Assembly: GCA_963675295.2 (NCBI GenBank)
Contig: CAXXKJ010000002.1
Coordinates: forward strand, 928,001 to 992,000
Direction: 5' to 3'
Source: a bacterium
GTDB taxonomy: Bacteria > Electryoneota > Electryoneia > Electryoneales > Electryoneaceae
DNA length: 64,000 bases
Below are positions 1 to 64,000 of this stretch, in pieces. The position numbers were made by a program, and so were the translations under genes. Numbering within the stretch: the first letter of the stretch is position 1; every line of letters starts with the position of its first letter. The notes under the pieces were generated by a model. The model did no database searches. It was not told the DNA's origin and saw nothing but the letters and a program-made list of their open reading frames with translations.

Positions 1-1023
1 CAGAGCAGACCAGATGACCAGATAGGCGTTTGGGTCCACCATCTGCCCGGAGGTATCGCCCCACGGCAGCGTACCATCGGCAGCCACACGTTGCGCAAAG
101 ACCCCGTCGTTGTAGGAACCCCAGAGCAAGAAGGCTCCGCCCCAACCATCCGTGCACATGTTCAAGTCGCTCAGGGAATAGTCAACCGGTTCGCCAACGA
201 CCGGCGCGGTAGGATAATCCCACAAGGTGCCGTCGCCGTAAACCCGCTGCACCTGGATGCTCATATCCTCCATGATCGGCCGATCGACCCAGGCCGCAAA
301 CAGCCCGTCACCGTCATCCGCGACGAAGGCACACAGGTCCTCGGCATAGTCCAGCGGCTCAGCGTCCGGGCCGAGCATGTCGACACCGTAGTCGGTCCAC
401 GCGAAGGAACCGTCGCTGAGGACATGCTGCGCGATCGGGATCGCGGTTGCTTCCCATTGATCGGAGAGGATGTAGACGACGTACGCGCCGCCGTTTCCGT
501 CAGGCAGGAGCTGGATCTCATACTCGACGGAGGGGAAGTCGCCGCTGACGACGTGGACACCGTTCGCCGGCGGTTGTTCTTCGTCATGCCACAGCGGTTC
601 GCCGTCATTGTTGTATTTCTGGATGAACAGGTCGAGGTTGTACTCCGGACTCCAGTCCAGTTCATCCTGATAAAAACGTCGGTCGAGCCACAGCATAATC
701 CACCCGTCCTCAGCGTGAATCACCTGGACGGCGTCCTGGAAGTCGTACAGTTCGACGAGAGCAAGGCCATTGTCGGGCCACAACGGCTGTTGGTTCGCAT
801 CAATCAGCTGGCCGCGGATGTCGCGGGTACCGGTGCTTTCGTCACCCCAGACAACGAGCGACACACCGGCATCGCTGACGGCGACCTTCGGCTCTTCGAA
901 GCCGAGTTGACTCTGGTAGATCGGTGCGCCATTCGGCGTCGGCCAGACAAGGTCGGCGAATGCGGAAACGGTACAACAGGCAAGCAGCGTGGCAAGCAAA
1001 AGTAAACGCAAGCAGTTCATCAT
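1..1023 (-). CDS. Secreted repeat (beta-propeller-like) protein, paralog of 1421..4492; runs off the left edge of the window
   Basis: Not in the ORF track. Manual translation from ATG at 1023 gives MMNCLRLLLLATLLACCTVSAFADLVWP...SLVVWGDESTGTRDIRGQLIDANQQPLWPDNG...WHDEEQPPANGV, colinear with the neighbouring protein. Signal peptide; G-rich RBS upstream. Confidence 0.85.
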   Translation of the reverse strand, partial: MMNCLRLLLLATLLACCTVSAFADLVWPTPNGAPIYQSQLGFEEPKVAVSDAGVSLVVWGDESTGTRDIRGQLIDANQQPLWPDNGLALVELYDFQDAVQVIHAEDGWIMLWLDRRFYQDELDWSPEYNLDLFIQKYNNDGEPLWHDEEQPPANGVHVVSGDFPSVEYEIQLLPDGNGGAYVVYILSDQWEATAIPIAQHVLSDGSFAWTDYGVDMLGPDAEPLDYAEDLCAFVADDGDGLFAAWVDRPIMEDMSIQVQRVYGDGTLWDYPTAPVVGEPVDYSLSDLNMCTDGWGGAFLLWGSYNDGVFAQRVAADGTLPWGDTSGQMVDPNAYLVIWSAL

Positions 1024-1208
1024 CGCCCCCCAATCAATCGTTAGCAAGTGCGGGTGGTATGTCGTCCCCGGAAATGTGGGAATGCCCGGGCTGGATCTGG
1101 CGTATGATTGAGTAGTATCAATCTGGAAACTAACAATTCGAAACACCGAAAGTCACGGTTATCGTGCAGGAATGTGAAAAAATGTAACCAGGACTCCGCT
1201 TGCCTCCA

Positions 1209-1247
1209 CAAACAAAACCGCAAGCCCGGGACTGCAGGCTTGCGGTT
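1209..1247 (-). terminator. Rho-independent terminator downstream of 1421..4492
   Basis: AACCGCAAGCC (1216-1226) pairs with GGCTTGCGGTT (1237-1247); TTGTTTG follows on the minus strand. Confidence 0.7.
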
Positions 1248-1420
1248 GACAGCATGTTGCGAAGGAGGATGGCGATACCGCTGTTCCTGTGTCTGTGGCC
1301 TGTTCTACGTCTGTCACGAATTGCTGTAAGCCTCAGCCAGAGATACGACGGTTACTACCGCCCGTAATGTTTCTCACATCTCACATCACCAGTCACAAGA
1401 CTCAAGTCTCAGGACTGCTT

Positions 1421-4400
1421 TTACTTGAGCAGTACCAGCTTCTGCATCCGTATCGCACCGCCAGGCTGATTCACGCGCAAGAAGTACATTCCGCTGGCGA
1501 GGGCGGACGCGTCCACGGTCAGCGTGTGCCGTCCCGCGCTGAAGGGTTGGTCGGCGAGCGTCATCACCTCACGGCCAAGAATGTCGAACACCTGGGCCTT
1601 CAAGTGTGTCCGTTGCGGCAGGCTGACGTGGATCGACGTGGTCGCGTTGAACGGGTTCGGATACGGGGCAGACAGGGTCCACTGATCAGGCGTCTGGGTG
1701 GAACCGGGTTCGTCTATACCCATGAAACCGTCGTTGAGGCGTTGCGCCATCAGATTTCGGTACCGGGAATGAATGATCTCTTCACCGCCGGTTTCCCAGA
1801 AGACATACGCGCCACCGTCGGTATCTGAGCAGGTCAGCGGTTCGGAGAGATAGTAGGAACCACTGTGGAGTACCTTCGGGCCGTCGATGTACTGCACCGG
1901 GAATGTCCCGTCCGGCTTGATTCGCCGGTACTGAAGTTCCGTGTCAGGCAGATTTCTGGATTCCCAGACAACGTACAGTGAATTGTCCGGAAGGACGATG
2001 ATATCGGTTTCTTCAAGGTCACTGTTCCAGCCAGCCAGGCTCAGTGCCGGTCCTTCAGCAGGCAGCAGTTGAACCTCGCCGGATGAGTTGACACGTTGCA
2101 CGTGAACCAGCTCTTCCGCGCCGTAGTCAATGATGTAGGCCAACCACAGGTGATCATCGACGGTGGAAGCGACAGCTATATCACGAATAACGTCGGCCTC
2201 AATCAGCTGTAACGGTTCGTCGCCCCACAGCAGATCTCCTTCCGGCGTGATCACTTGCGCATCAATGGTATGGTACTGCGCTCCGTTCGAATTACGAATT
2301 GCGACCGCCACATTGTCGCCGAACGGTGCGGTTTCTATCCGTCTGCCATGATCCGGCGAAATGACGACCGCTTGATCCCAGTACAACGTTCCGTCTCTGC
2401 CGGCACGGTAGCATTCGAAGACATCTTCCGATGTGGAAACATAGGGGAGAAGCGACCCATCGCTGAACTCTTCCAGGCCCAACAAATAGTTGTCATTGTT
2501 CTCATCAGGAGCATTGATCGGGATGAAGTTGAGGTCACCTTGCGACCAGAGGGGTTCGCCCTCAGCGGTAAACCGCTGCATCCCGAGTCGCCGGTAAAAT
2601 TCACTGTTGACGTAATTGAAAAACAGAATCACTCCACCATCATCCGTGGCGGTCAGAGCGAATTTATTATCGCTAAAATACGGGCTTTCTACTTCGAACT
2701 GAATGCCGGTATCACCCCACAGCGGATCACCCGTAATCGTGGTTTTCTGCAGGTAATACTGTGGTGACCAGTTCGCGAGATCGATAACATGCACCGTCGT
2801 GATCACGGCATTGTCACTGGATGCCACACTGTGCAATTCTTCGAAAACGTATGGTTCCGGATCTGTGTTGGATGGCAGCCCCGGGAACAGGCTGACACCA
2901 TACTCGTCGAGGAGAGGCTCTCCGGACACCCGGTCAAGCGTCTGCATGACGGGGCTCTCATGGTAGGGAGATATGCGGGTGTCGAGCCAGGTGAAGCAGG
3001 GGGTCCCGTCCACAACGAAAACCTGCTGTTCTTTGAAGTAACTGCCTACGCCGGTAGTCAGATCCAGGCCTTCCACCGGGTAATACAGATCGTGGTTCTG
3101 CAGATCGTAGGATTGGAATCGTATCGATATGTGGCCGTCTGAACGGTAATCACTGACAGAAACCCGGTCACTCCCGGCAGGTGCGATGACAAGGTTCGTC
3201 ATTTGCACGGGTTCTTCGCAGATGAGGTGATCGGCTGCAATCGTACCGTTTTCTTCGACGTGAATCAATCGGCCGATCTGACCGCCGCCGTACAAATAGA
3301 CAACAGACCCGCCGTTCCCATCCACGCACGCATCTCTCGGTTCCAGGTAGTAGGACTGGGACAACACAATGCCGGCATCGCCCCAGTGCCGAATCAGCCC
3401 GGTTTCACCGCCAAACCGTTGAGCTCTGGGAAACAGGTCATTTTCTTGCAGGAAGTAGAGGATCGCGGTGTTGCCGGCAGCGGGAACCAATATCGGCTTG
3501 AACGCATGGACTGCAACAATCATCTCGCCTGTGTTGTTCCACGGCAGGGTTCCGTCAGCCGCAACTCGTTGGACATACACGTTTTCATCCTGTGTCCAGG
3601 CGACAAATGCCCCTCCAGCTCCATCCGTACACACATCAATCCGGTAGCAGTAGGCATCCTCATCGCTGATGAGCGGAGCCTCATCGTAAGTCCACAGGCT
3701 GCCATCCTCGTGGACACGTTGTGCGCGCACCTCGGTCTCAGTAGGGCTGGGTCGCGAAATCCAGGTAGCGATAAGGCCGTCACCGTCATCCGCGAGGAAC
3801 GCATCGATCTCCTCGATGAGCATCGGTTGCGGCTGCTCCGGACCGAGCAGGTTGACGCCGTAGTCGATCCAGCCGAATGAGCCGTCGCTCAGTACATGCT
3901 GCGCAATGGGGTCGGCGATTTCGAGGTCTTCGTCGATCAACGCGTACACGACATACGCGCCGCCGTTTTCGTCAGATACCAGTTGGATCGCGTAATCCTC
4001 GCCGGGGAAATTGCCATCCACGACAAAGACACCGTTCGCCGGCGGCTGCTCTTCGTCATGCCACTGCGGCTCACCGTTGTCGTTGAATTTCTGGATGTAC
4101 AGCTTGAGGATGCGTTCCGGCCTCCAGTCCACTCCGTCCGGGATGCGCTGATCCAGCCAGGCGACAATCCAGCCGTCGTCGCTGTGAACAACCGTGATTG
4201 GATTTTGAAATTCCGGCAAGTCGACCAGTGGCCGCCCATTCTCCTGCCAGACAGGTTGCTGATTCGGATCCATCAGCTGGCCGTAGATGTTCCGTTCCCC
4301 ATCCCGGTTATCACCCCAGACCACCAGACTGTAATCGTTATCCGCGCCCGCGATGCGGGTCAAGGGATCGGTCAGCTGCGGCTGGTAGACAACTTCGCCG

Positions 4401-4492
4401 TTTTCAGCCGGCCATACCGTATCGGCATTTGCAAAACCAGCAGTGAACAGGAGAACCAGCAGGAAGGAAAACATGCGTACAGATTTCATCAT
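1421..4492 (-). CDS. Large secreted repeat protein with T9SS type-A-like C-terminal sorting domain
   Basis: Signal peptide MMKSVRMFSFLLVLLFTAGFANA; recurring DGxGGAxVxW...AQRxxxDG...W repeats; C-terminus YPNPFNATTSI...LASGMYFLRV...KLVLLK. Start moved to ATG 4492, which has a GGGGG RBS. Confidence 0.85.
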   Translation of the reverse strand: MMKSVRMFSFLLVLLFTAGFANADTVWPAENGEVVYQPQLTDPLTRIAGADNDYSLVVWGDNRDGERNIYGQLMDPNQQPVWQENGRPLVDLPEFQNPITVVHSDDGWIVAWLDQRIPDGVDWRPERILKLYIQKFNDNGEPQWHDEEQPPANGVFVVDGNFPGEDYAIQLVSDENGGAYVVYALIDEDLEIADPIAQHVLSDGSFGWIDYGVNLLGPEQPQPMLIEEIDAFLADDGDGLIATWISRPSPTETEVRAQRVHEDGSLWTYDEAPLISDEDAYCYRIDVCTDGAGGAFVAWTQDENVYVQRVAADGTLPWNNTGEMIVAVHAFKPILVPAAGNTAILYFLQENDLFPRAQRFGGETGLIRHWGDAGIVLSQSYYLEPRDACVDGNGGSVVYLYGGGQIGRLIHVEENGTIAADHLICEEPVQMTNLVIAPAGSDRVSVSDYRSDGHISIRFQSYDLQNHDLYYPVEGLDLTTGVGSYFKEQQVFVVDGTPCFTWLDTRISPYHESPVMQTLDRVSGEPLLDEYGVSLFPGLPSNTDPEPYVFEELHSVASSDNAVITTVHVIDLANWSPQYYLQKTTITGDPLWGDTGIQFEVESPYFSDNKFALTATDDGGVILFFNYVNSEFYRRLGMQRFTAEGEPLWSQGDLNFIPINAPDENNDNYLLGLEEFSDGSLLPYVSTSEDVFECYRAGRDGTLYWDQAVVISPDHGRRIETAPFGDNVAVAIRNSNGAQYHTIDAQVITPEGDLLWGDEPLQLIEADVIRDIAVASTVDDHLWLAYIIDYGAEELVHVQRVNSSGEVQLLPAEGPALSLAGWNSDLEETDIIVLPDNSLYVVWESRNLPDTELQYRRIKPDGTFPVQYIDGPKVLHSGSYYLSEPLTCSDTDGGAYVFWETGGEEIIHSRYRNLMAQRLNDGFMGIDEPGSTQTPDQWTLSAPYPNPFNATTSIHVSLPQRTHLKAQVFDILGREVMTLADQPFSAGRHTLTVDASALASGMYFLRVNQPGGAIRMQKLVLLK

Positions 4493-4716
4493 CGCCCCCG
4501 AATCAAAGGTTGAACCGTGCAAACGTATATCAGTTTCAGACAGGAATACCTACGTGTAAATCAAACACATGATTGCTGGATTGTAAGCTACTACAATCAC
4601 AGTGCGAAGTACAGTATTATTGGACAACCATGTGAATTTTTGTGCTACTGGCTCGGAGCACCCTCTGGAAACAAAAGCACCGCACACTCGACGGATCGAA
4701 CCTGCGGTGTAATCGT

Positions 4717-4749
4717 AAAACACCCGCACCGGAATCCGATGCGGGCGTG
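4717..4749 (-). terminator. Probable terminator after the aminotransferase gene
   Basis: CCCGCA...TGCGGG stem with an A-tract on the + strand (T-tract on -). Confidence 0.5.
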
Positions 4750-4780
4750 AAGAATCAATCAGGGTAACTGATCGGCAACT

Positions 4781-5983
4781 TTAGCCGCGGAGTTCCTCGA
4801 GGCCGTCCTTGAGGCGTTGCAGGCCGGTCTGCAGGTCCTTGTCGGAGGCGGCGAAGCTGATGCGGATGAAGCCTTCCGCGCCGAACGCCGCGCCCGGAAC
4901 CAGCGCCATGTGCTTCTCTTCCAGCAGCCACTGGCAGAGGTCGATGTCGTTCTCGATTTTGTGGCCGTTGACCGTCTTTCCGAGGAACGCGGACACGTCC
5001 GGGAAGGCGTAAAACGCGCCATCCGGGGTCGGGCAGTGCACGCCATCGATCTGGTTCAGTGCGTCGACAACCATCTCGCGCCGTTTCGAAAACGCGTCGA
5101 TCATGGTGCGCATGGTGGCGTCTTCGCCGTTGCGCATCGCTTCCGCGGCGGCCTTCTGGCTGATGGAGCAGCAGGAGGATGTCATCTGCGACTGCAGCTT
5201 GGTGACGGCCTTCACAAGTTCCGGCGCGGCGGCGAGATAGCCGATCCGCCAGCCGGTCATCGCGAATGCTTTCGAAACGCCGTTGATCAGCACGGTTTTT
5301 TCGAACAGCCCATCCACCTGCGCGAAACTGAGATGCGACTCGCCGTCGTAGCGCAGCTTCTCGTAGATCTCATCGCTGATCACCCAGATGTCATGCTCGG
5401 CCAGCACCGCGCCGATTTCACGAATTTCGTCCGGCGTGTACGCCGCGCCGGTAGGGTTGCTCGGGTTGTTGACGATGATCGCCTTGGTTTTTGGCGTGAT
5501 CAGGCGGCGCAGCTCATCCAGATCGGGCCGGAAGTTGTTCTCACCCTTGCAGTGATACGGAACCGGCTCACCCTCGGCGATGCGGATCATCTCCGGGTAG
5601 CTGAGCCAGCCGGGGACGGGGTAGAGGACTTCGTCGCCCGGGTTGACGGCGGCGAGCAGGCTGCCGGTGAGCGCGTGCTTCGCGCCGGAGGTGACAACAA
5701 TCTGCGACGGATCGTACGTCAGCTGATTGTCGTTCTTCAGCTTGGTGACGATCGCCTCCCGCAGCTCGAGGATACCCTGGGCGGCGGTGTAGCGCGTAAA
5801 ATTGTTCTCGATGGCGGCCTGGCCGGCGGCCTTGATCGGGTCCGGCGTCGGGAAATCGGGTTCTCCGACGGACAGGTTAATCACGTCCACGCCTTCCGCA
5901 CGCATGCGGTTGGCGGTGGCGGTGATGACCAGGGTCTTCGACTCAGACAGGCATTTTGTCCGGTTCGCGAGGGCACGGCTCAT
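4781..5983 (-). CDS. aspC: Aspartate aminotransferase (PLP-dependent class I/II)
   Basis: GEPDF, NNPSNPTG, SDEIYE, SKAFAMTGWRIGY motifs. Confidence 0.9.
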   Translation of the reverse strand: MSRALANRTKCLSESKTLVITATANRMRAEGVDVINLSVGEPDFPTPDPIKAAGQAAIENNFTRYTAAQGILELREAIVTKLKNDNQLTYDPSQIVVTSGAKHALTGSLLAAVNPGDEVLYPVPGWLSYPEMIRIAEGEPVPYHCKGENNFRPDLDELRRLITPKTKAIIVNNPSNPTGAAYTPDEIREIGAVLAEHDIWVISDEIYEKLRYDGESHLSFAQVDGLFEKTVLINGVSKAFAMTGWRIGYLAAAPELVKAVTKLQSQMTSSCCSISQKAAAEAMRNGEDATMRTMIDAFSKRREMVVDALNQIDGVHCPTPDGAFYAFPDVSAFLGKTVNGHKIENDIDLCQWLLEEKHMALVPGAAFGAEGFIRISFAASDKDLQTGLQRLKDGLEELRG

Positions 5984-5985
5984 GA

Positions 5986-6975
5986 TTACTCCTGACTAGA
6001 AGCGACGACGCTGGAGATAGCGCTCAGTTTGACGATGTCGTCCGCGCTGCATCCGCGGCTGAGATCATAAAATGGTTTCGCGAGACCCTGCACGACCGGT
6101 CCGATCGCCTGGGCGTTGGCGAGACGCTGGGTCAGCTTGTAGCCGATGTTACCGGCGTTGAGATCCGGGAACACGAGCACGTTCGCATGGCCGGCGACCT
6201 TGCTGCCCGGGGCCTTCTTGCTGCCGACGGATTCGAGGATTGCGGCGTCCAGCTGCATCTCGCCGTCAATGGCGACACCCGGTGCGGCTGCCTGCGCAAG
6301 CTTCGTGGCTTCGATCACCTTGTCGGCGGCCGGGTGGGACGCGCTGCCCTTGGTCGAGAAGGAGAGCATCGCGACAATCGGGGTGGTGTCGGTCAGCGCC
6401 TTGTGCGTGGCAGCGGATGCAACGGCGATGGACGCGAGCTGCTGGGCGTCTGGATCGGGCACGATGGCGCAGTCGCCGAAGCTGAACACGCGGCCGTCCG
6501 GGATGACCATCATGAAGATGGACGAGACGATGTTGATGCCGGGTGCCATGCCGATGGCCTGGATCGCCGCACGCATCACGTCGCCGGTGGTGTGGGCCGC
6601 GCCGGTGACGCCGCCGTCCGCGTCGCCCATGCGCACCATCATCGCGCCGTAGTACAGCACGTCCTTCATGATTTCGCGCGCCTGTTCGAGGGTCATGCCC
6701 TTGTGCGCGCGGATTTTGGCGAACTCTTCCGCGTAGGCTTCACGCTTTTCCGACGATTCCGGGCAGATCATGGTGATGCCGGCGACATTGTTCACGCCGG
6801 CGTCCTTCATTGCCTGTTCGCAGTCGCCGTCGGTTCCGAGAATGATCGGAACAGCAATCGCTTCGTCCGCAATCGTGCGGGCGGCAGTCCATGTACGAGG
6901 GTCGTTGCCCTCGGGCAGAACGATGGTCCGGGGGGTTTGCTTGGCTCGTTCAATGATGCGCTGGATCGGGTCCAT
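5986..6975 (-). CDS. pta: Phosphate acetyltransferase
   Basis: IVLPEGND.R, MLSFSTKGS, DGEMQLDAA, FPDLNAGNIGYKL, DLSRGCS; start set at ATG 6975 (MDPIQRII). Confidence 0.93.
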   Translation of the reverse strand: MDPIQRIIERAKQTPRTIVLPEGNDPRTWTAARTIADEAIAVPIILGTDGDCEQAMKDAGVNNVAGITMICPESSEKREAYAEEFAKIRAHKGMTLEQAREIMKDVLYYGAMMVRMGDADGGVTGAAHTTGDVMRAAIQAIGMAPGINIVSSIFMMVIPDGRVFSFGDCAIVPDPDAQQLASIAVASAATHKALTDTTPIVAMLSFSTKGSASHPAADKVIEATKLAQAAAPGVAIDGEMQLDAAILESVGSKKAPGSKVAGHANVLVFPDLNAGNIGYKLTQRLANAQAIGPVVQGLAKPFYDLSRGCSADDIVKLSAISSVVASSQE

Positions 6976-6982
6976 CGTAACG

Positions 6983-7492
6983 TCACTCCACTTCAGGGTT
7001 GTTGTATTTCGCGATAAGCCGGCGTTCCACACCCGCCGGGACAAAGCGTTTGATGTCGCCACCATGCCGAGCGACGTTCTTGATGATCGACGAGCTGAGG
7101 TAGGTGTACTCGTCCTTCGGCATCAGGTAGACGGTGTGCAGATGGCTGTTCAGGTGCCGGTTCATCAGCGCCATCTGGAACTCGTACTCGAAGTCCGAGA
7201 CGGCTCGCAGGCCACGGATCAGTGCGATCGCGCCCAGTTCCCGGGCGTAATCGACGATCAGCCCATCAAACGTTTCCACCTTGACCTGGCCGTTCAGCCC
7301 CTTCTCCTGCAACGCTTCCTTGATCATCTCGAGCCGCTCGGCAGCCGGGAACATCGGTGCCTTGGCGGGGTTGGCCGCGATGCAGATCACGATCCTGTCG
7401 AACAGGTCGATACCACGGCGCAGAATGTCGAGGTGGCCGTTGGTAATCGGGTCGAAGGTACCCGGATAGACGACAATCTTCTCAGAATTCAT
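6983..7492 (-). CDS. coaD: Pantetheine-phosphate adenylyltransferase
   Basis: YPGTFDPITNGHLDI, RGLRAVSDFEYE, SSS motifs. Confidence 0.96.
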   Translation of the reverse strand: MNSEKIVVYPGTFDPITNGHLDILRRGIDLFDRIVICIAANPAKAPMFPAAERLEMIKEALQEKGLNGQVKVETFDGLIVDYARELGAIALIRGLRAVSDFEYEFQMALMNRHLNSHLHTVYLMPKDEYTYLSSSIIKNVARHGGDIKRFVPAGVERRLIAKYNNPEVE

Positions 7493-7785
7493 CGGACGCC
7501 TGTGTTGCCGGAGAAAGACTCATCCCGGCCCACATCAGCCGGAGCGGAAATATAGCCGGAGTATGGCGTTTGGACAAGCCTCTGCGTGAACCGTTTCACA
7601 ACGTTTGCACAGCCGGGCAAGAAGCTGCCTATAAAATCCTAAATACTTAGTATCCTGGTGATGGTAAACGCTTGTAACCAGCATAGGGGACATGTGCTGG
7701 ACCTCGAAGTACCGCCGAAAGAAGGGGGTCCGGCGGGAGAATTCTTAGCTCTAACTAAACTCATATCAGCAGGTTAGCCGCGAGT

Positions 7786-7814
7786 GCAACCGAAGCCAGT
7801 GACGACGCGTGTAA
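7786..7814 (+). promoter_or_regulatory. Possible ECF-sigma promoter upstream of msrB
   Basis: GCAACC-N16-CGTGTAA matches the generic ECF AAC/CGT pattern. Confidence 0.35.
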
Positions 7815-7947
7815 CAAGGGAGAGAGCAGGAGAGACGGGGGTTCTCATTCGGCGAAACTTGATATTGCAGTTTGCAGTATAAGAGTTAGATTTACCTAAG
7901 AGTCACGCCGGTACGTCTCAAGTACCCTGGCACTGAACACGGAGGTA

Positions 7948-8517
7948 GTGATGCAACCAGACATCATGCTTCCAGACGAGCACAACGAGCTGTGGGGGCG
8001 CTTGTGGCGGCGAATGGTCTTTCTGATTGTGTGTGGATTGGCTTTTTCCCCGTTGCTGGTATCCTGCATGGTGAGTGCTCCGCTGGCACAAGACAACACG
8101 GGACCGAAACCGATGCCTGAACGCAAGGCCGCCGAGGAATTCAAGGACCAGCTGACGCCGGAGCAGTATTATGTCTGCTTCGAAGAAGGCACGGAACGCG
8201 CATTCACCGGCAAGTACTGGGACACGAAGACTCCGGGCACGTATCACTGTGTCGCGTGTGGCGCGGAACTGTTCCGCTCGGATGACAAGTACGACAGCGG
8301 TAGCGGCTGGCCGAGTTTCACGCAGCCGTCGGTGAACGACAACGTCGGCTACTCCGAGGACAAAACGTTGTTCATGGTCCGCACTGAGGTGCACTGTTCG
8401 AACTGTGAGGCACACCTGGGCCATGTCTTCGACGACGGTCCGGCCCCGACGGGCAAACGCTACTGCGTCAACTCCGCGGCGCTGAATCTGGTCCCGGATG
8501 AAGGCACGGATGAGTAG
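7948..8517 (+). CDS. msrB: Peptide-methionine (R)-S-oxide reductase, with N-terminal hydrophobic/export segment
   Basis: GTERAF, CVACG, SGSGWPSF, RTEVHC..C..HLGHVFDDGP.PTGKRYCVNS; GGAGG RBS. Confidence 0.95.
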   Translation: MMQPDIMLPDEHNELWGRLWRRMVFLIVCGLAFSPLLVSCMVSAPLAQDNTGPKPMPERKAAEEFKDQLTPEQYYVCFEEGTERAFTGKYWDTKTPGTYHCVACGAELFRSDDKYDSGSGWPSFTQPSVNDNVGYSEDKTLFMVRTEVHCSNCEAHLGHVFDDGPAPTGKRYCVNSAALNLVPDEGTDE

Positions 8518-8576
8518 CCGGACAAAACAGTAAACCCAATAGCCCGGGTGGCTTCCCTCCACCTGATGCTACAAGA

Positions 8577-8609
8577 AAACCCCCGGTCACGCGTTGTGGC
8601 CGGGGGTTT
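8577..8609. terminator. Bidirectional terminator between convergent genes
   Basis: AAACCCCCGGTCAC pairs with GTGGCCGGGGGTTT. Confidence 0.75.
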
Positions 8610-8636
8610 GATATGTGACAGGTTGCGGTCAGGCGA

Positions 8637-9581
8637 TCAGCCCATGTGCTGCGCCTGTACCTGCTGCTCACCTTCTTCCTTCATCTTCAGATCGTCAGCG
8701 GACTGGAAGATCTGGTTGTAGATGCCTTCGAACAGCACGTACACCGTCGGCTCGTTGGCATACTTGACGAAGTAGCGGCGTTCGTTGTTCGGATCGAGGT
8801 AGAAGCTGAGGTCGAGACGGCTGCCGTTGTCGATGCTGATCTTGACCGTGTTGTCCGGCTTGTCGAAGTCGATGGAGGCGTATTCCTCCTCGGTCGGGAA
8901 GGCCGAGGTCCGCAACCGAGCGATCTGCGACTGCAGGCGTGTCGCGGCGGCGTCGTCGACCGGCGTAACCTCACCCTTGACGGTGAATGTCCACGCGCCG
9001 TCATTACGTGCGAGGTTCCACTCGTCGGTTTCAATCCCGACGACCTGGTGCTGCTGGTATGGGAACATCTCCTTGTCGCGCCAGTTCTCGACATTCCGGC
9101 TCAACTGCATCTTGTAGGTGCCGTTGATGAGGTACACGTTCGGCTTGTCCGCGTAGCGCGCGTAGCTCTGGCGGTAGGATTCGGCCGCCTTGCCGAGCAC
9201 GACGCTGCTAACCTTCTCACCCTGACGGATGGTGAGGGAGACGCCGGCGGTGTCGAGTTCGAACTCGGGCCAGCGGTCCTGCTTGCTGGTTACCTCGGAT
9301 TCGATCCGCATCTCGCCCAGTTTTTCGAGCAACTGGGAGACGTACCGCCGGTTGGCGCGGTAGTTGATCGGGTTGGTGATGTCCCACGACCCGTCATCGC
9401 GATGGGTCAGGGTAATTGTCGAACCGCCGTTCATGATTTCCAGTTCGGAAATCTTCGTGGTGTCGACATCAACGAGGTAGTTTTCCTCGGCTGTGGGCAC
9501 ACTGGACTGGTCCATCAGGACGAAAATCACCCAGAGGACGAGGACCACACCAACGAGGATGAGTAGCTGTTTCATCTTCAT
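8637..9581 (-). CDS. DUF4340-like membrane-anchored protein
   Basis: N-terminal TM segment; W.ITNP...A, YAR....VYLI, L......WRDK pattern; last gene of the Gld-like ABC operon. Confidence 0.75.
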   Translation of the reverse strand: MKMKQLLILVGVVLVLWVIFVLMDQSSVPTAEENYLVDVDTTKISELEIMNGGSTITLTHRDDGSWDITNPINYRANRRYVSQLLEKLGEMRIESEVTSKQDRWPEFELDTAGVSLTIRQGEKVSSVVLGKAAESYRQSYARYADKPNVYLINGTYKMQLSRNVENWRDKEMFPYQQHQVVGIETDEWNLARNDGAWTFTVKGEVTPVDDAAATRLQSQIARLRTSAFPTEEEYASIDFDKPDNTVKISIDNGSRLDLSFYLDPNNERRYFVKYANEPTVYVLFEGIYNQIFQSADDLKMKEEGEQQVQAQHMG

Positions 9582-11185
9582 CCGTTCAGCTCCTCCGAGT
9601 AGCGGCGGTTCCGCCGGATCTGCCAGTAGACGATGCCGAGCAGAATGGCGAGCAGCGGCGGCGCGAACCAGTTGACGTATTTCCAGACCTGCTTCTGCGC
9701 GGTGCTGATTTCCTTCAGCGTGCGCATGGTGAATTCACGGCCACGCAGCGCGATCAGGTCGGTGTCGCCGGCGAGCCAGTCGATGGCGTTGAGCAGCATG
9801 TAGACGTTCGCCGGGTTGGTCAGGTAACCGTCCTGAATGAAGCGGCCGTCACCCATAACGAACATGCGTGTGCCGTCCGGCGCGGTCATGCCGCTGCCGA
9901 CCATGTCCACCGACCCTTCGTCCGTTTCCGTGCCGGCGAATGCAGACTGGAACGGTCCTTCCAGCATCGCGCCAAGCACGACGTGTTCACGGGTGAACAG
10001 GTCGTCCTGCCATTCCTGCGTCGCGTTGATCGTGAACGTGCCCGCCTGCACCAGCGTCCGCGGACCGGAATACATCACCGGGGTCAGGTTGACGTTCTTC
10101 TCGGCGGCATAGGTGGTGTCAACGCTCGACGGGAAGAAGAGGCTCAGCATGTCGATGTTCTCGACGACGATCGCGTTGTCGTTGAACGTGTTCACGTTCG
10201 GGAAGAACGGGTACTTGATGGTGTTCTGAATGGTGAAGAAGCCGCGCCGTTCCTGCACGTTGATCATCGACGAATTGAGGTCGGCGACGAGGTTCGGGTT
10301 GACGACGAAGCCGTAGTTGCGTGTCATCTGATCGAGGCCGAGGCGGTACGCTGTCGCGGTCCCGTTCTGCAGGTCGGCATTGACCGTGGAGAGCAACCAG
10401 GCGACGGAACCACCGTCCATGATGTACTGGTCGATCTTCATCTGGTCTTCTTCGGGGATCGCCTCGGTCGGCGCGACAACCATCAGCACGTCGATGTTGT
10501 CCGGAACGCCCGGCGCGTCGGTCAGGTTGACATTTTCGATCCCGTAGTTGCTCTGCAGCACGTTGGCAAATTGCGAGATACTGCCCGCCTGGGCGCTCAT
10601 GCCCGGCTGCTGCTGTTGCGTCGGATCAGGCTCACCGTGTCCCTGCAGGAAGCCGACGGTCTGCGACTGCTGGTTGGTCAGCCGCTTGATCAGCGAGGTG
10701 ATGTTGTACTCGAGACCGGCCGCGCCCTGCAGCGTCGGGATGGTTTCCTGGCGGTCTTCGTAGAGGAAGACGGCGCCGAGATAGACCTTCTTCAGCTGCA
10801 GTTCATCCTTCTCCCAGACATTTTCCTGGAAGGGTGGGATGCGGTAGTTCTGCGCTTCCTGCTCGAGGGCTTCGTCATTGCCCGGGTCGATGAACTCGTA
10901 GCGGAACTTGCCGCCACCGTACGCCCGATAGCCGGACAGCAGGTCGTTGAGGAACCGTTTGGTATCGTTCAGCTGCGGCGACAGGTTTTCGCTGGCGAAA
11001 ACCTTGACCGTCAGCGGTTCGTCGAGATTTTCCACCACCTGTTTCGAGGCGTCGGACAGGCTGAACAGCTTGTCTTCGGTGAGGTCGAGGCGCATGAAGC
11101 GCGTGTTGGCGATCAGGTTGATGAGGACGAGGATCGCCACCACGAGCAGAATGCCGACCGTGGTTTGAATCTTGGATGCTTTCAC
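9578..11185 (-). CDS. GldG-like ABC transporter auxiliary component
   Basis: RLDLTEDKLFSLS, FIDP, LEYNITSLI, GFLQGHGE, NAIDWL; N- and C-terminal TM segments. Confidence 0.85.
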   Translation of the reverse strand: MKASKIQTTVGILLVVAILVLINLIANTRFMRLDLTEDKLFSLSDASKQVVENLDEPLTVKVFASENLSPQLNDTKRFLNDLLSGYRAYGGGKFRYEFIDPGNDEALEQEAQNYRIPPFQENVWEKDELQLKKVYLGAVFLYEDRQETIPTLQGAAGLEYNITSLIKRLTNQQSQTVGFLQGHGEPDPTQQQQPGMSAQAGSISQFANVLQSNYGIENVNLTDAPGVPDNIDVLMVVAPTEAIPEEDQMKIDQYIMDGGSVAWLLSTVNADLQNGTATAYRLGLDQMTRNYGFVVNPNLVADLNSSMINVQERRGFFTIQNTIKYPFFPNVNTFNDNAIVVENIDMLSLFFPSSVDTTYAAEKNVNLTPVMYSGPRTLVQAGTFTINATQEWQDDLFTREHVVLGAMLEGPFQSAFAGTETDEGSVDMVGSGMTAPDGTRMFVMGDGRFIQDGYLTNPANVYMLLNAIDWLAGDTDLIALRGREFTMRTLKEISTAQKQVWKYVNWFAPPLLAILLGIVYWQIRRNRRYSEELNG

Positions 11186-11201
11186 GTTGCTTCGTCCTCC
11201 C

Positions 11202-11918
11202 CTACAGGAATTTCCGCTGGATCATCGCGCGGGACGCGAGCAGCAGCGAAATAAAAATTAAACTGAGGAAATAGATGACATCCCGGCTGTCGATCACACC
11301 ACGCGCGATGTTCTGGAAGTGGTAGGTCGAGCTCAGGTACTGGATCACGTCCGCCACCGGCGGCGGGATCACAATCGCCGCGAACACTAGAATCGCCAGC
11401 ACGGCACACAGCGCGAAGCTGAGGATGAAGGCGACGATCTGGTTTTCCGTAAGCGCAGATCCGAGCAGGCTGACCGCGAGGTACGCTCCGCCCAGCAGCA
11501 GCAGTCCGACATAGCCGGCGACGATACCGCCAACCTGGGCGTCACCCAGCGTGATGATCGTGAACGGGTAGAAGAACGTGAACAGCAACGCGACCGCGTA
11601 CAGGCTGAACGCGGCGAGGAATTTGCCGAAGATGACATCGAAATCGCGCACCGGCATGGTGACCAGCAGCTCGAGCGTGCCGCTCTTTCGTTCTTCGCTG
11701 ATCAGTCGCATCGCGATCGCGGGTGCGAAGACGACGAGCAGGAACGGCAGGATGTCGAAGATGCTGCGCATGTGCGCGAGGTTTTCCTTGAACAGGTTCA
11801 AGGTGAAGAACCAGCCGGTGATCAGCAGGAACACCGCCAGCACGATATAGGCTGAGGGGCTGGCGAAATAGCTGCGCATCTCACGGCGCCAGATAGCACT
11901 CACAACGGCCCAGCTCAT
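11202..11918 (-). CDS. GldF-like ABC-2 permease
   Basis: RREMRSYFASP, MRLISEERKSGTLELL.T.P, GKFLA, RGVIDSRDVIYF; start ATG 11918. Confidence 0.88.
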   Translation of the reverse strand: MSWAVVSAIWRREMRSYFASPSAYIVLAVFLLITGWFFTLNLFKENLAHMRSIFDILPFLLVVFAPAIAMRLISEERKSGTLELLVTMPVRDFDVIFGKFLAAFSLYAVALLFTFFYPFTIITLGDAQVGGIVAGYVGLLLLGGAYLAVSLLGSALTENQIVAFILSFALCAVLAILVFAAIVIPPPVADVIQYLSSTYHFQNIARGVIDSRDVIYFLSLIFISLLLASRAMIQRKFL

Positions 11919-12883
11919 GCCGCAGCCTCCCCGGCCATGTTGGCCGTCGCATCGGTTCGTGTCAACGAACGGAAGATGTTTTCGAGCGATTCCACCTTGC
12001 GCGTCATGCCGAGCATCGTCCAACCCTGCGAAACGCAGAGGCGGAAGATGTCGCCGCGCGGGTCGGTGCCCGGTTCGGTGGAAATCTGCAGGCTGACCAC
12101 ATTCGGTTCCGGATCGTCCAGCCGTTCGAGCGATTCAACACCGGCGAGCGCGTTGATCTTCGCGAAATCGTCCGGGTTGATGCCGTGCAACTGCAGGTAG
12201 ATGACCGGCTTACCCTGGAAGCGGTGCTGCAATTCGTCCGGGGTGCCGTCCGCGACCAGCTTGCCCTTGTTGATGATGACAACACGGTCGCAGGTTGCCT
12301 GCACTTCCGGCAGGATGTGGGTGGAGAGGATGACGGTGCGCTCTTTCCCGATCGTCTTGATCAGTTCGCGGATTTCCACGATCTGGTTCGGGTCGAGACC
12401 GATGGTCGGTTCGTCAAGGATCAGCACCTTGGGCTCATGCAACATCGCCTGAGCGAGGCCGACACGTTGCCGGTAGCCCTTCGACAGCTTGCTGATGCTC
12501 TGGTCGAGCCGGTCTGCGAGGCCGGTGACGTCGACCATCTTCTTGATCCGCGCCTTCTGCTCGTTAGCAGGAATCCGGCGTACCTCGGCGACATGCTTGA
12601 GGTACTCGTAGACGGTCATGTCGAGATACAGCGGCGTGGTTTCGGGCAGGTAGCCGATCATCTCGCGTGTGACCAGCGATTCCTCGACGACGTCATGTCC
12701 GTCAATGGTAATCTTGCCGGCATTGGGCGGATAGTACCCGGTAATCACCTTCATGGTGGTAGATTTACCGGCGCCGTTTGGCCCGAGGAAGCCGAGAATC
12801 TCGCCGCGCGCGACATCAAAGCTGATGTCGTCCACCGCGGGAAAGTTCCCGTACAACTTCTTCAGGTTTTCAATGTGAATCAT
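11915..12883 (-). CDS. GldA-like ABC ATP-binding protein
   Basis: GPNGAGKST, LSKGYRQRVGLA, LILDEPT.GLDP; start ATG 12883 (MIHIENLKK). Confidence 0.92.
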   Translation of the reverse strand: MIHIENLKKLYGNFPAVDDISFDVARGEILGFLGPNGAGKSTTMKVITGYYPPNAGKITIDGHDVVEESLVTREMIGYLPETTPLYLDMTVYEYLKHVAEVRRIPANEQKARIKKMVDVTGLADRLDQSISKLSKGYRQRVGLAQAMLHEPKVLILDEPTIGLDPNQIVEIRELIKTIGKERTVILSTHILPEVQATCDRVVIINKGKLVADGTPDELQHRFQGKPVIYLQLHGINPDDFAKINALAGVESLERLDDPEPNVVSLQISTEPGTDPRGDIFRLCVSQGWTMLGMTRKVESLENIFRSLTRTDATANMAGEAAA

Positions 12884-13336
12884 CCGCGTTTCCCCTCCAG
12901 AATTCTTCCGTGGGTTGATTGGTATCTGAAACTGTGGAAAAGCCTTGGTTTTCCAACCCCCTTGCGATGGGCAAGGATACGACTTGTACGTCGTATGAAC
13001 AAGTTCAGCAACGGCTGTCTCGCACAAACTGGTGCCACTCCGGTTTGTCGCCGCTGTAGAATTTCGTCTGTCAAGTGTCTGTCTCGTCGGGCGTGATGCT
13101 GGCGGGGCGCAACGCGGAACCGTGACGTTTGCCTCCCTCAGACGCCAGAACCGTGTGTTGACACATGTGTATGTACGTGGCTTATCGCGGTGAGTTCCCG
13201 GCGCTCCGGGAGACGCTTGTTTATGTTGCCACCTGCTTTTTATGTGAAATGTCTTGCACACTTTTTCAATTACAAAAATACCCGATTAGAGAATCATGTC
13301 GAGCCATGCAGGTCTGAAGGATACAAAGGAGGCGGT

Positions 13337-14287
13337 ATGAGGTCGGACATGATAGTTCCAAGACAGCTAAGAGAGGTTAATTATCCCGAATATTTTGAGG
13401 ACGGGTATCGTATTCTATTTTGCGAAAATACTGAACTTCTGTTGTGGCACTTTCAAAATCTAATTCAGCCAGATCCGATTGCACCGAGGATCATATACAG
13501 GGGACAGGCCAAATCTGAGTGGCAACTTATAGCATCGCTATTCAGAAAAACAATAAACACATCCATCAAAGATATTACTGACATTAGAATCCGTCGCGGC
13601 AAAGATATTGCTAAATGGTTGATAAGGTTGTACAAGATTGAAGAAGAATTAGTTGATAGATACAGATGGGTGTTAAATCAAGCAGGTATAAGTATTCCAT
13701 TTGCCATAGCAGACTATCTTAACCAAGAATATGATAGTATAGAAGAAAGTGACCTGACATATTGGCAGTCTATAGACAGTTTTGAGCTACAATTTTACGC
13801 TTTGGCTCAACATAATGGAATACCTACCAGATTATTAGATTGGACTTATAATCCACTAGTAGCAGCATATTTTGCAGCATCAACCACCATATCTGAATAT
13901 AAACTAAAAAGAAACATGAAAAATTATATTGCGACGGAAACTAAGAATATACCTAATTTTTCTATTTTAGCATTATTTACGGATAATGTAGATAAAACGA
14001 CTTTTGGAACCGATTATAAAAAGAAAATTGATGTTATAGAATGTTCATATACTGATAATTTATATTTATCAGCACAAAAAGGAGTATTTACATATACTAT
14101 TCCTGAATATATGCCTATGAACAAAATATTAGATGATAATGTAATTACTAAGTTTGATATTCCCATAACTGAGGCGTTTCGGTTGCTACGTGTACTATCG
14201 TCATATGGAATAAACGGATCTACTGTTTATCCAGACTATTCAGGTGCAATTAAGCAAATGAAAGAAAGAATGGTGTATCAATGGTAA
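13337..14287 (+). CDS. FRG-domain protein (AT-rich insert)
   Basis: YRGQ...W.L..SLFR, AQHNGIPTRLLDWT.NPLVA.YFA, AQKGVF; AAGGAGG RBS before ATG 13337. Confidence 0.85.
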   Translation: MRSDMIVPRQLREVNYPEYFEDGYRILFCENTELLLWHFQNLIQPDPIAPRIIYRGQAKSEWQLIASLFRKTINTSIKDITDIRIRRGKDIAKWLIRLYKIEEELVDRYRWVLNQAGISIPFAIADYLNQEYDSIEESDLTYWQSIDSFELQFYALAQHNGIPTRLLDWTYNPLVAAYFAASTTISEYKLKRNMKNYIATETKNIPNFSILALFTDNVDKTTFGTDYKKKIDVIECSYTDNLYLSAQKGVFTYTIPEYMPMNKILDDNVITKFDIPITEAFRLLRVLSSYGINGSTVYPDYSGAIKQMKERMVYQW

Positions 14288-14334
14288 TCCAATATGTGAA
14301 TATATTAGAGTATACAACTAGCGGAATTCGAGAG

Positions 14335-15333
14335 TTATAATCGTGCGATCAACCTGACCTGATCCACAATCTCGCACCTGGCTGTGCCTGAGCAGGACAG
14401 TGTTGATCCGTCAACATTCACAGGGAATGGACGTCCGTCCGCGGGTTTGATTTCGAGACGTTTCTTGATTGAATAGGCCTCGAACCCCCATCGCTCCGGA
14501 GCGTGTTGAATGCTGGAATCCCACGCCTTTTTGATCTGCGTTGCCATGTTGAAGATGCCGATATCGCGGATGCCGAACAGGTAGATCTCGCCGGAGCCGA
14601 GTGGTTTGCCTTGTGCGAACGGCAGGTTCGGCCCGAGGTCCCCATTGACCAGGATCAGCGCCTGGTAGCGGCCGGAGATCCTGGTTTCGCCATCAATCCG
14701 GAAGTGCCACAGTCGGGTGCCGGACGCGAACCGGCCAAAAAGGGTTTTCACCGTGGCGAGGCTCATGCCGACGAAAAACGGTCCGAGGTCGCCGAACAGT
14801 TGGCTCAGCACACCTTTGTAGTACTTGATGAACCGGTTCTCGGTGAAGTAGGGCACCTCACCGAAAATTTCCAGACCGCCGTAGCCAAGCATGCGTTTCA
14901 TGGTGGTGTTTGGGCCGGACGATGCTACCTCGATGACATCGCAGGGAATGTGTGTATCGTTGCGAATCGCTTCGGCGAACACACGGATCGCGTCCTCGAT
15001 CTCGTCGGGCATGTTCAGCACTTTACCCAGCAGGTCGGCGGAACCTTTCCGCAGGAAGCCGATTCGCAGATCTGACTTTTCGGCGTTGGCGTCGAGGCAG
15101 CCTTCGACGACGGCGTTAAATGTGCCCGAACCACCCGCCGAAATGATCCAGCGTACCCCGGCGTTGACCTGCTCGGTGGCTTGTTGCTTTGCGGCGGCGT
15201 GGCTGTCCTCACTGAACAGAGTGACGTTGCTGAAGCCGTGTTCCTCAAACAGTGGGACGATGCGTTTCACCTTGCCCCAGTCCTGAATCGATCCGGAGAT
15301 GGTGGTGGCGATGACGGCGATTGGATCAGTCAT
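14335..15333 (-). CDS. Divergent soluble diacylglycerol/lipid kinase family protein (DAGKc fold)
   Basis: ISAGGSGTFNAVVEG (canonical GGDGT), GSADL (canonical GTxND), C-terminal NVDG; start ATG 15333 overlaps the upstream stop. Confidence 0.7.
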   Translation of the reverse strand: MTDPIAVIATTISGSIQDWGKVKRIVPLFEEHGFSNVTLFSEDSHAAAKQQATEQVNAGVRWIISAGGSGTFNAVVEGCLDANAEKSDLRIGFLRKGSADLLGKVLNMPDEIEDAIRVFAEAIRNDTHIPCDVIEVASSGPNTTMKRMLGYGGLEIFGEVPYFTENRFIKYYKGVLSQLFGDLGPFFVGMSLATVKTLFGRFASGTRLWHFRIDGETRISGRYQALILVNGDLGPNLPFAQGKPLGSGEIYLFGIRDIGIFNMATQIKKAWDSSIQHAPERWGFEAYSIKKRLEIKPADGRPFPVNVDGSTLSCSGTARCEIVDQVRLIARL

Positions 15334-16783
15334 GGTCCGGGTCTCCGGCTGAGCTGGAGCGAACAGCCTGCATGGCGTGTTCGACAACGGTTTCGAGGGG
15401 AGCGTTTCCATTTATGACAGCAGTGCTGATGTCAAGATGCGATCCGAGACAGGCAAGCACACGCAGGTACGATTCACGCAGGCGCGTGAGTTTCTCGACG
15501 TTTTCATGCACCTGCATCTCTTCGCCACGGCTGGCGATGCGTTCACATGCGGTTGCGGGATCTACATCGATCAACAAAATGGTTTCCGGCAGCACCATCC
15601 GGTTCAGCTTCAGCAGCCAGAAGGCTTTCAACTCGGGGTATTCGCTGAACAGCGGGTCGTGCGGACCAGCTTGCTGATCGTTCCCGGTCAAGATGTCTAT
15701 CAGTCGGGCGATGGTTGTTTCATCCGGTGGATCATCACGGTACAACGCGACCCAGGCGAGCAGGTTGAGCAGAGGCGAACCGTCCATGACAATGTGGTCG
15801 GGCGTGTACCAGCGGCGGATTTCGTGGAACAACTGGTTGCGTAGCAGCAGTTCGGTCAGCTTCGGAATCTTGTACAGCTTGAGCGATTTTGCATTCTTGG
15901 CGGCACGATTGATGGCTTCGCGAAAGACATTGGTTCCAAGCGGTTGCAGGGGACGATAGAGTGAGTTGTTGTAGAACTGCAGGGTATCGCTGATGAGGCA
16001 CACGCTCTGGGCAGCGGAAAGTGTCTCGGCGATTGATCTGGAAACGGTACTCTTTCCCGAACCGTCGATTCCGAGAACCGCGATGGTTTGTGCCGCGGCT
16101 TCTTTTTTGCCACGTCGCCGCTGGTAGGACTTGGAGGTCGCCTGTTCCAGATCGCGGAGTGCGGCTTCCAGGTGCTGGGTGATATCGCGGTGCCCTCCAA
16201 CGACGAGTTGCGGGGGACCAACGGCGACAAAATTGGTTAGCGGCAGCATGATCGCCGTCGCCTTGGGCAGAGCTCGTTCCGGGCCTTTCAGGAATACCGG
16301 CACAACGGGAATCGACTTGTACTGGACAACCAGGCGTCCAATGCCACTGCGAAAATGGACGAGTTCTCCGGGCTTGCCGCGTGTTCCCTCAGGAAAAATG
16401 ATCAAGCTGTGCCCGGCCTCCAGCAACTGCTTGAACTCGTCAAACGGGTCGGTCCCACGAGTCGCGGTACCCCGTTCGATCCAGATCGGCTGGTAGAGGA
16501 ATTCAACAGAACGGAACAACCATTTGTAGCGGGCGAAGTACGTGCGTTCTGCCACGGCGTGCGTTCGATCCAGCTGCGGCAGGGTCAGCAGGTTGAACAG
16601 CAGGATGATATCCAGATGGCTGTTGTGGTTGGCAATCAGGATGAACTGGTCGTGTCCGGCCAGATGCTCCCGACCTCGGACATACACACCGAAGAGCAGC
16701 TTCGCCAATGGACGCAAAACGAGGAGATGGATCATCCTGCGCAGGGCACGATGTGCCTTGCCATGTTCAGGCTCGCCTCTCAT
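15326..16783 (-). CDS. Fusion of a PlsC-type lysophospholipid acyltransferase and a thymidylate-kinase-like P-loop domain
   Basis: NHNSHLD and IFPEGTRG in the N-half; IAVLGIDGSGKST, MDG and PETILLIDVDPATACERIASRG...E.L.RLRESY in the C-half. Confidence 0.8.
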   Translation of the reverse strand: MRGEPEHGKAHRALRRMIHLLVLRPLAKLLFGVYVRGREHLAGHDQFILIANHNSHLDIILLFNLLTLPQLDRTHAVAERTYFARYKWLFRSVEFLYQPIWIERGTATRGTDPFDEFKQLLEAGHSLIIFPEGTRGKPGELVHFRSGIGRLVVQYKSIPVVPVFLKGPERALPKATAIMLPLTNFVAVGPPQLVVGGHRDITQHLEAALRDLEQATSKSYQRRRGKKEAAAQTIAVLGIDGSGKSTVSRSIAETLSAAQSVCLISDTLQFYNNSLYRPLQPLGTNVFREAINRAAKNAKSLKLYKIPKLTELLLRNQLFHEIRRWYTPDHIVMDGSPLLNLLAWVALYRDDPPDETTIARLIDILTGNDQQAGPHDPLFSEYPELKAFWLLKLNRMVLPETILLIDVDPATACERIASRGEEMQVHENVEKLTRLRESYLRVLACLGSHLDISTAVINGNAPLETVVEHAMQAVRSSSAGDPDHD

Positions 16784-17640
16784 CCGAGGAAGTACCGGAG
16801 ATAATGGAAGGTCACCGGCGCCGCGTAGAAGAAGGACCGCAGGTTATCGAGCACCTGTCCCTGGGCCGGAATGAAGGGATCGTCCGCGCCGACGAGATCG
16901 AGTTTGATGTAGCGTCCGGTCAAACGGCCAATCATGGTCAGCATTGGAATCAGGCAGGCGAGAATGATCGAATGATGGAGCGGGATGCCGGTCCATGGCA
17001 TCAAGGCAAGGGCCAAACCGATCGTAATCGGCAGGGGAATCACGTAGATCAGAACCAGCAGTCCAAAGGTGACCCGCCTTCCCCGCCGCATGAGTACGGA
17101 CACCGCATCGCACAATGCCACTAATAGAATCAGCAACATTGGCTGCCAGATCGATACCAGCAACAGGTAGCCGATGTGCGCAATGCAGAAGACGTAGAGA
17201 AACAAGCCGAAGTCGATTGCTCCGATGGAAAAGATCATCCCCCGTGCTTCGCGTCCGCCCATCGCAACAAACATCGGGACCAGCAGGAAGCCATACACCG
17301 GCACCGCGATAATGAACATGCCATACCATTCATCCAGGATGAAGTAGTACTGGAAGGGTATCAGCAGAAACGCGATCCAGATGGCGATGCGATCCTGCGG
17401 TCGGATATCAATCAGCGAGAAGTATTCGCGCAGGGCGAAAAAGGACAGGAGTGCCAGCGTGATCAGGGCGAGGGTCAGTAGGTCAAACTCGGCGAACAGG
17501 ATGGAGAGAAGCAGGAAAAAGGTGTAGTTGACGTACGATCTGCCGGGGATTTCCCTGCCACGCAGGACCAGCACGGTTCTGAGTGCGGTCAGCACTGCGA
17601 ACAGGGCGACAACAACAATCAGGGTAATCCGGGCAGACAT
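16780..17640 (-). CDS. Divergent phosphatidate cytidylyltransferase family (CdsA/YnbB-like) membrane protein
   Basis: LSFFALREY, QYY.....WYG.F.I..PVY.FL, IP..G..LD...S....AP.TFHY. Confidence 0.7.
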   Translation of the reverse strand: MSARITLIVVVALFAVLTALRTVLVLRGREIPGRSYVNYTFFLLLSILFAEFDLLTLALITLALLSFFALREYFSLIDIRPQDRIAIWIAFLLIPFQYYFILDEWYGMFIIAVPVYGFLLVPMFVAMGGREARGMIFSIGAIDFGLFLYVFCIAHIGYLLLVSIWQPMLLILLVALCDAVSVLMRRGRRVTFGLLVLIYVIPLPITIGLALALMPWTGIPLHHSIILACLIPMLTMIGRLTGRYIKLDLVGADDPFIPAQGQVLDNLRSFFYAAPVTFHYLRYFLG

Positions 17641-17861
17641 CTTTCCTCCCCCCCAGGTTGCTGAAAGATGATCGGTTGGCGTGCTTCGAAATATACGACG
17701 GCTGCCAACTGGAAAGGTGATTCATTTCAGTAAGATCGGTTACAGAAGGTGGTTTCCCGGAAATCCTGTTAGGTTAAGGCCGTCAGACGGTATGCTGAGT
17801 TTAAAGGCGAAGTACTTCCAACCCTCTTGTTCGTCGAGTTCCAGTCCCCCATCTTTGCGGC

Positions 17862-18839
17862 ATGGCGACTTTAACCGATCCAGTTTTGCTCCACCTGTGT
17901 GACCAGCTCAATCGTTTTGCGGATGAGCGTGGCTTCACACTTGGGCTGGAGCCTGTTCAATATGGCGTGAAACTGACCCTCAGCGATCCGAATCTTCCAG
18001 ACGACAAGGGCAAACCCGCGACCGCGCGTGGCGTATTGTACCACAGCGTGAAGAAGAAACGGGTCAGCTGGGTGTCGGAAGGCAAGGCGGACCCGGTGCT
18101 CGGGCCAATGCTGAACGAGCGTGTCCAGGCGTTGGTTGGCGCACGGGACCAGAAGGCGGCGGCGAAGAATCCGTCCATTGGCGCGGTGGAGAAGGGGCTG
18201 AAGAGTTGGATCGGCACCGACGAAACGGGCAAGGGAGATCTGTTCGGCCCGTTAATCGTTGGCGGCTTTGTCGCGGACCAGGCGATTGCGAAAGAGTTGA
18301 TCGCGATGGGCGTGCGTGACTCGAAGGAGTTGACCCGTCCCCAGATCGAACGGCTGGCCTCGATGATCCGCAAGCAGTGGCCGGACCGCTGCCATGTGGT
18401 GATGATCTCGCCGAAACGCTACAATGAGATGTACGACGGTTTCGCGCGCCGGGGTGGGATCAACGGTCTGCTTGGCTGGGGGCACGCGACCGCGATCAAG
18501 TCAGCGCTGGAGGGGAAGTATCCACTCGATGGCGCCGTGGTCGATAAATTCGGTGGAGAGCATCGGATCACGCCGTACTTGAAAGGCGCGGATGTGTCCC
18601 TGACCTTACGGTCGAAGGCGGAGTCGAATCCGGCGGTCGCGGCGGGGGCGATTCTCGCGCGGGCGAAGTTCGAGTACGCGTTGGATGATATGGAAAAGCC
18701 GCTCGGGTTTCGTCCGCATCCCGGTGCGAACGGCCCGGCGATGAAGGATTTGAAACGTCTGGCGAAGGAAAAACCGTCCGAGCTGGCTATGTATGTGAAA
18801 ATGCACTTCCGTCCGGTTCAGGCGCTGGCGGGGTTGTAG
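17862..18839 (+). CDS. rnhC: Ribonuclease HIII
   Basis: WIGTDETGKGDLFGPL, GVRDSK.LT, PKRYNEMY, VDKF, KAE...AVAAGAILAR; N-terminal extension. Confidence 0.85.
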   Translation: MATLTDPVLLHLCDQLNRFADERGFTLGLEPVQYGVKLTLSDPNLPDDKGKPATARGVLYHSVKKKRVSWVSEGKADPVLGPMLNERVQALVGARDQKAAAKNPSIGAVEKGLKSWIGTDETGKGDLFGPLIVGGFVADQAIAKELIAMGVRDSKELTRPQIERLASMIRKQWPDRCHVVMISPKRYNEMYDGFARRGGINGLLGWGHATAIKSALEGKYPLDGAVVDKFGGEHRITPYLKGADVSLTLRSKAESNPAVAAGAILARAKFEYALDDMEKPLGFRPHPGANGPAMKDLKRLAKEKPSELAMYVKMHFRPVQALAGL

Positions 18840-18886
18840 ATTGACAATGTGTCCGTGTTGTTTGAGCAAGTCGGGTGCTGAATCCC

Positions 18887-18914
18887 GGGGACACTTTGTC
18901 CCCAAAGTGTCCCC
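18887..18914. repeat. GGGGACAC-type hairpin
   Basis: GGGGACACTTTG-TCCC-CAAAGTGTCCCC, perfect 12-bp stem. Confidence 0.75.
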
Positions 18915-18930
18915 ACACTTGACGCAGCAC

Positions 18931-18989
18931 GAGAGACGAAAGACCAGAGACGAAAGACTGAAGTCCGCAGACCAGCGACGAGAGACGAC
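18931..18989 (+). repeat. Degenerate heptamer tandem repeat (NRRAGAC)
   Basis: GAGAGAC GAAAGAC CAGAGAC GAAAGAC TGAAGTC CGCAGAC CAGCGAC GAGAGAC. Confidence 0.75.
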
Positions 18990-18996
18990 CGAAGAG

Positions 18997-20130
18997 ATGC
19001 ACGTATTCTGGGTGACAGGTGAGAGTTCAGGCGACCGTCACGCGGCGCACCTGATCCGTGAGCTGAAACGGCTGCGGCCGGAGTGGACGCACGGCGGGAT
19101 GGGTGGCGAGGCGATGCGTCGTGAGGGCGTGACCCTCACCGCCGACCTCAAGGAAGCGGCGTTGATGGGCCTGACCGAGGTCATCCGTCACCTGCCACGC
19201 CTGTTCCGGTTGCGCAACCGGCTGATCGACGCGATTGTCGACAGCGGCGCGCAGTTGGTCGTGCTGGTCGATTTTCCCGACTTCAACATGGGTGTCGCCC
19301 GCAGCCTGCGTGTCCGGCTCGGACGTCAGATCCCGATCCTGTACTATGTCAGCCCCCAGGTGTGGGCATGGCGCCGTGGACGCATCAAGACCATCGCGAA
19401 GTTGGTGGACGCGATGGCGGTGTTGTTCCCGTTTGAGGTGGATGTCTACCGTCCGCACGGGCTTGAGACGGTATTCTTCGGCCATCCGCTGGTCGGTGAA
19501 GTGAAGCCGTCCGCGCCGCTGCCGGAGTTGCGGAAACAGTTCGGCCTGCTGGGCGATGAACAGGCGGTGGCGATACTGCCGGGCAGCCGCGAGCAGGAGG
19601 TCCGGCGTCACCTGCCGGTGCAGCTGGCTGCGGTGAAACGGTTGCGCAGCCGGTTGACCGAACCGGTCAAGGTACTGCTCGCGCAGGCGAACACCGTCGA
19701 CCGGCAGCTGCTGGAACAGTTGGCGGCGGGCATTCCGGACGTGACCATTGTCGACAACGCGCGCGATGCGCTCGCTGCGTCCCGGGTCGGCCTGGTCAAG
19801 TCGGGCACGTCCACGATCGAGGCGCTGCTGATCGGCACGCCGTACGTGGTGATGTACATCGTCAGTCCGTTGACCTATCGCATCGCGAAACTGCTGATTC
19901 GCGGTGTGAAGTATATCGCGATGGTGAATGTGCTGGCGAACCGTGAGATTGTGCCGGAACACATCCAGGATGACGCCAACCCGCGCCGGCTGGCGCAGGA
20001 TCTCGAACGCCTCTGGGACAGCGAGGACCGTGACAAGATGACGCAGCGGCTGAAGGACTTGTCCTCATCCCTTGGCGAACCTGGCAGCACCGAGCGGCTG
20101 GCCGAGTGGATGGTGGAACGGTTCGGGTAG
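18997..20130 (+). CDS. lpxB: Lipid-A-disaccharide synthase
   Basis: GESSGD, VDFPDFN, YYVSPQVWAWRRGR, GHPL, LPGSR..E, KSGT.T.E; start ATG 18997. Confidence 0.95.
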   Translation: MHVFWVTGESSGDRHAAHLIRELKRLRPEWTHGGMGGEAMRREGVTLTADLKEAALMGLTEVIRHLPRLFRLRNRLIDAIVDSGAQLVVLVDFPDFNMGVARSLRVRLGRQIPILYYVSPQVWAWRRGRIKTIAKLVDAMAVLFPFEVDVYRPHGLETVFFGHPLVGEVKPSAPLPELRKQFGLLGDEQAVAILPGSREQEVRRHLPVQLAAVKRLRSRLTEPVKVLLAQANTVDRQLLEQLAAGIPDVTIVDNARDALAASRVGLVKSGTSTIEALLIGTPYVVMYIVSPLTYRIAKLLIRGVKYIAMVNVLANREIVPEHIQDDANPRRLAQDLERLWDSEDRDKMTQRLKDLSSSLGEPGSTERLAEWMVERFG

Positions 20131-20292
20131 TGCGCAGCGGCTAAAACTTCCGCATCGGCCCCACCACTTCGAGAATTCCGGCTCATGTCTTCCTGAGATT
20201 ATTCGTTTGGTTCTCCCAACAAGCTGCCAATCCGTTCCATGTGCCCTATCTTTGCGATTGCTTTCCAGCACGTTAGCCAAGAGGGGGTTTTT

Positions 20293-22068
20293 ATGACACG
20301 CGTATTCACTGTGGTTCTGATTCTTCTCGCCATTGCTTCCACCGTGCCAGCCCAACCGCCAGATGTCCTTTGGACGACCATGGTTGACGATCCGGATGGA
20401 TCGCAGCAATTCGAGTCCGTGGTCCATGCGTCCGACGGGTCGATATTCGCATGGGGCCGTGACTATGTCGGGACCATCGATCCCGGCTACCTGTTCAAGT
20501 TTAACGGGGACGGCGAACTGCAGTGGTCGAGAACGTACGACGCGTTACCGCTGGTGCTGGAAGGTGGGACGATCATATCAGATGGCGCGGACGGTGTGTA
20601 TGTCTGCGGGGAAGCGTGGGGGCCGGACATCAAGCTGGCCCATCTGGATGCCAACGGTGACGCCATCTGGACAAGCCTGGACCCGAACTATGAACTGAGC
20701 GCCGATGTGGAAACGATGCTGCAGCTGGCGGACGGGGGCTTTGTAGTCGCCTGCGCGACCGACTCATCCTATTCCGGCCCGGATGGGGTGTCGTTGTCTT
20801 TCTTTGCTCCGGACGGCAACTATCAGCAGACGACCATGTATGATTTCGAAACCTCGTATCTGGATGTGAATTCGATCATCCAGTTACAGGATGAGACGCT
20901 GGTCGTCGGCGGCAGGAACGGGCATGATGACGAAGCGTTCGTGATGCGAGTGGAACCCGATGGCACCCTGCTCTGGCTAAATACCTGGTACTCCTGGCAA
21001 ACCGTCGAGATCAATGACCTCGTCGCGTTACCGGACGGCAACTTTGCCTTCTGCGGCCATTACGACGACAGCTGGGTTGGGGTGATGACGCCGGACGGCG
21101 AGATGGTGTGGGAACAACTCGGGACGCTGAGCGGGACCGCAGTGACGGTATCTCCCGCTGGCGGATTGATTTTCACGCTTGCGTCAACTGTCAAACACAC
21201 AGATGTGCATGGAAACCTGTTGTGGCAGGAATCAGTTGGCGGAATGCCGTATGATTCAAGATTCTACAGCGTTTGTGTGACGGAAGAGGCCGGGATCATC
21301 GTCGCCGGGGGATGTGGACTGGACGATCTGCTGATCGTGTCCCGGTTCGAGGATGAGACAATTCCGCAAATCAGCCTCACCCTGTATCCACAGAGCAGTA
21401 CAGTGATTCCGGCGTCCGGCGGAACGCTGGCATTTGCTGCGCAGGTGGAGTTGAATTACCCGGATCCAGTCGTTTGCCATGGTTGGACGCGGGTTCGGTT
21501 GCCGAACGGTGAGTCCATCGGTCCGCTGTTTCACAGCCCACTGAATCTGCATCCGGGCGAATCCTGGTTTGCCGGGGGAGCGTTGACTGTCCCCGCCTAC
21601 GCGCCTGAGGGGGCGTACGAGCTGGTTGGGATCCTCGGTTTCTATCCGAACCATCCGTTGATCGTTGATGAGCTGCCGTTCACGAAGGAGGCAGGCTGGG
21701 ATGTCACCCGACCGGTAGGACCGGATGATTTCTCCGGGTCCTTCCCCAACCGTGAACAGCCGCTGGGCAATCCAGGTTACGACGACCTGGCTGCCCTGCC
21801 CGACATACCTGTGCTGGGCGAGCTGTACCCGAACCCGACGAACGGGCGGTCGTCGCTGACGATCACGTTGCCGGAAGCAGGCATGTTGCGGGCGGAACTG
21901 TATGATGTCACCGGACGATTCGTGGCGACCGTGTTCGACGGGACGGTCTCCGCCGGAAACCAGATGATCGCGGTTGAGACCGATGGGCTCGCGTCGGGTA
22001 CGTACCTGTTGCGGGTCAGCGTACCGGGCCAGCTTGATCAGACACGGCGGCTGGTGTTGTTGAAGTAG
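20293..22068 (+). CDS. Secreted beta-propeller-like protein with T9SS type-A-like C-terminal domain
   Basis: Signal peptide; repeated ..dG...W motifs; IPASGG Ig-like domain; YPNPTN...LASGTYLLRV...RLVLLK. Confidence 0.8.
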   Translation: MTRVFTVVLILLAIASTVPAQPPDVLWTTMVDDPDGSQQFESVVHASDGSIFAWGRDYVGTIDPGYLFKFNGDGELQWSRTYDALPLVLEGGTIISDGADGVYVCGEAWGPDIKLAHLDANGDAIWTSLDPNYELSADVETMLQLADGGFVVACATDSSYSGPDGVSLSFFAPDGNYQQTTMYDFETSYLDVNSIIQLQDETLVVGGRNGHDDEAFVMRVEPDGTLLWLNTWYSWQTVEINDLVALPDGNFAFCGHYDDSWVGVMTPDGEMVWEQLGTLSGTAVTVSPAGGLIFTLASTVKHTDVHGNLLWQESVGGMPYDSRFYSVCVTEEAGIIVAGGCGLDDLLIVSRFEDETIPQISLTLYPQSSTVIPASGGTLAFAAQVELNYPDPVVCHGWTRVRLPNGESIGPLFHSPLNLHPGESWFAGGALTVPAYAPEGAYELVGILGFYPNHPLIVDELPFTKEAGWDVTRPVGPDDFSGSFPNREQPLGNPGYDDLAALPDIPVLGELYPNPTNGRSSLTITLPEAGMLRAELYDVTGRFVATVFDGTVSAGNQMIAVETDGLASGTYLLRVSVPGQLDQTRRLVLLK

Positions 22069-22216
22069 GGAGTGAAGTTCGTTGAGGAAGCGGACGTGTT
22101 GAACGCAAAATCCACCGCCTCGGGCAATGTGTCCGGGGTGGTTTGTTCTCAGTAAACCGTTCCAGTAACTCATTTTGCGGTACCGCCGGGCTGTTCACGC
22201 GGTTACATTGCACAGC

Positions 22217-24508
22217 ATGAACAAAGCGGCGCCACCGAACCACAGTGACACCTCCTTTGCCCGCGATCTCGGGTTGTTCGATGCCACGATGATCGGCATC
22301 GGCGCGATGATTGGCGCGGGCATCTTTGTTCTCACCGGCCTCGCGTCAGGCGAAGCGGGTCCGGCGGCGATTGTCGCGTTCGCGTTGAACGGTGTCGTCA
22401 CCCTCCTGACGGCGTTTGTCTACGCCGAGCTCGCCTCGACCATTCCACGTGCCGGTGGCGGGTATTCGTTTGTGCGGATGGCGTTTCCCGGCGGAGCAGG
22501 GTTTGTCGCCGGGTGGATGCTGTGGTTTGCGTACACCGTCGCCTGCTCGCTGTATGCCCTCGGATTTGCGGGGTACTTCTGGGAATTCTTCCACCGTTAC
22601 ACGCCCGGTGTCACCGAATTCATCTACAACCTGATCAGCCACCATGGCGCGGTCGCATTGATCACGGTCGGCGTCGGCGTGATGTTCATCGCGTTGAACG
22701 CCCGCGGCGCGGAGGTCACCGGCAAGACGGAAAACGCGCTGACATTATCCAAGATCGCCGTGCTCGGCATCTTCATCTTCTTCGGCATCAAGCGGATCAT
22801 GGCGGAGCCGTCGCTGGCGGCGGAGAGCTTCACGCCGTTCCTGCCGAACGGGTTGGGTGGGGTGCTGGTGGCGATGGGGCTGACGTTCATCGCGTTCGAG
22901 GGCTACGACCTGATCGCGACGGTTGCCGAGGAGATCAAGCAACCGGAGAAAAACATCCCGCGCGCGACCTTCATCTCGCTCGGGGTGACGGTGGTGATCT
23001 ACCTGCTGATCCTCTGGGTGTCGATTGGCGCGGTGCGGCCGGAGGGGATGAAATCCTGGGAGTTTCTCGGGGCATATGGTGAGACGGCGATTGTCCGCGC
23101 GGCAGAGGATTTCATGCCGGCATTCGGGGTGATGGTGATCGTCTTCGGCGGGTTGCTGTCGACGATGTCGGCGTTGAACGCGACAGTGATGGCGGCGAGC
23201 CGGGTGGCGTTCTCGATGAGCCGCGACCGGTGGCTGCCGAAGCGGATGTCGGCGATTCATCCACGCCGCCGCACTCCACAGATCGCGATTGTGGTTACGG
23301 GTGTGATTCTGCTGGTCAGCGCGCTGGCGTTGCCGATTGAAACGGTCGGTTCGGCGGCGAGTCTGATGTTCCTGCTTACGTTCGCGATGGTCAACCTGTC
23401 GCTGATCGCGTTACGGCGGAAGTATCCTGAGTTGCCAAGACGCTATAAGGTACCGTTGTATCCGATTGTGCCGATCCTCGGCTTCCTGCTCAACATCTTC
23501 CTCGCGTTGTACCAGTTTTCGTTCCAACCGGTGGCGTGGTATGTCACGATTGGCTGGGTGGCGGTCGGCTTGTTCCTGTACTACGCCGTGTTCGAGAAGT
23601 CCGGCGCGGAGCTGAAGCCGCAGGTGTTGCGTCCGCAAAAGGGTCTGCTGGAGGAGAGGCCGGAAGAGCCGTGCGTGCTGGTGGCGTTGTACAACCCGGA
23701 CAACGTGGACACGTTGCTGAACATCGCGATCCCGTTGGCGAAGCAGCGCGGGCATCGGGTGGTGGCGGCGACGGTTGTCGAACTGCCCCGTCAGATGCCG
23801 ATCCACGAAGGGTTGCGGGTGGCGCATCACAAGGAAGCGACGCTCAATGCCGCGAAACGGTACGCCCGGCAGTTTGGCGTAACGCCGGAAACCGACCTCG
23901 TCATCGCGCATCAGGCAGCGGACGGCATCCTCACCGCCGCCGAACATCACAACGCGGACGCGCTGGTGATGGGCTGGAAGGGATTTACGAACGCGCGCGA
24001 CCGTATCTTTGGTGAGGTGGCTGACCGTGTCATCCGGCACGCGCCGTGCGACCTGTTCATGCTCAAGATCGGTGATGAACGCCGGTTCAAGACCTGCCTG
24101 CTACCGACGGCGGGTGGTCCGAACGCGAAGCTGGCAGCGGGAGTGATCCGTGCGCTGGGTGAACGGGAGCAGATGACGGTGACCGCGGCGACGGTGATCG
24201 CTCCGGACGCGACGGACGAGCAGCGCCGTGACGCGGAACGGTACATGGACGCGACGATGGCCAAGGCGGACCCGTCGCTGGCGCAGGAACGACGGCTGAT
24301 TGAGGCGACGTCGATTGCCGGTGGGATCGCGAAGGCGAGCCGGGACTACGATCTGGTGGTGATCGGCGCGGCGGCGGAGCCGTTGTTCCGCACGATGCTG
24401 TTTGGCGAAATCCCGGAGAAGGTGGCGCGCTATTCGCCGACGTCGGTGCTGGTGGTGAAGAAGTACGAAGGCGTGATGAAAAGTGTGCTCAAGCGTGTGA
24501 TGGGCTAG
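22217..24508 (+). CDS. APC-family amino acid permease fused to two universal-stress (USP) domains
   Basis: GAMIGAGIF, YAELAS..P..GG.Y, FIAFEGY, EEIK.PEKNIP; C-terminal LVMGW...FGEVADRV...APCD and LVVIGA...FGEIPEKV. Confidence 0.9.
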   Translation: MNKAAPPNHSDTSFARDLGLFDATMIGIGAMIGAGIFVLTGLASGEAGPAAIVAFALNGVVTLLTAFVYAELASTIPRAGGGYSFVRMAFPGGAGFVAGWMLWFAYTVACSLYALGFAGYFWEFFHRYTPGVTEFIYNLISHHGAVALITVGVGVMFIALNARGAEVTGKTENALTLSKIAVLGIFIFFGIKRIMAEPSLAAESFTPFLPNGLGGVLVAMGLTFIAFEGYDLIATVAEEIKQPEKNIPRATFISLGVTVVIYLLILWVSIGAVRPEGMKSWEFLGAYGETAIVRAAEDFMPAFGVMVIVFGGLLSTMSALNATVMAASRVAFSMSRDRWLPKRMSAIHPRRRTPQIAIVVTGVILLVSALALPIETVGSAASLMFLLTFAMVNLSLIALRRKYPELPRRYKVPLYPIVPILGFLLNIFLALYQFSFQPVAWYVTIGWVAVGLFLYYAVFEKSGAELKPQVLRPQKGLLEERPEEPCVLVALYNPDNVDTLLNIAIPLAKQRGHRVVAATVVELPRQMPIHEGLRVAHHKEATLNAAKRYARQFGVTPETDLVIAHQAADGILTAAEHHNADALVMGWKGFTNARDRIFGEVADRVIRHAPCDLFMLKIGDERRFKTCLLPTAGGPNAKLAAGVIRALGEREQMTVTAATVIAPDATDEQRRDAERYMDATMAKADPSLAQERRLIEATSIAGGIAKASRDYDLVVIGAAAEPLFRTMLFGEIPEKVARYSPTSVLVVKKYEGVMKSVLKRVMG

Positions 24509-25171
24509 ATGAACGAGCGGCTGCAATACATACTCGCGGATTATGTCGCGCCGTCGCTGGTGCGCGGGCTGGCGTCCACATTGCGGATGCAGATCGTGGA
24601 CGGTCACAACCTCGAAGCCGCGAAGGATGCGAAGGGCCATTACCTCATCGCTTGCCTGCACGGGCGGATGTTCCTCCCGGTCTGGCAACACCGGAGGGAC
24701 GGGGTGACGACGCTGGTTTCGCGCAGCCGGGACGGTGAACTGGTCGCTCGCCTGGTTCACAAGTTGGGGCACAACACGGTACGTGGGTCGAGCCACCGTG
24801 GCGCGCGGGAAGGGTTGCGCGAAATGGTCGAAGCGGGCAAGCACAGCATCCTCGGGATGATGGTGGACGGTCCGCGCGGCCCACGTGAAGACCCGAAGAT
24901 GGGCACCATCGCGATCGCACGGATGACCGGGCTGACGATCCTGCCGATGACCGCGTCGGCCGTACCGAACTGGACGTTTGGTTCATGGGACAAGTTCCAG
25001 CTGCCGAAACCGTTCGCGAAGGCGTACGTTTTGTATGGCGAGCCGCTCAAGGTGCCGAAGACCGCGAAGGGCGCGGAGGCGATGGAGGAGCTGCGGCTTG
25101 AGCTGAGACGTCGGCTGGTGGCGTTACGTGAACGCGCTGATCGTATCGCGTCGGGGGGCGAACGTGTATGA
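24509..25171 (+). CDS. DUF374 lysophospholipid acyltransferase family protein
   Basis: LHGR, S.SRDGE, VRGSS.RG, DGPRGP, SWDKF.LPKPF. Confidence 0.85.
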   Translation: MNERLQYILADYVAPSLVRGLASTLRMQIVDGHNLEAAKDAKGHYLIACLHGRMFLPVWQHRRDGVTTLVSRSRDGELVARLVHKLGHNTVRGSSHRGAREGLREMVEAGKHSILGMMVDGPRGPREDPKMGTIAIARMTGLTILPMTASAVPNWTFGSWDKFQLPKPFAKAYVLYGEPLKVPKTAKGAEAMEELRLELRRRLVALRERADRIASGGERV

Positions 25172-25910
25172 TCATCAACGAATCGGGAAGCCGCTGAATC
25201 TCGTTATGCTGACGGCTGTTGTGCCGTTGTTGCTGAGTGGTTGCGGTGATGGGGGCGGAGGGGTTCCGTCCGGCCCGAATGAACATCCGCCGGGGGATGC
25301 TTCGGCAACCTGCCAGGTGTATCTCTCGCAGCAGATTAATTTGCGTGGCGACGATGAATACAATGCCGTCAGCGTTTCGACCTGGATGTGGAAATCGTGG
25401 GAGGAGACCAGCTACCGTCCGCCGCTGCCGCCGGTGGAGCTGAACGGCGTGTTGCAGGACGTTGATCCTGGTGCGGATGGGTATGGGATTCCATGGGATC
25501 AGGGCTTGCTCAGTCCGCAGGATACGGTGACCATTGACCTGCATTTCTGTGATGGATTCACGTTTCACTCGTTTTATAATGGCGTGCGCCCCTTCATGAT
25601 CCCATCATTGAATGTTGACACGGTGTACACGGGTGATCCGCTCATAGTGGATGTGTATTCATTGGGTGATTTTGACGAGATCACGTTGTCCTACATTCCG
25701 GGTGAGACGGAGGATGATCTCGTGATCAAGACACCGACGCGGCACGTATATCCGGTACCTGAACTTGGGTCTGAACCGCGCACGTTGCTGATAAGCGGGA
25801 TTCATACGTTCATCGACCGGACCGTTGAGATGTACGGTGATACGTTGTACTACGACTATCACCGTCTCCGTCATGACCGGCGGACGACGCTGGTCCGTTC
25901 AGCCGAATAG
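25164..25910 (+). CDS. Hypothetical lipoprotein
   Basis: GTG start after GGGGGG; lipobox LLLSGC; fills the gap between DUF374 and lpxK. Confidence 0.7.
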   Translation: MYDHQRIGKPLNLVMLTAVVPLLLSGCGDGGGGVPSGPNEHPPGDASATCQVYLSQQINLRGDDEYNAVSVSTWMWKSWEETSYRPPLPPVELNGVLQDVDPGADGYGIPWDQGLLSPQDTVTIDLHFCDGFTFHSFYNGVRPFMIPSLNVDTVYTGDPLIVDVYSLGDFDEITLSYIPGETEDDLVIKTPTRHVYPVPELGSEPRTLLISGIHTFIDRTVEMYGDTLYYDYHRLRHDRRTTLVRSAE

Positions 25911-27098
25911 GTGCCCATGGAAGACGCTCCTCACGCTTCACCACCGATCAATCCCTGGTCGTTGCTCGCGCCGCTGTCGTTGGGTTTCGCGGCAGGATCA
26001 GCGGTTCGGAATGCGATGTTCGACACCGGTCTGCGCAAGACCAACCGTACCCACGCGAAAGTGATCTCTGTCGGCGGATTGATGGCCGGCGGCAGTGGCA
26101 AGACGCCGGTGACGCTCGACATCGTGCGCTGGCTGGTGTACAAGCTGATTCCGCTCGATGAGTGGAAGGAGGGCGAGTACCCGGTGGTGATGGTCAGCCG
26201 GGGGTACAGGCGCAAAAGCAGTGGCGTGCGGGTTGTCTGTGATGGTACTCGGGTGGTGACCAGCGCGGACAAGGGCGGGGACGAGCCGGTGATGATGGCG
26301 AACGCACTGCTTCATGATCATCGTCGCAAGGTGTTCGGAGTGACACGTGGTGTGCCGGTGATTGTCGCCGAAGATCGTGTCGCCGGTGTGGAGGAGGCGG
26401 AGCGACGCTTTGGCGCGAAGGTGGTGGTGCTGGACGATGCGTTCAGCCACCGGTTAATCGCCCGCGACCTCGACATATTGATCATCAATGAGGATTTGCC
26501 GGACTGGTGGTGGCGTCCGTTGCCGGCGGGACGGATGCGGGAGAGTTTCAACTCGATCCGGCGCGCCGATTTCATTGTTTACAGCGGACGGAAGCGCAAT
26601 CCGGTGTTGCGTCACAGGATCGGCGAGCTGCTGGGTGATCATGACCGGTCGGCGACGGTGTACGTGGAAACGGATAACTGCACAGTCCACGGCGGTCCGA
26701 AAGCCGGGCAGAAGGCGTCCCTGCTTGGCAAGCGTGTGGTGCTGGCGACGGGGATCGCGCGTCCGAAACGGTTTTTCACGTCGATCCACAACAAGTCGGT
26801 GTCGGTGATTGACACGTTTGCCTTTCCCGATCACGCTCCGTGGACATTGGCGCAGCGGGAACGTGTGCAGCGACGCGCGCGCCAGCTGGGTGCGGACGCG
26901 ATTGTGATCACGGCGAAGGACGCGGTGAAGTGGCCGGACGAGGAGTTCGTTCCGCCGGTGCTGGTGACGGATGTGCTGTTGCGCTGGTCACCGGAGCGTC
27001 CCCATCAGGAGCATGCATCTCTGGAACCACCCCCTCCTGCGGCGAATCCGGAGCTGCTGGAACTGGTGCGCCAGGTGTGGGAGTCTGCGGGAAAGTGA
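25911..27098 (+). CDS. lpxK: Tetraacyldisaccharide 4'-kinase
   Basis: VISVG....GGSGKTP, SRGY, GDEP, LDDAF.H...RDLDI, LPAGRMRE, GIARP..F, FPDH, TAKDAVK. Confidence 0.92.
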   Translation: MPMEDAPHASPPINPWSLLAPLSLGFAAGSAVRNAMFDTGLRKTNRTHAKVISVGGLMAGGSGKTPVTLDIVRWLVYKLIPLDEWKEGEYPVVMVSRGYRRKSSGVRVVCDGTRVVTSADKGGDEPVMMANALLHDHRRKVFGVTRGVPVIVAEDRVAGVEEAERRFGAKVVVLDDAFSHRLIARDLDILIINEDLPDWWWRPLPAGRMRESFNSIRRADFIVYSGRKRNPVLRHRIGELLGDHDRSATVYVETDNCTVHGGPKAGQKASLLGKRVVLATGIARPKRFFTSIHNKSVSVIDTFAFPDHAPWTLAQRERVQRRARQLGADAIVITAKDAVKWPDEEFVPPVLVTDVLLRWSPERPHQEHASLEPPPPAANPELLELVRQVWESAGK

Positions 27099-27248
27099 GC
27101 TTGCACGTGTGGAGCTCTCGCGCTACCTTTCTTAACTAATCCGGCGCAACCCGTGGCGTGGAGGAGGGGGACGCAGTCGTTGAGCTGATTGTATGAGTTG
27201 AGCTCGTGTCCATTGCCTTCTGTCCGGGCCCTACGTGGCAGAGTACTT

Positions 27249-27321
27249 GGGCCCATAGCTCAGCGGTTAGAGCCGCCGACTCATAATCGGTTGGTCCCAG
27301 GTTCAAATCCTGGTGGGCCCA
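27249..27321 (+). tRNA. tRNA-Ile2 (CAT anticodon, lysidine-modified); CCA not encoded
   Basis: GGGCCCA/TGGGCCC acceptor stem, TAGCTCAGCGGTTAGAGC D-arm, CCGAC-TCATAA-TCGG anticodon arm, GTTCAAATCC T-loop; resembles ileX-type rather than tRNA-Met. Confidence 0.9.
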
Positions 27322-27507
27322 CAGGCCGCCGGAACTTTGGTTTGCTTTGGTCGTAAATGATGCGTGTTGGAGAGAGACAGCAGCATTTCGCCATCGCCAG
27401 AAACATGCGAGGCAACATCTTGCATCGAGTGAGTGTTCAGCAAAAACTGGGAGCGTTTTGGGGAGCGATGGTTTCGCGCCCCGACTGCCTCATAGATCGA
27501 TAGACTC

Positions 27508-27545
27508 AACGTGCTCAGGTCCAGTAGACCGGGCACGTTTTTTTT
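27508..27545 (+). terminator. Rho-independent terminator downstream of the tRNA
   Basis: AACGTGCTC...GGGCACGTT followed by a T-run. Confidence 0.75.
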
Positions 27546-27593
27546 GTTCATTTGTGACGTGCAACCGTCACAGTACATAAGGGGTTCGCAGTC

Positions 27594-28346
27594 ATGCCAG
27601 GCGTTGATGTAGCCAAAGAGCTTCGCATGATCGCACGGCTTCAATCCGTGGATAACGAGCTGCAGGATCTGGAACTGGAGAAGGGCGACCTTCCGAAGCA
27701 GATCGAAGCGATCACGACAGAGATCGAGCGGCTCGAAACACGGAAGACGGAGCTGGACAATCAGCTGGCCGAAGTGGAGAAGATGAAGCGTGAGAACGAA
27801 GGCACGCTTCAGCTGCAGAAGGTCAAGCTCGAGAAGTACCAGGGTCAGTTGTACTCGGTGACGACCAACCGTGAATACGACGCGATCAACCAGGAGATTG
27901 AGGGCTGTCGTTCGCAGATCGAGTCGATCGAAACGGCGCAGACCAATCTCAACACGGAACAGGAGTCGATCACCGGGCAGATCGAGCCGATCAACATGAA
28001 GGTGCAGGCGCTTCAGGGTGACCTCGCGGAACGTGAGGAAGAGCTGAAGGGCAAGCGTGCCGACACGGAATCGGAAGAGCTCGAGCTTGAGCACGAACGC
28101 GAGAAGCTGGTTGTTCGGATCAAGAAAGTGATCATCGCTCACTACGAACGGATCCGCAAAGCCCGTGGCGGCACCGGCGCAGCCCGTCTCTATGGCGGTG
28201 CGTGCGGCGCGTGCTTCGCCGTTGTTCCCCCCCAGCGTCAGGCCGAGATTCGCAAACTCGATGATATTATCCTCTGCGAATCATGCGGCGTGTTGTTGCT
28301 GCCGGAAGAGGAGCACATGCCGGAGATGACCGAGGACGAGCTGTAA
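27594..28346 (+). CDS. C4-type zinc-ribbon coiled-coil protein (DUF164 / CT398-like)
   Basis: LQ.VD N-terminus, long coiled coil, NREY.A...EI, YERIR, CGAC...PPQ...CESCG. Confidence 0.9.
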   Translation: MPGVDVAKELRMIARLQSVDNELQDLELEKGDLPKQIEAITTEIERLETRKTELDNQLAEVEKMKRENEGTLQLQKVKLEKYQGQLYSVTTNREYDAINQEIEGCRSQIESIETAQTNLNTEQESITGQIEPINMKVQALQGDLAEREEELKGKRADTESEELELEHEREKLVVRIKKVIIAHYERIRKARGGTGAARLYGGACGACFAVVPPQRQAEIRKLDDIILCESCGVLLLPEEEHMPEMTEDEL

Positions 28347-28450
28347 TTACGAGTTTCGGTTGAACCGGAGGCGGACTGTTGGGGAAAAGGCCGGGCTCTG
28401 CCCGGAGCACGGATCCCCGTGGATGACGCATCCGACTGCTGTACACGATC

Positions 28451-28483
28451 AGGGGACAGGTGATTTCACTTGTCCCCTTTTGT
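28451..28483 (+). terminator. Terminator hairpin
   Basis: AGGGGACAGGTGA-TT-TCACTTGTCCCCT followed by TTTGT. Confidence 0.7.
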
Positions 28484-28605
28484 ATTTAACATCCTGCCAA
28501 TCTGAGTTACCGACTCGAGTCAGGCTGATTCCTCCCACACGTTCCCCTTGCCTTTCATCAAATGGAGCGTTTCCTTAACCGTGTTTATCCAACACGGGAA
28601 AGCGC

Positions 28606-30351
<1,746 letters not shown>

Positions 30352-30391
30352 TCAGGATCTGTTGCGCAGCACATCTCGGTGAAGAAATCAG

Positions 30392-30419
30392 CAGCCGCGT
30401 TTCAATTCGCGGCTGTTTT
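30392..30419 (+). terminator. Terminator after glnS
   Basis: CAGCCGCG/CGCGGCTG stem followed by TTTT. Confidence 0.65.
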
Positions 30420-30436
30420 CGTTTACATTTGAAGCC

Positions 30437-31441
30437 ATGAGAAACACTCCACAAGTCACCCGTCCGCTTCCGGAAAACGCACGGCTGCGTTGTTTCCTGA
30501 TCGGGAACGAGCAACCGTTGCAGCCTGTCGAACTCAGTCCGGGCGAACGTCCGCCGGACGGCGGCGCGCTGCACTGGGTGGATGTACAGGGGGTGACCCG
30601 TGAGCAGCTGGGGCAACTGCTTGCGCACTACGACCTGCACTCGTTGCATGTGGACGCGTTCTCCGAACCGGGGCACCTGTCGCGCGTGGTGCCGATCAAC
30701 GGATCGTTGTTCCTCGAATTCAGCGTGCTCAGCGACTGGGAGCTCGCCTCGCCGCAACGCATCTCCATTTTGCAACGCAAGGATCTGCTGATCACGGTTC
30801 ACGCCGAACCGGTGCAGGGGCTGGAAGACGTGATCAAGCAACTGAGCGTTCAGACTACTGAGTGGAAACGGAACACGTCGGTGCTGCTCTATCACCTGCT
30901 CGACCATCTCGTGGACGATACCTTCCAGCACCTGATGCTGGCGCGTCAGAGCATCGTCGCGTTGAACGACCTGTACGACGAAACGCCGGACCGTCTCGAG
31001 GATCAGGACATTCACGGTACGCGGCGTTCGATCAGCCGGCTGGCGATCGCGTGCGAGGACCAGTATTACGTCATCTCTTCGCTACAGACCCTGGAGCAGG
31101 ACATTCTCGACCTGGAGTTGCCGCGAGAGTACATGCGTGATTTGCTCAGCCATGCGCAGTATGCGAACCGGTACGTGACCCGTCTGGATGACCGCGCGAA
31201 AGAACTGAAGTTTCTCATCTCGACGAACCTGCAGTTGCGTTCGGAAGGGCGGTTGCGAGTGCTGACGGTGATAATGGCGATCTTCACACCGCTAACCTTC
31301 CTCGCCGGGATTTACGGGATGAACTTCCACCACATGCCGGAACTCGGGTGGCAGTACGGATATTACGGTATCCTCAGCCTGATGGGACTGGTGGCGGTGG
31401 GACTGTTGTTCTTCTTCTGGCGGCGGGGCTGGTTTGATTGA
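30437..31441 (+). CDS. corA: CorA-family Mg2+/Co2+ transporter
   Basis: LTVI..IF.PLTFLAGIYGMNF.HMPEL.W..GY; two C-terminal TM helices. Confidence 0.88.
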   Translation: MRNTPQVTRPLPENARLRCFLIGNEQPLQPVELSPGERPPDGGALHWVDVQGVTREQLGQLLAHYDLHSLHVDAFSEPGHLSRVVPINGSLFLEFSVLSDWELASPQRISILQRKDLLITVHAEPVQGLEDVIKQLSVQTTEWKRNTSVLLYHLLDHLVDDTFQHLMLARQSIVALNDLYDETPDRLEDQDIHGTRRSISRLAIACEDQYYVISSLQTLEQDILDLELPREYMRDLLSHAQYANRYVTRLDDRAKELKFLISTNLQLRSEGRLRVLTVIMAIFTPLTFLAGIYGMNFHHMPELGWQYGYYGILSLMGLVAVGLLFFFWRRGWFD

Positions 31442-31574
31442 GATGGGGGGTGATTTGATTGAGATGGGGGTTGGTGCCCGTGATTGACCGCCGGTGAGTT
31501 TCGGCGGCTATCGCGGGTCATCCGCAATGTCCAGGATTATCCCGACGAGCAAGCTCGTCGGGGCACACAGGCAT

Positions 31575-31650
31575 GCCCTCGGGCTTCAGCCCGGGAATTG
31601 CGGAAAGTCAAGCAACCACCGTGTCCACGCCCTCGGACTTCAGTCCGGGA
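31575..31650. repeat. Two tandem REP-like hairpins
   Basis: GCCCTCGGGCTTCAGCCCGGGA (31575-31596) and GCCCTCGGACTTCAGTCCGGGA (31629-31650). Confidence 0.75.
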
Positions 31651-31670
31651 TCATCTCACGTCGAACATTT

Positions 31671-31697
31671 CCGCAGCCCGCAGCCCGCAGCCCAGTC
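31671..31697 (-). repeat. Heptamer repeat directly after the permease stop codon
   Basis: (CCGCAGC)x3 on +, i.e. GCTGCGG x3 on the coding strand. Confidence 0.7.
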
Positions 31698-34136
31698 TTA
31701 CTCATGCCGCAGGGCCTTGACCGGATGCACCGACACCGCGCGGAGGGCCTGTGTTGTCACCACGGCGAGCGCGATCAGCAGCGCCAGCACGCCGGCTATG
31801 AGGAACAGGTCGAGGCTCAAAGCTGTCCGGTAGGCGAAGGTTTCCAGCCAGCGATTCATCCCGTACCACGCCAGCGGCCACGCGATCAGGGTCGCGATTC
31901 CGACTAGCAGAGCGAACTCCCGGTTGAGCATCACGATGATCTGGCCCGCGCTCGCGCCGAGGGTTTTGCGGATGCCGATTTCCTTGGTCCGGCGTTCGGC
32001 GGTGTACGCCGCCAGCCCGAGCAGTCCGAGACACGCGATGAACACGGCCAAGCCGGCGAACCATGTAAACAGCGTCATCACCTGCTGCTCGCCACGGTAC
32101 AGGTTTTCGAGCCGCTGGTCGAGGAAGTCATACTGGAACGGCCAGTTGGGCCAGTATTCGTCCCAGATATCCTCGAGCAGATTCATCACCGCCATGGTCT
32201 GGCCGGGCGCGGCACCCAACGAGATGTTGCCGCTCCACTGCGGCCGGATGTAGAAGAAGATCGGGGTGATCTCCTGGTGCAACGACTCGAAGTGGAAGTC
32301 CTTGACGATCCCGACGATGGTCATGTCCTGATCGTTGTAGACGATCCGTTTGCCGACGGCGTCGTCCACGTTGCTGTTGCCGGCGACTCGGGCGGCGGTT
32401 TCGTTGATGATGCACGCGCTGGCGGAATCGGTTGCGAGCGCGGGATCGAAATCCCGTCCGGCGACCATCGGGATGTCGTAGACGCGGAAGAAGTCGGCGT
32501 CCACCTTGACGTCCGGGAGACGGATCGGGTACTCGATGATTTCGTCCCCGGCCTCAATCTGTGCCCCGCCGGAATCGAGCAGGCGGCTGGAAGGGATGCG
32601 GCTCGAGGTGGTCGCCGCGATCACGCCCGGATGCGACTGCAACCGTTGCTTGATCAACGGCCAGTCGTTGCGCATCTCGTCATCACCCACCGACATGCGG
32701 ATGATGTTCTCCGTTTCGAAGCCCAGCGTTTTGTGCTGGATGTACTGCATCTGCTTGAGTACCACGCCGACCGCGACGATCAGCCCGACCGAGACGACAA
32801 ATTGGCTGACGACCAGCGCCTTGCGAACAATCGCGCCGCGTTTGCCGTGGGTGAGTTCGCCGCGCAGGATGCGATTCGGCGTGAAGCCGCTGAGGTACAT
32901 CGCCGGGTAGAATCCGGCGAGCAGGGAGACCAGCAGCCAGACACCGATCAGTGCCGGGATGGTCCACAGATTGGTAAACGGTGCGAAGTCGAGTGGGCGT
33001 CCGATCAGATTGTCGAAATAGGGCAGCGCCAGCTCAACGAGAATTACTGCCAGAACCAGCGCCATCGCGGTGATCAGCATCGATTCGCCGAGGAATTGCG
33101 CCAGCAGCATCTTGCGGTTTGCGCCGATGACCTTGCGGAGGCCGACCTCACGAGCGCGCCCCGCAGAACGTGCGGTCGCGAGGTTCATGAAGTTGACGCA
33201 GGCGAGAATCAGGATCGAGATCCCGATCGCAGAGAACAGCCATACGTGCCGGATGTCGCCACGTTGCGTGCGTTCGTCCGCCAGGTGCGAGCGCAGGTGG
33301 ATTGAACTAAGCGGTTGCAGCTTGAGCCGGGTCCAGGAGGAAGCGTAGCCGATGCCGCCGTCCTCGCGTTCGAAGGTGGGCATCCGCTTGTCAAGGAAGC
33401 CGGGCAGTTTCGCTTCGAAGGCGTCCGGGTCGAATCCCTCCGGCACGAGGATGTAGGTGCCGAAATTGTTGCTGCCCCAGTTGTCGCTCTCGAATATGTC
33501 CCATTCCCGTTCGATGGTCGCGAAGGACGCGATCGCGTGCGCGGGCAGGTGCGTGTTGTGCGACATCGTTTCGAAGACGCCGGTGATTTTGACGTCGTAG
33601 GTGTTGTCCAGCTTGACCGTTTCGCCGACAACGTCGGTTCGTCCGAAGATCCGATTCGCGAGATCCTCGGAGAGGAGAACGCAATTCGGGTCAGTCAACG
33701 CCGTCGCCGGATCACCGTGCACCAGCGGCAGGGTGAACACCTCGAAGAAGTCCTGCTCGGCGAACATGTACTGGTCTTCCTGCACGTGCCGGGCGTCCTC
33801 ACCATCACCGGTGCTGAACAGCCACATGCCGCCGTACCAGATCCGGGTTACTTCCTCCAGCTCCGGGAAATCTTCCTGCAGGTACGGGCCGAAGGGTGGC
33901 GCGATATGGCTCAACGCGAGGCTGACCTCACCATTCGGGTTGAGGAAGTCGCGCACGACGCGGTAGATCCGGTCCGCGTGTTCGTGTTGCTGGTCGTAGG
34001 AGAGTTCGTCCTGCACATACAGCCCGATCAGGAGGCAGACGGCAATGCCGACCGCAAGTCCGAGCACGTTGATCAGGGAATAGACTCGATGCTTGCGCAG
34101 GTTTCGCCAGGCGATCTTGAGGTAGCTGGTCAGCAT
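31698..34136 (-). CDS. MacB/FtsX-type ABC permease (duplicated-domain type)
   Basis: YLKIAWRNL...YSLIN.LGLA.G, ACVNFMNLATARS..RAREVGLRKV.GA, RTKEIGIRK.LGAS, P..ALRHE. Confidence 0.92.
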   Translation of the reverse strand: MLTSYLKIAWRNLRKHRVYSLINVLGLAVGIAVCLLIGLYVQDELSYDQQHEHADRIYRVVRDFLNPNGEVSLALSHIAPPFGPYLQEDFPELEEVTRIWYGGMWLFSTGDGEDARHVQEDQYMFAEQDFFEVFTLPLVHGDPATALTDPNCVLLSEDLANRIFGRTDVVGETVKLDNTYDVKITGVFETMSHNTHLPAHAIASFATIEREWDIFESDNWGSNNFGTYILVPEGFDPDAFEAKLPGFLDKRMPTFEREDGGIGYASSWTRLKLQPLSSIHLRSHLADERTQRGDIRHVWLFSAIGISILILACVNFMNLATARSAGRAREVGLRKVIGANRKMLLAQFLGESMLITAMALVLAVILVELALPYFDNLIGRPLDFAPFTNLWTIPALIGVWLLVSLLAGFYPAMYLSGFTPNRILRGELTHGKRGAIVRKALVVSQFVVSVGLIVAVGVVLKQMQYIQHKTLGFETENIIRMSVGDDEMRNDWPLIKQRLQSHPGVIAATTSSRIPSSRLLDSGGAQIEAGDEIIEYPIRLPDVKVDADFFRVYDIPMVAGRDFDPALATDSASACIINETAARVAGNSNVDDAVGKRIVYNDQDMTIVGIVKDFHFESLHQEITPIFFYIRPQWSGNISLGAAPGQTMAVMNLLEDIWDEYWPNWPFQYDFLDQRLENLYRGEQQVMTLFTWFAGLAVFIACLGLLGLAAYTAERRTKEIGIRKTLGASAGQIIVMLNREFALLVGIATLIAWPLAWYGMNRWLETFAYRTALSLDLFLIAGVLALLIALAVVTTQALRAVSVHPVKALRHE

Positions 34137-34184
34137 GGGAGGGGGCTCCCGTTAGAGAATTTGGCTGTCTTAACTCTCCCGGGG

Positions 34185-34232
34185 AAAAAGAAACTGCGGG
34201 GAGACGACGTGTCTGACTCGTCATCTCCCCGC
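34185..34232 (-). terminator. Terminator-like hairpin inside the 5' leader of the minus-strand permease
   Basis: GCGGGGAGA...TCTCCCCGC stem with inner GACG/CGTC pairing; AGTTTCTTTTT follows on the minus strand. Confidence 0.7.
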
Positions 34233-34350
34233 GCTGTATATGGGGAGAGCGGGAGGGGGCTGGCACCACAAACGGGGGTGTGGGGGTGCACTGCGCAACG
34301 GAACTGTCGGAACGCTTGCGGACCAACTCCCCTCCCGCAACAAACTCTCT

Positions 34351-34367
34351 AGCAAGCTGCGTTCCAA
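34351..34367 (-). promoter_or_regulatory. sigma54 -24/-12 promoter (leftward)
   Basis: Minus strand reads TTGGAAC-GCAGC-TTGCT, i.e. GG-N10-GC. Confidence 0.7.
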
Positions 34368-34440
34368 TTGTCAGACGACGCCGTATCCGTTGTGGTTACA
34401 GGGCTCGTCTCCGGAGGAGTCTGCCGAGAGGCGGGGGGAT

Positions 34441-34478
34441 GTGTACGCTGGCGTACACTTGCGTACAGCAACCGGACA
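34441..34478. promoter_or_regulatory. Candidate enhancer (UAS) sites for the NtrC-family activator
   Basis: Perfect inverted repeat GTGTACGC-TG-GCGTACAC plus an adjacent degenerate copy ending in CGGACA. Confidence 0.6.
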
Positions 34479-34530
34479 CTTGCGCGCCGGACACGACGCA
34501 AAAACCCTTGCCAGGCGTAGAAAAACGATT

Positions 34531-34546
34531 CGGCACGGCGTTGGCG
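34531..34546 (+). promoter_or_regulatory. sigma54 -24/-12 promoter (rightward, efflux operon)
   Basis: CGGCAC-GGCGT-TGGC, i.e. GG-N10-GC, about 45 nt before ATG 34591. Confidence 0.55.
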
Positions 34547-34590
34547 TACGCAACGATAACGAACGCCAATAGCCGGCAGACAGGAGAACG

Positions 34591-35844
34591 ATGGATCGCC
34601 CAATCAAAAAGAAGAAGTGGACCGTGAAGCGCATCATCACCTGGGGTGGTGGCGCGGTGCTCGTGGTTCTTGTGATCTACAACCTCTTCTTTGTCGAACA
34701 CCTGAGCACGCTCGCAGTCGCCCAGGAGCGTCTGACGCTATCCGAGGTCGAGGAGGGGCTGTACCTCGACTTCATCCTCGCGAACGGGACCGTGATGCCG
34801 TTGAACACGGTCTACCTCGACGCCGTCGAGGGCGGACAGGTGGAAGAGATCTTCGTGATGGAAGGCGAAGTGCTAGAGGAAGGCGAACCGATCCTGCGTC
34901 TCGACAACACCAGTCTGCGCATGGACATCATGTACCGCGAGGCGGAGCAGTTCCAGCAGATCAACAACTTGCAGAACACGCGTCTGACGATGGAGCAGCG
35001 CAGCCTCGATCTGCGCGGCCAGTTGCTGCAGCTCGACCTGCAGATCGGCGAAGCCCGGCGTCAATACCAGCGCGACAGCACCCTGTATACCAAGGGACTG
35101 GTCAGCGAATTCGATTACCAGGACACGCGCGATAACTACACGTACCTCAGCAAACGTCGCCAGCTGACCCTCGAGAATCACCGCACCGATTCGCTTTTCC
35201 GTGCGCAGCAGATTGAGCAGCTGGAAGCGGGTGTGGCGCGCATGCGTGCGAACCTTGAAGTGGTCAAGCAGCGGCTCGACCGTCTGACCCTGCGTGCGCC
35301 GATTGCTGGCCAGTTGACGCAGTTGAACGCCGAGCTCGGTCAGTCGATGGGCCAGGGCCAGCGTATCGGACAGATCGACCGGCTGGACGGATTCAAGATT
35401 CGCGGCTCCATCGATGAACACTACATCGCGCGCATCAATCGCGGCCTGCGTGGTGTGTTCGACTTCGCGGGGCGGACGCATGAGTTACGGATCACGCGCG
35501 TGTACCCGGAGGTATCCGGCGGACGGTTCGAGGTGGACATGGAGTTTGCCAACGGTGTCCCTGAGGGGTTGCGCCGTGGCCAGACCGTGCGTCTCAACAT
35601 CGAATTGGGCCAGCCGAGTGAGGCGTTGCTGATCTCACGTGGTGGATTCTACCAGAGCACCGGCGGCCAGTGGGTGTTTGTCGTCAATGCGGACACCAGC
35701 GAAGCGGTCCGGCGTCCGATCCAGATCGGGCGGCAGAACCGTGAACACTACGAGGTGCTGAGCGGGCTCGAACCGGGCGAGGTGGTGATTACGAGTAGCT
35801 ACGACACGTTCGGCGACGTCGAACGGTTGACCATACGGAACTAG
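34591..35844 (+). CDS. Efflux membrane-fusion (periplasmic adaptor) protein
   Basis: MDRPIKKKKW + TM; LDAVEGG.VE, coiled-coil hairpin, RAPI.GQL, IDEHYI.R, GRQN...YEVLSGL.PGE.VITSSY. Confidence 0.9.
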   Translation: MDRPIKKKKWTVKRIITWGGGAVLVVLVIYNLFFVEHLSTLAVAQERLTLSEVEEGLYLDFILANGTVMPLNTVYLDAVEGGQVEEIFVMEGEVLEEGEPILRLDNTSLRMDIMYREAEQFQQINNLQNTRLTMEQRSLDLRGQLLQLDLQIGEARRQYQRDSTLYTKGLVSEFDYQDTRDNYTYLSKRRQLTLENHRTDSLFRAQQIEQLEAGVARMRANLEVVKQRLDRLTLRAPIAGQLTQLNAELGQSMGQGQRIGQIDRLDGFKIRGSIDEHYIARINRGLRGVFDFAGRTHELRITRVYPEVSGGRFEVDMEFANGVPEGLRRGQTVRLNIELGQPSEALLISRGGFYQSTGGQWVFVVNADTSEAVRRPIQIGRQNREHYEVLSGLEPGEVVITSSYDTFGDVERLTIRN

Positions 35845-35909
35845 AACGGTAGCCGGTTGTCGGTAGTCGGTAACTGAAGCCGTGTCATTGTGGTCCTCTG
35901 AACAGGACC

Positions 35910-35940
35910 GAGAGACAAAAGACAAGAGACAAGAGACGAC
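35910..35940 (+). repeat. Heptamer repeat (RRRAGAC)
   Basis: GAGAGAC AAAAGAC AAGAGAC AAGAGAC. Confidence 0.7.
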
Positions 35941-35957
35941 ATAGAGAGGGACCAGCG

Positions 35958-36716
35958 ATGCCAGTCGATACCAACGTCGAGGTCAAGGAAACGGTGAAGC
36001 AGGTGGATCTGCCTGATACCCGCGCGCTGATGCGCACCAACGACCTGAAGAAAGTGTACACCACGGAAGAAGTTGAGACGACCGCGTTGAACGGCGTCAG
36101 CATCCAGATCAACCAGGGCGAGTTTGTCGCGATCATGGGCCCGTCCGGTTGCGGCAAGTCGACGCTGCTGAATGTGCTTGGTTTGCTCGACAACCCGTCA
36201 GGCGGGGAATATCACTTCCTCGATCAGGATGTCAGCCGTCACGGCGAACGTCAGCTCGCCAACCTGCGCAAACGCAACATCGGCTTCGTCTTCCAGAGCT
36301 TTAACCTGATCGATGAGCTGACTGTGTTCGAGAACGTCGAGCTGCCGTTGCTGTATCTCGGTGTCAGCGCGTCCGACCGCAAGGCGCGGGTAACGGAAGC
36401 GTTGGAGAAGATGCAGATCATGCACCGCCAGAAGCATTTCCCGCAGCAGTTGTCCGGTGGTCAGCAGCAGCGTGTTGCGGTGGCGCGTGCCGTGGTTGCA
36501 AGGCCGAAGATCATCCTCGCGGACGAGCCGACCGGTAACCTCGACTCCGCGCACGGTGACGAAGTCATGGGCCTGCTGCAGCAACTGCACAACGAAGGCA
36601 CGACGATCGTGATGGTCACCCACTCCCCGGCCTACGCCGAATACGCGCAGCGGGTGATTCACCTGTTCGACGGTCAGGTTGTGACGGAGAATATCGCCGA
36701 CCGGCCGTTGCTCTAA
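35958..36716 (+). CDS. ABC ATP-binding protein (MacB/LolD type)
   Basis: [34 protein letters not shown]. Confidence 0.95.
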   Translation: MPVDTNVEVKETVKQVDLPDTRALMRTNDLKKVYTTEEVETTALNGVSIQINQGEFVAIMGPSGCGKSTLLNVLGLLDNPSGGEYHFLDQDVSRHGERQLANLRKRNIGFVFQSFNLIDELTVFENVELPLLYLGVSASDRKARVTEALEKMQIMHRQKHFPQQLSGGQQQRVAVARAVVARPKIILADEPTGNLDSAHGDEVMGLLQQLHNEGTTIVMVTHSPAYAEYAQRVIHLFDGQVVTENIADRPLL

Positions 36717-36794
36717 TCGACTCAGTACCGCGGGATTCCAAGCCCGGAGTCCCGCGGCCTGTTGTTTCACCCCCATCCCCGGAGACACTTCGCC

Positions 36795-37538
36795 ATGAGT
36801 GAAACGATGACCATGGACAGTAAAGCAGGCGCGGCGGGCCTGAAACACGACCAACCGCTCATCGAAGTGATTGATCTGTTCAAGTATTACGCCAACAACT
36901 TCGTCAAGACGTATGTGCTGCAGGACGTCACGCTGAGCATCGCGGACGGCGAATTCCTCTCGATCATGGGGCCGTCCGGTGCTGGCAAGTCGACGCTGCT
37001 GCACATCCTCGGCATGCTCGACGAAGCGAATCAGGGCCAGTACCTGTTCCTCAACGAACCGGTGCATCGTTTCAACGAGAAGCGCCGCACCGCGCTGCAC
37101 CGGGAACACGTCGGGTTCATCTTCCAGGCGTACCACCTGATCGACGACCTAACGGTGTACGAAAACCTCGAGACACCGTTGCTGTACAAAAAGGTGAAGG
37201 GCAGTGAACGCAAGGGTCTGGTCAACGACACCCTCGACCGGTTCAACATCGTGGCGAAGAAAGACCTGTTCCCACATCAGTTGTCCGGCGGCCAGCAGCA
37301 GCTGGTGGCGGTCGCGCGGGCGTTGATCACCCGTCCGAAGGTGATTTTCGCGGACGAACCGACCGGCAACTTGAACAGTAAGCAGGGCACGGAGATCATG
37401 GAGATGCTCGCGCAGCTGAACCGGGAGGAGGGTACGACGATCGTGCAGGTGACGCACGATGAAGTCAAGGCCCGCTACGGCCACCGCGTGATCCACCTGC
37501 TCGACGGGCGGATCGAACGGGAAGAGATCGTCAGTTAA
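36795..37538 (+). CDS. Second ABC ATP-binding protein (MacB/LolD type)
   Basis: [28 protein letters not shown]; start ATG 36795. Confidence 0.93.
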
Positions 37539-37549
37539 CCGGAAATTCC

Positions 37550-39973
37550 ATGCTACGTAATTTCATCACCATCGCCTTGCGTGTCCTCTGGCGGCAGAAG
37601 CTGTACGCCGGGATCAACCTGCTCGGACTGTCCATCGCGATTGCGTTGTCGCTGCTGGTCGCGTTGTTCGTCGTGGAGGAATACAGCTACGACCGGTTCC
37701 ACGTGAATGCGGACCGTATTTACCTCATGAACCAGCATGAGAACCCGCCGGATCGTGACGAGTTCGGGTTCAATTCGACACCGTTCATCCTGGGGCCCTC
37801 ACTGCTGGAACAGAGTTCCGAGGTCGAACACGTCGTGCGAATGGCTGGCAGGCACTCTCGCGCGAAGGCAGGTGACCGGGCGTTTGAGCTTGAACTGTCA
37901 TTTGTCGATTCCTCGTTCTTCGACGTATTCAGTTTTGAGCTGCTGGAGTCGAATGCGGACAACCCGTTGCGGAATCTGAGTGGCGTGGTGTTGAAGGAAT
38001 CCATCGCCAGGCGGTTCTTCGGAAATGGGCCGTGGGTTGGCGAGTCGTTGCTGCTCGAACTGGAAGGTGAGGAACACGAATTCACCGTCTCCGGGGTAAC
38101 CGCTGATCCGCCGGCCACGTCAAGTATTGACTACCAGATTCTGGTTCCGATGGACGTGATCCGAAACGTTGTCAGCGACGATTTCCTGGCGGCGTGGATG
38201 ATCATCTGGCCGCAGACTTATGTCATGTTGCGCGAGGGTGCGAGCACCGCGCAATTCGATCAGGCGTTGCAGGCGATGTACGAAACGCACGATTTCGAAG
38301 GGCGTTTCGGCGATGCCGCTCCCTGGTACGAGTATGTCCCGCTGAAGGATTTTCACCTGCATGCTGAATTTGCCAGCCGCACGCTGAAGACCAGCAGCCC
38401 GGTCTACAGTCAGATCCTGCTCGGGATTGCGTTCCTGATTCTGGTGGTTGCGTCGGTCAATTACACCAGCCTCGCGCTTGGGCGTTCAGTGACCCGTTCG
38501 AAGGAAGTCGGGTTGCGCAAGGTGATGGGTGCCCAGGCGAGCCAGTTGCGGCGGCAGTTCCTCGGTGAGTCGCTCCTGCTGGCGTCGCTGGCGGTGCCGG
38601 TTGCGTGGGTGCTGGCCGAGCTGGCGTTGCCGTGGTTCAACAACGTGGCTGGGCGTGAGCTGAGTTTGACCATGAGCCCTTTGATCGGCGGGATTCTGCT
38701 TGGCCTGGTGCTGCTGATCGGTTTCAGTTCCGGTTTGTACCCGGCAGTGGTGCTCGCACGCTACAACCCGCAACGTGTGTTCAAGGGGGAATCGGCAATC
38801 GGTGGCGGCAGTCGTTTCATTCGCGGTCTTGTCGTGTTGCAGTACTGCCTCGCGGCGTTTCTTTTGATCGGCACCTTCCTGATGGGGCAGCAGCTCCAGT
38901 ACCTGCTCAACCGTGACCTCGGCTACGACGAATCACACGTTGTCAATCTCGCGACCAGTATTCGTTCGAGTGAGACGGCCAACGAACTGGTCGCCCGGTT
39001 CAAGGACAAGGCATTGCAGATTCCTGGTGTGCAGGAGGTTTCGGCGGTGTCGAACACCTTTGGCGGACCATGGGGGCAGGTCGGATTCAACACCGACGAT
39101 GGCCGTTTCATGCAGGTGTATGTCAACAGCATCGACCCGGATCTGTTCGAGACGATGGACTTTGAACTTGTTGCCGGCCGGGAGTATTCGCAGGATCGCC
39201 CCGCCGATTTCGTCAGCGGGATCATCGTCAACGAAGCGATGGTCAAGTTCATGGGTTGGTCCGAACCGCTCGGCCAACGCCTGCCGTGTTCCGAGATGGA
39301 AGCGCACGAAGTCATCGGTGTCGTCAAGGACTTCAATTTCGAAAGTCTGCACAGTACGGTTGAACCGTTAGTGCTGTTCGTCGAACACACCGCGCTCGCT
39401 CCCGGAATCAATGACATACTGAACTATCCGGGTGTGCGCAACCAACTGCTGGTGCGTCTTGACGGAGCCGACATTTCAGCCACGATGAAGCAGCTTGAGG
39501 CTGCGTGGTTTCAAGCCGCACCAGAGCAGCCGTTCGTGCCAGAATTCCTCGAGGACTATCTCAACGCGTACTACCAGAACGAACGTACGATGAGTGGCGT
39601 TGTCCGGGTGGCGTCGATGTTGACGGTACTGATTGCCGCGATGGGTCTGTTCGGACTGGTGTCGCTGGCGGTTGCACGACGGACGAAGGAGATCGGTGTG
39701 CGCAAGGTGCTGGGTGCGTCTGTGCCGCAGATCCTGACGTTGATGGCGCGTGAATTCTCGATCCTGATCCTTGTTGCGACGGTTTTGGCGTGGCCACTGA
39801 GCTGGTTCGCTGCTCAGCGATGGCTGGGTGGGTTCGCGTACCGGATTGAGCTGAATCCACTGGTATTTGCCGTGGTCACGTTGTCGCTGCTGGTCATGAG
39901 CTGGCTGACAATTGTGTTGTTGTCGCTACGCACCGCGATGCGCAATCCCGCACACGCGTTGCGTTACGAGTAA
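37550..39973 (+). CDS. MacB/FtsX-type ABC permease
   Basis: Same motif set as 31698..34136; ends ALRYE. Confidence 0.92.
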   Translation: MLRNFITIALRVLWRQKLYAGINLLGLSIAIALSLLVALFVVEEYSYDRFHVNADRIYLMNQHENPPDRDEFGFNSTPFILGPSLLEQSSEVEHVVRMAGRHSRAKAGDRAFELELSFVDSSFFDVFSFELLESNADNPLRNLSGVVLKESIARRFFGNGPWVGESLLLELEGEEHEFTVSGVTADPPATSSIDYQILVPMDVIRNVVSDDFLAAWMIIWPQTYVMLREGASTAQFDQALQAMYETHDFEGRFGDAAPWYEYVPLKDFHLHAEFASRTLKTSSPVYSQILLGIAFLILVVASVNYTSLALGRSVTRSKEVGLRKVMGAQASQLRRQFLGESLLLASLAVPVAWVLAELALPWFNNVAGRELSLTMSPLIGGILLGLVLLIGFSSGLYPAVVLARYNPQRVFKGESAIGGGSRFIRGLVVLQYCLAAFLLIGTFLMGQQLQYLLNRDLGYDESHVVNLATSIRSSETANELVARFKDKALQIPGVQEVSAVSNTFGGPWGQVGFNTDDGRFMQVYVNSIDPDLFETMDFELVAGREYSQDRPADFVSGIIVNEAMVKFMGWSEPLGQRLPCSEMEAHEVIGVVKDFNFESLHSTVEPLVLFVEHTALAPGINDILNYPGVRNQLLVRLDGADISATMKQLEAAWFQAAPEQPFVPEFLEDYLNAYYQNERTMSGVVRVASMLTVLIAAMGLFGLVSLAVARRTKEIGVRKVLGASVPQILTLMAREFSILILVATVLAWPLSWFAAQRWLGGFAYRIELNPLVFAVVTLSLLVMSWLTIVLLSLRTAMRNPAHALRYE

Positions 39974-40000
39974 AGTCGTTTCCCGGGGGAGGGACCGGAC

Positions 40001-42397
40001 ATGTTTCGCAACTACCTGACCATCGCGTGGCGCAATTTGATGCGTCAGAAGGGGTATTCGCTCCTCAACATTCTCGGGCTGGCGCTCGGGATGGCGGTGG
40101 CGTTGCTGATCTTCAGCTATGTCCGCGTCGATTTGCGCTGGGACCGCTGGCACGAGAACAGCGACCTGATCGTACGGCCGGTCGAACTGCAGGACTTCGG
40201 TGGGGATGAACGCACCGATGTCGCGGTGACCATGTCGCCGCTCGGGCCGATGCTGGTCGAGGAACTGCCGGAAGTCGAGACGATGACGCGTGTCATGCAC
40301 GGCTGGCGTCCGCCGGTGGTGATGCGTGGTGAGAAGCGGCTGTATGAAAGTTCGACGGCGTATGTCGACTCCACGTTTTTCCAGGTGTTCTCGTTCAAGC
40401 TGCTGCAAGGTGATCCGGAAACCGCTCTGACACGCCGGGACGCGGTGGTGCTGACCGAAACAGCACGTGACCGTTATTTCGAACCGGACGAGAATCCGAT
40501 CGGTCAGATTCTGCGGATCAACAGCCAGCGCGATGTGGTGGTCACCGCAATCTCAGAAGATCCACCCCCGGAAACACATTTACGCTACGCGATGCTGTTC
40601 CCGTTCGACGCTGGTCTCGATGACCAACGAGAGAATCTTGACGACTGGGGTTCGAACTTTCTCGCAACCTACCTGAAGCTTGTCGCTCCGGAGAATATGG
40701 ACACGTTGGCGTCCAAGGTGACGGAAGCATATCACCGCCATGGCGACTGGGCGGAGCTCGAATTCTGGGTGCAACCGTTAAATGACATGCACCTCAATTC
40801 GGAACACATCGAGATCGACATCAACCCGGGCAAAAGCAGCATGAACAACGTGTACGCCCTTGGCGCGGTTGGATTGTTCATCCTGCTGCTGGCGTGCATC
40901 AACTTCATGAACCTGTCCACTGCGCGGGCGATCACGCGTGCTCGCGAGGTCGGGTTGCGCAAGGTGTCCGGCGCACGAAAGCGTGAACTGATCTTCCAGT
41001 TCCTCGGTGAATCGCTGCTGGTGTCATTCTTCGCGATGCTGCTCGCGGCGCTGGTGGTCGAACTGGCAGGTCCGTGGTTCGCGGATGTGTCCGGCCGTGC
41101 GCTCGAGTTTGCCGTGTTCAGTGGCAGCTTCGCGACCTGGATGCTGCTCGGTCTTGGTGCGGCGGTGGGGATTCTGGCCGGTTTGTACCCGGCGTTCGTG
41201 CTGTCGTCTTTCCGCCCGGTGACGGTGTTGAAATCCGCGGACAGCCGTTCAACGATGGGCGGTGGACGACTGCGGCGGGTGCTGGTCGTGTTCCAGTTTG
41301 CCATTTCGATTGGGCTGATTATCGCGACCGGTGTGGTGTATGCCCAGTTGCAGTATGGTCTGACCAAACCGCTGGGCTTCGACAAGGAAAACGTGTTGGT
41401 GATCCCGATTCCTGACCAGGGATTCTGGGACAATTACGAGGATCACCTGAACTCGTTCAGCAAAGTGCCCGGAGTTGTCGATTACGCGTTGAGTTCACGT
41501 GTCCCCAGCCGTGGCGGATCTTCATCCGGCTTCATCCCGGAAGGTAGCGACCGTTCGCGGGTGATCAACTGGAACTCGGTCAGCGCGGGTGGTGACAAGG
41601 TGTTTGGATGGGACGTGCTGGATGGGCGTTTCTTTGATGAAGAGCTGACCACAGACCGTTGGCTGGACGGCGACACAACTGGCGTGATGCTGATGAATGA
41701 GGCCGCTGCCAAGCAGTTCGGTTGGGACGACCCGATCGGCAAGACGGTCAAGGGGTTTGGCAACGTCACGTTCAACGTGATCGGCTTGATCCGTGACTAT
41801 CACTTCTCTTCGTTGCACACACAGATCGAGCCGATGCTGCTGGTGAATCTCGGTCCCGCCTTCAGCCTTGTCAGCATTCGCTACAACCGGCCTGACGCGC
41901 ACGCCTTTGTACAGGACTTGGAAGCGGTCTGGGACGAACGATTCCCGGACCGTCCCTTCGACTACTTCTTTCTCGACGAGAATTTCGACAGCATGTTCCG
42001 CACCGAGGAGCGGCAGGCGCACCTGTTCCAGGCGTTCAGCATTGTTGCGGTGGTGATCGCGTGCCTCGGCATTCTGGGCTTGGCGGCGTTCTCGACCGGA
42101 CGGCGGACCCGTGAAATCGCGGTGCGCAAGGTGCTTGGTGCCAGCGAAGGCCGCATTTTCGGGTTGTTGACGCGTGAGTTTGCCATCCTGGTGCTGCTGG
42201 CGAACGTGATCGCCTGGCCGGTGACCTACTACCTGATGTCGAAGTGGTTTGAAACGTTTGCGTATCGAGCACCGTGGCCGTGGTGGGTGTTCCCGGCGGC
42301 TGCGGGGGGCACGTTGCTCCTGGCACTTTTGACCGTTGGCTTGCAGGCGATCAAGGCGGTGCGGTTGCGACCGGCGAGGGCGTTACGCTACGAATAA
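40001..42397 (+). CDS. MacB/FtsX-type ABC permease
   Basis: MFRNYL.IAWRNL, ACINFMNLSTARA..RAREVG.RKV.GA; ends ALRYE. Confidence 0.92.
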   Translation: MFRNYLTIAWRNLMRQKGYSLLNILGLALGMAVALLIFSYVRVDLRWDRWHENSDLIVRPVELQDFGGDERTDVAVTMSPLGPMLVEELPEVETMTRVMHGWRPPVVMRGEKRLYESSTAYVDSTFFQVFSFKLLQGDPETALTRRDAVVLTETARDRYFEPDENPIGQILRINSQRDVVVTAISEDPPPETHLRYAMLFPFDAGLDDQRENLDDWGSNFLATYLKLVAPENMDTLASKVTEAYHRHGDWAELEFWVQPLNDMHLNSEHIEIDINPGKSSMNNVYALGAVGLFILLLACINFMNLSTARAITRAREVGLRKVSGARKRELIFQFLGESLLVSFFAMLLAALVVELAGPWFADVSGRALEFAVFSGSFATWMLLGLGAAVGILAGLYPAFVLSSFRPVTVLKSADSRSTMGGGRLRRVLVVFQFAISIGLIIATGVVYAQLQYGLTKPLGFDKENVLVIPIPDQGFWDNYEDHLNSFSKVPGVVDYALSSRVPSRGGSSSGFIPEGSDRSRVINWNSVSAGGDKVFGWDVLDGRFFDEELTTDRWLDGDTTGVMLMNEAAAKQFGWDDPIGKTVKGFGNVTFNVIGLIRDYHFSSLHTQIEPMLLVNLGPAFSLVSIRYNRPDAHAFVQDLEAVWDERFPDRPFDYFFLDENFDSMFRTEERQAHLFQAFSIVAVVIACLGILGLAAFSTGRRTREIAVRKVLGASEGRIFGLLTREFAILVLLANVIAWPVTYYLMSKWFETFAYRAPWPWWVFPAAAGGTLLLALLTVGLQAIKAVRLRPARALRYE

Positions 42398-42402
42398 AAA
42401 CA

Positions 42403-42496
42403 GTGATGAGTGATGAGTGGTGAGTGATGAGGTAAACCTGGGCTGCGGGCTGTTGGCGGACTGCGGTCTGCGGACTACGGTCAGCGGACTGTAGAC
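42403..42496 (+). repeat. Heptamer repeat arrays (GTGATGA-type, then GGACTGC-type)
   Basis: GTGATGA GTGATGA GTGGTGA GTGATGA ... GGACTGC GGTCTGC GGACTAC GGTCAGC GGACTGT. Confidence 0.8.
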
Positions 42497-42550
42497 GACA
42501 AGCACCAGACTGGGACCGGCAGGTTGAGGTCTGTGCGAGGTCAGTGCGCC

Positions 42551-42576
42551 TTACCACGGACTTAAGTCCGTGGTAA
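42551..42576. repeat. 26-bp perfect palindrome, copy 1
   Basis: TTACCACGGACTTAAGTCCGTGGTAA. Confidence 0.9.
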
Positions 42577-42649
42577 TCAAAAAATGACCGTGCGATAAGG
42601 AAATCGGACGCGCATCCGCGTCAGACGATATCGATTGGGGGACGGATCA

Positions 42650-45016
42650 ATGTGGATCAACTATCTCAAGCTGGCCATCCGTAGTCTGTTGCGTGGACGG
42701 CTGTACAGTGTGATCAACGTGACCGGTTTCGCGGTCGGCATCGCGGCGGCGTTGGCGTTGTTCCTGTACGTGCGTTACGAACTGACATACGACCACATGC
42801 ACCCACAGCTTGACCGTCTCTACCAGGTGCAGGAGTACACGAACTGGTTGGGCGACGAGACGGACATGCAATGGACACCCGCCGCGATGGGTCCGGCGTT
42901 GGCGGAGGGTTTGCCCGACGTGGAAACTGTCGCGCGCTACCGCGGCTTCGGCACCGCACCCACCGAAGCGGGCGAGAAGAAGCTGCTGCAGACGTATTGT
43001 TTCGCCGATCCATCCTTTTTTGATCTGTTCGCGCTCCCGATACTGCACCGCAGCGGCCCTGAGATTCTGACCGAACCGAACACCGTCGCCATCACCGAAT
43101 CGGTCGCCGCACGCTTTTTCCCGGACACCAATCCCATCGGCCAGACGATGGTCTTCGAGGATCACATCCTGCTGACCGTCGAGGCCGTGATCGCCGATCC
43201 GCCGAAGAATACCCGGTTTAACAATCTCGAATGTGTGCTCAGCATGGAAACCTGTTTCACCGACGATTACGAAGGTGCAGATGAGCGCACAAACTGGTAT
43301 TCGCACAACTACTACACGTACGTACGGCTGCGGGATGGTGTCGATCAGGCGGTGTTCGAGAACCAACTCGAACCGTACCTGACGAAAACGGCTGGCGAAG
43401 ACCTCCGCGAATCATTCGACGCCCACCTTGTTCCCTTCACCCAGCTTCATCTCGGCGGCGACTACCGGAACGTGGCGATGATCGGCATGATCGGGGCGTT
43501 CATCCTGCTGATCGCGTGCATCAACTACATGAACCTGGCGACCGCTCGCAGCCTGAAACGAGCGCGAGAAATCGGGGTACGCAAGGTGCTGGGTGGGACA
43601 CGGTATGAGCTGATGCGGCAGTTCCTCTCGGAAGCGTTGCTGGTGACAGGGATATCGGTGTTGTTGGCGTTGTTGTTGCTCGAGTTGGCATTCCCGTGGT
43701 TTGAGGGCATGATTTCGATCCCACTCCGGGTTGCATTGAACCTCAACCTCAGCCAGGTGGTACTGGCGCTGGTGGGATTGGCGGCGATCTGCGGATTGCT
43801 GGCGGGATCGTACCCGGCGCTGGTGTTGAGCGGGTTCCGTCCGGTTAAGGTGTTGAAATCCGGCGCGGCGGTGCGCGGTAGCGGCGCACGGATGCGCAAA
43901 TTCCTTGTCGTCTTCCAGTTCGCAATTTCGCTGGCGTTGATTTTCGGCACCATCACCATCCTCTCGCAGCATCGCTACCTGCTGCAACGCGACCTCGGCT
44001 TCGACGAAGATGGGCTGATTTTCGTCACCCTGCGCGGTGAGCAAGCGCGGTTGTCGGCGTACGAGTTGAAGCAGGAATTGCTGAAATCATCGCGAATTGA
44101 GAACGTTTCCATTCAATCGCAGGTCATCGGCCGGACCCGGGGCGGGATGTGGACGATCAGCACGCCTGCGATGGCCGATGAAGAGGAGGCGGTGTTCGCC
44201 GTCTTCAGCGATCCGGATTATATCCGGACGTTAGGCCTGAACCTTGTCTGGGGACGGGATTTCGACCCAGATCGTCCCGGTGAGAAGGACGAAGCGTTCC
44301 TCGTCAACGAGGAATTTGTCCGTCACTTCGGCATCGATGCGAATGACGATCCCCGTGTCACGTTGAACGGGACTGGACGGCACGGGCAGATCATCGGTGT
44401 GCTCGAAGACTACAACTTCCAGCCGTTGCAGAATACCAACGCGCCAGCGATCATCGCCTATCCGCGTAACCTCTGGGATAACCGTGTCATCGCCGTCCGT
44501 GTCAACCCGGGATCCGTCGAAGAGGCCCTGGCGGCGATCGAGGCTGCCTGGGTCAAGTATGAACCCCAGTTGCCGCTGGTCTACCACTTCCTTGACGAAT
44601 GGCTGCAGGAAAATTACACCTCGGAACAGGAACTGGCGAACCTGCTCAGCCTGTTCGCGGGACTGGCGATTGTGGTCGCGTCACTTGGCTTGCTGGGGCT
44701 GGCGGCGTATGCGACGGAAACCCGCACCAAGGAAATCGGCATTCGCAAGGTGCTGGGTGCGGATTCGGGGCGGATCATCCTGTTGTTGACCGGCGATTTT
44801 CTCCGTCCGGTGTTGCTCGCAAACCTGATTGCGTGGCCGGCGGCGTGGCTGTTCATGCGCAACTGGCTGCAGGATTTCCCGTATCGGATTGAACAGCCAT
44901 GGCTGGCGTACCTGGCCGCGGCAGGGACGGTGCTGCTGGTCGCGTGGGCGGTGATGGCCTCGACGACGCTCCGTGCGGCGCTGAACAAACCGGCGAAGGC
45001 GTTGCGGTATGAGTGA
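42650..45016 (+). CDS. MacB/FtsX-type ABC permease
   Basis: MWINYLKLA.R.L, ACINYMNLATARS.KRAREIGVRKVLG; ends ALRYE; start ATG 42650. Confidence 0.92.
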   Translation: MWINYLKLAIRSLLRGRLYSVINVTGFAVGIAAALALFLYVRYELTYDHMHPQLDRLYQVQEYTNWLGDETDMQWTPAAMGPALAEGLPDVETVARYRGFGTAPTEAGEKKLLQTYCFADPSFFDLFALPILHRSGPEILTEPNTVAITESVAARFFPDTNPIGQTMVFEDHILLTVEAVIADPPKNTRFNNLECVLSMETCFTDDYEGADERTNWYSHNYYTYVRLRDGVDQAVFENQLEPYLTKTAGEDLRESFDAHLVPFTQLHLGGDYRNVAMIGMIGAFILLIACINYMNLATARSLKRAREIGVRKVLGGTRYELMRQFLSEALLVTGISVLLALLLLELAFPWFEGMISIPLRVALNLNLSQVVLALVGLAAICGLLAGSYPALVLSGFRPVKVLKSGAAVRGSGARMRKFLVVFQFAISLALIFGTITILSQHRYLLQRDLGFDEDGLIFVTLRGEQARLSAYELKQELLKSSRIENVSIQSQVIGRTRGGMWTISTPAMADEEEAVFAVFSDPDYIRTLGLNLVWGRDFDPDRPGEKDEAFLVNEEFVRHFGIDANDDPRVTLNGTGRHGQIIGVLEDYNFQPLQNTNAPAIIAYPRNLWDNRVIAVRVNPGSVEEALAAIEAAWVKYEPQLPLVYHFLDEWLQENYTSEQELANLLSLFAGLAIVVASLGLLGLAAYATETRTKEIGIRKVLGADSGRIILLLTGDFLRPVLLANLIAWPAAWLFMRNWLQDFPYRIEQPWLAYLAAAGTVLLVAWAVMASTTLRAALNKPAKALRYE

Positions 45017-45021
45017 GGACA

Positions 45022-45139
45022 GTGGCGAGTTGTGAGTGATGAGTTGTGAGTGATGAGTAAATCATGGGTTACGGGCTACGGACTGCGGGCGGCGGACTGC
45101 GGACTCAGATTGGCAGGCTGCGGACTACGGACTGGGACC
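45022..45139 (+). repeat. Heptamer repeat arrays
   Basis: GTGGCGA GTTGTGA GTGATGA GTTGTGA GTGATGA, then GGGCTAC GGACTGC ... GGACTAC. Confidence 0.8.
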
Positions 45140-45250
45140 ATCGGGTTGTGTGAGATATTGACCGGTGAGATGCTGAAGTGATGTGCCCCTGATGGCTTCG
45201 CCAGCAGGGATTATCGGGCGATACAGGCTCGTGATCATCGTTTGGTTCGT

Positions 45251-45276
45251 TTACCACGGACTTAAGTCCGTGGTAA
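45251..45276. repeat. 26-bp perfect palindrome, copy 2
   Basis: Identical to 42551-42576. Confidence 0.9.
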
Positions 45277-45306
45277 AAAGGTGTTGCCGTCCACAGTTGT
45301 CAGTAG

Positions 45307-45336
45307 CTCACGACTCACAACTCATCACTCACAACT
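45307..45336 (-). repeat. Inverted heptamer array
   Basis: CTCACGA CTCACAA CTCATCA CTCACAA, the reverse complement of the 45022-45058 array type. Confidence 0.8.
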
Positions 45337-45347
45337 GGTTTTCCCGC

Positions 45348-45363
45348 TGTCCGATTCCGTACA
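45348..45363. promoter_or_regulatory. Candidate autoregulatory operator upstream of the response regulator
   Basis: TGTCCG-ATTC-CGTACA, same motif as 34442-34457. Confidence 0.55.
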
Positions 45364-45397
45364 CTTACAAATTGACTGATCTGACGGGAGTTTGACC

Positions 45398-46777
45398 GTG
45401 CTCCGTGAAAAGAACGGCCGTGTGCTGATCGTCGACGATGACGCCGACATCCTCACCGCCATGCGCCTGCTGCTGAAGCCGCATGTCGAATTGGTCCATA
45501 CCGAACCGAATCCCGAGAACCTGCCCGCTCGTCTCCGTGATCTCAGCTACGACGCGATCCTGCTCGACATGAATTTCAGCAAGGACGCCACCTCCGGTGA
45601 GGAAGGCTTCCATTGGCTGGAGCGGATTCTGGAACTTGATCCCGCCGCGGTGGTCATCATGATCACGGCGTACGGCGACGTCGAGACGGCTGTCCGTGCG
45701 GTGAAGCAGGGGGCGGTGGATTTTGTGCTCAAGCCATGGCAGAACGAGAAGATCCTCGCGACGATCAACGCGGCGATGAAGTTGAGCGCGACCCGTGGCC
45801 AGGTGCGCACGCTGCAGGACCGGCAACGCGCGTTATCGGCGGAACTGGAGCAGTCATTTCAGGATATCGTCGGCCGTTCGCCCGGGATGATGCGTGTCTT
45901 CGAGACGATTGAGAAGGTCGCCGGGACCGAGGCCAATGTGCTCATCCTCGGCGAAAACGGCACCGGCAAGGAGTTGATCGCCCGCGCGATTCATCGTCAG
46001 AGCAAACGGTCGGACGAGATTTTCGTCACTGTCGATATGGGTGCGATCAGCGAGAATCTGTTCGAGTCGGAGATGTTCGGCCATAAGCGGGGAGCGTTCA
46101 CCGACGCCAAGGCGGATCGTGCCGGACGGTTCGAAGTTGCGACCGGGGGTACGTTATTCCTCGACGAAATCGGCAACCTCTCGCCCGCGATGCAGGCGAA
46201 GCTGTTGCGCGCGTTGGAATCAAGAACCATCACCCGGGTTGGCGATCACAAGGTGCAGAAGGTGGACATCCGGTTGATTTGCGCGACGAACCACGATGTC
46301 AGCGAGATGGTTGCGTCGCGTCAGTTCCGGCAGGACCTGCTGTACCGGATCAACACCGTCGAGATTCATCTGCCGCCGTTACGGGATCGCCGTGAAGACA
46401 TACCGCCGTTGATCGACCACTACCTCGACCATTTTTCGCAGAAATACAACCGTGGCTCGCTGACCGTGAACCAGGCCGCGCAGCGCAAGCTGGAACGCTA
46501 CGATTGGCCGGGGAATGTGCGCGAACTGAAACATGCCATTGAGCGCGCGGTGATCATGGCCGAGGACAAGGTGCTGCAGCCGGCGGACTTCTTTATCTCG
46601 GGCGGAGATGATCGTGGCGGCGAGGTCGAGCTGGACTCATTCAACCTCGAGGATGTCGAACGGACGGTGGTGCTCAAGGCGATCCGCAAGCACGACGGGA
46701 ATATTTCACACGCCGCGAAAGAGCTGGGCCTGACACGGACGAGCCTCTACCGCCGGATCGAGAAATATGGGTTGTAG
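45398..46777 (+). CDS. sigma54-dependent NtrC-family response regulator (REC-AAA+-Fis HTH)
   Basis: LIVDDD, LLDMNF, GENGTGKE, FESEMFGH..GAFTDA, LFLDEIG, FRQDLLYRIN, WPGNVREL, HTH AAKELGL.RTSLYRR; GTG 45398 fits the GGGAG RBS better than TTG 45392. Confidence 0.95.
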   Translation: MLREKNGRVLIVDDDADILTAMRLLLKPHVELVHTEPNPENLPARLRDLSYDAILLDMNFSKDATSGEEGFHWLERILELDPAAVVIMITAYGDVETAVRAVKQGAVDFVLKPWQNEKILATINAAMKLSATRGQVRTLQDRQRALSAELEQSFQDIVGRSPGMMRVFETIEKVAGTEANVLILGENGTGKELIARAIHRQSKRSDEIFVTVDMGAISENLFESEMFGHKRGAFTDAKADRAGRFEVATGGTLFLDEIGNLSPAMQAKLLRALESRTITRVGDHKVQKVDIRLICATNHDVSEMVASRQFRQDLLYRINTVEIHLPPLRDRREDIPPLIDHYLDHFSQKYNRGSLTVNQAAQRKLERYDWPGNVRELKHAIERAVIMAEDKVLQPADFFISGGDDRGGEVELDSFNLEDVERTVVLKAIRKHDGNISHAAKELGLTRTSLYRRIEKYGL

Positions 46778-46809
46778 TGGTGACGGATCTGGAATCGGAT
46801 CGGACGCTC

Positions 46810-47211
46810 TCAATACGGAGAAAATTCCTCTTCCTTTTTTTTATCAATCTTGGCAGTCGTTTTCTGCCCAATTGCGTTGAGTAACGGATCGTCAGAGCGA
46901 GCGAACTCATGTGGATAGCCCCAGTAGTCTAGTTTGTCGTTTATGAAATACAGATAATAATTGTTGATATTTGAAGATCCGGCACTAATTGCATAAACAT
47001 AAACGAGTTCATTAATACCTGGGGTATCTTTCCACAAAAAAGCGTATTTCGGCTTTTTGTCTAGAGCAGAAACGACATATTCTGGACTCACATCTTTCTC
47101 GAGGTACCCCATTTGTGTGATTGTTGGCGTACAGGAGGTTAAGCAGAGGATGATAGCCAGAATCACAAGGATAACCTGCGGTCGCATGAGTTGTCGTTTG
47201 CTAATCATCAT
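46810..47211 (-). CDS. Small AT-rich lipoprotein (hypothetical)
   Basis: Lipobox LTSC; C-terminal YYLYF.NDKL.YWGYP.EFARSDD. Confidence 0.7.
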   Translation of the reverse strand: MMISKRQLMRPQVILVILAIILCLTSCTPTITQMGYLEKDVSPEYVVSALDKKPKYAFLWKDTPGINELVYVYAISAGSSNINNYYLYFINDKLDYWGYPHEFARSDDPLLNAIGQKTTAKIDKKKEEEFSPY

Positions 47212-47635
47212 GATTCATCTTCTCCGGTTCGGTATAGGCAAAAATTTGGCGGCCCAGATTAGCAATAGCGGGATCAGATTCTCTTGAAAACTCTGGAATG
47301 AATCCCCAATAGCATAAACAGTCGTGGTAGAAAGCAAAGTAGTAGCATTCTTCATAAGGAGAGTCAATACCAACGATAATAAAACCAGTGCCAGCGGGTA
47401 CTGTGCTGTATTGCTTTTCCGTGCCAGTACGAAGCATGTATTGAAGAATCGAATACTCAAGTGTATCAACGGCTACAGTGAATTGTTGCTTGGGTTTACG
47501 TTGAACATCCGCAATCAGGTCTTCCTGGCTCATTCCCTTGCGCAGGTGGCTGATGTCATCCATCACAAGGGCGGGCGCACAGCCGGTCAAGACGAGGAGT
47601 AACAGCGATAGAGAAACGTGGTAAGCACGGTGCAT
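47201..47635 (-). CDS. Small lipoprotein (hypothetical), paralog of 46810..47211
   Basis: GGGAGG RBS, ATG 47635; lipobox LTGC; LRKGMSQED; YYFAF..D.L.YWGF..EFSRESD. Confidence 0.7.
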   Translation of the reverse strand: MHRAYHVSLSLLLLVLTGCAPALVMDDISHLRKGMSQEDLIADVQRKPKQQFTVAVDTLEYSILQYMLRTGTEKQYSTVPAGTGFIIVGIDSPYEECYYFAFYHDCLCYWGFIPEFSRESDPAIANLGRQIFAYTEPEKMNHDD

Positions 47636-47877
47636 GACAGCCTCCCATGCGGCATTCGAATTTTTGCTAATCACTACAAGAATTAGTAATTCAGGCTATT
47701 AGACAAAGAAAGGTACACAACGCCTGGTTTGTTGTCAAATAGAAATTCGTGAAACTTGTGAAATAGTAACGGATTTGGTTTTCACAAGCAGATCGCTGTT
47801 TCTTTGAATGTTGTGCAGGGTAACCAACGAATCGACGGGTTCTCGGAGAGCAGACCTCCGAATTCAGGACGAAACAG

Positions 47878-49218
47878 ATGTCACTAAACCGCTTTCACGC
47901 CGGAGTGTTGATCCGGGTCGGCGCGCTGACGTTGACGCTGATTCTGATCGCGTGGCTGGTGGTTGTCACGGACTACGTGATGACCATCGCGCTGCTCGGT
48001 GTGTTTGCGATCATTCAGGTGATCACGCTGGTACGGTATGTCGAGAAAGTGCAGCGTGACCTGACCCGTTTCCTCATCGCGGTCAAGTATGAGGATTTTT
48101 TCGAGACCTTCCAGAGTCCGACCACCGACACCGCCAGCCGCCTCAACGACGAATTTACCCGCATCATGACCGAATTCCGGCGGGTGCGTGCGGAGCGTGA
48201 GGAACAGGTGCAGTACCTGCAGACGGTCTTGCAGCACATTGCATCCGCCGTGATCAGCTACGATTCATCCGGCGAGGTGGAGCTGGCGAACACGGCCGCG
48301 CGGAAGCTGTTCAAGTTGAATCGCTGCGAACACATCGACCGGATGAACAAGGTGAGCCCGGAGTTGGTCGAGATGTTGAAGACGATCCGTGCCGGCGAAC
48401 AGCGGGTGATTAAGGTGGTGGACGAGGGCGATGTGCTGCAGCTGCTTGTCCGGGCGACGGAATTTGTCCGTGGCGGACGGCGGCTGACGCTGGTCGCGAT
48501 CCAGAACATTCGCTCCGAGTTGGAAGAGCAGGAACTGGAAGCGTGGCAGAACCTGATCCGTGTGCTGACGCACGAGATCCGTAACTCAATCACGCCGATT
48601 GCGTCCCTGGCGACGACCACGAACTCCCTTCTCGCCGAGATCCCGGTGCCGGAGGGGGAGGAAGGCGAGACGGTTGAGGACGCGCAGCTCGCGGTGCGCA
48701 CGATTCAAAAACGCAGCGAGGGGCTGCTCAAGTTTGTTGAAGCGTTCCGCAGCCTGTACAAGGTGCCGGAACCAGACCTGGAGCGGGTGGAAGTACGCGG
48801 CCTGCTGGACCATCTCGCGAAGTTCTTCGAGCCGAAGTTTAGCGAGTCCGGTATCACGGCCAGCTTTGACTGTTCGCCCGGCAACCTGAGGGTGCTCGCC
48901 GACCGGGACCTGATCGAACAGGTGTTGATCAACCTGATCACGAACGCGTTGCAGGCGGTGCCGGGTGTCGCCGAGCCACGAATCGAGGTGACCGCTTCGA
49001 TCGACGCACAGGGCCGTGGACGGATCCGTGTGCTGGACAACGGCAGTGGCATTGAGCCGGACCTGCTTGAACGTGTGTTTATCCCCTTCTTTACGACCAA
49101 GCCGGACGGCACCGGCGTCGGTCTCTCCCTCTCCCGCCAGATCATGCGCATGCATCGCGGTACCATCACCGCCCAGTCGAAACCCGGTGAAGAAACGGTG
49201 TTTACACTCGTTTTCTGA
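47878..49218 (+). CDS. Sensor histidine kinase (NtrY-like, PAS-containing), likely cognate of the 45398 regulator
   Basis: Two N-terminal TMs; IRVLTHEIRNSITPI H-box, QVLINLITNA, DNGSGI, FIPFFTTK..GTGVGLSL. Confidence 0.92.
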   Translation: MSLNRFHAGVLIRVGALTLTLILIAWLVVVTDYVMTIALLGVFAIIQVITLVRYVEKVQRDLTRFLIAVKYEDFFETFQSPTTDTASRLNDEFTRIMTEFRRVRAEREEQVQYLQTVLQHIASAVISYDSSGEVELANTAARKLFKLNRCEHIDRMNKVSPELVEMLKTIRAGEQRVIKVVDEGDVLQLLVRATEFVRGGRRLTLVAIQNIRSELEEQELEAWQNLIRVLTHEIRNSITPIASLATTTNSLLAEIPVPEGEEGETVEDAQLAVRTIQKRSEGLLKFVEAFRSLYKVPEPDLERVEVRGLLDHLAKFFEPKFSESGITASFDCSPGNLRVLADRDLIEQVLINLITNALQAVPGVAEPRIEVTASIDAQGRGRIRVLDNGSGIEPDLLERVFIPFFTTKPDGTGVGLSLSRQIMRMHRGTITAQSKPGEETVFTLVF

Positions 49219-49389
49219 TCGAGCTGGAAGCGTTGATTGCATGATTTAGCAAACCTCGCATTCATTACTGAAATAAAGCTGCTCTTCGTCAATTCATTAT
49301 TGTGGAGCCCGTATGAATACTGTAAGTTCCTAGCTTCACATGCCGTGCAGGCTGCAAGGTTGAAATCTCAATCCAACAGGGGGGGGGAG

Positions 49390-51375
49390 ATGATTCGAAC
49401 CAGGCTGATGTTTGCACTTGCCTTATTGCTACTACCGCTCTCCATTTCGCTTGCCTGGGAAAAGTTCACCGATGAAGAGCTCTCAATGAAACCCCCGGAC
49501 TGGTGTCCGGACGCAACAGCGATGGTCTTGGACCGTCAGGTCAGGGGGGACGTCAGCTTGACGGCTGCCGGTTTTGAGCTTGAAGTCAAGTATGTAACTC
49601 GTATCAAGTTGTTTGACGAAGCTGCATTTGATCTGGCCAACATTCAATTGCTGGCTCCCGCAGGTTCCAAAATCAATCGCATCAAAGCAAGGACGATTAC
49701 CCCTGAGGGAAAAAAGGTTAAGCTGAAAAAGCGTGATATCTACGATGAAATCACCTATGCCGGGCCGAAAAATGACCGCAAGTACCGCGTGGTCAATTTT
49801 GCTTTTCCTGCTGTGACTGCCGGGGCGATCCTGGAGTTTGAATACCGGTGGGTGAGCGATAATTTCGTGTTGATGCCTCCTTTCTATTTTGATCTGGATG
49901 GATTGCCCACCCGGGAATCGTCCGTGGCGTTTCAGATCCCCTACGGTTTGAACTACCGCACTGGTCTTATTAACACCGCGCAGCTGGATTACAAGGAGGA
50001 GGTGACCGAAATCCAGACGGTGAACGGTCCTCGCCTGCAGTATCTGGCAACTGTACGCCAGTTCGCCGGCGTACCGGAAGAACCGTTGATGCCCTCCACA
50101 GAGTATCTTCGACCGCATGTGTATTTCGTACTGGCGGGGTACGAGACTGCTGACGTTCGAGTTGACTTGGTCAAGGACTGGAACCGGGTCGCTGAGATCT
50201 TCGAGGGTTGGTGTGAGGAGTACACAACCTGGACACCGGCGACCGCACTTTTCGTGCGTGATCTGGTGGATGGTCCGTTTGATCGAACGGCATTGGAAAA
50301 GTTGCACCGGTTCATTGCCGACTCCATTGAGACGGTTGGTTCGCGCCATCCATTTGAATTTGACAGGACAATTGAGGATGTCCTTGAGAATCGGCGTGGT
50401 ACAGGGATGGAAAAGACCCTGTTGATGCGGGAATGCTGCCGTCAAAACGGTCTCGATTGTGATCTGTTGTTGGGTGTTCCGTGGGATGAGGGCGGGATGA
50501 TCGCCGATCCACCCATTTTCAATCGCTTGTCAGCATCTTTGCTACGTATTGACCTGGACACTCAGTCCATCTATCTCGATCCCGGTGATGAGGACGCTCC
50601 GTTTGACTATATCCCGTGGACACTTGCCGGAAATCGGGCGCTGCTGGTTGAGTATGACAATGCCGAAATCATCCGTTTACCTGACCGTCAGCAGATGGAG
50701 GAAGTTGCCATCAGCTTTACCGGGATTCTTGATGACTCAGGTGCGCTGGACGCTGACTGCTCAATCCTGCTCGTCGGCGGTAGGATCCGTTTTCTCGGGG
50801 ATGATCTTCAACTGCTGGATTCAGAAGAGCTGAGGGATCTCGTGGCGGCAGCATGGTTGCATGATCTGGACGCGGAACAGATCGATAACATTGAGTTGAT
50901 TCTCGAGGACGGGACAGAACCGCGAATCAATGTGCACGTGCATGTTGAAGGTGTTGGACAATTGGTTGGTGATCGGTGGGTTGTGCGTCCGAACCAATTC
51001 CGCAGTGTTGAACCTGACTACCTTCCGGAAGTGGCCGACCGTCAGACGAATCTGAATTTCAGTTCCCCAGTCTCTGTCAGGATCGATGGGACGATTGAAC
51101 TTCCAGATGGAGTCAATTACACCGAACTGCCGGAAACCCGTATTAAAAACCTGGAAGCGTTCGGTTTCATGGTGCGTGCCGGTTGCGGCAGTTCGCCTGG
51201 CTTGTTGCAATTCAGTCGTCACACTCGGCGCAAACACTGGTCGTTCAGCAAAACGCACTACGAATCGATTCGGGATTTTTACTCTGAACTGGCGGAAGCC
51301 GACCGGCTGGAACTGGTTTGCGAAACGATTCCCGCGGACGGGATGACAGAAACGGACGCAAACGCAGAGCAATGA
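49390..51375 (+). CDS. DUF3857 / transglutaminase-like exported protein (catalytic Cys apparently absent)
   Basis: Signal peptide; IKARTITPEG, FAFPAVTAGAILEFEY, VL.NRRGTGMEK, YLDP; start ATG 49390. Confidence 0.75.
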   Translation: MIRTRLMFALALLLLPLSISLAWEKFTDEELSMKPPDWCPDATAMVLDRQVRGDVSLTAAGFELEVKYVTRIKLFDEAAFDLANIQLLAPAGSKINRIKARTITPEGKKVKLKKRDIYDEITYAGPKNDRKYRVVNFAFPAVTAGAILEFEYRWVSDNFVLMPPFYFDLDGLPTRESSVAFQIPYGLNYRTGLINTAQLDYKEEVTEIQTVNGPRLQYLATVRQFAGVPEEPLMPSTEYLRPHVYFVLAGYETADVRVDLVKDWNRVAEIFEGWCEEYTTWTPATALFVRDLVDGPFDRTALEKLHRFIADSIETVGSRHPFEFDRTIEDVLENRRGTGMEKTLLMRECCRQNGLDCDLLLGVPWDEGGMIADPPIFNRLSASLLRIDLDTQSIYLDPGDEDAPFDYIPWTLAGNRALLVEYDNAEIIRLPDRQQMEEVAISFTGILDDSGALDADCSILLVGGRIRFLGDDLQLLDSEELRDLVAAAWLHDLDAEQIDNIELILEDGTEPRINVHVHVEGVGQLVGDRWVVRPNQFRSVEPDYLPEVADRQTNLNFSSPVSVRIDGTIELPDGVNYTELPETRIKNLEAFGFMVRAGCGSSPGLLQFSRHTRRKHWSFSKTHYESIRDFYSELAEADRLELVCETIPADGMTETDANAEQ

Positions 51376-53192
51376 GAATGCGGAAAATTGTCCTTGTCTG
51401 GATTCCAACTCTTGTGTTGCTGGTGACCGAGACTCTGGCCGGGGTTAAGCTTCCCGACTGGGCAGCGGAATTACCAGAACAGGTACCGGAGCCGTTGCGT
51501 ACGCGTGATCGGATCGTGCTTCGGTGTGTAACAGCAGATTTTGATCCGGAACGGGATCGGTTGCTACTGCGGGAGCGGCAAGCCTGGCAAGTGGGCGGCG
51601 CTGAAAGGTATTCCTCCTTCTCGGCAGTGGATTATTTCGCTGGTGAGGGCAATTTCAAGGCCGAGCGTGCACTTTTGCTGACGCCAGATGGCGAACTCGA
51701 GCGGCTGCCGAAAAACACCCTACGCAACAAACCCGTATATGGCAGCTACACCCTCTATTCCGATTCTCGTGCGGCTGAGTGGACGTTACCTCATGTGGAA
51801 ACCGGCTCGTTGGTTTTGCTGGACTACGAGATAACCCTTGAAAACTGCCCACGGATGATACGCCTACCGCTGCAGTCCGCTTTCGAACCCGTGCAGGAAA
51901 TCAGGTTGGATCTGGTCGCACCGGAGTCGTGGACCGTCACGGCGGCAACGTCGGTCGGCACCTCTTTCGCCGTTAATGATGGTATGCTGGTGTTGCAGGA
52001 TTTGCCTGTGTGGAGCAGCGAACCGTATGACGGCGGTTTTTCCAACTCTGCAGTTTTCGTTGAGATTGAAATCCGTCAAGCCGGTCAGCGATACCGGTGG
52101 AACGACGTGGCAAAAGAAATGCTGACCAGGTGGAAGGATGTTTACAGCGTTCATCCTGCAGAGACGTCTGCCGGACGCGAGGTGATTGATCAGATCCTGA
52201 GGGATTTCGAGGCACAGTATCGCTATGTATCTGTTCAGATTGGCGAGGGCCGTTTTGTTCCCCATCGGCTGAAGGATATTGAAAGGGTGCAGTATGGCGA
52301 TTGCAAGGATTTGACGCTGGTTCTGCTTAGCGAACTTCAACGCAGGGGTGTGGATGCGCATCCGGTGTTGACGAATCTGCCGTGGAATCGTCCGTTCCGT
52401 GATGATGTACCCAGTTCAAACCAGTTCAATCACGTGATTGTCGGCTGGATTGAGAATGGCGACACACTTTACCATGATGCCACCAGCCGCAAACGGACTC
52501 CTGGCCGAACACCGATGCCCCTCGCCGGCGCCCCGGCACTCTGGTTAACGCCGGACGGCGACTTGACCAGAATCCCAAACGTTGAGGAACCCTATACGAT
52601 TCAACTTTCGCTCGCTGGGGGATTTCGTCCAACTGGTCAATTTGAAGGGACGATCAGTATCACGCCCGACCCTCGTCTGGACGAAGTTGACTATGCGGAT
52701 TGGCTGGAGCTCGAGCCTGAAACGATAAGTGGCTTGCTGCACGAAGACTTGAACGTTCTGTCCGTATCGCAGTCCGAACCAACCGATTCGGGGAAGATCG
52801 CAGCGGAGATTGTCCTTGCAAACTGGGTCCAGCCAATCCAGTCGAGTTGGCTACTGCACGTTTGCCCGTTCGAGTCTGGTGAACACGCATTGCCCGTGGA
52901 GCGTACCGCCGGGTACTACTTCCTGGATCATCCGCTCGTATGGGACTATCACGTGAATGCCATACTTCCGGCAGAAGTGTCAAGGCGGGTTGAAACTGGT
53001 GACACACTGAACCTTGACGTGGGTTTAAGTCGCAGCAGTGTGAACATACGTGGCGATTCGCTAGTGGGTTCCTGGCGATTTGGGAATCGCTTACGGAAGG
53101 TGTCGGCTGGGCAGAGGGCACAACTTGATTCACTACTCACAACATGGAACCAGATTCGAGACGCCCGCCAACTGATCGAGTTCAAGCAGTAA
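51372..53192 (+). CDS. DUF3857 / transglutaminase-like exported protein
   Basis: LYSDSR, P.VE.GS, YRYVS.QIG.G...P, YGDCKD, FNHVIV, DAT triad motifs; ATG overlaps the upstream TGA. Confidence 0.8.
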   Translation: MRMRKIVLVWIPTLVLLVTETLAGVKLPDWAAELPEQVPEPLRTRDRIVLRCVTADFDPERDRLLLRERQAWQVGGAERYSSFSAVDYFAGEGNFKAERALLLTPDGELERLPKNTLRNKPVYGSYTLYSDSRAAEWTLPHVETGSLVLLDYEITLENCPRMIRLPLQSAFEPVQEIRLDLVAPESWTVTAATSVGTSFAVNDGMLVLQDLPVWSSEPYDGGFSNSAVFVEIEIRQAGQRYRWNDVAKEMLTRWKDVYSVHPAETSAGREVIDQILRDFEAQYRYVSVQIGEGRFVPHRLKDIERVQYGDCKDLTLVLLSELQRRGVDAHPVLTNLPWNRPFRDDVPSSNQFNHVIVGWIENGDTLYHDATSRKRTPGRTPMPLAGAPALWLTPDGDLTRIPNVEEPYTIQLSLAGGFRPTGQFEGTISITPDPRLDEVDYADWLELEPETISGLLHEDLNVLSVSQSEPTDSGKIAAEIVLANWVQPIQSSWLLHVCPFESGEHALPVERTAGYYFLDHPLVWDYHVNAILPAEVSRRVETGDTLNLDVGLSRSSVNIRGDSLVGSWRFGNRLRKVSAGQRAQLDSLLTTWNQIRDARQLIEFKQ

Positions 53193-53532
53193 CTCACTCC
53201 AAGGTAGTAAACCATAAGCATTGTCATACCCTGCCGTTCATGAGATGGCTTAGTGATTCAGGTTTTTGTCGCTCTCCCCACCTCCAAGTCCCGTTAAACC
53301 CTCGCTCCGTTTGCGCGTCCATGAAGTGAACGCCGATGAATTCGTTTCGGTGGGACAGGCACGGTTCACGTGCATAGCTGAAAACAAATTCGGAGGATGA
53401 TGACCGGTCTCCTTCAGGACCTCATGAAAACGGGCGGTTCGCTGTCCCCTCCAAGTCCACACGTCCCCGTAATGGCGGACCGCCCGTCCCCATTTTGACA
53501 GTCGAAACAGTTCCCCTGACTCATCGTGCAAC

Positions 53533-53570
53533 CGTCCGCAGACGGACACAATACTATCCGTCGCCGGACA
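53533..53570. promoter_or_regulatory. Tandem candidate NtrC-family UAS boxes
   Basis: CGTCCG-CAGA-CGGACA (53533-53548) and TATCCG-TCGC-CGGACA (53555-53570), 22 bp apart. Confidence 0.55.
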
Positions 53571-53631
53571 ATCTGTCTCCTGCTGCAATGCGGGAATTGT
53601 TGTTTACACGTAAGTTACGAATCGCAAGAGT

Positions 53632-53648
53632 TTGGCATGCATCTGGCA
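53632..53648 (+). promoter_or_regulatory. sigma54 -24/-12 promoter
   Basis: TTGGCAT-GCATC-TGGCA, i.e. GG-N10-GC. Confidence 0.55.
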
Positions 53649-53704
53649 ATTGCACGAAGTAGTTGGGAGAGATATGCTGGTTTTCGTCACAGGAGATGTG
53701 AACG

Positions 53705-53989
53705 ATGAGTGGGTTCACCATTCAGTTGCCGATTCATGATGCCAACGATTCGGTCGAAATCGAGGTGCGGGTCAACGGGAAACGTCGCAGCTACCAGTAC
53801 CGTGTCGAGGTGATCAACCTCGAACAGTGCGACATGATGCACGAAATCCGTATCCAATGCATCCGTGAGAAGATCGAGGAGGTCGGTGAGGACTGGCAGT
53901 TGGTCAACATCGGCGCGGCGAGCAAGGAATCGATCCCGGTGATGTTCCGCCGCAAACAAATCCTCGACGCGGCGGAAGGCAAAAACTGA
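53705..53989 (+). CDS. Small hypothetical cytoplasmic protein (94 aa)
   Basis: AGGAGA RBS; host-like codon usage; EIEVRVNGK, YRVE, WQLVNIG, IPVMFR. Confidence 0.75.
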   Translation: MSGFTIQLPIHDANDSVEIEVRVNGKRRSYQYRVEVINLEQCDMMHEIRIQCIREKIEEVGEDWQLVNIGAASKESIPVMFRRKQILDAAEGKN

Positions 53990-54049
53990 GCGACGCTGAG
54001 CGGACGCCAATGGCGGATTTGCACCGCTGGTGGCTGCTTTCAACATAGA

Positions 54050-54167
54050 CAAGGGGACACTTACTCCCGTATGTGTCCCCTTGATGGAACAGTTTCAGGG
54101 GACACGTTACGGACAACGTGTCCCATATGTTTTAACTCGGAAGGAGCCCGGGCTGAAGCCCGAGGGC
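54050..54167. repeat. Cluster of hairpins: two GGGGACAC-type and one REP-like
   Basis: CAAGGGGACAC/GTGTCCCCTTG; GGGACACGTT/AACGTGTCCC; CCCGGGCTGAAGCCCGAGGGC is the exact reverse complement of 31575-31595. Confidence 0.75.
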
Positions 54168-54368
54168 GAGATTGGTTTCGGACACGTTGGGTGAGGGTGG
54201 TGATATGGATGTGCCCGTGTTCGCTTGCGAACGCGGACGATCCGATAATGGAAATCACCTGAGTCCGTTGTTGTTCAAGCTCGGATCAGCCCAGACATGA
54301 ATGTCCGGGGCATGCTAACTTCCGCATATCGCAGCCTATTGCCCGCAGTCCGTACCCCACATCCCGCC

Positions 54369-54812
54369 TTACTGCTCCAGCGCACCCTGTTCGATCCATG
54401 TGCGGATGGCTTCGATTTCACTGCTGGCGAGTTGTCCACCCTGCGGCATGCGCTGGAGGCCATTGGTTCCTTCGACACGCCACACCAATTCGCTGGCGTC
54501 CGGATCGCCGGGTACGACATACGGATTGCCGGACAGGCTGTTGGCATCGATCCAACCGGCGAAATCGGTCAGGTCGAGGTTGCCCAGCTGGATTGACGAA
54601 CTGTGACACGAGATGCAGTAGGTGCTGATGATGTCCGGGTAAATGTCCCCGGTCCAGCTCAGCGTGTCTGCAGGAGTCGGGTCGCCGTTGCCATTGTTGT
54701 TGTCGTTCGGGCTGACCGGGTCGCCCATGTCGGAGCAGCCTGCGGCCAGCAGCAGGGTCAACAAAAGTATCGGAAGCAGCCGTGCGAACACGGCGTTGGT
54801 CTGCAAAATCAT
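54369..54812 (-). CDS. Monohaem c-type cytochrome lipoprotein (Planctomycete cytochrome C-like domain)
   Basis: Lipobox LAAGC; I.P.I...CISCH, VPGDP..SEL, RMPQGG.L...EI..IR.WIEQGA; start ATG 54812. Confidence 0.85.
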   Translation of the reverse strand: MILQTNAVFARLLPILLLTLLLAAGCSDMGDPVSPNDNNNGNGDPTPADTLSWTGDIYPDIISTYCISCHSSSIQLGNLDLTDFAGWIDANSLSGNPYVVPGDPDASELVWRVEGTNGLQRMPQGGQLASSEIEAIRTWIEQGALEQ

Positions 54813-54826
54813 CGTGCTGGGTCTCC

Positions 54827-55420
54827 TCACTGCGGCATCGCGGTGAATGTGGCGGACACTTCCTGGTCCTCCGCCAGTTTGACGATCAGGAACTGTGGAC
54901 GTTCGATGTCGTAATCGTTGAGGTTGACGATCCACTCTGCGGTAACTGTCAGGCTGCCGTCGGCATTGCGGGTGACCTCGAGCATCGGTTCGATGTCGTT
55001 GGTCTCGCCGTGGCAGGTGAACTGCCCGTTCGCCTTCATCGTCGCCGTTTCGCCGGTCTTCAGCATGGCCGGATTGCCGGACAGGCCGGTCAGCTCGAAC
55101 GTCATCTGCGGGAACTTGTCCGGGTGCAGATGGTTGTCGAGCATGTGATTGTTACGCAGCTTGATGCCGGTGTCAAGCGTCTTGACATCAATCGAAACCG
55201 TGCCGGATACCGGCTTGCTGAGATCGTCCGGATCGCAGCTGAACGTTCCTTCGAGGTGGTTCGTGCGTCCATCGAAGGTTTCACCGACCGCACGGGAAAC
55301 AAACACGACTTCATTGGGTTCGCCGGGGGATACGATGTACGTCATTACCTCGGCAATGGAGGGCTGAGCCGCCAGCAGGCCGATCATCATCACAAGCGTC
55401 AACGTCTGAAGCGTCTTCAT
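54827..55420 (-). CDS. YceI-family lipocalin-like protein
   Basis: Signal peptide; V.F.S....E.F.G, IDV.TLDTGI.LRN.HM, L..DKFP...F, G.FT.HG.T, DYDIERP. Confidence 0.85.
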   Translation of the reverse strand: MKTLQTLTLVMMIGLLAAQPSIAEVMTYIVSPGEPNEVVFVSRAVGETFDGRTNHLEGTFSCDPDDLSKPVSGTVSIDVKTLDTGIKLRNNHMLDNHLHPDKFPQMTFELTGLSGNPAMLKTGETATMKANGQFTCHGETNDIEPMLEVTRNADGSLTVTAEWIVNLNDYDIERPQFLIVKLAEDQEVSATFTAMPQ

Positions 55421-55435
55421 GGGGGGCTCCTCGGT

Positions 55436-56536
55436 TTATAGCCACAAGTGCAGTTGCAGCAGGAATTGTCCGGACTCGTCCGAGCCGGGATAGTTCAGTT
55501 CGGAATGCGCCCACTGGTACATCGGGGAAATGCTGATGTAACCGCGCGGGATAATGTCCATCCCAAGCCGTGTGCGCCAGATGTAGCCGGACTCCGTGTC
55601 CATGTCCGGGTCGTAGTATTCGTACCAGCCGTGCGCATAAATGCCACGTTTGATCATGTAGCGCAGTTGATGCGTCGCGACCATGCCCTGAATGTCCTCG
55701 ACTTCCTCACGCAGATTCGTTTCGCCGAGGAAGGTCAGCGGGCCGACATTGAAGCCGTAGAATGCGCCGTAATGGCGGGCGCTGTAGCCACCACCGCCGA
55801 GGTCATCGGAACGGCCGGAGAGGCCGAGTGTGGCGGTCAGGGCGTTGTGTCCGAACCGTCGGGCAATTCGGGCCGAGACGGCGTTGCCATTGCTGCCGGG
55901 GACGCCGTTTGTCAGGCCGGCGGTGACATCCCAACGATCAGTGTAGAGGCCGGCTTCGACGCCGGTGTCGTAGGCTCGCCAGCCCGCGCCACGGTCACTG
56001 CCGTAGTCGAGGTACTTACGGGCGAAGACGGTATGATCGACCCAGCCCCAGCCGTAGGTGGTGCGGAACTTACCGGCCCGGACACGGATCTTCCCGTTCT
56101 TCATCGAGAAATTGGCGAACGCTTCCTCGATGCCGTTGTTGGATACGTCGACAACCGCCGAGGTGGCGTCGGTCAACGTGTACGCGAAATAGATGTCACT
56201 CTGCATCATGACGAATTCGTTACCACGGGTCTGCATGTTCTCGTCGTCATCATAGCCGTGCCCGAGAGCGTACAGGCCGCGCAGGTCGAAGCCGTACTGC
56301 AGGGCGTCGTCTGCTTGCGGCAGGATTTCCTGGATCTCGGCGAAATCTTTCGCTTCCATCGCGAGATCGCTGTACGAGAAGAACTGGGCGCCGTACAGGG
56401 TCCGCATTCCGCCACCGGTGGGGTTGTGGTGGCACAGGGCGCAAGTCTGATTGTATTTCACCTGGTACTCGGGCAACGCATGTGCAAATGACGCAAACAG
56501 CAGGATGGCCAGCAGTGCCGGCACAACGCGTTTCAT
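55436..56536 (-). CDS. Probable outer-membrane beta-barrel with an N-terminal CxxCH haem motif (Cyc2-like architecture)
   Basis: Signal peptide ending AHA, then LPEYQVKYNQTCALCHHNPTGGG; RVRAGKF...YGW, DTGVEAG, alternating amphipathic strands; C-terminal LLQLHLWL; start ATG 56536. Confidence 0.7.
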   Translation of the reverse strand: MKRVVPALLAILLFASFAHALPEYQVKYNQTCALCHHNPTGGGMRTLYGAQFFSYSDLAMEAKDFAEIQEILPQADDALQYGFDLRGLYALGHGYDDDENMQTRGNEFVMMQSDIYFAYTLTDATSAVVDVSNNGIEEAFANFSMKNGKIRVRAGKFRTTYGWGWVDHTVFARKYLDYGSDRGAGWRAYDTGVEAGLYTDRWDVTAGLTNGVPGSNGNAVSARIARRFGHNALTATLGLSGRSDDLGGGGYSARHYGAFYGFNVGPLTFLGETNLREEVEDIQGMVATHQLRYMIKRGIYAHGWYEYYDPDMDTESGYIWRTRLGMDIIPRGYISISPMYQWAHSELNYPGSDESGQFLLQLHLWL

Positions 56537-56952
56537 GACTCCCTCCCTCATCATGACGAGTGTGTCTGTTTGTGAGCAGGCTGAGTGGTCTGTCCTGATC
56601 TTGTTGAATAGGTCAAGAAACCTGCGATTCCAAGAACAATTCCCAGCCGTCCAGCAGTTAAGGAGTTAGGTGACGGCTAAGTCCGATCAGAATCAGGTGT
56701 ATCAGAGTTAGGCATTCTGAACTTTCTGATGAGAGATGAGCAGAAACTGTGCCGGAGTGAAGGAATACTCAGGTTGCGCGGGCTGATTGCGGGGCATGAG
56801 CGGGCTTCGCACGGGAGCCGGGGAGACGGTTGCGACCGGAATGATACAACGAGCGTCTTATAGCTATACTTATCTATCCACAACGATTTTGGAGTCGCCC
56901 TCGCAGCTTGCTCATGGTCAGCCAAGACGGTTTAACAACACTGGGGGTACCC

Positions 56953-57645
56953 ATGAGTCCACTTAGAGTTTCACTCCTCGTTCTGCTGTTTCTTCTGTTG
57001 TCAGGCTTTGTTCTCACTGGTTGCGACGAAGACAGCTCACCGACCAAAATGCCTCCTCACGAACGACCGATGGCGAATGATTTATTCCCACTCAAGGTTG
57101 GCGACATCTATCAGTTCGAAAACCACGTCGATGGTGAGATGACGACGACGGAGACGTGGTCTGTGCTTTCGGTCGAGAGCCTTCAAGGTCGGGCTGCGTA
57201 CGAGGTTGAGTTCACACTCTTCGATCTGGATGATGGTGAAATCGGCAGCGACACGACGTGGTACGCGTACGGTATCGATTCGCTCCTGGTGTTTAACGAG
57301 GCATCGGACGAGTGGGAGTTGGATCCGTTTCTTAGCGGCTGGGCTGAGGCTGACCCGCCGGCAACGCATGAGTTTACGCGCGTTCGTGAGGATCTGGGTG
57401 GATTGACCGTTGAGTACGTCGCCGGATTCCACGGGTACAACTTCCAGATCCAGGTCGGTTCGACAACCTACGACGGTTGCGCCAGGATCACGGAAGACGC
57501 GACGGTGGTCGGGCAGGATCACACCGTGTCCGGTGTGCGCTACTACGGAGACGGATTCGGCCTGGTGTATTCAGACCTGACGGACACGTATCGGGTGGGT
57601 AACACGGAAATCACGATCCACCGGGAGAAGTTCCGGGTGGAATGA
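56953..57645 (+). CDS. Hypothetical lipoprotein
   Basis: Lipobox LTGC; FPLKVGD.Y.F N-terminal motif and YY..GFGLV near the C-terminus; start ATG 56953. Confidence 0.75.
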   Translation: MSPLRVSLLVLLFLLLSGFVLTGCDEDSSPTKMPPHERPMANDLFPLKVGDIYQFENHVDGEMTTTETWSVLSVESLQGRAAYEVEFTLFDLDDGEIGSDTTWYAYGIDSLLVFNEASDEWELDPFLSGWAEADPPATHEFTRVREDLGGLTVEYVAGFHGYNFQIQVGSTTYDGCARITEDATVVGQDHTVSGVRYYGDGFGLVYSDLTDTYRVGNTEITIHREKFRVE

Positions 57646-57668
57646 GGGATCTGGTGTGACCAGTTCTG

Positions 57669-57696
57669 AACGCGGGGTGCTTTCGTCCCGCGTTTT
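57669..57696 (+). terminator. Terminator after the lipoprotein gene
   Basis: AACGCGGG/CCCGCGTT stem followed by TT. Confidence 0.6.
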
Positions 57697-57758
57697 GCGT
57701 TTGTGCGATGGTGGATCTGCGGTCCTGCTAATTGAAACCAGAACGTCAGTTGGCTCGC

Positions 57759-57877
57759 ACGTCATTCTGGGAGCCGCGTCAGTTTGCGGCTGAAGAAGGT
57801 CCAGCTGACCAACGGGTTCATCTACACACTCAAATCTGGATCTTCCTCACTTCTCTTCGTTCCGTTCGGAATGACGT
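57759..57877. repeat. About 119-bp MITE/REP-like palindromic element
   Basis: Terminal inverted repeats ACGTCATTC / GAATGACGT; internal AGCCGC/GCGGCT hairpin. Confidence 0.55.
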
Positions 57878-58067
57878 ACTTTCGACGCTGAATCGAATCT
57901 ATCGGGCGCAGGGTGGTTTCACCCCGCGTTTTTTCTCGGGCGGGAGCGGATTGATCGAGCGTTGCGGGCTGTGGGTATCCTCGTTACTTTCATCATTCAC
58001 CTTGGACGACGGGCTTGCATCGTGGCAAGCCTTCTTTGCCTTTAACCTGAAGAAAGCGTTTTCAGCA

Positions 58068-59312
58068 ATGAGTGGTGACAAGCACATAGCCTACCTTGAC
58101 AACGGCGACAGCACGCAGGTGTTGCCGGAGGTTGTCGATGCGATGCTGCCGTACCTGACTGAATCGTACGGCAACCCCGCCAGTCTGCACATGCTCGGCC
58201 TGGCGGCGGAGGAAGCGCTGGACGAGTCCCGCGCGACCATTGCGGAGTTGATCAACGCACGGCCGGCGGAGATCGTGTTCACCGCCAGCGCGACCGAAGC
58301 AAACAACATCGCGCTGGAGGGGTTGCGGCGGCAGCACCCGGACAGGAAGCACGTGTTGATCAGCCCGATCGAGCATGCCAGCGTGCGCAATGTCGTCAAG
58401 CGGATGGAGAAGCAGGGTCTCGTCGAACTGGACGAGCTCGAGGTGGACGACAACGGCATCGTCAGCGCGGACAGCCTGCGGGAGAAGTTGCGTGACGATA
58501 CGTTGTTCGTCTCGATCATCCACGGCAACAACGAGATCGGCACGGTTCAGGATCTGTCCGCGTTGGCGGAGTTGATTCATGAAAAGGGCGCGTTCCTGCA
58601 CGCCGACTGCGCGCAGACGCTCGGCAAGATGCCTGTCGATGTGCGCGCGCTCGGGGTCGACCTCGCCAGCTTCAACGCTCACAAGCTGCACGGTCCGAAG
58701 GGTGTCGGCGCGTTGTTTGTGCGCAAACGGCTGAAGCTGCGGCGGTTGCTCGAGGGTGGACCGCAGGAACAGAACCTGCGTCCCGGGACGGAGAATGTTC
58801 CCGCGATTGTCGGCTTCGCGAAGGCGGTGGAAATTGCGGTGCGTGACATGGACAACGTCATTCCGCAAATCCATGAGCTGACGAAACAGTTGGCGGAGCG
58901 ATTGCTGGAGATACCGCACGTACGGCTTAATGGCCCCGAGGTTGGATCGGACCAGCGTCTACCGGGTAACTTGAACGTCACCTTCAAGTACATTGAGGGC
59001 GAGGCGATTCTGATGAGCCTGAATTATGGCGGCGTGTATGTCAGCAGCGGCAGCGCGTGCTCGTCCCGCAGCCTGGTGCCGTCGCATGTGCTCACCGCCA
59101 TCGGGCTGTTGCACGAGGAAGCGCATGGCTCGATTCGCTACACGTTGTCGCGTCTCAACACGCAGGTGGATGTCGATCTCGCGGTGGAGCAAACGAAGAT
59201 CGCGGTGGAGCGCTTACGTGCGATGACGGCGTTCATTCCGGAAGAGCACAGCGAACGCGAATCGGATCACGCGAAGACGTTCTACAAGCAGAAAAAAGAG
59301 AAGCTGGATTAA
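58068..59312 (+). CDS. iscS: Cysteine desulfurase (IscS/NifS group I)
   Basis: YLDN, YGNPAS.H, FTASATEANN, IEHASV, NNEIGT.Q, AHKLHGPKGVGAL, RPGTENV, SSGSACSS...PSHVL; start ATG 58068. Confidence 0.92.
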   Translation: MSGDKHIAYLDNGDSTQVLPEVVDAMLPYLTESYGNPASLHMLGLAAEEALDESRATIAELINARPAEIVFTASATEANNIALEGLRRQHPDRKHVLISPIEHASVRNVVKRMEKQGLVELDELEVDDNGIVSADSLREKLRDDTLFVSIIHGNNEIGTVQDLSALAELIHEKGAFLHADCAQTLGKMPVDVRALGVDLASFNAHKLHGPKGVGALFVRKRLKLRRLLEGGPQEQNLRPGTENVPAIVGFAKAVEIAVRDMDNVIPQIHELTKQLAERLLEIPHVRLNGPEVGSDQRLPGNLNVTFKYIEGEAILMSLNYGGVYVSSGSACSSRSLVPSHVLTAIGLLHEEAHGSIRYTLSRLNTQVDVDLAVEQTKIAVERLRAMTAFIPEEHSERESDHAKTFYKQKKEKLD

Positions 59313-59316
59313 GGGC

Positions 59317-59378
59317 GGGCTACGGACTGCGGACTACGGTCAGTGATCAGTTACTCACGACTCATCACTCACAACTGG
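59317..59378 (+). repeat. Heptamer arrays after the iscS stop
   Basis: GGGCTAC GGACTGC GGACTAC GGTCAGT GATCAGT, then CTCACGA CTCATCA CTCACAA. Confidence 0.8.
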
Positions 59379-59478
59379 AGAAGTGCCCGTGTTTGCTTGC
59401 AAACGCGGATCATCCGCGCCTGTCTGCACAGCCGTCACATGTGTCGGAACAGACGGATTTAACCCCACGGGGGGAGCT

Positions 59479-60690
59479 ATGAAGCGCCGTTGGATCAGTG
59501 TCAGTGCGATGGGACTCGTGCTGGTTGTTACCACGTTACTCACCGCCGGTTGCAACGGCGGATCGTCCTCGGATCAGGCCACAAACGGTGGAGAGGGTCT
59601 GCTCGGCGACGCGTCGATGACGTTTATCGGCGACACCACCTACAACGAGTTTCCGTCGCAATCCATCGCGCTGAATGGCAACGTCGCCGTTCTGCTCCGG
59701 GAACGTCCGGCGAACCGCAATTCGGCCAAGCCTTCGGTGCTGTATCTTCAGATGCGCGATCCGCAGAGCGAACTGCTGTGGTCCTTGCCGTTGCTGGATC
59801 CCCGTGAGAATGTGACGGACATGAAGGAAATTGACGGTCGCGGGTTGATGCTGGTCGCGAAGTTGGGTGAGAATGTGCTGGAGAGCGCGCTGATCCGTGA
59901 ATTCAGCGCCGAGGACGGATCAACGGTCAGCGAGATGGATACGCACTGGGATCCGCACTACAGCCCTTGGTCGCTGAATCCGCTGGCGAATGGCAACCTG
60001 CTGGTGCTTGGTGGCCGGATGGTTGAGGCCGGGCAGCCGTTCGAAGCATGGGGCGTGATTCTCGATGCAGACGGCAACAAGGTCGGCGAATGGGACAAGC
60101 CGGTGACCCATCTGTTCCCGACCGGCAACGGGTTCCTCGGTGTGCAACGTGTGCCGGGCGGCCGTTACCCGGACAACACCTTCTACGGCCTATCGGACAA
60201 CGGCGAGTTGATGTGGACGATCGAACGGGCGGACACGCTGATCGGTGGCGTGGTGATGGGCGCGATGACCACCACGGACGGCGACATCCTTGTTGTCGGC
60301 GACGATCGCAACACCCGTCAGCCGGTGTATGTGCGTCTCGGCACGGAAGACGGTGAGGTTCGCTGGATCAAGCGGAACCCGGAAACGCTTGGCTACACCT
60401 GCTACAACCCGATGCGGCTGGATGAGAACCGGATCTTCATTCCGTGCAGCAAGATGCAGATCGACGAAGCGAATCAGCAGCCGCCGTGGAGCTCGGTTGG
60501 TGGTCTGATTATCGACGAGAACGCCCAGATGCTGGACTCTGATCTGCTGATGGATTTCTGGATGATTCCGACCATGCCGGCGCTTGAACTCGGTCCGGGG
60601 CAGGCGTTAATGATCGGTATTGCCAATGTCGATCCGGTGACCTTCCCGCGGATCACGGACGCCGGTTGGCTGTTGGCGGAGGTGAAATAA
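59479..60690 (+). CDS. Hypothetical beta-propeller-like lipoprotein
   Basis: Lipobox LTAGC; repeated ..G...W motifs; WTIERADT..GG; start ATG 59479. Confidence 0.75.
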   Translation: MKRRWISVSAMGLVLVVTTLLTAGCNGGSSSDQATNGGEGLLGDASMTFIGDTTYNEFPSQSIALNGNVAVLLRERPANRNSAKPSVLYLQMRDPQSELLWSLPLLDPRENVTDMKEIDGRGLMLVAKLGENVLESALIREFSAEDGSTVSEMDTHWDPHYSPWSLNPLANGNLLVLGGRMVEAGQPFEAWGVILDADGNKVGEWDKPVTHLFPTGNGFLGVQRVPGGRYPDNTFYGLSDNGELMWTIERADTLIGGVVMGAMTTTDGDILVVGDDRNTRQPVYVRLGTEDGEVRWIKRNPETLGYTCYNPMRLDENRIFIPCSKMQIDEANQQPPWSSVGGLIIDENAQMLDSDLLMDFWMIPTMPALELGPGQALMIGIANVDPVTFPRITDAGWLLAEVK

Positions 60691-60716
60691 CACGACAACT
60701 TAAGGGGGATGGGGGG

Positions 60717-61925
60717 ATGAAACGCGTTCAATGGATGGTGCCAGTTGTGGCGGCGCTGTTCGTGATCATGGTGTCCTGTGCAAAGACACCGTGGCAGATG
60801 GTGCCGGAATACGATATCAACAAAAGTGATCTGCTGGATGGGGCGACGCCCCTGTTTATCGGGGAACCGTCCACGCGTGATCTGCCGGTGGCGGTGAAGC
60901 CGTCTGGTGACAATGTACTGATGGTCATGCGCAGCAGAAGTTACGAGAATGAAGATGTTTCAGCGGACTACGATCACCGTGTCCAACTGCGCGCCATGGA
61001 CGGCACATTGATGTGGTCGTACCCGGTTGAATCGGGCTGGTTGTGCCGGGACATCCTTGTTGCATCGGCTGAGCAAGTCTGGGTGCTGATCGGACGGTGG
61101 GAAGGTGAAGTCCTGCAGAACACGGCCGTTGTTCAACTCGATGCGTCAAACGGCAACCCTGTGAACCGGTTTGCCGTCCCCGGTTGGAACCTGCAGTACG
61201 ACTTGACGCAATTGTTCGCGCTGCCAGAAGATCACGTGCTGGTGTATGGCCGCCGGACGGTGGAGGCGGACAGTACATTCGAAGCCTTTGGTGTCGTTGT
61301 CGATTCCGCGGGTCAATACGTGGAAGAGTGGACGTGTGGAACATCCATGTTGCTGCCGTTGGAAGATGGATTTCTCGGCGCTACCGCCAGGATCGAGCGG
61401 TTCGATTATCCCGATCTGATGAAGGTCGATGCAAGCGGCAACACGATCTGGACCATCGAACGAGCGGATACGGTGTTCGGCGGGCAACTGAATGGTGTCA
61501 CTCCGGCGGGTGATGGCGACTTGATCGTCAGCTTCTGGGATTGGATGCAATACCGGGGAGTCGTCGCGCGGATTGGCGGTGCGGACGGCGCGGTCCGGTG
61601 GGTGAAGCCATTCGAGACTGGCTTTTTCACGCACATGTACAACCCGTTGCCGTGGAAAGACGGCCAGTTTCTTGTGCTGGGTCAGAAATCCTATTCCAGC
61701 GAGAGCGTGAGAGTGCCGTTCTGGGAATCGGTTTGTGTGGCAGTTTTCGATGGTGACGGCAACGACATCGAGGACGATGGCCGAATCGATTTCTGGGCGA
61801 TGCCGGTACGCGGAGGATTCGAGATCGGTGAGAATCAGTTGCTGTTCGCGGGGATCGGCGGTGCAGATGTCAACGAGATGGCCGAGCAGTGGGATGTTGC
61901 CTGGGTGGTTCTCGACAAGCCGTAG
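60717..61925 (+). CDS. Hypothetical beta-propeller-like lipoprotein, paralog of 59479..60690
   Basis: Lipobox MVSC; shares FIG, FEA.GV..D..G..V.EW, WTIERADT..GG, DG.VRW.K, YNP and DFW..P with the upstream gene. Confidence 0.75.
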   Translation: MKRVQWMVPVVAALFVIMVSCAKTPWQMVPEYDINKSDLLDGATPLFIGEPSTRDLPVAVKPSGDNVLMVMRSRSYENEDVSADYDHRVQLRAMDGTLMWSYPVESGWLCRDILVASAEQVWVLIGRWEGEVLQNTAVVQLDASNGNPVNRFAVPGWNLQYDLTQLFALPEDHVLVYGRRTVEADSTFEAFGVVVDSAGQYVEEWTCGTSMLLPLEDGFLGATARIERFDYPDLMKVDASGNTIWTIERADTVFGGQLNGVTPAGDGDLIVSFWDWMQYRGVVARIGGADGAVRWVKPFETGFFTHMYNPLPWKDGQFLVLGQKSYSSESVRVPFWESVCVAVFDGDGNDIEDDGRIDFWAMPVRGGFEIGENQLLFAGIGGADVNEMAEQWDVAWVVLDKP

Positions 61926-61986
61926 TTGTATCGACGGTATCTTCTCAGCGTTGGCCGAGCCAACACGGGCAAAATGTTTTTGACGC

Positions 61987-62031
61987 TCATAGTTCATAGC
62001 CCAAAGCCCATAGCCTGTGGCCCGCTGGCCC
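61987..62031 (+). repeat. C-rich heptamer array before iscU
   Basis: CTCATAG TTCATAG CCCAAAG CCCATAG CCTGTGG CCCGCTG. Confidence 0.65.
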
Positions 62032-62155
62032 CGGGGAGACGCCCCTCCCATCGGGGTACAGAATGCGTTACATTCTTCACAAGTGCACATTTTCCCATCT
62101 CCGTTCGGCGATGGGTTATTTTTGCCGAACGTTGCTTCCTGATTGAGGTTCACGC

Positions 62156-62812
62156 ATGGCGATCAAATACACGCAGAAGGTGATTGACGAGTTCACGAAC
62201 CCGGAAAACGTGGGTGAACTGGACGACGCGAACGCAGTCGCGACGGAAGGCTCTCCGGCGTGCGGCGATATGATCACGTACAACATGATCATTGACCCGG
62301 AAACGAAGATCATCCAAGACATCAAGTTCCGTTCCTACGGCTGCGCGTCGAATATCGCCACAGCATCGATGGCGTCCAAGATGGCCAAGGGCAAGACGGT
62401 TGACGAGATCAAGAAGCTGCGTGCAAAGTCGGTCACCGAGGAGCTGGAAGGTTTGCCTGCGGTGAAGATTCACTGCAGCGTGCTCGCGATTAACGGCCTC
62501 AAGTCCGCGATCCGCAAGTGGGAAGAGGACAACGGCTTCGTTGATCCGCAGGAACCGCTGGTCACCGAGGAGTTGGTGCATGAGTCTCTGCGGGATGTGA
62601 TCAACCCGGAAACCGGCCTGTCGCTGGTGAAGATGAACATGGTCCGTCACATCGAGGTCGATGAGAACAAGGTGTTCGTCGAGATTCTCGTCGGAGAAAC
62701 GGACGAAATGTTCTACGAAAACATCGCCGAGGAAACGCGTGAACACCTGGAAGCGTTGCCGGGCGTGGTCGATGCGACGGTGAAGCTGACCGAAGTCCCG
62801 GTTGGGAAGTAG
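62156..62812 (+). CDS. iscU: IscU/NifU-N Fe-S scaffold fused to a C-terminal DUF59 (SufT/MIP18-like) domain
   Basis: F.NP.NVG, SPACGD, YGCASNIA..S, LP.VKIHCS; then LRDVINPETGLSLV.M.MV. Confidence 0.85.
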   Translation: MAIKYTQKVIDEFTNPENVGELDDANAVATEGSPACGDMITYNMIIDPETKIIQDIKFRSYGCASNIATASMASKMAKGKTVDEIKKLRAKSVTEELEGLPAVKIHCSVLAINGLKSAIRKWEEDNGFVDPQEPLVTEELVHESLRDVINPETGLSLVKMNMVRHIEVDENKVFVEILVGETDEMFYENIAEETREHLEALPGVVDATVKLTEVPVGK

Positions 62813-62817
62813 GTTCG

Positions 62818-62845
62818 CTCACAACTCATCACTCACAACTCAGAC
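62818..62845 (+). repeat. Heptamer array between the two iscU-like genes
   Basis: CTCACAA CTCATCA CTCACAA CTCAGAC. Confidence 0.75.
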
Positions 62846-62857
62846 CTGGTTTTTGTC

Positions 62858-63217
62858 ATGAGCCTTTCCCCCACCTACCTCGAGCATTTTCAGGCGCCGA
62901 AGAACATCGGCGACCTCGAAGAACCGCGTAAGCTGGCGGAAGTCGCGCATCAGGGTGGCGGCTGCCATGACCGTCTGCGGGTGACGCTGCGCATCGTGGA
63001 CGGCGTGGTCGAGGACGCGATGTGGCGTGCGCGGGCGTGCTCGGGCACGGTCGCCGCGGCGTCCGCCGCGACGGAATGGGCGAAGGGGAAGACGGTTGCC
63101 GAAGTGCAGGCTGTCACCCCGGAAACGCTGATCGAAGCCCTCGATGGCATCCCCGAAAAGAAACGTCACTCGGTCGAACTCGCGGCCAAGGCTCTGCGTG
63201 AGGCTGTCGCCGGGTAG
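62858..63217 (+). CDS. Second IscU-like scaffold protein (third Cys replaced by Ser)
   Basis: EHFQAPKNIG, GGCHD, ACSGTVAAAS, L.GIP..KRHSVELA. Confidence 0.8.
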   Translation: MSLSPTYLEHFQAPKNIGDLEEPRKLAEVAHQGGGCHDRLRVTLRIVDGVVEDAMWRARACSGTVAAASAATEWAKGKTVAEVQAVTPETLIEALDGIPEKKRHSVELAAKALREAVAG

Positions 63218-63431
63218 CTCTCCTGAGTGCCTCCACTCAACGCGAAATTCCCCGAATCTGTCCTCATGGACTACTGTTATTTCAAGAACTAGCAACCCCG
63301 CCAGCCGGGCTCCGATTTCATAATTCTTCTACTCCTGATCGCCAAATCCTGCCACTTTCATCATTTCCACTGCTTATTTTTTCGTATCTTGTTCGCACGT
63401 GGAGAGGTAAAACAGAGGTAGTGGAGGATAT

Positions 63432-64000
63432 ATGCGCAGGCAGTTGAGTTCGATTTTCGTGTTGTTTGGTGTTTTACTGTTGCTGGGTTCGGCGCAGGCA
63501 CAGAATCCGCAGATGCTTTGGACCATGTCCCTGCCGCAGACGTTTAACAGCTATCCGGCCGATGTGGCTCCGACGCTGAATGGCGAGATGATCGTCGGCT
63601 TGAACTTCAAGAGCGGTCCACAGAATGGGTACCTCGAGGCTCAGGCGGTGGCGCGGCTGAACGGTGCCGGGGCGCTTGAGTGGGTCCGATACCCGGTGTT
63701 CGGTGAGAATCAGAAGAATTTCATTCATGATATCGCCGTTGACGATCTCGGCGGTGTCTGGGTTGTCGGTCGTGAAGACAATCCGAACGGTTGGGATTCT
63801 CCGTACATCCTGAAGCTGAATGGGAATGGCCTGGAAACCTGGCGCCGTCAGTTCCCGCCATACACGAACCCGTCCATCAACCGCGTGTTGCCGCTCAATG
63901 ACGGCACTGCGATCATCATAGGCAATTCGTTGACGGAAAATGAGGATCAGGACGGCATCGCCGTGCGAGTTGGCAACAACGGGGCGCTGATCTGGATGCA
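63432..64000 (+). CDS. Secreted beta-propeller-like protein; runs off the right edge of the window
   Basis: Not in the ORF track. GGAGG RBS, then MRRQLSSIFVLFGVLLLLGSAQAQNPQMLWT...ARLNGAGALEW...DIAVDDLGGVWVVG...LKLNGNGLETW, open to the edge; similar style to 20293..22068. Confidence 0.75.
   Translation, partial: MRRQLSSIFVLFGVLLLLGSAQAQNPQMLWTMSLPQTFNSYPADVAPTLNGEMIVGLNFKSGPQNGYLEAQAVARLNGAGALEWVRYPVFGENQKNFIHDIAVDDLGGVWVVGREDNPNGWDSPYILKLNGNGLETWRRQFPPYTNPSINRVLPLNDGTAIIIGNSLTENEDQDGIAVRVGNNGALIWM

Follow-up and report, generated by a model that had tools for sequence, protein, structure and literature searches.

The ynbABCD-type pathway is, to our knowledge, widespread in bacteria, and we know of no lipid product assigned to it. 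YnbB of Escherichia coli, a paralogue of CdsA, has been implicated in MPIase/GlcNAc-PP-DAG synthesis in a previous study (PMC6362211). In the work on TmCdsA, single alanine mutants of D219, D249, K167, K226, D144 and D246 each lose at least 98% of the activity, and the Asp219–Asp249 dyad is described as holding the Mg2+/K+ centre (PMC4083444).

The cassette described below is a novel variant of this orphan ynb lipid pathway. It lies in a 64,000-nt stretch (the window) of contig CAXXKJ010000002.1, positions 928,001 to 992,000 of the forward strand, from a bacterium of the Electryoneota (GenBank assembly GCA_963675295.2). By comparison with homologous loci, we show that its three genes form one conserved, accessory membrane-lipid module under purifying selection.

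The three-gene cassette and its junctions

The three genes are co-directional and overlapping on the minus strand, as the preliminary description had them, and every motif quoted there was found in the encoded proteins.

17641..17654, minus strand: Shine-Dalgarno-like purine-rich stretch, directly before the ATG (17640) of the first gene, recognised by reading the sequence
16780..17640, minus strand: YnbB-lineage CdsA-like integral membrane protein, 286 aa (PF01148 match)
15326-16783, minus strand: acyltransferase-kinase fusion, 485 aa, both domains in one open reading frame
16139..16783, minus strand: PlsC/LPLAT-type acyltransferase domain, fusion residues 1-215 (PF01553, E 2e-22)
15326..16093, minus strand: TMK/dNK-fold P-loop kinase domain, fusion residues ~231-485 (PF02223, E 2e-11)
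14335..15333, minus strand: DAGK/SphK-fold lipid-kinase-like protein, 332 aa from ATG 15333 (DAGK_cat, PF00781, 46.6 bits)

At the first junction, the ATGA at 16780-16783 contains both the stop codon of the CdsA-like gene and the start codon of the fusion. The gene call behind P0001 places the fusion start at Met17 instead (469 aa); if that is correct, there is no overlap with the CdsA-like gene. At the second junction, the fusion stop codon (15326-15328) overlaps with the ATG at 15333 in ATGACTGA. The longest open reading frame of the DAGK-like gene begins at 15411, but since Met27 is where its homologues start, the true start is most likely 15333, by which the overlap with the fusion amounts to 8 nt rather than 86. 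From the gene overlaps we infer that the cassette is co-transcribed; a consensus scan of the minus strand yielded no sigma-70-like promoter.

The upstream neighbour is a divergent RNase HIII gene. A foreign origin was considered and rejected: the GC content of the cassette (0.56–0.58) is near the window mean (0.58), so that its composition, unlike that of the neighbouring FRG gene, gives no hint of a recent transfer. A role in defence was likewise discarded, as PADLOC gave nothing specific for the three proteins, only a 36-bit match of the P-loop domain to VakA.

Conservation, distribution and selection

The fusion of a PlsC-type with a TMK-like domain is real. Among 7999 candidates scored, 664 are homologues at E ≤ 1e-3, and the best 120 of these are all ~456–498 aa in length and all carry PF01553 and PF02223. 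The architecture had not been recognised as a described one, and our literature search agrees, having found neither a paper on the combination of the two Pfam families nor any description of an acyltransferase–thymidylate kinase fusion. One candidate, P0128, seems to arise from two genes read through by a frameshift and was not counted as a fusion. With hundreds of protein clusters at 90% identity, the family is large, and the phyla that carry it are poorly known, among them Zixibacteria, Latescibacteria, Gemmatimonadota, Acidobacteriota and Omnitrophota; membrane lipids of such phyla are used as environmental markers.

The order CdsA-like/fusion/DAGK-like recurs in 24 of the 28 genome loci with a full-length fusion, the remaining four being cut by contig ends. 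These 24 complete loci span many phyla, with taxon labels of metagenome-assembled genomes that may include binning errors. In the phylum of the window itself, the cassette is found in seven of 79 genomes, with the same order in all five loci examined, and it is therefore an accessory module. No conserved fourth gene emerged among 29 loci, and none of the 24 complete cassettes is accompanied by a CDP-alcohol phosphatidyltransferase gene (ynbA). That homologues keep the same substitutions as well as the gene order, a point the preliminary description had left to be checked, is borne out by these loci and by deviant motifs that are invariant in 24–28 sequences.

Compared with a genome of the same genus, dN/dS was 0.10, 0.10 and 0.11 for the three genes, at dS values (1.6–2.2) near saturation. 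Canonical copies occur elsewhere in the genome of the window, viz., a CdsA (194 bits with PF01148), a TMK (134.5 bits) and a DAGK_cat protein (82.9 bits), and the genome also has other PlsC-type genes. As the altered motifs are fixed across the family, dN/dS is near 0.10 and canonical copies exist elsewhere, these motifs are conserved features and not decay.

A YnbB-like membrane protein without the cytidylyltransferase site

The membrane protein matches CTP_transf_1 (PF01148) with 30.8 bits (cut-off 24), as compared to the 194 bits of the housekeeping CdsA and 234 bits for a canonical YnbB-like protein. It carries IPAQGQVLDNLRS and misses the SPxKTxEG block, seen as a seven-residue gap against canonical YnbB; with it, the K167-bearing block (SPxKxxEG) is deleted. 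In the alignment, R239 and R268 stand at the equivalents of TmCdsA D219 and D249, while the equivalents of D144 and D246 and the Lys at the K226 position are retained.

The replacements are patterned throughout the family. Among 26 cassette-type proteins, none has Asp at the equivalent of D219 or of D249, the latter being Lys in 18 and Arg in six, and the K226 equivalent is Glu in 22 and Lys in just two. The D144 equivalent is kept in 23, the D246 equivalent in 12 and the KRD-equivalent acidic residues in 25 of them. By comparison, the equivalents of D219, D249 and K226 are conserved in 43, 43 and 46 of the 47 ynbB proteins whose partner is a stand-alone acyltransferase. The alignment of the window protein with E. 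coli YnbB spans the full length (26% identity over 276 aa, E 3e-12) and takes in the N-terminal half; an ALxEY motif is common to both. These alignments show that the residues on which the CTP:phosphatidate cytidylyltransferase activity of CdsA depends are lost in the cassette-type membrane protein, whereas the YnbB-specific N-terminal half is kept.

In a tree with YnbB-like sequences, 25 out of 25 cassette-type proteins fall into one clade (SH-aLRT 100), which is nested inside the YnbB-like sequences and has a stem length of 2.75 changes per site. Stand-alone acyltransferase genes have an adjacent ynbB-like gene in 47 of 52 loci, in keeping with the earlier remark that the two commonly pair, and in none of the 52 is there a kinase or DAGK-like match within the flanks examined. 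As judged from this tree and these gene neighbourhoods, we show that the cassette descends from the widespread ynbB–acyltransferase gene pair of the orphan ynbABCD-type pathway, and that two ATP-kinase folds were recruited in the cassette branch and there only: a TMK/dNK fold, fused behind the intact PlsC-type domain, and a SphK/DgkB fold.

The acyltransferase and the two kinase folds

The acyltransferase domain (PF01553, 79.8 bits over fusion residues 33-165) has the motifs NHNSHLD and FPEGTRG. In 24 aligned homologues, NHNSHLD (HX4D motif I), R104 (the motif II Arg) and FPEGxRG (motif III) are invariant. The NCBIfam models of the Aas type and of AGPAT score about equally (51.3 and 52.1 bits), and TIGR00530 stays at 52 bits under its cut-off of 103.

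The kinase domain (PF02223, Thymidylate_kin, 44.4 bits; TIGR00041, 41 bits against a cut-off of 83.25) features GIDGSGKST, a helical insertion, and IVMDGSP where TMK has DRY. The Foldseek top matches of its AlphaFold2 model (pLDDT 91.2) are TMK and deoxyadenosine kinase (TM 0.57 by query, 0.77–0.78 by target), and an ESM Atlas look-up returned TMK/AAA-type clusters alone, with scores of at most 0.90. The LID is TMK-like and aligns to 3HJN; the REPGGT-type NMP site of TMK has no counterpart here. Invariant in 26 sequences are GIDGSGKS, D112-G113, R193, R197, Q202, H204 and E205. The DRY-motif Arg, which contacts the acceptor phosphate in TMK, is missing in all 26, and the Asp at the DRY position is invariant. 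The domain fits dNK and TMK equally; its strand 2 ends in an invariant Asp. The TMK fold normally converts a phosphomonoester to a diphosphate; the missing Arg agrees at least as well with a hydroxyl acceptor as with a phosphomonoester. A separate family (P0204–P0240) joins the kinase to a C-terminal region of ~320 aa that is not DAGK-like.

The third protein contains SAGGSGTFN and RKGSADL, i.e., GGSGT for GGDGT and GSADL for GTxND; all 28 aligned sequences share an unchanged ISAGGSGTF, and mean column identity across phyla is 62%. All NCBIfam lipid-kinase models score under their cut-offs (best 34.7 bits versus 293). In Foldseek, the AlphaFold2 model (pLDDT 84) matches SphK1 (TM 0.71, E 2e-18) and DgkB (TM 0.65–0.67), and both domains of that fold and the C-terminal N-x-D-G are kept. 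The Asp of GGDGT, catalytic in SphK1 and NAD kinases, is Ser in the DAGK-like proteins and Ala in kinase–DAGK fusions, so that a different donor may serve the DAGK-like protein, or it may be no kinase at all.

It had been suggested that the cassette comprises pseudo-enzyme subunits. This holds only for the CdsA-like protein, and there only as far as cytidylyltransferase chemistry is concerned, the two Asp of the dyad having been lost along with the K167 block. It does not follow for the two kinases: the P-loop and LID arginines of the one and the C-terminal Asp-Gly of the DAGK fold are invariant.

Relatives in Omnitrophota

P0160 and P0193 are kinase–DAGK fusions with the same deviant motifs except for GGAGT (hhalign probability 100, 39% identity over 328 columns). 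In Omnitrophota, such fusions come after AMP-binding (FAAL)/ACP/acyltransferase fusions, linking the three catalytic domains. The L097 kinase–DAGK fusion additionally has ynbA (CDP-OH_P_transf), a near-canonical ynbB-like gene and a Methyltransf_20 gene nearby. The loci L098 and L099 combine acyltransferase, kinase and DAGK-like domains but lack a CdsA-like gene next to them, so that proximity of the membrane protein is not a constant requirement. We had considered the P-loop domain as a fatty-acid kinase making acyl phosphate for the acyltransferase, an idea weakened by these loci: AMP-binding/ACP activation is present there besides the kinase, which is therefore unlikely to be the acyl activator.

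Proposed function and alternatives

The cassette is very probably a functional accessory lipid module other than a cytidylyltransferase pathway. The lost metal site of the CdsA-like protein and the constant kinase partners suggest that it probably makes a phosphorylated lipid with ATP in place of CTP. Our best explanation overall, offered tentatively and at somewhat less than even chances, is that a glycerolipid is acylated and phosphorylated in an ATP-driven way, perhaps as far as a diphosphate such as DGPP. Such a line would operate on the cytoplasmic side of the inner membrane. The DAGK-fold enzyme would phosphorylate the hydroxyl of a lipid alcohol such as mono- or diacylglycerol, the acyltransferase would acylate the lyso-form to a phosphatidate-like lipid, and the TMK-fold domain would add a second phosphate to give a lipid resembling diacylglycerol pyrophosphate. 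Its anionic head group would be bound or passed on by the re-wired YnbB-like protein through the Lys/Arg residues standing where CdsA holds Mg2+/K+. The specific route to a lipid diphosphate, drawn by chemical reasoning from the folds, is doubtful, and our literature search found no bacterial role for diacylglycerol pyrophosphate.

More unlikely still is a stricter version, in which the TMK-fold domain would be a phosphatidate kinase and DGPP, or a related diphosphate, would serve the YnbB-like protein as a CTP-independent “activated phosphatidyl” donor. Phosphatidate kinase activity was reportedly purified from plants in 1993, and we know of no gene assigned to it; a literature search on this activity and on DGPP turned up cited references to the 1993 enzyme and nothing further. 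If true, a liponucleotide pathway would have been converted to an ATP/lipid-diphosphate pathway, and the P-loop domain, as a lipid-phosphate kinase, would extend the TMK/dNK fold to another class of substrates.

Of the alternatives, a salvage of lysolipids or fatty acids ending at phosphatidate survives best, though we consider it doubtful as well. The DAGK-fold protein would produce LPA or PA out of mono- or diacylglycerol, the acyltransferase would complete PA, and the P-loop domain would act like a dNK on a lipid or head-group hydroxyl, not on a phosphate. The equal scores with Aas-type and AGPAT models, the Aas-like fusions of the Omnitrophota relatives, and a kinase domain as dNK-like as TMK-like (invariant Asp ending strand 2, no DRY Arg) all agree with this, but the genome already has a canonical DAGK_cat and other PlsC-type genes, and the loss of the CTP site in the YnbB-like protein exactly where the kinases appear would be left unexplained.

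It is rather unlikely that the kinases supply a phosphorylated soluble alcohol or nucleotide for ynbA-type phosphatidyl transfer, with a membrane protein that still transfers nucleotidyl or phosphatidyl groups from a re-built site. The gene content around L097 would suit such a pathway, as would the retention of the D144- and KRD-equivalent acidic residues, and eukaryotic Cds often have Gly at Asp219; the same study, however, describes D249, the loss of which costs 98% of activity, as highly conserved in Cds (PMC4083444). Moreover, the complete cassettes lack a CDP-alcohol phosphatidyltransferase, and the DAGK-like model is nearest to lipid kinases that hold the lipid in a helical pocket and not to soluble-substrate kinases.

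Slightly less probable again is a complex with at least one non-catalytic subunit, where the YnbB-like and perhaps the DAGK-like protein would be a scaffold or lipid sensor, and acyl transfer, regulated by ATP binding, the sole chemistry. Three of the six TmCdsA-essential residues are missing in the window protein, GGDGT is altered in 28 out of 28 DAGK-like sequences, and among the sequence matches of the kinase domain is the dNK-fold NDUFA10, a non-catalytic subunit of complex I. The invariant nucleotide-binding and LID residues and the 62% column identity of the DAGK-like protein nonetheless fit active sites better, and the membrane-protein replacements (Lys/Arg at D249, Glu at K226) are patterned, not random.

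Decaying, functionless paralogues of cdsA, plsC, tmk and dgk under relaxed selection, as the weak Pfam/NCBIfam scores (every NCBIfam match under its curated cut-off) could suggest and as the preliminary description had allowed for, are highly improbable given dN/dS near 0.10 for all three genes, deviant motifs that are invariant in many lineages, conserved gene order and coupling, and intact reading frames.

On the favoured reading of ATP-driven acylation and phosphorylation, a sharp, testable hypothesis about the chemistry follows, in which a lipid alcohol is converted first to its phosphate and then to the diphosphate, with acylation besides. The cassette branch shows the ynb pathway to be rebuildable, its cytidylyltransferase site dismantled in a patterned way with two ATP-kinase folds accompanying every time, and the proteins constitute a natural “before and after” set for the role of the conserved N-terminal half of YnbB.

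Comparison with known systems

The cassette resembles E. coli ynbABCD in the end-to-end alignment of its membrane protein with YnbB and the nesting of that membrane protein among YnbB-like proteins; in wider relatives such as Thiofilum L036, ynbA, ynbB, an acyltransferase gene, ynbC and ynbD occur together. It differs by the absence of ynbA, ynbC and ynbD, by a membrane protein without the cytidylyltransferase dyad and K167 block, and by the two added kinase folds, while E. coli ynbABCD itself has no acyltransferase gene. TmCdsA (PDB 4Q2E/4Q2G) belongs to the same Pfam family and its C-terminal domain aligns (E 5e-9, family profile), apart from Arg for D219 and D249, the deleted K167 block and, in 22 of 26 family members, Glu for K226. 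With TMK/dNK (3HJN, 4S2E, 8PUU), the kinase domain shares the fold, the GxDGxGKS P-loop and the TMK-like LID, yet at 15–21% identity, with ~60 extra residues, DGS for DRY, and a fusion partner that is either an acyltransferase or a DAGK-like protein. The DAGK-like protein has the two-domain fold and C-terminal Asp-Gly of SphK1 (3VZB), DgkB (2QV7; N-terminal domain aligned, E 5e-6), YegS and AGK, and departs from them in GGSGT, GSADL and the family-specific blocks YTENRFIKYYKG and GDLGPF. Aas, too, joins a PlsC-type acyltransferase to a second ATP-using domain, and Aas models are among the best NCBIfam matches; Aas is an acyl-ACP synthetase fusion, whereas the fused partner in the cassette is a P-loop kinase.

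Organisation of the Cassette

The cassette consists of three genes on the minus strand:

16780–17640 (−), gene 1: CdsA-like ORF of 286 aa; Pfam CTP_transf_1 at 30.8 bits, just exceeding the cut-off of 24
15326–16783 (−), gene 2: fusion ORF of 485 aa; Pfam Acyltransferase (residues 33–165, E 2e-22) and Thymidylate_kin (E 2e-11)
14335–15411 (−) as the longest ORF (358 aa), gene 3: DAGK-like ORF; Pfam DAGK_cat, E 3e-12

None of the three proteins scored as high as the curated cut-off of an NCBIfam model. An SD-like, purine-rich stretch lies upstream of the ATG of gene 1 at 17640; genes 1 and 2 share an ATGA overlap, and gene 2 ends in an overlap (ATGACTGA) between its stop codon and an ATG at 15333. 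Since its homologues start at the Met encoded at 15333, the true extent of gene 3 is most likely 14335–15333. With a simple consensus scan, no internal promoter or terminator was found above chance in the cassette, the GC content of which (0.56–0.58) is close to the window mean (0.58).

Divergent to the cassette, at 17862–20130 (+), an RNase HIII-like gene with a long N-terminal extension (TIGR00716 at 118.9 bits, under the cut-off of 161) is followed by an LpxB gene (299 bits) that begins 2 nt past its stop codon. The stretches 9578–13261 (−) and 20239–22068 (+) hold an ABC-2 type transporter set (ABC_tran, ABC2_membrane, and ABC_transp_aux with DUF7088) and a protein with a Por_Secre_tail sorting domain at its end; taken with LpxB, they suggest a diderm organism of the FCB kind. 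The FRG-domain gene at 13190–14287 (+) has a GC content of 0.35 and a GC3 of 0.30 (window, 0.58); its match to PDC-S15, a candidate single-gene defence family, has an E-value of 4e-32. The gene has the look of an island acquired recently, inserted between the operon for the ABC transporter and the cassette.

Conservation and Distribution

In all, a pattern scan of species-representative genomes yielded 573 relatives, the best 80 loci of which were analysed; 28 of these carry the full-length fusion. Conservation of the gene order (CdsA-like, fusion, DAGK-like), raised in the preliminary description, holds for 24 of the 28, the other four being interrupted by contig ends. The intact acyltransferase, the kinase folds and the re-wired membrane protein co-occur strictly, and no fourth conserved gene was found when all ORFs of 29 loci were clustered. 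Records with the cassette are labelled Zixibacteria, Gemmatimonadota, Bacteroidota, Aminicenantes, Thermoanaerobaculia, Planctomycetaceae and Kiritimatiellales, amongst others; such MAG labels can be wrong. Within the window's own phylum, the kinase domain occurs in 7 of 79 genomes (6 of 51 of good quality), and just one of three further genomes from the genus has it, which makes the cassette an accessory, patchy module. All five loci fetched from own-phylum genomes keep it in full. Elsewhere, the genome encodes canonical forms of CdsA (194 bits) and TMK (134.5 bits) and of a DAGK_cat protein (82.9 bits), so that the cassette constitutes an extra set.

Relatives of the fusion numbered 664 at E ≤ 1e-3 among 7999 candidates scored, and all of the best 120 have both Pfam domains and a length of ~456–498 aa. 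Their source names, where given, read just “1-acyl-sn-glycerol-3-phosphate acyltransferase”, with “thymidylate kinase” added in one IMG name. NHNSHLD, R104, FPEGxRG and GIDGSGKS are invariant in 24 aligned fusions, as are D334-G335 (at the DRY position) and R415, R419, Q424, H426 and E427; the kinase domain aligned alone (26 sequences) agrees with this pattern. Judged by its sequence, the acyltransferase domain is intact. In the DAGK-like protein, the GGSGT (for GGDGT) and GSADL motifs noticed beforehand lie in ISAGGSGTF and GFLRKGSADL, which are identical in all 28 sequences. Comparison of the three genes with those of a congeneric genome gives dN/dS values of 0.10, 0.10 and 0.11, rough ratios because dS (1.6–2.2) is near saturation. 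The preliminary description had allowed for decay under relaxed selection; the invariance of the motifs in relatives and the low dN/dS exclude a decaying paralogue, and the deviant motifs are, as the alignments indicate, features of the family.

The Two Kinase Folds

The confident model of the kinase domain (pLDDT 91.2) has its nearest structural neighbours among thymidylate and deoxyadenosine kinases (TM 0.57 by query, at most 0.78 by target; 15–21% identity), and its P-loop and TMK-type LID align to 3HJN. The Arg of the DRY motif has a functional role in TMKs, as has the Asp of GGDGT in SphK1, DgkB and NAD kinase. Both peculiarities first read from this domain, a replaced DRY and an insertion, were confirmed: the DRY Arg is absent, with Asp-Gly invariant, and ~50 residues of helices are inserted. 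A β-hairpin and conserved basic helices (R66, K74, K86 and R93) replace the NMP-binding region of TMKs.

The model of the DAGK-like protein (pLDDT 84) matches SphK1 best (E 2e-18, TM 0.71), followed by bacterial DgkB-type kinases, YegS and AGK, with NAD kinases more distant. It has Ser where GGDGT has Asp and retains N306-x-D308-G309, which, as we read it, aligns with the C-terminal Asp-Gly of DgkB. Both kinase folds retain conserved elements of a nucleotide site. DAGK_cat enzymes are related to PFK. Variation between GGDG and GGDD decides ATP versus PPi use in the PFK superfamily, according to PMC12203962, so that the altered GGDGT loop may, by analogy, go with another phosphoryl donor and need not mean inactivity.

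The Metal Site of the Membrane Protein

The family profile of the cassette membrane protein aligns to TmCdsA (4Q2G; E 5e-9), along which D144, K167, D219, K226, D246 and D249 were located by counting, allowing for the 20-residue tag offset. In PMC4083444, D219 and D249 are ligands of the Mg2+/K+ centre, and each single Ala mutant of the six residues loses at least 98% of activity. The window protein has Arg at both D219 and D249, and the K167-bearing SPxKxxEG block is absent, in line with the missing SPxKTxEG reported at first sight. At D219, Asp is found in 0 of 26 cassette-type proteins and in 43 of 47 YnbB proteins beside a stand-alone acyltransferase. The counts for Asp at D249 are likewise 0 of 26 (Lys 18, Arg 6, Glu 1, Ala 1) and 43 of 47; Lys at K226 is kept in 2 of 26 (Glu in 22) and 46 of 47. 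The N-terminal E72, R80 and D83 are conserved in 26 of 26 and in 45–46 of 47, respectively.

With such substitutions, the YnbB-derived protein should be unable to use the CdsA metal mechanism. Since the metal site was lost and basic residues were substituted and then conserved, this looks like a change of function rather than erosion. Two YnbB-like, otherwise canonical proteins from other genomes (L083:5020-5946 and L097:3235-4281) have Asn at D249, a residue seen there in 3 of the 47 of the stand-alone-acyltransferase group; such proteins are possible intermediates toward the re-wired form.

Other Fusions of the Same Parts

A profile search with the kinase domain against 1.84 billion representatives matched 4039 proteins at E ≤ 1e-3, 75 of them at E ≤ 1e-30. 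Two of these database proteins, P0160 (587 aa) and P0193 (631 aa), are kinase–DAGK fusions with the same deviant motifs, GGAGT included. The acyltransferase, the P-loop kinase and the DAGK-fold kinase keep company, joined by fusion in at least two different ways. In three Omnitrophota loci, an AMP-binding/ACP/acyltransferase fusion lies just 5′ of the P0160-type gene; this gives the loci an acyl-activating module of their own, which makes a role of the P-loop domain as acyl activator unlikely. One of the three, L097, adds ynbA, a Methyltransf_20 gene and the near-canonical ynbB-like gene with Asn at D249, and so the set can sit within a fuller ynb-type operon. A distant family (P0204, P0206, P0217, P0237 and P0240) combines the same N-terminal kinase domain with a C-terminal region of ~320 residues, which is not DAGK-like and has no Pfam match save a weak methyltransferase hit in P0204.

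Proposed Role

We consider it very probable that the cassette is a functional accessory lipid module and not a cytidylyltransferase pathway. CTP activation has probably given way to ATP-dependent phosphorylation. In the favoured route, which is in keeping with the chemistry of the folds, the DAGK-fold kinase would transfer a first phosphate onto a lipid hydroxyl, the acyltransferase would complete a phosphatidate-like lipid, the TMK-fold kinase would turn the phosphomonoester into a diphosphate, and the diphosphate head group would be bound by the basic pocket that has taken the place of the CdsA site. A phosphatidate kinase gene is not known to have been cloned. The details of this four-step route to a lipid diphosphate are rather doubtful, as the DRY Arg and the GGDGT Asp are missing and two loci are without a nearby membrane protein. 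The rival explanations for the module are salvage up to PA only, the supply of a head group or nucleotide, and a partly non-catalytic complex.

Relation to the ynb Pathway

In the remaining 52 of the best 80 loci, the match is to the acyltransferase domain alone (33–42% identity); a CdsA-like gene is immediately upstream in 47, bearing out the pairing of ynbB-like genes with acyltransferases that had been noted at the outset, and no kinase or DAGK-like match occurs within the fetched flanks of any. In the annotated loci of this kind, the CdsA-like gene is of a strongly canonical type (L036, 234 bits), and a gene for a CDP-alcohol phosphatidyltransferase comes before it.

The phylogeny comprises 66 of 72 CdsA-like ORFs (six with a length below 240 or above 360 aa were left out), the window protein, the L097 protein, and the genome's own CdsA as an outgroup. 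Within the YnbB-like sequences, the 25 cassette-type ones group as a single clade with an SH-aLRT of 100. Its stem measures 2.75 changes/site, and its precise sister group is uncertain, since long branches meet near its node (a warning of the tree tool).

YnbB is presented in PMC6362211 as a CdsA paralogue that raises the levels of MPIase, a GlcNAc-PP-DAG-based glycolipid, with an N-terminal half whose role is “totally unknown”. A ynbB-like/acyltransferase pair in a Caldilineaceae MAG has immediately behind it a gene of the PIG-L family (GlcNAc-PI de-N-acetylase; L081:6768-7604), a hint that a GlcNAc-bearing lipid is handled in some ynb-type pathways, consistent with the reported MPIase link. 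In Thiofilum, the CdsA-like gene is followed by a hydrolase/methyltransferase and then a PAP2/dual-specificity phosphatase; by annotation, this locus is the same set as E. coli ynbA-ynbB-ynbC-ynbD, plus an inserted acyltransferase. E. coli YnbB itself aligns with the window membrane protein over 276 residues, N-terminal half included, with 26% identity (E 3e-12).
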